From: a virus
Lineage: Duplodnaviria > Heunggongvirae > Uroviricota > Caudoviricetes
IMG/VR virus record: IMGVR_UViG_2547132272_000003
Location: 1-7,474 of that record
Reading direction: 5' to 3' (one strand)
DNA: 7,474 bases
Shown: positions 1 to 7,474 of the stretch, in pieces
Layout of the letters: each line of letters starts with the position of its first letter
Position numbering within the stretch: position 1 is the first letter of the stretch
The notes under the pieces: model-generated
The model's database searches: none
The model's input: only the letters and a program-made list of their open reading frames with translations
What the model was told of the DNA's origin: nothing
Program-made: the position numbers and the translations under genes

Positions 1-26
1 CTTACGCTACGTACTTCTCGGGGCGC

Positions 27-632
27 TTACATCGGCGTGGCGCTCACGGTCAGACCACCTGCCGTGGTGGATGCTGACAGGGTGATGTCATTCCCCCAGG
101 CACCTTTGGTCCGGGTGGTGACCGTCAGCTGAGAGGCTTCCGATTGGTATTCCCCCGTAACCAGAAGCGAAGGCGTCTGCGTCATTGCTTCCACCAGTGC
201 CGGAATGATTTTCGACGGTCCATCACCGGTTTCCACATCCACCGAAACCTGCTCACCGGCAACCCATACCGACAGTGTTCCGCTGCTGATTGCCGTACCG
301 TTGACGGTAACTGCGCCGGTTGCTGCCTTTCCTGCGCCACTGTCTGCAATACCGATAACATCCAGTTGCAGATAGCTGTTGGCATTAATGGCCGCGCGCG
401 CCATTGCAGCGGCCAGCGAACCGGCCCCGAAATACAAATCCGCTTCGTCTTCGGAATACACGGAAACGGCATTCAGGGGCGTGGCGGTGCCGCCTGACAG
501 CATCGGGCCAATCACCAGAACACGCTGTTCGTTACCCGGCAGCGTGTTAACGGCCAGCCGGGTATTAAACTCAAAATGCACACCGGGCTTACGGATGCCG
601 CCCGAAATGGTGTCAAACTGAATTTCACTCAT
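27..632 (-). CDS. Tail sheath protein (Mu gpL-like), N-terminal portion only; ORF stops after 201 codons
   Basis: ATG at 632-630 preceded on the minus strand by AGGTGG with a 6-nt spacer, and overlapping the stop of the upstream small ORF (ATGA-type overlap). The N-terminal sequence (…RKPGVHFEFN…RVLVIGPM…FGAGSLAAAMARAA…) resembles the N-domain of contractile-tail sheath proteins, and the position after gp36/gp37/gp38 homologs matches Mu L. In-frame TAA at 29-27. Mu-family sheaths are, from memory, roughly twice this length. Confidence 0.7.
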   Translation of the reverse strand: MSEIQFDTISGGIRKPGVHFEFNTRLAVNTLPGNEQRVLVIGPMLSGGTATPLNAVSVYSEDEADLYFGAGSLAAAMARAAINANSYLQLDVIGIADSGAGKAATGAVTVNGTAISSGTLSVWVAGEQVSVDVETGDGPSKIIPALVEAMTQTPSLLVTGEYQSEASQLTVTTRTKGAWGNDITLSASTTAGGLTVSATPM

Positions 633-867
633 CGGAATCCACCTGTTTCTCTCTCTTCGCCTTCGCTTTTACCTGCACGGCGTCCTGTTCAGTCGTCACG
701 GTGGTTTCAGGCTCATCCTTCACCAGAATCAGGTCACCGTCCTGAACGGCGCGCCGGTAATAAGCGGTGTTCTCAACGGTCACCGCTTCCGTGGTGATGT
801 ATTTCCGGGCGTTATCCTCCATCGGGAACTTCATCCCGGGAGCCGCCTTAACCTTCATTTTGTTCAT
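625..867 (-). CDS. Small conserved Mu-like prophage protein at the gp38 position (80 aa), function unknown
   Basis: ORF with ATG at 867 (second in-frame ATG at 858); overlaps the 3' end of the gp37-like gene by 20 nt and the sheath start by 8 nt. Sits between the K-like and L-like genes as in Mu. Lys/Glu-rich C-terminus. Family assignment is by synteny only. Confidence 0.55.
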   Translation of the reverse strand: MNKMKVKAAPGMKFPMEDNARKYITTEAVTVENTAYYRRAVQDGDLILVKDEPETTVTTEQDAVQVKAKAKREKQVDSDE

Positions 868-1429
868 GCTGTTGCTCTCTTAATTCATCCAGACCACAGA
901 TATCTGCGCCGTATTGCGTACCAATTCGCAGTAAATCCGGGTCAGGGTCTGACAGCCTGCCGTGGTAGCGGTTGAAGAGGCGATCCGCTTCTGCGCCACG
1001 CTCCGGCCATTTGCCGTTCTCCAGCGCGTGCTCCACCCAGCGGGTATCGAACTCACAGGCAAACACGGACATTGCCCGCTCTGCCACGCCGGTGTTAAAC
1101 AGCGTCCTGACCCGCCCGGGTTCGAAATAATCAATCTCCAGCCCCAAATCCTGACCGGTCAGCAGACGACGGACGGATTCAACCAGCTGGTTTGTCCCGA
1201 CCTCATCCCGGACGGTGCCTCCCTGTCTGGCGCTCTGTTCGCTGCGGGTGTTGTAATCACCCACCACAACCACAAAGCGTCCTGTGGCAATGTATTTCCG
1301 GCGTGACGTGGAATAGCGTTCGGTTTTCACGATGCCGCCGAACGTCACCCAGGCTGCCGGAAGGCTGCGAACAATCCGGCCCGGGTCTTCATCCAGTTCA
1401 CCGGCATAGGTGCGGACATCCTGCACCAT
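848..1429 (-). CDS. Mu gp37/K-like protein (DUF1834-type, head completion/neck region); true start probably upstream at a non-canonical codon near 1483
   Basis: 193-aa ORF from the first in-frame ATG (1429). The frame stays open upstream to a TGA at 1510-1508 and encodes a plausible N-terminal extension (ILITDIERALVERLRCGLGH), with GGGAGG at 1498-1493 and overlap with the gp36-like stop (TGA 1485-1483). No ATG, GTG or TTG occurs in that extension. Synteny directly downstream of the gp36-like gene. Confidence 0.75.
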   Translation of the reverse strand: MVQDVRTYAGELDEDPGRIVRSLPAAWVTFGGIVKTERYSTSRRKYIATGRFVVVVGDYNTRSEQSARQGGTVRDEVGTNQLVESVRRLLTGQDLGLEIDYFEPGRVRTLFNTGVAERAMSVFACEFDTRWVEHALENGKWPERGAEADRLFNRYHGRLSDPDPDLLRIGTQYGADICGLDELREQQHEQNEG

Positions 1430-1482
1430 ATGCCCCAGACCACAGCGCAGACGCTCAACCAGCGCCCGTTCAATGTCAGTAA

Positions 1483-1914
1483 TCAGAATGCACCTCCCCG
1501 CGTGGACTCACGCCCGAACTGACGGGAGCCGGAGCGGATACGCACCTGTGACGATGACTGGATCACGCTGCCGGACGTATCCCGCCCGAGGTTGATTTGT
1601 CCTGCCGCGACTTTCTCCAGAAAGCGGATGGCGTCCCGGTAGCGCATCTGAATTTCTTCTGAGCAGATACGGTAATCGGTCGCCAGGTGATAACGGGCGA
1701 TATCGCAGCAGTAACCCACCAGAATCCCCGGGCTGTCAGGCCACGGGGTCCGGTAACGCCCCACCAGATAGCCATCAATCTGGGCACTGGCGCGCGCAAG
1801 CGCGGAGGCCAGTTTTTCTTCGTCGATGAATCCCGTCATGTCTTCATCCGTCAGTGTGCGTGCCTCGCGTTCACTGAATGCCCTGATGAACTGTTCCGGC
1901 GTGGCGTAAGACAT
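1483..1914 (-). CDS. Mu gp36/J-like protein (DUF1320 / Phage_Mu_Gp36 family, head-tail joining)
   Basis: 143-aa ORF; ATG at 1914 preceded by AAGGAG with a 9-nt spacer; starts 3 nt after the stop of the upstream small coiled-coil gene. Size and position match Mu J/gp36. Confidence 0.8.
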   Translation of the reverse strand: MSYATPEQFIRAFSEREARTLTDEDMTGFIDEEKLASALARASAQIDGYLVGRYRTPWPDSPGILVGYCCDIARYHLATDYRICSEEIQMRYRDAIRFLEKVAAGQINLGRDTSGSVIQSSSQVRIRSGSRQFGRESTRGGAF

Positions 1915-1917
1915 GGG

Positions 1918-2259
1918 TTACTTCTCCTTTTTGTCCGCTTTTTGTGTTTTCTGTGCGGCGTTCAGCTGTGCGGTCAGTTCACTGACTTTCTGGCGTTCTT
2001 CTTCCAGCTGCGCTGTCAGTTCGCTGACTTTCTGACGCTCGGCATCCAGCTGTGCGGCCAGCTCATCACCCCGGGCCGCGTCGTTCTGGCCGGACGCTTT
2101 ATCGCGCTCCACCACAATCAGCATGGGGTCAGCCTTCAGCACCGCCAGCTGTTCCGGGGTGAACGCATCCGCAGGCCATGCCTTCGTGGTTGCGCTGTGT
2201 GCCACACCGCAGCGGCGAAAACCCTCACGGCGGGCGGTAATTTCAATCACCTTTTCCAT
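1918..2259 (-). CDS. Small Mu-like prophage protein at the gp35 position: N-terminal globular region plus C-terminal repeat-encoded coiled-coil and Lys-rich tail
   Basis: 113-aa ORF; ATG at 2259 preceded by GGAG with a 7-nt spacer, 3 nt after the T stop (TAA 2265-2263). The C-terminal third is encoded by a 42-bp tandem repeat giving ELxAQLxxERQKVS units. Placed between the major head and gp36-like genes as in Mu. Confidence 0.7.
   Translation of the reverse strand: MEKVIEITARREGFRRCGVAHSATTKAWPADAFTPEQLAVLKADPMLIVVERDKASGQNDAARGDELAAQLDAERQKVSELTAQLEEERQKVSELTAQLNAAQKTQKADKKEK
1963..2064. repeat. In-frame 42-bp direct tandem repeat (about 2.4 copies) inside the gp35-position gene
   Basis: Unit 1 at 1963-2004 (cagctgtgcggtcagttcactgactttctggcgttcttcttc), unit 2 at 2005-2046 (cagctgcgctgtcagttcgctgactttctgacgctcggcatc), partial third copy at 2047-2064 (cagctgtgcggccagctc). 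Copies differ at a few positions. Confidence 0.85.
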
Positions 2260-2262
2260 GCA

Positions 2263-3171
2263 TTACTCCGTCGTACCATCAGAACCAAATGCCATCTGCC
2301 AGAAGCCGTAACCGCCGTTACAGCGCGCTTCGGCACCAAACAGGAACTTCTTACGCTTGAACACGTTGTCGCTGTTGTAGTCCGTCTGCTCCACAAAAAC
2401 AGGCTTTTTACGTAGCTGATAAATCAGCGGTTTCACCGGTTTGGTGGTGTCAAACAGGAACCACGCAGAATCCGACGCCAGCTCCGGCATCACCAGCACT
2501 TCGGCGGTATTGCGGTACGGGTTCGGCGTGCCGTCCGGGAACTTCTCGGCGGTCATCAGGTAGTTCGCGTCATCCTCCAGCGCCGGTGGCACAACCAGCA
2601 GATTCGGGCGAATTTTGAGGGATGCGCCTTCGTCATCTTTCAGACTACGCATGGCCGTACGGGCGGCACCGTAGGAGGCTTTCGCCTCGGCAAGCGAGCC
2701 AACTTTGAGTTTTTTGGTGCCCCTGTTGGACACCGATTTACCGGCGACCAGGTGGTCGGTATCAAAGAACATCTGACCGTCGTAACATGGATTGATAAAA
2801 CCGTTACTGATAAGGGACGCCACAATATCTGCCGGTAGCTCTGCTGCCGACTGTCCGGCTCCTTTCGCCTGAAGGGCATAGCCCATAATCTGGTCGTCCT
2901 CGATGTCGTTACGATCGACTTCAACCGTGGCTTCCCAGTCCTTGTTACGGATGGTGTAGTTAAATGCCGCCAGTGATTTGACGACCTTGTCACCAATCCA
3001 CTCGCGCATTTTCGGGAAACGACTTAACCAGCTGTAGTCGTTTTCCTTGCCGTTTGATGGCACTTCCATTGCCACCTTCTGCCAGTCAGTTGGCGACTGG
3101 TCGAAGGCTTTCTGGAAGGTGGCCTTCAGATTGATAAAAATCTGTTTGACGTTTTTAACGTTGACTAACAC
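2263..3171 (-). CDS. Major head (capsid) subunit, Mu gpT-like
   Basis: Long ORF running to 3213 in the track. I place the start at GTG 3171-3169 because AAGGAG lies 6 nt upstream and this start no longer overlaps the upstream ORF (stop 3184-3182); the in-frame GTG at 3213 and ATG at 3207 lack a Shine-Dalgarno motif. The resulting length (about 302 aa) is close to my recollection of Mu T (about 305 aa). Position after the protease/scaffold gene. Confidence 0.88.
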   Translation of the reverse strand: MLVNVKNVKQIFINLKATFQKAFDQSPTDWQKVAMEVPSNGKENDYSWLSRFPKMREWIGDKVVKSLAAFNYTIRNKDWEATVEVDRNDIEDDQIMGYALQAKGAGQSAAELPADIVASLISNGFINPCYDGQMFFDTDHLVAGKSVSNRGTKKLKVGSLAEAKASYGAARTAMRSLKDDEGASLKIRPNLLVVPPALEDDANYLMTAEKFPDGTPNPYRNTAEVLVMPELASDSAWFLFDTTKPVKPLIYQLRKKPVFVEQTDYNSDNVFKRKKFLFGAEARCNGGYGFWQMAFGSDGTTE

Positions 3172-3181
3172 GTTTTGCTCC

Positions 3182-3577
3182 TTAACTGAAATGAACCCAG
3201 ACGCCATCGCCACAGATGCCGATCACTTTCCCGGCGACAGGACGGGCGCTGCTGTTGTCGGTTTTTGCCACGGTTACGCTGTCTTCCACGTAGCACAGCT
3301 TGCCGACCTGCGATTGTGTGACCGGGTCTGAGGTGCTGTTCACCATCAGAAAATCTTTGCCGCAACGCACCAGAACGGTGACATCGCCATCGCTGCCGGT
3401 GCTGTTATCCGCCCAGCCATCAGACACGCCCAGCGTAATCTGTGAGGCCGTGGCACTGGCCGGAACGGCATAACCGGATGCGTTAACGGCCACCATATGA
3501 CCGCCAAAAATTTCGGTCGCAGCGGCAACCGGCACCGGGTTCAGCTCGCCGTCACGGTAGGGGGTATTGCGATCCAT
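3182..3577 (-). CDS. Small structural-module protein between protease/scaffold and major head genes (131 aa); possibly a capsid decoration/cement-type (DUF2190-like) protein
   Basis: ATG at 3577 directly follows the I stop (TAA 3580-3578), with AGGAG 8 nt upstream. Gly/Val/Ser/Thr-rich sequence ending …GKVIGICGDGVWVHFS. The family call is tentative, from memory of small proteins found at this position in other capsid modules. Confidence 0.6.
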   Translation of the reverse strand: MDRNTPYRDGELNPVPVAAATEIFGGHMVAVNASGYAVPASATASQITLGVSDGWADNSTGSDGDVTVLVRCGKDFLMVNSTSDPVTQSQVGKLCYVEDSVTVAKTDNSSARPVAGKVIGICGDGVWVHFS

Positions 3578-4720
3578 TTACTCATCTCCTGCGTAATAGT
3601 CGTTTCCTGCATAACGGGCGATATCTTCTGGATCAGTGCCCATCATGGAACAAATGGCGATATCGACATCGACGTCATCGCCGGTTTTAATCTGCGCCGG
3701 GGCCGGTGACGGCGTTTTGGGTGGTTTGCCGCCGGTCTGTGTCTGACTGAGCGCAACAAGTTTCGGTGCGTTCTCCAGCCAGGACTTAAAGCCGTTGATA
3801 TCGCGACCGGCGTAATCTTTCGCCCAGTCTTCCTGGGCCGGAAGCAGTCGCCCGTCAGACAGTGCCGCCTGAATCAGTGCCCCGGCTTCGGCCTCACCGG
3901 ACTGTTGCGCCAGTGCGGCATAACGCCCCTGAAGTTCTTCAAAGGCAGCGAGGGAAATGTGTTTTGACGGGTCATAGGCATTGGCTGACAGGCTGGCGAT
4001 TTGCTCGTCTTTCTGATTCAGCAGGGCCAGCAGACCAACAGAAGCCGCTGCCGTTCCTTTGCCACCAGAGACAGCATCAATAATTTTTTGCAGCTCTGCG
4101 CATACTTCCTCTGCGGTTGAGGTTTCCGGCAGCGTCAGCAGCCAGCGTAACTGCGCGAGTAAATTTGCTAATTGTTCCGGGTTCACGGTTTTGGTCTCCG
4201 TTTCAGTTGACAGACTCGCCAGACGGCTGGCCGCAGCCAGCATGACCGCGTCCATACCGTCGAGCGCAGGGGTATTGGTCAGCGCAGCGTGTAACAGCTC
4301 CAGCACTTCGCCGCGCTTGTTGTAGGCAAAAACAGGGGAAATAAACTTGTACTCACCGGCGGCAATCATGGCCGCCGCGTTCTCCGTCCACTCCACACCG
4401 GTGGCATACAGGCCCGCGCCTTCTCGCCATTCCACCTGGCTGAACCAGCCCGCCGCCGGGGCGGGCTTGCCGTTGTTTACGGCGCGCAGCGTCTGATGTT
4501 CGTAATCAATGACAAAAGGCGTGGTACGGGCTGCCACCTGCGCGACAAGCTGCGCGGCCAGTTCAGCGGTCAGCACCCATTTACCGCTTTCGACTTCATC
4601 GGTATGTGGGCGACCATCCACCGCGCTGAACTCGCCCGCCGGAAACAGCTGGATTTCGCTGTGGGTTGCTTTAGTAATTTCGAGGCTTAATGCCGCAATG
4701 TTCAGTTTCATACGCGGCAT
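3578..4720 (-). CDS. Protease/scaffold protein, Mu gpI-like (scaffold Z expected as the C-terminal portion of the same frame)
   Basis: Long ORF; frame open up to GTG at 4765. I place the start at ATG 4720 (MPRMKLNIAALSLEI…); ATG 4711 and GTG 4765 are alternatives, and none has a convincing Shine-Dalgarno motif. Size (about 380 aa), the Ala/Leu-rich helical C-terminal half typical of a scaffold, and position between G and T match Mu I/Z. Confidence 0.82.
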   Translation of the reverse strand: MPRMKLNIAALSLEITKATHSEIQLFPAGEFSAVDGRPHTDEVESGKWVLTAELAAQLVAQVAARTTPFVIDYEHQTLRAVNNGKPAPAAGWFSQVEWREGAGLYATGVEWTENAAAMIAAGEYKFISPVFAYNKRGEVLELLHAALTNTPALDGMDAVMLAAASRLASLSTETETKTVNPEQLANLLAQLRWLLTLPETSTAEEVCAELQKIIDAVSGGKGTAAASVGLLALLNQKDEQIASLSANAYDPSKHISLAAFEELQGRYAALAQQSGEAEAGALIQAALSDGRLLPAQEDWAKDYAGRDINGFKSWLENAPKLVALSQTQTGGKPPKTPSPAPAQIKTGDDVDVDIAICSMMGTDPEDIARYAGNDYYAGDE

Positions 4721-4765
4721 GATGACGGAAGGGGAACACGGGGTACTGTGGAGGGTGTTCAGCAC

Positions 4766-4919
4766 CCTGCCATAACGCGAAAGGATAAAAGGGGAAATAA
4801 AACCGTTTTTAAAACCCTTTTAAAAACGATTCTGGCGGTATTTATGGGGTGCGGTGCTGTAATGCTCATCCGTGAGGCGTTTATGTCGTCAGAGTCGATT
4901 ACAGCGCGTTTGTGGTCAT
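4766..4919 (-). promoter_or_regulatory. AT-rich spacer between G and I; candidate late promoter region (Mu P_I position) containing a perfect inverted repeat
   Basis: Only notable non-coding gap in the window and markedly AT-richer than its surroundings. In Mu the C-activated late promoter P_I lies immediately upstream of gene I. Contains TTAT/ATAA and CCCC elements (minus strand: CCCCATAAATA … TTTCCCCTTTTATCC), but I cannot match them to the C-binding consensus from memory. Confidence 0.35.
4804..4828. repeat. Perfect inverted repeat: 11-bp arms (cgtttttaaaa / ttttaaaaacg) around a 3-nt loop
   Basis: Read directly: 4804-4814 cgtttttaaaa, 4815-4817 ccc, 4818-4828 ttttaaaaacg. Each arm contains the self-complementary octamer TTTTAAAA. 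On the minus strand it is followed by GTTTTATTT. Confidence 0.85.
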
Positions 4920-5471
4920 TCAGTCAATCACACGCGCAAAATAGCGGTTTGCGGTGTTCTCCAGCTCGTCGATGTCGTCCTGCACAAGCTGAAGGAAGGG
5001 GCGCGCGGGCATGTTGACCGTATACGCTCCGACCGTTGCGCTCTGTACAAAATTACTGTTGCGCTTTTTCACAAAGCGGGTGCTGACGCTGCCGTTTTTG
5101 TACTGTTTAAAATACAGGTTCTGCGTCCGTGCCTGATGGCGGATTTCGCCGCCTTCGTTGTGGATACGGGCGTAACGGACGTTTGTCCCGACCGTGGCCT
5201 CGTTATTGTTAACCGCAGAGCGGATACTGGCAGCCAGTCGCCCGGACTTCTGAAGGATTTGCCCGGGGCCGCGTCGCTTCGCATAAGCCGGACTCCAGCC
5301 CATCCATTTCGGGCGACCCTGTTGTTCAAAGTTAGTCTCAACCGCATCCAGCATGGAACCCGCAAGCGCCGTCATCAGGTCGCGCCGGTCCTTCACGGAA
5401 CGAATCAGTTTCCCCAGCGTGGTGTTATACGCGCTTAAATCAATCTTAATATCCAGTTTACCGCTGCTCAT
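4920..5471 (-). CDS. Virion morphogenesis protein, Mu gpG-like
   Basis: 183-aa ORF; ATG at 5471 overlaps the F stop (ATGA, TGA 5470-5468) with GGAGG 4 nt upstream. Position between F and I as in Mu. Mu G is shorter from memory, so an internal start cannot be excluded, but the RBS and overlap favour 5471. Confidence 0.7.
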   Translation of the reverse strand: MSSGKLDIKIDLSAYNTTLGKLIRSVKDRRDLMTALAGSMLDAVETNFEQQGRPKWMGWSPAYAKRRGPGQILQKSGRLAASIRSAVNNNEATVGTNVRYARIHNEGGEIRHQARTQNLYFKQYKNGSVSTRFVKKRNSNFVQSATVGAYTVNMPARPFLQLVQDDIDELENTANRYFARVID

Positions 5472-6634
5472 GATGCCTCCGGTGTGTCCTGCATAACCCA
5501 GTCTGTCAGCACGTCATCCTCAACCGTCACCACCGACCAGCGGTCGCCCGACTGTAACGCATACCGCCACGCGTTGCCGTCCTGCGTGACATGCTCCGCC
5601 CGTTCGATAGTCTGCTGCATCAGCACATAGTCGGCGGCGGTCGGGGGCGCGTCTGCTGCACTGAGGCGCTTCATAACGTCAGCCGTAAGGTTTACCGTCT
5701 GCCGTGCAGCGCCCGTGGCGGCGACCTGTTCTGGTGAACGGATGGCCAGCGGATATCGCTGGCGCGCATCCAGTTCGCTGACGTTCGCCAGTCCCCGGGC
5801 AAAATCCGGCCCGGTCAGGGTGCCGGTAACATACTGGCGGGCGCTGCGGTAATCGTATTTTTCCAGTTCCGGCTGCCATGCCACTTTGCCGGGGTTAAAA
5901 CCGAAGCCCGGGTCGGCGGTATACACGGAGCCGTCCGGCATCTTCAGCCCCATTGTTCTGATGGTCTGGCCCGGCTGACCATATTCCTGTTCAACCTCAA
6001 CCAGTCGCCCATCGCTGCTCTGCACCGTCAGGCCATATTTCTCCACATCAGACGCCGAACGCGCCCGGATACGGCAGCGGCATCCGTACCCGTCCGGCGC
6101 GTAGAAATACTCCCAGACCGGGTCATCCGCCCGGGCGGTAAAACCGTTCATGGCGGCGTGTTTCGGGCGGGTGTGAAGGTCCATCACCGCCACGCGCTCA
6201 AAATAAGGCCGGTCGGCCACGTTCGCCATCTGCTGCTGATAGCGTCCGGCGTTGTAGGACGACTGAATGTTGGTATCAAATATCGTGCGCAACCGGCGCG
6301 GCGTCAGCTGCCTGCCGTGCAGTTCGCCGGTGTCCTCGTCCACAATCAGCCGTTTACCCAGCCAGCCTTTTTTCTCCAGTAACGGCTCCAGTTGTGCAGC
6401 AAACTCCCGGAACGTCCCGCCGTCAGCCAGTGCCGCCGTCAGGCCGTCACGGATATCCTTCAGCACATCCAGTTTCAGCACACCCGCCACCGTGAACGCC
6501 CGGGCGTGTGCGATGTCCTTCACATCGTGCCAGCGGAAGCCGATAACGTATCCCTTGCTTTCGAAATACGTAATCGCTTCTTCCGGTTTCAGGGTGTACG
6601 CATACCCCAGGTCAACATCGTCAGCTGTCGGCAT
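5468..6634 (-). CDS. Head morphogenesis protein, Mu gpF-like (Phage_Mu_F family)
   Basis: 388-aa ORF; ATG at 6634 overlaps the portal 3' end by 14 nt; G-rich stretch (GGGGG) 7 nt upstream. Position directly downstream of the portal gene, as for Mu F/gp30. Confidence 0.8.
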   Translation of the reverse strand: MPTADDVDLGYAYTLKPEEAITYFESKGYVIGFRWHDVKDIAHARAFTVAGVLKLDVLKDIRDGLTAALADGGTFREFAAQLEPLLEKKGWLGKRLIVDEDTGELHGRQLTPRRLRTIFDTNIQSSYNAGRYQQQMANVADRPYFERVAVMDLHTRPKHAAMNGFTARADDPVWEYFYAPDGYGCRCRIRARSASDVEKYGLTVQSSDGRLVEVEQEYGQPGQTIRTMGLKMPDGSVYTADPGFGFNPGKVAWQPELEKYDYRSARQYVTGTLTGPDFARGLANVSELDARQRYPLAIRSPEQVAATGAARQTVNLTADVMKRLSAADAPPTAADYVLMQQTIERAEHVTQDGNAWRYALQSGDRWSVVTVEDDVLTDWVMQDTPEAS

Positions 6635-7474
6635 TCAGTCGCCCCCAGATATCCGCCACAAAGAATGCCTGTGTCAGCAACTGCCGCAGCGTGTCATCCG
6701 GCAGTTCCGGCCACGCTTCCGCCAGTACGTTCATGGCCTCGTCCGCATCCCGGCCTTCCTGTATGGCCTGCACCAGTGGGGCCACCAGTTCGTTCATCCC
6801 CTGCGCGATGGCCTCTGCCGGAAGCTCTGCCCGGTCGATGGCGCGCTGTGCCGGGTCGTCCTCCCCGTTGTCCTGCTGACTGAGTGCGACAACATTCAGC
6901 CGCTCACGCAGCTGGCTGAGGCCCGCCTGCACAGGGAGACGCTGTGCCACCGGCACCAGCACCTCTTCGCCGTCTTTCGGGGTGGGGATGCCGGTTTTTT
7001 TGCGCACCCACGACGCCGGAATATCCTTCATTCCCACACTGTTGAGCAACACGTTGACGGCTTCTGCCACACCCTTAATGTCGGCTTCCTGCTGCACATC
7101 AAACACCAGTCGCGGAAGACGGCGTGGCGGGACATCCTGCCAGCCGTTCAGGCTGGCCATCATCTGTATCAGGCTGCTGAACATGCCGGACAGCTGGCGA
7201 GCATCGGCGGCCAGAATGTCGTGCCGGACCTCGTTATGCACATTACCCAGCGCGTTGGTGGAGGTTTTACCGTCAGCCTGGCTGGTCAGCGTACTGCCCA
7301 GAATCACTTTTGAGGTGGTGCGCTCCGCCCATTCCACCATCGACATGAACGCCTCCGGCCCGCCGGACGCGGCTTCCTTGAACTCGATTTCATTACCCTG
7401 CGGCAGGGCTGCCACCGCTTCATGGCCCAGATTAACCAGGGCTTCGAGAATGTTGTCCCGGTCCTCGTCACTGG
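6621..7474 (-). CDS. Portal protein, Mu gp29-like (DUF935 family); 3' portion only, N-terminus beyond the window
   Basis: The frame is open from the window edge (7472) down to TGA at 6623-6621. The translated edge region reads …SDEDRDNILEALVNLGHEAVAALPQGNEIEF…, so the ORF-track start at 7415 (a GTG) is not the real start. Position upstream of the F-like gene. Confidence 0.8.
   Translation of the reverse strand, partial: SDEDRDNILEALVNLGHEAVAALPQGNEIEFKEAASGGPEAFMSMVEWAERTTSKVILGSTLTSQADGKTSTNALGNVHNEVRHDILAADARQLSGMFSSLIQMMASLNGWQDVPPRRLPRLVFDVQQEADIKGVAEAVNVLLNSVGMKDIPASWVRKKTGIPTPKDGEEVLVPVAQRLPVQAGLSQLRERLNVVALSQQDNGEDDPAQRAIDRAELPAEAIAQGMNELVAPLVQAIQEGRDADEAMNVLAEAWPELPDDTLRQLLTQAFFVADIWGRLNADS

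Follow-up and report, generated by a model that had tools for sequence, protein, structure and literature searches.

The contractile tail sheath gene of a Mu-like prophage of Escherichia sp. TW09231 has almost certainly been split by simple transposition of an IS66-family insertion sequence (IS). The IS would have entered between sheath codons 201 and 202, in the opposite orientation to the phage late genes, and simple transposition would have duplicated the 8-bp target ATCGGCGT. Read inward from the IS right end, the sequence G-TAA-GCG would close the phage frame at once and leave a 201-aa N-terminal fragment, with the remaining 272 codons and the tail tube, tape-measure, and baseplate genes lying intact beyond the IS. 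The stretch of DNA analyzed here (7,474 nt, hereafter the window) would then end 30 nt into the IS for the reason that short-read assemblies break in multicopy repeats.

Source of the DNA and gene neighborhood

The window is the entire contig AEJW01000383.1 (7,474 nt) of assembly GCA_000208465.2, from Escherichia sp. TW09231. The AEJW accession corresponds to strain TW09231 of Escherichia cryptic clade III, which comes from a Michigan freshwater beach (accession table, PMC7716201). On the minus strand it carries Mu-type late genes in the order portal (truncated at the right window edge), Mu F-like, G-like, protease/scaffold, and a 131-aa gene, followed on the same strand by the gpT major head protein, a FluMu_N-like gene, Gp36, Gp37, DUF2635, and the sheath ORF. 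The Mu Gp37-like and Gp36-like genes (848-1914, minus strand; Pfam PF08873, PF07030) show the synteny of a Mu-type late operon, with the same order in the prophage of E. coli TUM1881. The DUF2635 gene (625-867, minus strand; PF10948) is directly upstream of the sheath, in a layout also found in intact relatives; it overlaps the sheath start by 8 nt and serves as context that fixes this start. The sheath locus thus occupies the position expected in a Mu-type late operon, between the DUF2635 and tail tube genes, and the usual length of ~470 aa applies to the locus as a whole, the ORF itself being shorter.

Some other features of these genes were recorded. Inside the 113-aa FluMu_N/HI1506-like gene (1918-2259, minus strand) is a 42-nt tandem repeat of 2.6 copies with a 75% match (1956-2065), which yields the repeated peptide ERQKVSELTAQL in the charged tail of the protein; this tail is probably a coiled coil. 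The late genes leave one sizeable non-coding gap, at 4721-4919, which separates the G-like gene (4920-5471) from the protease/scaffold gene and contains a 12-nt repeat, TAAAACCCTTTT, in 2.5 copies (4798-4827). No sigma-70-like promoter was found in this gap, whose position presumably matches that of P_I, the late promoter of phage Mu that is activated by C. Where the protease/scaffold gene (3578-4765) starts is ambiguous, as its product has 395 aa from the GTG at 4765 (mechanical ORF), 380 aa according to gene callers, and 371 aa in the TUM1881 annotation; likewise, the Gp37-like gene encodes 193 or 212 aa, depending on the annotation. A 348-aa ORF on the plus strand (6267-7313), opposite the Mu F-like and portal genes, has no family evidence and, the coding DNA here being GC-rich, is most likely a spurious antisense frame.

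The sheath ORF and its early stop

The sheath ORF runs on the minus strand from 632 to 27, with an ATG start, 201 codons, and a TAA stop at 29-27. These coordinates and the sheath-like nature of the product, both proposed in the initial annotation, agree with our results, since the codons at 30-632 (minus strand) are the 5' fragment, codons 1-201, of a Mu-like (gpL-like) contractile tail sheath gene, and their product is 201/201 identical to the intact 473-aa sheath of the TUM1881 prophage. The final 30 nt of the minus strand read gtaagcgccccgagaagtacgtagcgtaag and hold one stop per frame; besides the TAA at 29-27, the TAG (9-7) and TAA (4-2) listed earlier for the other two frames are indeed present.

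The ORF has ~42% of the length of a normal sheath (469-476 aa in full-length relatives). Its product is deposited at NCBI as WP_001290030.1, under the name 'hypothetical protein, partial [Escherichia sp. TW09231]', and equals residues 1-201 of a 473-aa protein annotated as 'phage tail sheath C-terminal domain-containing protein'. In a Pfam search, it showed a weak match to Phage_sheath_domII (PF17481) at residues 100-192, which at 24.4 bits is below the cutoff of 31.4, and no match to Phage_sheath_1 (PF04984) or Phage_sheath_1C (PF17482); the NCBIfam models gave zero matches. Judging by its sequence, then, what the window encodes is a fragment of a member of the sheath family and not a functional member.

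An IS66-family terminal repeat at the window end

Window positions 1-1500 were compared by megablast with 5,426 complete E. coli genomes. The search returned 55 related prophages with 90-99.9% identity, every match beginning at query position 30 and none at position 1, and the homology to the intact sheath gene stops exactly at 30/31. When positions 1-60 were searched alone, the part from 30 to 60 led to the prophages, and the part from 1 to 32 matched more than 1,500 genomes at ~97-100% identity. In three inspected E. coli copies of IS66-family elements, the 30-nt stretch starts 3 nt past the tnpC stop, and the flanks diverge directly after ...GGGGCGCTTAC. Base-level alignment places the switch point at ...CGCTTAC|ATCGGCGT; at the break point the intact gene goes on ...ATG GCG AAC GGT..., and beyond position 30 it is ...GGCGAACGGTGAAATGG. 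Of the explanations offered in the initial annotation, it is therefore 'a junction' that holds, as a boundary between phage and IS66-family sequence at 30/31.

The terminal inverted repeats of IS66-family elements are ~20-30 bp long and start with 5'-GTAAGCG (PMC11946415, citing TnCentral/ISfinder). The IS end in the window, ...GGGGCGCTTAC, is the complement of this signature. Read on the complementary strand (window 30-1), the right end is GTAAGCGCCCCGAG..., and the left end, which was recovered on another contig (Ga0209547_100122 from 14855; see below), is GTAAGCGCTCCGTC...; 11 of the first 12 nt are common to both IS ends, and the repeat is imperfect further inward. By its signature and by its identity to the 30 nt that follow tnpC elsewhere, the segment at 1-30 (plus strand) can be assigned as the right terminal inverted repeat (IRR), that is, the last 30 nt, of an IS66-family element whose genes are on the plus strand and whose tnpA-tnpB-tnpC body is located beyond the left edge of the window.

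The TAA that closes the 201-codon ORF (27-29, minus strand) is made up of bases 2-4 of the terminal repeat (G-TAA-GCG) of the IS and is not derived from the phage gene. Position 30, the third base of the Met201 codon, is formally IS-derived yet the same as the native base, so that Met201 is the last native codon and the 201-aa product carries zero foreign residues. A nonsense-truncated L gene, as was first suggested, is thus not what the window contains: there is no point mutation, and the stop falls inside the terminal inverted repeat after codon 201. More generally, an ORF that closes no more than 30 nt from a contig end may be reading into an IS terminal repeat. Each of the three frames contains a stop in IS66 ends.

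The reciprocal junction and the target-site duplication

An 8-bp target-site duplication is the norm for the IS66 family (PMC3916326; PMC11946415). If the insertion was simple, its far side should consist of the distal sheath, ATCGGCGT, and GTAAGCG. A 26-mer with these three parts, CACCGTTCGCCATCGGCGTGTAAGCG, was built from the intact allele and used in an exact search of a metagenome collection. It had one match, 120 nt from the end of Ga0209547_100122 (14836-14861), where the sequence is ...CACCGTTCGCC-ATCGGCGT-GTAAGCG...; past this junction the contig reads GTAAGCGCTCCGTCTG... and then enters the start of tnpA. The contig comes from the same JGI metagenome (3300026224) as one of the contigs that are identical to the window (see below). 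The reciprocal junction was also found in the ENA sample of assembly ERZ27241745, identical to the JGI junction over the common stretch.

The octamer ATCGGCGT is therefore present at both junctions, at 31-38 of the window and, as a second copy, beside the IS left end on a different contig, and it occurs as a single copy in the intact gene. The direct repeat that can be read is 10 nt long, with one coincidental extra base on each side, and the duplication itself is set at 8 nt by the conserved IS ends found elsewhere.

On the partner contig, the region upstream of the reciprocal junction encodes the remainder of the sheath, products of 124 and 127 aa, a tape-measure protein of 756 aa (PF10145), a DNA-circularisation protein of 449 aa, and baseplate proteins. 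The tail tube and tape-measure genes that the initial annotation had advised looking for do follow, and the downstream tail genes are intact on this contig. Another check it proposed was whether homology to the sheath resumes after the stop: it does not resume within the window, but it does past the far end of the IS, on a different contig of this genome.

That the distal half belongs to TW09231 itself was seen at the protein level. As the window ends with 30 nt of the IS, the TW09231 partner contig was expected to start ~30 nt inside the IS, which predicts a partial protein of 285 aa formed by ITRRYRRSAY (10 codons of the IS left end), TPM, and sheath residues 202-473, the sheath-derived part being 199-473. 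In an exact look-up of ten start variants, only the 285-aa form exists. It is UniRef100_UPI000493F70C of Escherichia sp. TW09231, named 'phage tail sheath C-terminal domain-containing protein'. Because this predicted protein is recorded under TW09231, both halves of the sheath are present in its genome, each at one end of an IS. From the matching duplication, and not from one molecule, we infer that the two halves are physically linked through a single IS. The two contigs of TW09231 can be scaffolded across one IS66-family element, and in annotation WP_001290030.1 (201 aa) and the 285-aa sheath C-terminal protein should be treated as halves of one IS-disrupted gene.

These results bear on a different outcome of the same event, in which the IS caused a deletion or rearrangement that took away the distal sheath and the tail genes and left a prophage remnant. 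IS elements often border prophage deletions, and one junction only lies within the window; however, the 8-bp duplication at the other junction matches, the gene is there in full from that point on, the tube, tape-measure, DNA-circularisation, and baseplate genes follow the distal sheath, and the predicted distal fragment is in the protein set of TW09231. We regard such a loss as very unlikely.

The junction in independent assemblies

Two metagenome contigs, k141_9134 of ENA ERZ27241745 (29.7 kb) and Ga0209547_100059 of JGI 3300026224 (28.4 kb), each match the window at all 7,474 nt (100% identity) and have the same junction. They extend 111 and 97 nt further, respectively, into the 3' end of tnpC and then stop, and the added sequence gives a weak match to PF13817 (DDE_Tnp_IS66_C). 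All three assemblies break inside the IS because it is a multicopy repeat. At the opposite end of the window (7415-7474), the TW09231 contig stops in the middle of the portal gene, where the two metagenome contigs run on with 100% identity and no repeat boundary is visible; this break may reflect low coverage or the presence of a second related prophage.

The same IS insertion, with both junctions, occurs in two unrelated metagenome assemblies (JGI 3300026224 and ENA ERZ27241745). Since the contigs involved are identical to the window, the same clone or a very close clade III relative was present in those samples.

The agreement of three assemblies from different pipelines shows that the junction is neither a chimera nor a base-calling error, and the sequencing or assembly artefact considered in the initial annotation does not account for it. 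In a chimera, the phage contig would carry a misjoined IS end, and the true gene would be intact. This could be suspected, as the junction is at the very end of the contig, where misjoins and k-mer overhangs occur, and the 30-nt overhang resembles an assembler overlap. Nevertheless, the junction is common to three assemblies from different pipelines and samples and is extended by 97-111 nt in two of them, and a misjoin would not yield a reciprocal junction with an exact 8-bp duplication, which makes this origin extremely unlikely.

It is hardly conceivable that the TAA at 29-27 was created by a point nonsense mutation or a base-calling error in a continuous sheath gene. This proposal accounts solely for an in-frame stop at 42% of the normal length. 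Past the break, however, the window shows no similarity to the intact gene: TUM1881 reads TGAATATCCGGGTCCATTTCACCGTTCGCC where the aligned window reads CTTACGCTACGTACTTCTCGGGGCGCTTAC, this window sequence is an IS66-family end, and the same junction is found in independent assemblies.

The rejoined sheath and its intact relatives

In silico removal of the IS and of one duplicate restored an uninterrupted ORF of 473 codons. The rejoined sheath is identical at 473/473 residues to WP_247779533.1, from the E. coli TUM1881 prophage, and contains Phage_sheath_1 (PF04984) at 208-361 and Phage_sheath_1C (PF17482) at 371-471, both above the Pfam cutoff. The insertion site is located past the weakly detected beta-sandwich domain (100-192) and ahead of both conserved core domains. 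In TUM1881, the best match, the sheath gene has 1,422 nt (473 aa) and is followed by two small genes and by the tape-measure and DNA-circularisation genes. The likeness extends to the identity of residues 1-201 and to the same gene order of Gp36, Gp37, DUF2635, sheath, tube, and tape measure.

The 1,422-nt sheath gene is covered over 100% of its length in 55/55 related prophages of the complete E. coli genomes. A short sheath in closely related intact phages, which according to the initial annotation would have counted against a truncation, is therefore not found: every one of them is full-length. The best 120 protein homologues in Enterobacterales are nearly all 469-476 aa long, and the shorter ones are mostly labelled partial. 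Among more distant phages, the sheaths of Klebsiella phage ST405-OXA48phi1.1 (59% identity), Mannheimia phage 3927AP2 (45%), and Haemophilus phage SuMu (44.5%) all align over the full 473 aa. The window product differs from those of TUM1881, ST405-OXA48phi1.1, and SuMu in ending at residue 201, without both core domains. That this lineage naturally has a short (~200 aa) or two-gene sheath has nothing in its favor except the ORF length and, given the full 1,422-nt gene in 55/55 related prophages, the 469-476 aa of the Enterobacterales homologues, and the alignment of ST405-OXA48phi1.1, 3927AP2, and SuMu over the whole 473 aa, can for practical purposes be dismissed.

The disrupted allele was present in 0/5,426 complete E. 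coli genomes, in which no place covered >=80% of window positions 1-60, and an exact search showed that the window junction is absent from the GTDB species-representative genomes. In a phage collection, no megablast match to window positions 1-1500 was obtained, and the best protein match had 59% identity. To judge from these matches, this Mu-like element is known at the DNA level only as a prophage.

Probable consequences for the tail and the distal fragment

The 201-aa fragment would comprise the N-terminal region and the surface beta-sandwich domain of the sheath. Because the core domains of all sheath homologues are missing, it is not expected to polymerise into a sheath, and we infer that no functional sheath is made. 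The prophage is probably unable to make contractile tails, and its head genes look intact. That the prophage may be tail-defective, as the initial annotation suggested, is in this way probable. An effect on the genes beyond the sheath is also plausible, because the IS puts ~2.8 kb of untranslated antisense DNA between the late promoter and the genes for the tube, tape measure, and baseplate, and polarity on the downstream tail genes would be likely. A simple consensus scan of the phage-sense strand of the related IS (NMBU-W12E19-type) found no intrinsic terminator. This prophage should be scored as probably defective in tail assembly although its other late genes all look intact.

As the ATG of Met201 is repeated by the duplication, the distal fragment keeps an in-frame ATG, from which gene callers call a 273-aa product. 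In exact sequence look-ups, this 273-aa form was present in JGI, ENA, and Logan, and the distal products starting from TTG (292 and 291 aa) and from another ATG (268 aa) were absent. The nearest Shine-Dalgarno-like sequence, GGAG, ends 13 nt upstream of the ATG of the distal fragment.

Two other forms of split sheath turned up and were set aside as evidence on the TW09231 locus. A 225-aa form (GCA_036681295.1, 9259-10678) and a second instance of the 273-aa form (Logan SRR15989181, 3436-4855) both come from sheath genes split by frameshifts, with no IS, and are unrelated events or indel errors. In GCA_036681295.1 many other prophage genes are fragmented as well, which suggests an indel-rich assembly rather than biology.

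A natural two-subunit sheath is found in type VI secretion systems, where it is formed by TssB/TssC (VipA/VipB). By analogy, the two halves of the split gene might work as a two-piece sheath, with the 273-aa part providing both core domains and the 201-aa part the N-terminal arm and the surface domain. We consider this arrangement very improbable, because the GGAG is 13 nt upstream of the ATG and there is no sign of maintenance by selection.

The inserted element and comparison with known systems

The sequenced ends of the IS, 127 nt on the left and 141 nt on the right, are identical at 126/127 and 138/141 positions to a copy in E. coli NMBU-W12E19. This copy spans 2,757 bp, is flanked by an 8-bp duplication of its own, TTTTCACG, and encodes TnpA (NF038385), TnpB (NF033819, PF05717), and a 533-aa IS66 DDE transposase (NF033517, 464 bits; PF03050). 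It sits inside the tnpA of another IS66-like element, where it is flanked by TTTTCACG, as a nested IS66-in-IS66 arrangement (2815-5957). RefSeq labels a more distant copy of the IS 'IS66-like element ISSfl3 family'. The parts of the TW09231 copy that have been assembled are 141 nt at the right end and ~140 nt at the left end, with the first tnpA codons and the last ~35 tnpC codons (with the weak PF13817 match); its interior is unassembled, and by comparison with its close relative it would measure ~2.76 kb and be of the tnpA-tnpB-tnpC type. Like the NMBU-W12E19 copy, it has GTAAGCG at both ends and an 8-bp duplication, and the layout is also similar, with the right end 3 nt past the tnpC stop and the left end ~80 nt before tnpA. 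Nothing in it is different in kind from the IS66-family elements of E. coli and Shigella.

Genes disrupted by IS elements are a general phenomenon in the cryptic and defective prophages of E. coli and Shigella, and IS insertion is an ordinary, already known, and well-understood way of breaking prophage genes. The TW09231 sheath gene resembles the usual cases in that a multicopy IS sits in a structural gene and draft assemblies break there. It differs from them in the apparent age of the event: the insertion would be very recent, because the rejoined ORF is 100% identical at the protein level to the intact allele and both copies of the duplication are identical, and the prophage has no other visible decay.

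Follow-up and report, generated by a model that had tools for sequence, protein, structure and literature searches.

A CTG codon at the gp36/gp37 junction as the probable start of the tail terminator gene in a lineage of Mu-like Escherichia coli prophages

Where does translation of a gene begin when its frame stays open far upstream of the first ATG and offers no canonical start codon there? The question is raised by the gp37 gene in a 7,474-nt stretch of prophage DNA (the window), whose minus strand, judged from the ORF list and Pfam, encodes the late (head-tail) operon of a transposable, Mu-like Escherichia coli prophage (Table 1). The gene sits between the gp36 adaptor gene and the genes for a DUF2635 protein and the tail sheath, an order that matches RefSeq prophages and phage Mu; the gp36-like product is a head-tail adaptor by PHROG 195 and is named "gp436 family protein" in RefSeq. 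The block contained in the window is present in 55 of 5426 complete E. coli genomes at 94-99.9% identity. The phage GenBank collection yielded a single weak match in a DNA search, to a Klebsiella phage, and seven matching records in a protein search (tblastn, 1e-5), with phage Mu absent from them; the Mu sequence was obtained by accession for comparison.

Table 1. Features of the late operon and of the gp36/gp37 junction in the window
Feature	Position	Strand	Basis
Portal-like gene	7415-6621	minus	ORF and Pfam
gpF-like gene	6634-5468	minus	ORF and Pfam
gpG-like gene	5471-4920	minus	ORF and Pfam
Protease/scaffold	4765-3578	minus	ORF and Pfam
Small ORF	3577-3182	minus	ORF list
Major head protein	3213-2263	minus	ORF and Pfam
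gp35 / FluMu_N	2259-1918	minus	ORF and Pfam
gp36-like gene (Pfam Phage_Mu_Gp36), 143 aa, ending ...GCA TTC TGA	1483..1914	minus	ORF; PF07030, E 4.5e-33
In-frame TGA closing the gp37 frame upstream	1508..1510	minus	Sequence; translation 1510-848
Shine-Dalgarno sequence GGGGAGGTG, within the 3' end of gp36	1491..1499	minus	Sequence; same SD and distance before the TTG of relatives
CTG, proposed gp37 initiation codon, in CTGA overlap with the gp36 stop	1484..1486	minus	Pfam, homologs, Met1 of Mu, some RefSeq CDSs
gp36 stop TGA, sharing 2 nt with CTG and 1 nt with ATT	1483..1485	minus	Sequence, ORF list
ATT, codon 2 (conserved Ile2), alternative near-cognate start	1481..1483	minus	Sequence; Ile2 in nearly all homologs
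Complete proposed gp37 CDS (212 codons and a stop), predicted tail terminator	848..1486	minus	PF08873, Foldseek
gp37 codons 2-19 (ITDIERALVERLRCGLGH), predicted N-terminal helix 1, omitted by the "short" annotation	1430..1483	minus	Model, family alignment, polymorphism
ATG, Met20, first canonical in-frame start; start of the "short" RefSeq form, 193 aa	1427..1429	minus	ORF list, RefSeq
DUF2635	867-625	minus	ORF and Pfam
Tail sheath (start only)	632 onwards	minus	ORF and Pfam

The gp37 frame is closed upstream by an in-frame TGA, so that no start farther upstream is possible. From 1507 onwards it is open for 26 sense codons (VHAGRCILITDIERALVERLRCGLGH) ahead of the ATG at 1429-1427, and none of these codons is ATG, GTG, or TTG, which is why the ORF listing begins gp37 at 1429. 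An initial annotation of this DNA had described the open frame, a GGGAGG motif at 1498-1493, the gp36 stop, and an ATT overlapping that stop, and all of these elements were found again on the minus strand; GGGAGG is a substring of the longer Shine-Dalgarno (SD) sequence given in Table 1. The GGAGG core (1497-1493) lies 6 nt from the CTG at 1486 and 9 nt from the ATT at 1483. The CTG forms with the stop a 4-nt stop/start overlap of co-directed genes, CTGA (1486-1483), and the homologous junction of relatives reads TTGA. CUG had been named only generically in the initial annotation, which gave little weight to the overlap of the CTG at 1486-1484 with the stop. As a bare statistic the start-less run is weak, with a chance by our own simple estimate of ~(58/61)^26, or ~0.27, that 26 codons contain none of the three canonical starts; its meaning comes only via homology. 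When positions 1545-1440 were folded as RNA, the predicted structure was no better than those of shuffled sequences (z = -1.0), and a coupling mechanism that depends on the opening of structure is therefore not invoked.

The proposal that the gene is a homolog of Mu gp37 (DUF1834) was borne out by a match to Pfam PF08873 (Phage_Mu_Gp37; 163.8 bits against a cut-off of 25, E 3.8e-48) that extends over residues 2-150 and covers profile positions 2-148 of 149. NCBIfam holds no model for gp36 or gp37. A PDB sequence search with the 212-aa protein returned nothing at E <= 1, and fold comparison was therefore used. An AlphaFold2 model built on the homolog alignment reached an overall mean pLDDT of 76, with the C-terminal 60 residues poorly modelled. 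The top Foldseek matches of this model were structures of the phage Mu terminator, 9khy (E 3.6e-7) and 9lj8, followed by the pyocin R2 collar, T5 p142, lambda gpU, and T4 gp15; the TM-scores were only 0.45-0.55 because of the poorly modelled C-terminal region. We therefore refer to gp37 as the predicted tail terminator protein of this Mu-like prophage. By analogy with the homologous terminators that have been solved, it would assemble into a hexameric ring capping the tube and sheath of the tail, with about six copies per virion.

Several lines of evidence place the 19 codons upstream of the ATG at 1429 within the protein. Nearly all full-length homologs among the 120 listed begin M-I-T-x-I-E-x-A-L-V-x-R-L...G-L-G-x-M or with a one- or two-residue variant of it, and this beginning is colinear with CTG-ATT-ACT-GAC-ATT-GAA in the window. 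The phage Mu protein (MLEETEAALLARVRELFG) aligns residue for residue from its Met1, and the Mu ATG falls at the position of the CTG. Against PHROG 490, the CTG-started form scores 210.6 bits from profile position 3 and the form started at Met20 scores 186.5 bits from position 21; the loss of 24 bits corresponds to profile positions 3-20. In the model, residues 2-20 form an alpha-helix (helix 1), and the block-mean pLDDT of residues 1-20 is 94. The 19 codons are thus real coding sequence, and the CTG at 1486-1484 is, by alignment, the codon homologous to the start of the family. The plausible N-terminus that the initial annotation had seen upstream of 1429 is accordingly conserved coding sequence, as Pfam, the homologs, PHROG, and the model agree; of the 26 codons proposed there, the 19 nearest the ATG belong to the protein, and the first seven (VHAGRCI) precede the N-terminus of the family.

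These findings bear directly on the possibility that translation starts at AUG 1429 and yields a 193-aa product, either still adequate or left over from a gene that is crippled in this lineage. This AUG is the first canonical in-frame start, it is annotated as the start in about half of the RefSeq records, and it is preceded, at a distance of 3 nt, by a weak GGGG. A product started there would, according to the model, be without the first helix of the fold, and the segment cut away is a confidently modelled helix that holds the five residues invariant in an alignment of 35 sequences (E6, R12, L13, G16, and G18). In all relatives the position of Met20 is a conserved hydrophobic one inside the protein, and none of them starts there; comparison of N-termini, which could have placed the homologs' first residue at Met 1429, instead found them matching the extension, with the family beginning at the codon equivalent to CTG. 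The SD for AUG 1429 is also poor. Together with the variation described below, this leads us to regard a start at 1429 as unlikely, and we place the beginning of the coding sequence with good confidence at 1486 or 1483 instead, a judgment that adds together two non-canonical readings.

Comparison of relatives indicates how the CTG arose. Among 61 species-level genomic loci, the start was ATG in 32, TTG in 19, and GTG in 10, and no locus was without a canonical start; 18 of the 19 TTG codons in this sample lie in a TTGA overlap. TTG occupies the homologous codon in loci L004-L011, L129-L133, L177, and L178. The branch to which the window belongs has the pattern GGAGGTGC(A/C/G)TT-TTG-AT(T/C/A)-ACN, found in the genera Trabulsiella, Intestinirhabdus, Buttiauxella, Xenorhabdus, Photorhabdus, Morganella, Providencia, and Edwardsiella. 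Outside the E. coli lineage, the loci nearest to the window are L129 (86% amino acid identity), L177 of Citrobacter braakii (90%), and L178 (87%); their junction, GGGGAGGTGC(A/G)TT-TTG-ATT, is otherwise identical to that of the window. These closest relatives (86-90% identical, Citrobacter) thus read GGGGAGGTGCATT-TTG-ATT, with a TTGA stop/start overlap, and differ from the window by a single T/C difference at the start codon within an otherwise identical 30-nt context.

On the side of the E. coli lineage, loci of >=92% identity carry CTG without exception. The E. coli-type loci read number 60 (50 from IMG/VR scans, nine from E. coli genome records, and the window itself) and comprise 25 distinct alleles, all with CTG; a metagenome scan in which the start codon was given as NNN returned 10 matches, and each of them had CTG as well. 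The alignments point to TTG as the ancestral start and to a single T-to-C transition, TTG to CTG, that became fixed in one E. coli lineage; in gp36 this change is silent (TTT to TTC, Phe). The suggestion that an ancestral ATG had mutated is contradicted by the TTG at the homologous codon of the 86-90% identical relatives. In the same way, the TGATG-type motif that had been expected at the junction (CTGATGACT) is not the local ancestral state: the near relatives have TTTTGATT, and TGATG is found in phage Mu itself and in other branches. We also considered a 6-nt deletion from a TGATG-CTG-ATT ancestor of the kind seen in L014 (TTCTGATGCTGATTACG), which would likewise give TTCTGATTAC. This origin is less parsimonious and was rejected because L014-type genes are only ~54% identical, whereas the 86-90% identical relatives differ by one T/C.

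The polymorphism within the CTG lineage indicates that gp37 has been maintained there. The 25 distinct alleles show a mean pairwise synonymous divergence of ~0.08-0.09, all 25 keep a full-length gp37 ORF (212-217 aa), and pN/pS over codons 20-192 is 0.24 at a pS of ~0.08, which reveals purifying selection on gp37 in this lineage; some of the polymorphism could stem from recombination. For the extension (codons 2-19), pN/pS is 0.46, a value that with 7 polymorphic sites is underpowered alone. These sites are distributed over codon positions 1, 2, and 3 as 1:0:6, and by our own estimate the binomial probability of at least six of seven falling at third positions is ~0.007. Four of the seven are purely synonymous, and the synonymous excess (4 synonymous of ~8 changes) is not significant (P ~0.17, own estimate). 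At the protein level the extension changes only at position 4 (D/E) and position 19 (H/K/E), which also vary in the family, and no stops or indels occur in codons 2-19 across the 25 alleles. The extension thus varies as coding sequence, with a modest signal of selection within the lineage. The initial annotation had considered that positions 1430-1500 might show a non-coding-like pattern in such comparisons; in the CTG lineage the pattern is of the coding type, and the retention of third-position variation in codons 2-19 disfavors a start at 1429 in addition to the loss of helix 1.

The insertion sites of the CTG prophage point in the same direction. It interrupts scpC in TUM1881 and eutC in E2348/69, and it adjoins the cbeA/cbtA island in AZ146 and fadR in M8; from these four different sites it follows that the lineage kept transposing or infecting after it had gained the CTG. 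Independent insertions argue against a dead tail gene, and a lineage that is mobile and under purifying selection is contrary to the idea of a gene crippled by a start at AUG 1429. Mobility speaks for a working lineage and is silent on which codon is used. Among the copies collected, two are damaged: L171 is cut short by IS3 at a point upstream of gp37, and L085, from IMG/VR, carries a premature stop.

It is against this background that a more drastic interpretation has to be weighed, namely that the start codon was lost and that gp37 is an untranslated pseudogene in a decaying lineage of defective prophages. Many E. coli prophages are defective, the homologous position holds no canonical start, and the two damaged copies just mentioned would fit decay. 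This interpretation is at odds with the full-length ORF and the pN/pS value across the 25 alleles, with the retention of CTG in every copy across a divergence of pS ~0.08, and with strain-specific insertion sites that interrupt host genes as those of an active transposable phage do; we consider it very unlikely.

A gp36-gp37 fusion, made by a programmed -1 frameshift or by bypass of the stop codon, would dispense with a start codon altogether. The gp37 frame is indeed -1 relative to gp36 and can be read through the 7 codons that lead up to the gp36 stop; together with the internal SD ahead of that stop, these features are reminiscent of recoding sites. Between 1507 and 1485, however, there is no slippery heptamer of the X XXY YYZ type, a +1 slip at TTC TGA would meet a stop after two codons, and the folding analysis of the junction revealed no stimulatory structure. 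The relatives use ordinary TTG, ATG, and GTG starts with varied overlaps, so that no fusion is conserved, and the solved Mu terminator is a separate chain of 174-176 residues, fitting Mup37 alone (182 aa). As the slippery site is missing, a +1 slip leads into the wrong frame, and the relatives do not conserve a fusion, this reading was rejected as barely conceivable.

Of the two non-canonical codons at the junction, the initial annotation had proposed AUU or CUG. A non-canonical start is the best reading of the data, and CUG is favored; the ATT at 1483 is codon 2 and not the homologous start. Initiation at AUU 1483-1481 would give (f)Met-Thr-Asp-Ile-Glu..., a product of 211 aa missing only residue 1 of the family N-terminus, as a counterpart to the AUU starts of infC and pcnB. 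In E. coli reporters AUU is as efficient as CUG, both, with AUC and AUA, reaching 1-2% of AUG and UUG reaching 10-100% (bioRxiv 10.1101/063800), and the AUU codons of infC and pcnB are the only non-canonical starts confirmed in E. coli genes (bioRxiv 10.1101/063800). The AUU at 1483 also has a workable SD spacing of 9 nt from GGAGG and abuts the gp36 stop, so that terminating ribosomes would be equally close to it. Nevertheless, the homologous start lies one codon upstream of it in every relative, and Ile2 is conserved in the mature N-terminus; the 6-nt SD spacing to CUG equals that to the TTG of the relatives; and the codon-2 ATT, ATC, or ATA is equally present in relatives that start with TTG and with ATG, which gives no sign of an adaptation specific to this lineage. 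We therefore find AUU rather improbable as the main start. The phage may make both the CUG and the AUU product, which are one residue apart in length.

We propose that CUG 1486-1484 is probably the main initiating codon of gp37, assisted by the SD and coupled to termination at the gp36 stop, and that it sustains a low level of synthesis of a protein needed in few copies. The observed steps on which this proposal builds are the positional homology of the start, the change from TTG to CTG, the fixation of CTG, the coding-type variation with purifying selection, and the mobility of the lineage. In the norm of the branch, the last part of gp36 holds a strong SD, GGAGGTG, and 6 nt farther on stands a weak TTG, the TG of which also belongs to the gp36 stop (TTGA). 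The leading T of this TTG became C in the E. coli lineage, silently for gp36, and the initiator tRNA would still read the resulting CUG, presumably in preference to AUU. The 212-aa product would then begin (f)Met-Ile-Thr-Asp-Ile-Glu-Arg... Three circumstances may help: the SD stands at near-optimal spacing, with the same 6 nt as for the TTG of the relatives; ribosomes finishing gp36 at the overlapping UGA may stay on the mRNA and reinitiate; and little protein would be needed if there are about six copies per virion.

The output is expected to lie below that of the TTG relatives, and a low yield plausibly fits a protein of this copy number. TTG starts occur in 3-4% of E. coli genes (bioRxiv 10.1101/063800); their frequency in the family, 19 of 61 loci, suggests that low output has been selected. 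Reinitiation in E. coli is aided by an SD and checked by IF3, which disfavors non-canonical codons there too (PMC2268962). The poor performance of CUG in reporters and the discrimination by IF3 also at reinitiation thus count against CUG. Literature on CUG or CTG starts in phages or coupled genes provided general background only and nothing on this gene.

The CTG start is already implicit in databases through the NCBI pipeline, but inconsistently so. RefSeq begins the CDS at the CTG, with 212 aa, in WP_156835605.1, WP_071782311.1, WP_077788439.1, WP_129541842.1, and WP_071791946.1, and at Met20, with the same junction sequence, in WP_000249531.1, WP_032300897.1, and WP_250394520.1 ("phage protein Gp37," 193 aa); for strain E2348/69, two assemblies carry two different gp37 product names. 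One use of our results is accordingly a correction of annotation, as identical DNA is now given as either a 212-aa CTG-started protein or a 193-aa Met20-started protein, with the two forms found even within strain E2348/69. Under the short annotation the tail terminator loses a conserved helix, and this is the form that standard ORF callers will invariably yield.

Near-cognate initiation in a gene pair with overlapping stop and start is of a known kind and reveals no new mechanism. What the locus may add is that a branch of Mu-like phages appears to use a weak TTG in a TTGA overlap deliberately for a low-copy tail protein, and that one successful E. coli lineage seems to tolerate a further weakening to CTG. 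The gp37 junction, carried by the laboratory strain E2348/69, would be a convenient natural substrate for the study of near-cognate initiation in a termination-reinitiation context. Going further, we put forward tentatively, as a possibility that we ourselves find doubtful, that a structural gene of a mobile E. coli phage lineage is naturally and stably CUG initiated, with CUGA and a strong SD allowing ribosomes that have terminated to bypass the stringency of start codon selection. If true, no other gene of E. coli or of its phages would have been verified before it as CUG initiated, and it would serve as a natural test of whether reinitiating ribosomes select less strictly than de novo ribosomes; the supply of terminator might possibly be tuned by the level of IF3.

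The arrangement can be compared with several known systems. Phage Mu has the same gene order (T, gp35, gp36, gp37, gp38 [DUF2635], and sheath), and its Mup37 belongs to the same Pfam family (PF08873/DUF1834), is colinear with the protein described here from residue 1, and has a solved structure (9khy and 9lj8) that the predicted fold matches, at a low identity of 15-18% in the structural alignment. The gp36 stop overlaps the gp37 start in both phages, but in Mu the start is an ATG in TGATG, and here it would be a CTG in CTGA. The AUU-started genes infC and pcnB resemble the locus in having a conserved coding N-terminus with no AUG, GUG, or UUG at its head and an SD upstream, with low output and discrimination by IF3 to be expected. 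They differ in that the candidate codon here is CUG and not AUU and overlaps an upstream stop, and that an autoregulatory logic like that of infC is not evident.

Coupling through 4-nt overlaps (ATGA, GTGA, and TTGA; PMC6728339, PMC12548453, and PMC2268962) likewise involves co-directed assembly genes with an SD in the upstream gene; the overlap in the window is CTGA, so that the restart codon would be non-canonical. A further likeness is with the TTG-started gp37 genes of Citrobacter, Trabulsiella, Xenorhabdus, Photorhabdus, Morganella, Providencia, Edwardsiella, and others, which share the whole architecture: GGAGGTG, 6 nt, an NTG overlapping TGA, then ATT, ATC, or ATA and ACN, and a protein that begins M-I-T-x-I-E. 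A single base, T in these relatives and C in the window, turns a weak canonical start into a near-cognate one and leaves the Phe of gp36 unchanged.

The same gp37 DNA carries two annotations in RefSeq records of E. coli, a long form starting at the CTG and a short form starting at Met20, the first canonical in-frame start; the two differ in length and in product name (see the table), and strain E2348/69 has both (NC_011601.1 versus NZ_CP059840.2). The origin of the CTG junction may be considered against the second Mu-like prophage of Trabulsiella odontotermitis, a distant relative (locus L014), in which the gp36-gp37 junction, at about 1490-1510 of that locus, reads TTC-TGA-TG-CTG-ATT-ACG and encodes M-L-I-T-D-I-E. 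If a junction of this type lost a single CTGAT(G) unit of its direct repeat, the TTCTGATTAC junction of the window would result; this is an alternative, though less parsimonious, origin of a CTG "start".

Features of the gp37 region and its neighbors
Feature	Window position	Strand	Description
gp37, long form			CTG start; 212-217 aa; named "DUF1834 family protein"
gp37, short form			ATG at Met20; 193-198 aa; named mostly "phage protein Gp37"
gp37 3' end	about 848-900	-	variable in length among alleles
DUF2635 gene	625-867	-	predicted ORF; candidate start ATG 867; 80 aa
Tandem repeat in gp35/HI1506-related gene	1956-2065	-	42 nt (14 codons); 2.6 copies; 75% matching

At the other end of the gene, the alleles of the CTG lineage encode proteins of 212, 215, or 217 aa that differ near the acidic C-terminus (loci L125-L128 and L171-L175, among the homologous prophage loci compared), and the AlphaFold2 model of the protein is disordered there, with pLDDT values below 50 from about residue 189. 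Structure comparison of the predicted model matched the fold of gp37 (848-1486, minus strand) to the solved tail terminator of Mu and to other tail terminators. Both PHROG 490 and RefSeq name homologs of gp37 "portal protein", in RefSeq for the proteins of phage Mu (NC_000929, Mup37), SuMu, and a Mannheimia phage; in view of the modeled fold, this label looks like a propagated misannotation.

The DUF2635 reading frame, if begun at its candidate start in the window, shares its first 20 nt with the end of gp37; RefSeq places the start of the homologous gene at the methionine matching window position 834, past the gp37 stop, giving a product of 69 aa. The repeat in gp35 encodes a reiterated, coiled-coil-like RQKVSELTAQL segment, and its copy number may vary among relatives, since their gp35 proteins are 110, 113, or 124 aa long.

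In E. coli C5 (locus L171; NZ_CP010122.1), a frameshifted IS3-family transposase lies directly 5' of gp37, in place of gp36 and all preceding genes. The locus is a decayed prophage copy in which the CTG-ATT-ACT junction sequence is still retained. Two of the 58 places at which the prophage was found in E. coli genomes are plasmid-borne. Right-end flanks of four chromosomal copies (L179, L180, L182, and L183) showed that the insertion site differed in every strain examined, being within scpC, within eutC, adjoining a cbeA/cbtA-yeeW island, or adjoining fadR, with host genes cut short at the prophage junction. Such varied sites and truncated host genes are as expected of a Mu-like transposable phage.

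Follow-up and report, generated by a model that had tools for sequence, protein, structure and literature searches.

Strong gyrase sites are rare, and descriptions of them are confined to Mu-like prophages (PMC3820752). In phage Mu, the strong gyrase site (SGS) lies in the gap between genes G and I, in which the gyrase cut site, a hairpin and the late promoter P_I follow one another in that order. A site of this type is characterised by a single strong and specific double-strand cut by gyrase (4-bp stagger), by efficient binding and by processive supercoiling, and efficient replicative transposition and synapsis of the prophage ends depend on it. Its function needs a central location (Pato 1994, as cited in PMC3820752), and reviews describe its right arm as essential and as the carrier of phased bending signals. 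Cryo-EM of the Mu site places the AT repeats of the right arm in contact with GyrA's C-terminal domain (CTD) through the minor groove, with five bends stabilised by the GyrA box. Formation of the Mu prophage domain requires IHF, Fis and HU in addition to the SGS (PMC3820752). The only heterologous site reported to replace the Mu SGS well is the central site of Sp18 (review PMC10052514), a Mu-like prophage of E. coli O157:H7 Sakai. The gyrase motif obtained by Topo-Seq (Sutormin et al. 2019, PMC6379681) spans 130 bp and carries A/T blocks every ~10.75 bp in both arms.

Here we compare with these systems the G-I spacer of a 7,474-nt stretch of viral DNA from a Mu-like E. coli prophage (hereafter the window, meaning the whole stretch analysed). 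On the strength of the sequence comparisons below, we consider it reasonably likely that the conspicuous inverted repeat in this spacer belongs to a Mu-type central SGS, of which it would form two of five phased A/T bending blocks.

The G-I spacer and its boundaries

Every gene in the window lies on the minus strand, and Pfam and PHROG assignments give portal, F, G, the spacer, I protease and T. The gene G homologue (4920-5471, minus strand; virion morphogenesis protein of 183 aa; Pfam PF05069, 2.3e-26; PHROG 26) adjoins the spacer upstream, and gene I, encoding the head protease/scaffold, occupies 3578-4711 (minus strand; Pfam PF10123, 4.5e-98; PHROG 328). The gene order matches that of Mu. 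These neighbours and this layout bear out the original prediction, which had recognised the gap as a Mu-type G-I spacer and as the sole long non-coding gap of the window; the runner-up measures 53 nt (1430-1482). The spacer has a GC fraction of 0.475, compared with 0.55-0.65 elsewhere in the window.

The spacer had been placed at 4766-4919. Its upper end, 4919, stands, while its lower limit presumes that I starts at GTG 4765. Profile matches of the I protein in both Pfam and PHROG open at MKLN, i.e. at ATG 4711-4709; PGAP annotation in relatives, including the complete 42-kb relative L149, begins I at the second ATG; and the stretch 5′ of the I ATG has lost its frame or contains a stop codon in the relatives L067 and L005. 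An N-terminal extension of I from GTG 4765 is ruled out by these profile starts, PGAP starts and frame losses. Because I begins at ATG 4711, the corrected spacer extends over about 208 nt (~4712-4919), and the former lower limit therefore excluded, by one base, a probable late-promoter box at 4753-4765.

A small protein encoded within the spacer (36-aa sense ORF, 4759-4869) was also considered and rejected, as a 1-nt indel frameshifts it in close relatives. Rfam covariance models gave no match at E ≤1 in the whole window. Searching 50,697 phage records by blastn with the spacer gave no match, and tblastn with the I protein found no cultured phage above 47% identity; there is no annotated close relative to lean on. 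Of 5426 complete E. coli genomes, 55 carry the prophage lineage of the window, EPEC E2348/69 among them, at times in 2-3 copies. L149 encodes a transposase and a MuB-like ATPase. Its prophage ends (about 783-38405) are estimates based on recurring ATTCTGGGCG transposase-site motifs, a search for exact 5-bp target duplications on either side of L149 having found none. With the ends so estimated, the spacer lies at ~0.53 of prophage length in L149, compared with 0.49 in Mu and ~0.47 in Sp18.

The inverted repeat consists of two phased A/T blocks

The repeat is present as predicted. It reads CGTTTTTAAAA-ccc-TTTTAAAAACG at 4804-4828 (plus strand), with perfect 11-nt arms, a 3-nt loop and a stem that is A/T throughout but for the terminal C-G and G-C pairs, and TTAT and CCCC elements lie 3′ of it on the sense (minus) strand. 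The arms are extendable to 14 nt at 93% complementarity. When the complete 7.4-kb window is shuffled with its dinucleotides preserved, 2 of 300 shuffles contain any perfect inverted repeat as long as this (11 nt or more, loop no larger than 6), and 0 matches to the 21-mer of the repeat are expected when up to 3 mismatches are allowed. The repeat is real, and a chance origin is unlikely.

It consists of two copies of self-complementary TTTAA(A) with their TpA steps 11 bp apart, and its palindromic look, a by-product of two direct copies of TTTAAA, arises because TTTTAAAA equals its own reverse complement. On the sense strand the two copies are TTTTTAAAA (4818-4826; right-arm positions +37 to +45) and TTTTAAAAA (4806-4814; +49 to +57), connected by a GGG joint.

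As the original prediction implied, the inverted repeat is conserved in related prophages, and what is kept is this twin block. The pattern T3-5A2-5, a 4-5-nt linker and T3-4A2-5 aligns without gaps over 20 diverse Mu-like G-I spacers, Mu and Sakai Sp18 included, with an invariant TpA-to-TpA spacing of 11 bp. Among 118 related loci, 46 carry the motif in the spacer; outside it, ~940 kb of these loci contain 15 occurrences. The repeat is identical in 19 viral contigs despite varying flanking spacer, and the twin block stays gapless in lineages whose spacers are otherwise unalignable. Both the TTTAA(A) sequence and the 11-bp spacing are conserved well past generic A/T richness, even at ~40% I-protein identity, and the block is seen in Mu, in Sp18 and in elements of Photorhabdus and of several further Gamma- and Betaproteobacteria. 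Mu and relatives likewise retain an AAAA-type block, 12-15 nt upstream of the T5 run. One might suppose that the repeat arose by chance or is a neutral A/T-rich remnant without function, since the phage is GC-rich, this intergenic DNA is A/T-rich, and self-complementary T/A runs easily give apparent palindromes. The scarcity of comparable repeats in shuffles, the identity among contigs with variable flanks and the gapless retention across lineages make that extremely improbable, and the conservation data already contradict the idea.

Base pairing is not what has been conserved. Over the 20 diverse sequences, pairing within the repeat amounts to 76.3% versus 76.1% in shuffles, and 263 of 500 shuffles are as high or higher; given this lack of covariation, conservation attaches to the phased blocks and not to a hairpin. 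The finding bears on whether the repeat is mainly an intrinsic (rho-independent) terminator of the lysis-to-G late transcript that insulates the separately activated I operon. On the sense RNA the repeat does form a 16-bp hairpin (-12.3 kcal/mol) followed by a U-rich tail, UUUUAUUUCCCCUUUUAU, and in Mu the twin block lies inside a -19.8 kcal/mol hairpin followed by UUUUAUCUU, which the GenBank record lists as a TransTermHP terminator. In addition, a good terminator-like hairpin with a U run stands directly 3′ of G in the relatives L001 and L002; the window family has lost the 3′ arm of this hairpin, so the repeat could have assumed the terminator role.

The stem, however, is nearly all A/U, and its fold z is -2.0, with 8 of 200 shuffles folding equally well. 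Outer pairs are broken in 7-11 of the 20 sequences. A terminator pattern scan makes no call at the repeat. The spacers of the window, L001, L002 and Mu all lack calls in simple promoter and terminator scans, whose terminator rule (at least 3 G-C pairs, loop of at most 8 nt) overlooks even the obvious L001, L002 and Mu hairpins, which were therefore folded separately. These properties agree with the earlier judgement that the repeat makes a poor classical terminator. Moreover, relatives with the twin block often have no U-tract after it and some have a separate upstream terminator, so termination cannot account for the conservation. A mainly terminating role is accordingly unlikely.

Homology to the central gyrase sites of Mu and Sp18

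The twin block of Mu lies at +37 to +57 from the mapped gyrase cut, within the essential right arm, and falls inside the 133-bp Mu SGS fragment of Sutormin et al. (PMC6379681); the cut itself is 42 bp upstream of the Mu T5|A3 step. The best local alignment between the Mu and window spacers consists of the twin block together with TTTTATC..CCTTTC (z 4.2; reached by 3 of 500 shuffles), and the best local alignment between Mu and Sp18 consists of the same twin block (z 7.4; 0 of 500 shuffles). Aligned by themselves, Sp18 and the window give z 1.35, which is not significant.

The window site shares with the Mu SGS its flanking genes, its near-central genome position and the order of its elements, which run from cut site through phased right arm and late-promoter box to gene I. 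Upstream of the twin block, at 12-15 nt, both also have an A/T block, and the crude template described below suggests a fit to the gyrase A/T-G/C periodic pattern at equal register. The shared block reads (G)ATTTTTAAA-CCGG-TATTTAA-CGG, then TTTTATC..CCTTTC, in Mu; in the window the second block is TTTTAAAAA in place of TATTTAA, and it is this replacement that makes the palindrome of the window perfect. The two sites differ in that overall spacer identity is low, with only ~50 bp alignable, that the sequence at the cut is not conserved, that the gyrase activity of the window site is a prediction, and that the window carries ~44 extra bases between the G stop and the site. These extra bases belong to an imperfect hairpin just 3′ of G (4856-4905, minus strand; outer arms GCTGTAAT / ATTACAGC; -13.4 kcal/mol), which occupies the position of the L001 and L002 hairpin, has no U-tract and spans both candidate cleavage centres described below. 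Sp18 likewise has, in the G-I gap of a Mu-like prophage, the phased blocks ATTTTCTAA-CCTG-TATTTAA-CGGG-CTTTAAAA, whereas outside the block it has no DNA similarity to the window prophage, the two being separate lineages. The SGS segment proposed for Pseudomonas phage Ab30 (PMC5977238) was examined as a further comparison and set aside, as its inverted repeat is unrelated and lies at a different place.

Numbered as in Mu, the spacer contains five A/T blocks at +18 to +24, +37 to +45, +49 to +57, +61 to +68 and +73 to +78, which match the right-arm A/T positions of the consensus. Block 1 is ATAAATA on the sense (minus) strand at 4839-4845 (+18 to +24), blocks 2 and 3 make up the inverted repeat, and blocks 4 and 5, TTTTATTT at 4795-4802 and TTTTAT at 4785-4790 (together 4785-4802, minus strand), are phased by ~12 bp with a 12-nt direct repeat. 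Blocks 4 and 5 align with Mu CCCGTTTTATCTTCCTTTC and at the same time constitute the U-rich tail of the possible hairpin terminator. Compared with the Topo-Seq motif, whose consensus outer right arm CCTTTAAGGGGGCCTTTTGG resembles TTTTTAAAAGGGTTTTAAAAACGG of the window, the window blocks are longer, purer and spaced 11-12 bp apart. If centred as in Mu, a predicted gyrase footprint of 130 bp (-63 to +66; dimensions from PMC6379681), for which Mu homology and the template scores given below speak, would occupy 4797-4926. The predicted 4-bp cleavage stagger, sense ATTA, would fall at 4860-4863 by homology in the Mu register, with an alternative register at 4879-4882.

Fit of the spacer to the gyrase pattern

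Sequences were scored with a crude G/C-versus-A/T template that was taken from the published 133-bp consensus string (PMC6379681) and is not the published matrix, under which the Mu SGS scores 14.3. Within the window the spacer comes out on top with this template, in two registers separated by 19 bp (z 4.19 at 4879 and 3.47 at 4860), the best site outside the spacer reaching 3.56. The spacer is also first in 42-kb L149 (z 4.87; runner-up 3.85) and in 18 of 18 close relatives. The true SGS comes second in Mu (36.7 kb), at the exact right base, and the experimentally active Sp18 site is not singled out (z 2.5, rank 267).

When 19 non-redundant relatives, a set that leaves out Mu and the window family, are anchored on the twin block, the mean template score peaks at -41, compared with the mapped -42 in Mu. 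Masking the twin block leaves -41 as the highest peak, at 1.30 overall and 1.79 in enteric relatives; under the same masking, distant non-enteric relatives show no template peak. Templates restricted to the right or the left arm do not discriminate, even in Mu. Fourier power for A/T periodicity has its window maximum at 4790-4849 and fails to pick the L149 site or the true Mu SGS, and for the latter reason we give it no weight.

Further TTTAA-N6-TTTAA arrays lie at the left end of the prophage, at its A-B junction and elsewhere within it, as well as at the Mu A-B junction, so the twin block alone is not diagnostic. They raise the question of whether the twin TTTAAA is instead a site for H-NS, Fis, IHF, HU or another host or phage protein that organises the prophage domain independently of gyrase. 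The retention of TTTAA(A) and its 11-bp spacing beyond generic A/T richness would suit such a protein, as would the distribution of the arrays and the dependence of the Mu prophage domain on IHF, Fis and HU. The consensus sequence is WATCAANNNNTTR for IHF and G-N13-C for Fis, and by inspection the repeat has no good match to either. Furthermore, the twin block stays equally far from the A/T block upstream of it, and from the centre of the gyrase motif, in every case, as within one gyrase footprint, and right-arm AT repeats touch GyrA directly in the cryo-EM of the Mu site. We regard a gyrase-independent site as rather improbable, and note that the strict conservation of TTTAAA beyond A/T richness could reflect another specific binding protein.

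The late promoter probably coincides with a separate box

The original prediction also raised the possibility that the repeat binds the C-like late activator of the prophage. A site for its Mor/C-family activator, or for another phage regulator acting at the I promoter, would be in keeping with the dyad symmetry of the repeat and with its place upstream of I, in the gap that holds P_I in Mu, and the prophage family encodes one Mor/C-family protein of 155 aa, its gene lying just upstream of the first box-bearing late operon. The comparison proposed at the time, in which the spacer is aligned with DNA preceding the lysis operon and the remaining late operons, was run in L149 and points to a different element. 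The holin and baseplate operons have no repeat upstream, and the motif that they share with the I upstream region is the 13-mer GTGCTGAACACCC (core CTGAACNCC), a probable late-promoter box for a Mor/C-type activator that lies at 4753-4765 (minus strand) in the window. This 13-mer occurs exactly 3 times in 42-kb L149, before the holin, I and gp46/W genes, each a late operon; the twin block was not found upstream of the L149 holin and gp46/W genes.

The box core is invariant in 15 non-redundant sequences, and the box stands at a constant 50-52 nt from the I ATG, whereas among relatives the repeat lies anywhere from ~60 to >100 bp from the box, and its spacing to the I start varies with it. The repeat is, besides, unlike the Mu C boxes and is conserved in Mu and Sp18, where activators and boxes differ. 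We thus consider an activator or regulator site very unlikely; the palindrome is a by-product of the two direct copies. The expectation of a late promoter in the G-I spacer itself holds up: one is very probably present, and it is likely to lie at the recurrent box, a motif different from the repeat and ~50 bp downstream of it.

A -10-like hexamer, CATCAT (4719-4724, minus strand), lies 7 nt before the I start codon, and a Shine-Dalgarno sequence is absent before this start. In all 15 non-redundant sequences a NAnnnT hexamer is found at 39-44 (or 40-45) from the box and is followed by 6-7 nt and ATG. The arrangement resembles the C-dependent late promoters of Mu (Plys, P_I, P_P and Pmom) in that the box, CTGAACCCC, is similar to the Mu C box CATAACCCC, the NAnnnT -10-like hexamer is at a constant distance, and the box precedes three late operons. 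It differs in the interval from box to hexamer, ~29 nt here versus 19-20 nt in Mu, and in the position of the hexamer 6-7 nt from the I and gp46/W starts, versus a leader of ~25 nt in Mu. So short a distance, together with the missing Shine-Dalgarno sequence, suggests leaderless or nearly leaderless mRNAs; a CTGAACNCC box, ~29 nt, NAnnnT, 6-7 nt and ATG may drive leaderless I and baseplate mRNAs. Transcription would accordingly be predicted to start no more than 1-2 nt from 4711 for gene I and from the ATG of gp46/W, and ~7 nt 3′ of a TACCCT that precedes the holin gene.

Discussion

The spacer occupies a Mu-like position, its twin block is conserved and homologous to those of Mu and Sp18, and it appears to fit the gyrase pattern under the crude template. 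It is probably a further member of the SGS family and may possibly double as a weak terminator. Of the readings that the original prediction offered for the repeat, the DNA-bending element is the best supported.

From the sequence we infer that gyrase binds and cleaves the spacer, at the cut site given above, and that the site has a role in replication. Gyrase would bind ~130 bp of the G-I spacer and cut near 4860-4863 (alternatively 4879-4882), and the I-proximal right arm (~4780-4859) would wrap round the GyrA C-terminal beta-pinwheel. Each of the five blocks spaced 11-12 bp apart (ATAAATA, TTTTTAAAA, TTTTAAAAA, TTTTATTT and TTTTAT) would turn a minor groove that can be compressed, together with a flexible TpA step, toward the protein, with the G/C linkers facing outward. 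Highly processive supercoiling from a mid-prophage site would extrude the prophage as a supercoiled loop, as in Mu, and this extrusion would join the prophage ends for transpososome assembly and replicative transposition. The A/U hairpin with its U-rich tail may in addition weakly terminate the lysis-to-G late transcript. In 2004 Oram and Pato reportedly found that the central sites of Salmonella and Haemophilus Mu-like prophages are cleaved by gyrase yet give no support to Mu replication; a homologous site need not be "strong".

More tentatively, the twin block could be an ancient sequence-specific core element of transposable-phage central sites, an idea that, held jointly with the linked reading of leaderless promoters, we regard as doubtful. 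The block would then be read by a particular surface of the GyrA beta-pinwheel or by a partner protein, and would decide which arm becomes the T-segment. If that were true, strong gyrase sites could be predicted with the twin block as their signature, and it would be more than one further phased A/T stretch.

For annotation, the locus illustrates that an over-extended ORF call, here from GTG 4765, can hide a probable late-promoter box, and that an operator or terminator should not be the default reading of an A/T palindrome lying centrally in a Mu-like prophage. Good support of Mu replication has been reported for the Mu and Sp18 sites only. The window prophage would add a third independent E. 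coli lineage with the core block, and with it natural variation that may bear on the source of a gyrase site's strength and on how the T-segment arm is chosen.

Genomic context of the G-I spacer

The window encodes a Mu-like head module whose genes all lie on the minus strand, which is the sense strand throughout: portal (6621-7415), F (5468-6634) and G (4920-5471), then, after a gap, the I protease/scaffold gene (3578 to ~4711), followed by genes for a PHROG-1731 protein, the T major head protein, gp36 and gp37, and by the beginning of the tail sheath gene. The G-I gap is indeed the sole long non-coding stretch of the window, as originally noted, but its lower boundary had been misjudged, the GTG at 4765 not being the start of I. 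The spacer extends over ~4712-4919, because family profiles for I start at MKLN, PGAP places the I start at the second ATG in a relative, and the stretch upstream of that ATG is out of frame or contains a stop in relatives; a 36-aa sense ORF in the gap was likewise rejected as coding because it is frameshifted in close relatives.

A survey of 5426 complete E. coli genomes found 55 with the same prophage type (93-98% identity over this region), among them EPEC E2348/69 and several STEC strains. The prophage is neither Mu nor Sp18, the Mu-like prophage of E. coli O157:H7 Sakai, and has no DNA similarity to either; among cultured phages, no I protein exceeds 47% identity. A complete ~42-kb copy from STEC316 (hereinafter L149) is inserted between agaF and agaE and contains repressor, transposase, MuB-like ATPase, GemA, one Mor/C-family gene, lysis, head and tail genes. 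An identical G gene occurs at three separate chromosomal places in one E. coli genome (L144-L146, GCA_047262065.1), the region is present at two places in STEC316 (NZ_CP041431.1), and two matches lie on plasmid-sized records of ~249 kb. Multiple copies per genome are consistent with a still-transposing prophage or with repeated lysogeny.

Conservation of phased A/T blocks in the spacer

The inverted repeat CGTTTTTAAAA-ccc-TTTTAAAAACG is present at 4804-4828 as claimed; when the window was dinucleotide-shuffled 300 times, only two of the shuffles contained any short-loop perfect inverted repeat of 11 nt or more. The exact 25-mer has one copy in each of 19 viral contigs. Among 123 related loci collected via the I protein, three spacer blocks are kept in relatives with otherwise unalignable spacers: CAAACGCGCTGTAAT directly after G, which in the related loci L001 and L002 forms the 5′ side of a hairpin resembling a terminator, with a U run after it; the reported repeat; and GCTGAACCCCCTCA, ~50 nt before the I start codon. 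In an alignment of 20 sequences (the window family, enteric relatives, three distant elements, Mu, Sp18 and a Mu relative from E. coli SE11), the core of the repeat is gapless with the consensus CGTTTTTAAAAGGGGTTTAAAAGCGGTT, and the TpA-to-TpA spacing of its two TTTAA(A) blocks (hereinafter the twin block) is invariably 11 bp. Of 118 loci, 46 have the looser pattern T3-6 A2-5, 2-7 nt, T3-5 A2-5 in their G-I spacer, with only 15 occurrences in ~940 kb outside the spacers of those loci. The twin block of the SE11 prophage, which is 77% identical to Mu in this region, is GTTTTTGAAGGGGTTTTGAAGGGGG; TTTGAA replaces TTTAAA at both positions with the spacing unchanged, indicating a parallel change of both blocks.

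Base pairing across the repeat is not similarly maintained. Over the 20 sequences, the 11 proposed pairs are 76.3% paired, compared with 76.1% for shuffled partners (score matched or exceeded in 263 of 500 partner shuffles); the outer pairs are disrupted in 7-11 of the sequences, and only the inner TTTAAA/TTTAAA pairs persist. Because TTTAAA is its own reverse complement, two in-phase direct copies read as an inverted repeat. Selection therefore acts on the two blocks and the distance between them rather than on their capacity to pair.

A secondary role of the repeat as a terminator in this lineage is plausible: the sense RNA is predicted to fold into a 16-bp A/U hairpin (-12.3 kcal/mol, z -2.0) that runs into a U-rich tail, its counterpart in Mu is a hairpin of -19.8 kcal/mol that encloses the twin block and is followed by UUUUAUCUU, and the separate post-G terminator of L001 and L002 is missing from the window family. 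Termination, however, cannot explain conservation of the blocks in lineages that lack a U-tract after them or have a terminator of their own. An imperfect hairpin also follows G at 4856-4905 (outer arms GCTGTAAT and ATTACAGC), whose inner GCCTCA/TGAGGC stem is weakened by a 1-nt deletion in the window relative to close relatives (GATGAGGCATTAC); in more distant relatives this position is taken by a clean hairpin that resembles a terminator, AAACGCGC...GCGCGTTT, with T's after it.

A separate candidate late-promoter box

When, as originally proposed, the spacer was aligned with the regions upstream of the other late operons of L149, the twin block was not found there. The exact 13-mer GTGCTGAACACCC has exactly three copies in this 42-kb prophage (13466, 20737 and 32629), all sense-strand and intergenic, one ahead of each of the holin, I and gp46/W genes. 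Its copy in the window (4753-4765, minus strand) includes the GTG called as a start codon by the ORF finder. The 15 non-redundant sequences compared, elements from Aquitalea, Pseudomonas and Photorhabdus among them, share the box core CTGAACNCC(C/T)TCA without change, at a fixed distance of 50-52 nt from the I ATG. Positions 39-44 or 40-45 from the box are taken up by an NAnnnT hexamer (CATCAT, TATGCT, TATTCT, GACACT, CAGACT and others), followed by 6-7 nt and the ATG. The box is similar to the C boxes of Mu (CATAACCCC), which are followed 19-20 nt later by TAGACT, CAAACT, TATCCT or TAAGAT, and the single Mor/C-family protein of the prophage is encoded just upstream of the holin region. GTGCTGAACACCC is therefore best described as a candidate, and probable, Mor/C-type late-promoter box. 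Neither the I nor the gp46/W start codon (window 4709-4724, minus strand; L149 ~32667-32684) has a Shine-Dalgarno sequence, and each comes 6-7 nt after a conserved NAnnnT hexamer; both mRNAs may be leaderless or near-leaderless, in contrast to Mu P_I with its ~25-nt leader and ribosome-binding site. Since the distance from twin block to box varies from ~60 to >100 bp among relatives, the repeat is not a promoter element.

Similarity to the strong gyrase site of Mu

The Mu G-I gap contains, in order, the gyrase cut site in the SGS (strong gyrase site; 17879/17880 of the Mu record), a predicted hairpin (17908-17953) and the late promoter P_I (17977-18043). The 133-bp "Mu SGS" fragment of Sutormin et al. 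(PMC6379681) maps to 17812-17944, with its centre at 17876. The top local alignment between Mu and the window comprises the twin block and the T-rich stretch after it (z 4.2; 3 of 500 shuffles), the sequences reading ...GCATAAAATCAGCCGCACAGATTTTTTAAAACGCGCCACGGGATTTTTAAACCGGTATTTAACGGTGTATGAATCCCGTTTTATCTTCCTTTC in Mu and ...GAGCATTACAGCACCGCACCCCATAAATACCGCCAGAATCGTTTTTAAAAGGGTTTTAAAAACGGTTTTATTTCCCCTTTTATCCTTTC on the window sense strand. The same twin block gives the top Mu-Sp18 alignment (z 7.4; 0 of 500 shuffles); the Sp18-window alignment is not significant by itself (z 1.35).

In Mu, the twin block occupies +37 to +57 relative to the site centre, in the right arm. Published work (PMC10052514 for review) describes this arm as essential to the Mu site, as the carrier of phased anisotropic bending signals and as the part that becomes the T-segment; in the cryo-EM structure, its AT repeats turn the minor groove toward the GyrA C-terminal domain and its five sharp bends are stabilised by GyrA-box loops. 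Relative to a centre at 4863-4860, the window has five serial A/T blocks at +18 to +24, +37 to +45, +49 to +57, +61 to +68 and +73 to +78, of which the second and third constitute the reported repeat.

We scored gyrase-site likeness with the 133-bp gyrase consensus string recast as a symmetrised G/C-versus-A/T template, which is not the published position matrix. On Mu, the true SGS ranked second in 36.7 kb, exactly at 17876. The best site in the window is at 4879 (z 4.19), within the spacer, and a second peak at 4860 (z 3.47) coincides with the position predicted by Mu homology; the best site outside the spacer scores 3.56. The spacer is the clear top in L149 (z 4.87; runner-up 3.85) and holds the top score in 18 of 18 close relatives (~9-kb locus each). 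Among more distant loci it does so in only 10 of ~98, and Sp18 reaches only z 2.5. Averaged over 19 non-redundant relatives (without Mu and the window family), the profile has its peak at -41 from the twin block, the mapped register in Mu being -42. Because the anchor itself adds to the score, 29 bp around it were masked; the -41 peak is still the highest (1.30 overall; 1.79 for enteric relatives) and is gone in the distant non-enteric set. A/T periodicity power in the window is highest at 4790-4849 but was given no weight, since the same measure fails to identify the true Mu site.

SGS function requires a central location (cited in PMC3820752). L149 has three ATTCTGGGCG motifs near its left end and three near its right end (783-960 and 38324-38405), in direct and inverted orientation, which resemble end-binding sites for the transposase of this lineage; a clean 5-bp target duplication was not found at the L149 ends. 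Within the span marked by these motifs (~783-38405), the putative site centre at 20640 lies at 0.53 of the length, compared with 0.49 in Mu and ~0.47 in Sp18.

Phased TTTAA arrays also occur elsewhere in L149. At the transposase (A)-B gene junction, both L149 (4211-4237) and Mu (3315-3341) have three TTTAA blocks phased at 11 bp; the two prophage types have no other DNA similarity in common there. For TTTAA-N6-TTTAA, L149 gives 9 hits where mononucleotide shuffles predict 0.06, and further arrays of this kind are located at ~960-1000, 7116-7142 and 16082-16097 of L149: the left-end array is TTTTTAAAAGATTTTAAAACTCGTTTAAAAG, ~115 nt downstream of the repressor gene, and the other two lie in an early intergenic gap and inside terL (kept in the related loci L143-L148).

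Of the roles originally proposed for the repeat, the bending element is supported, in agreement with phased A/T blocks like those of the Mu right arm, whereas the activator site is not, another motif preceding the late operons. Given the observed position, conservation, homology and pattern fit, we favour, with moderate confidence, a location of the repeat within the right arm of a Mu-type central strong gyrase site. Gyrase would bind there and cut at a position predicted no more finely than 4860-4863 or 4879-4882, and the site would play a role in transposition. If so, the window prophage would add another site to the known Mu-type SGS family.
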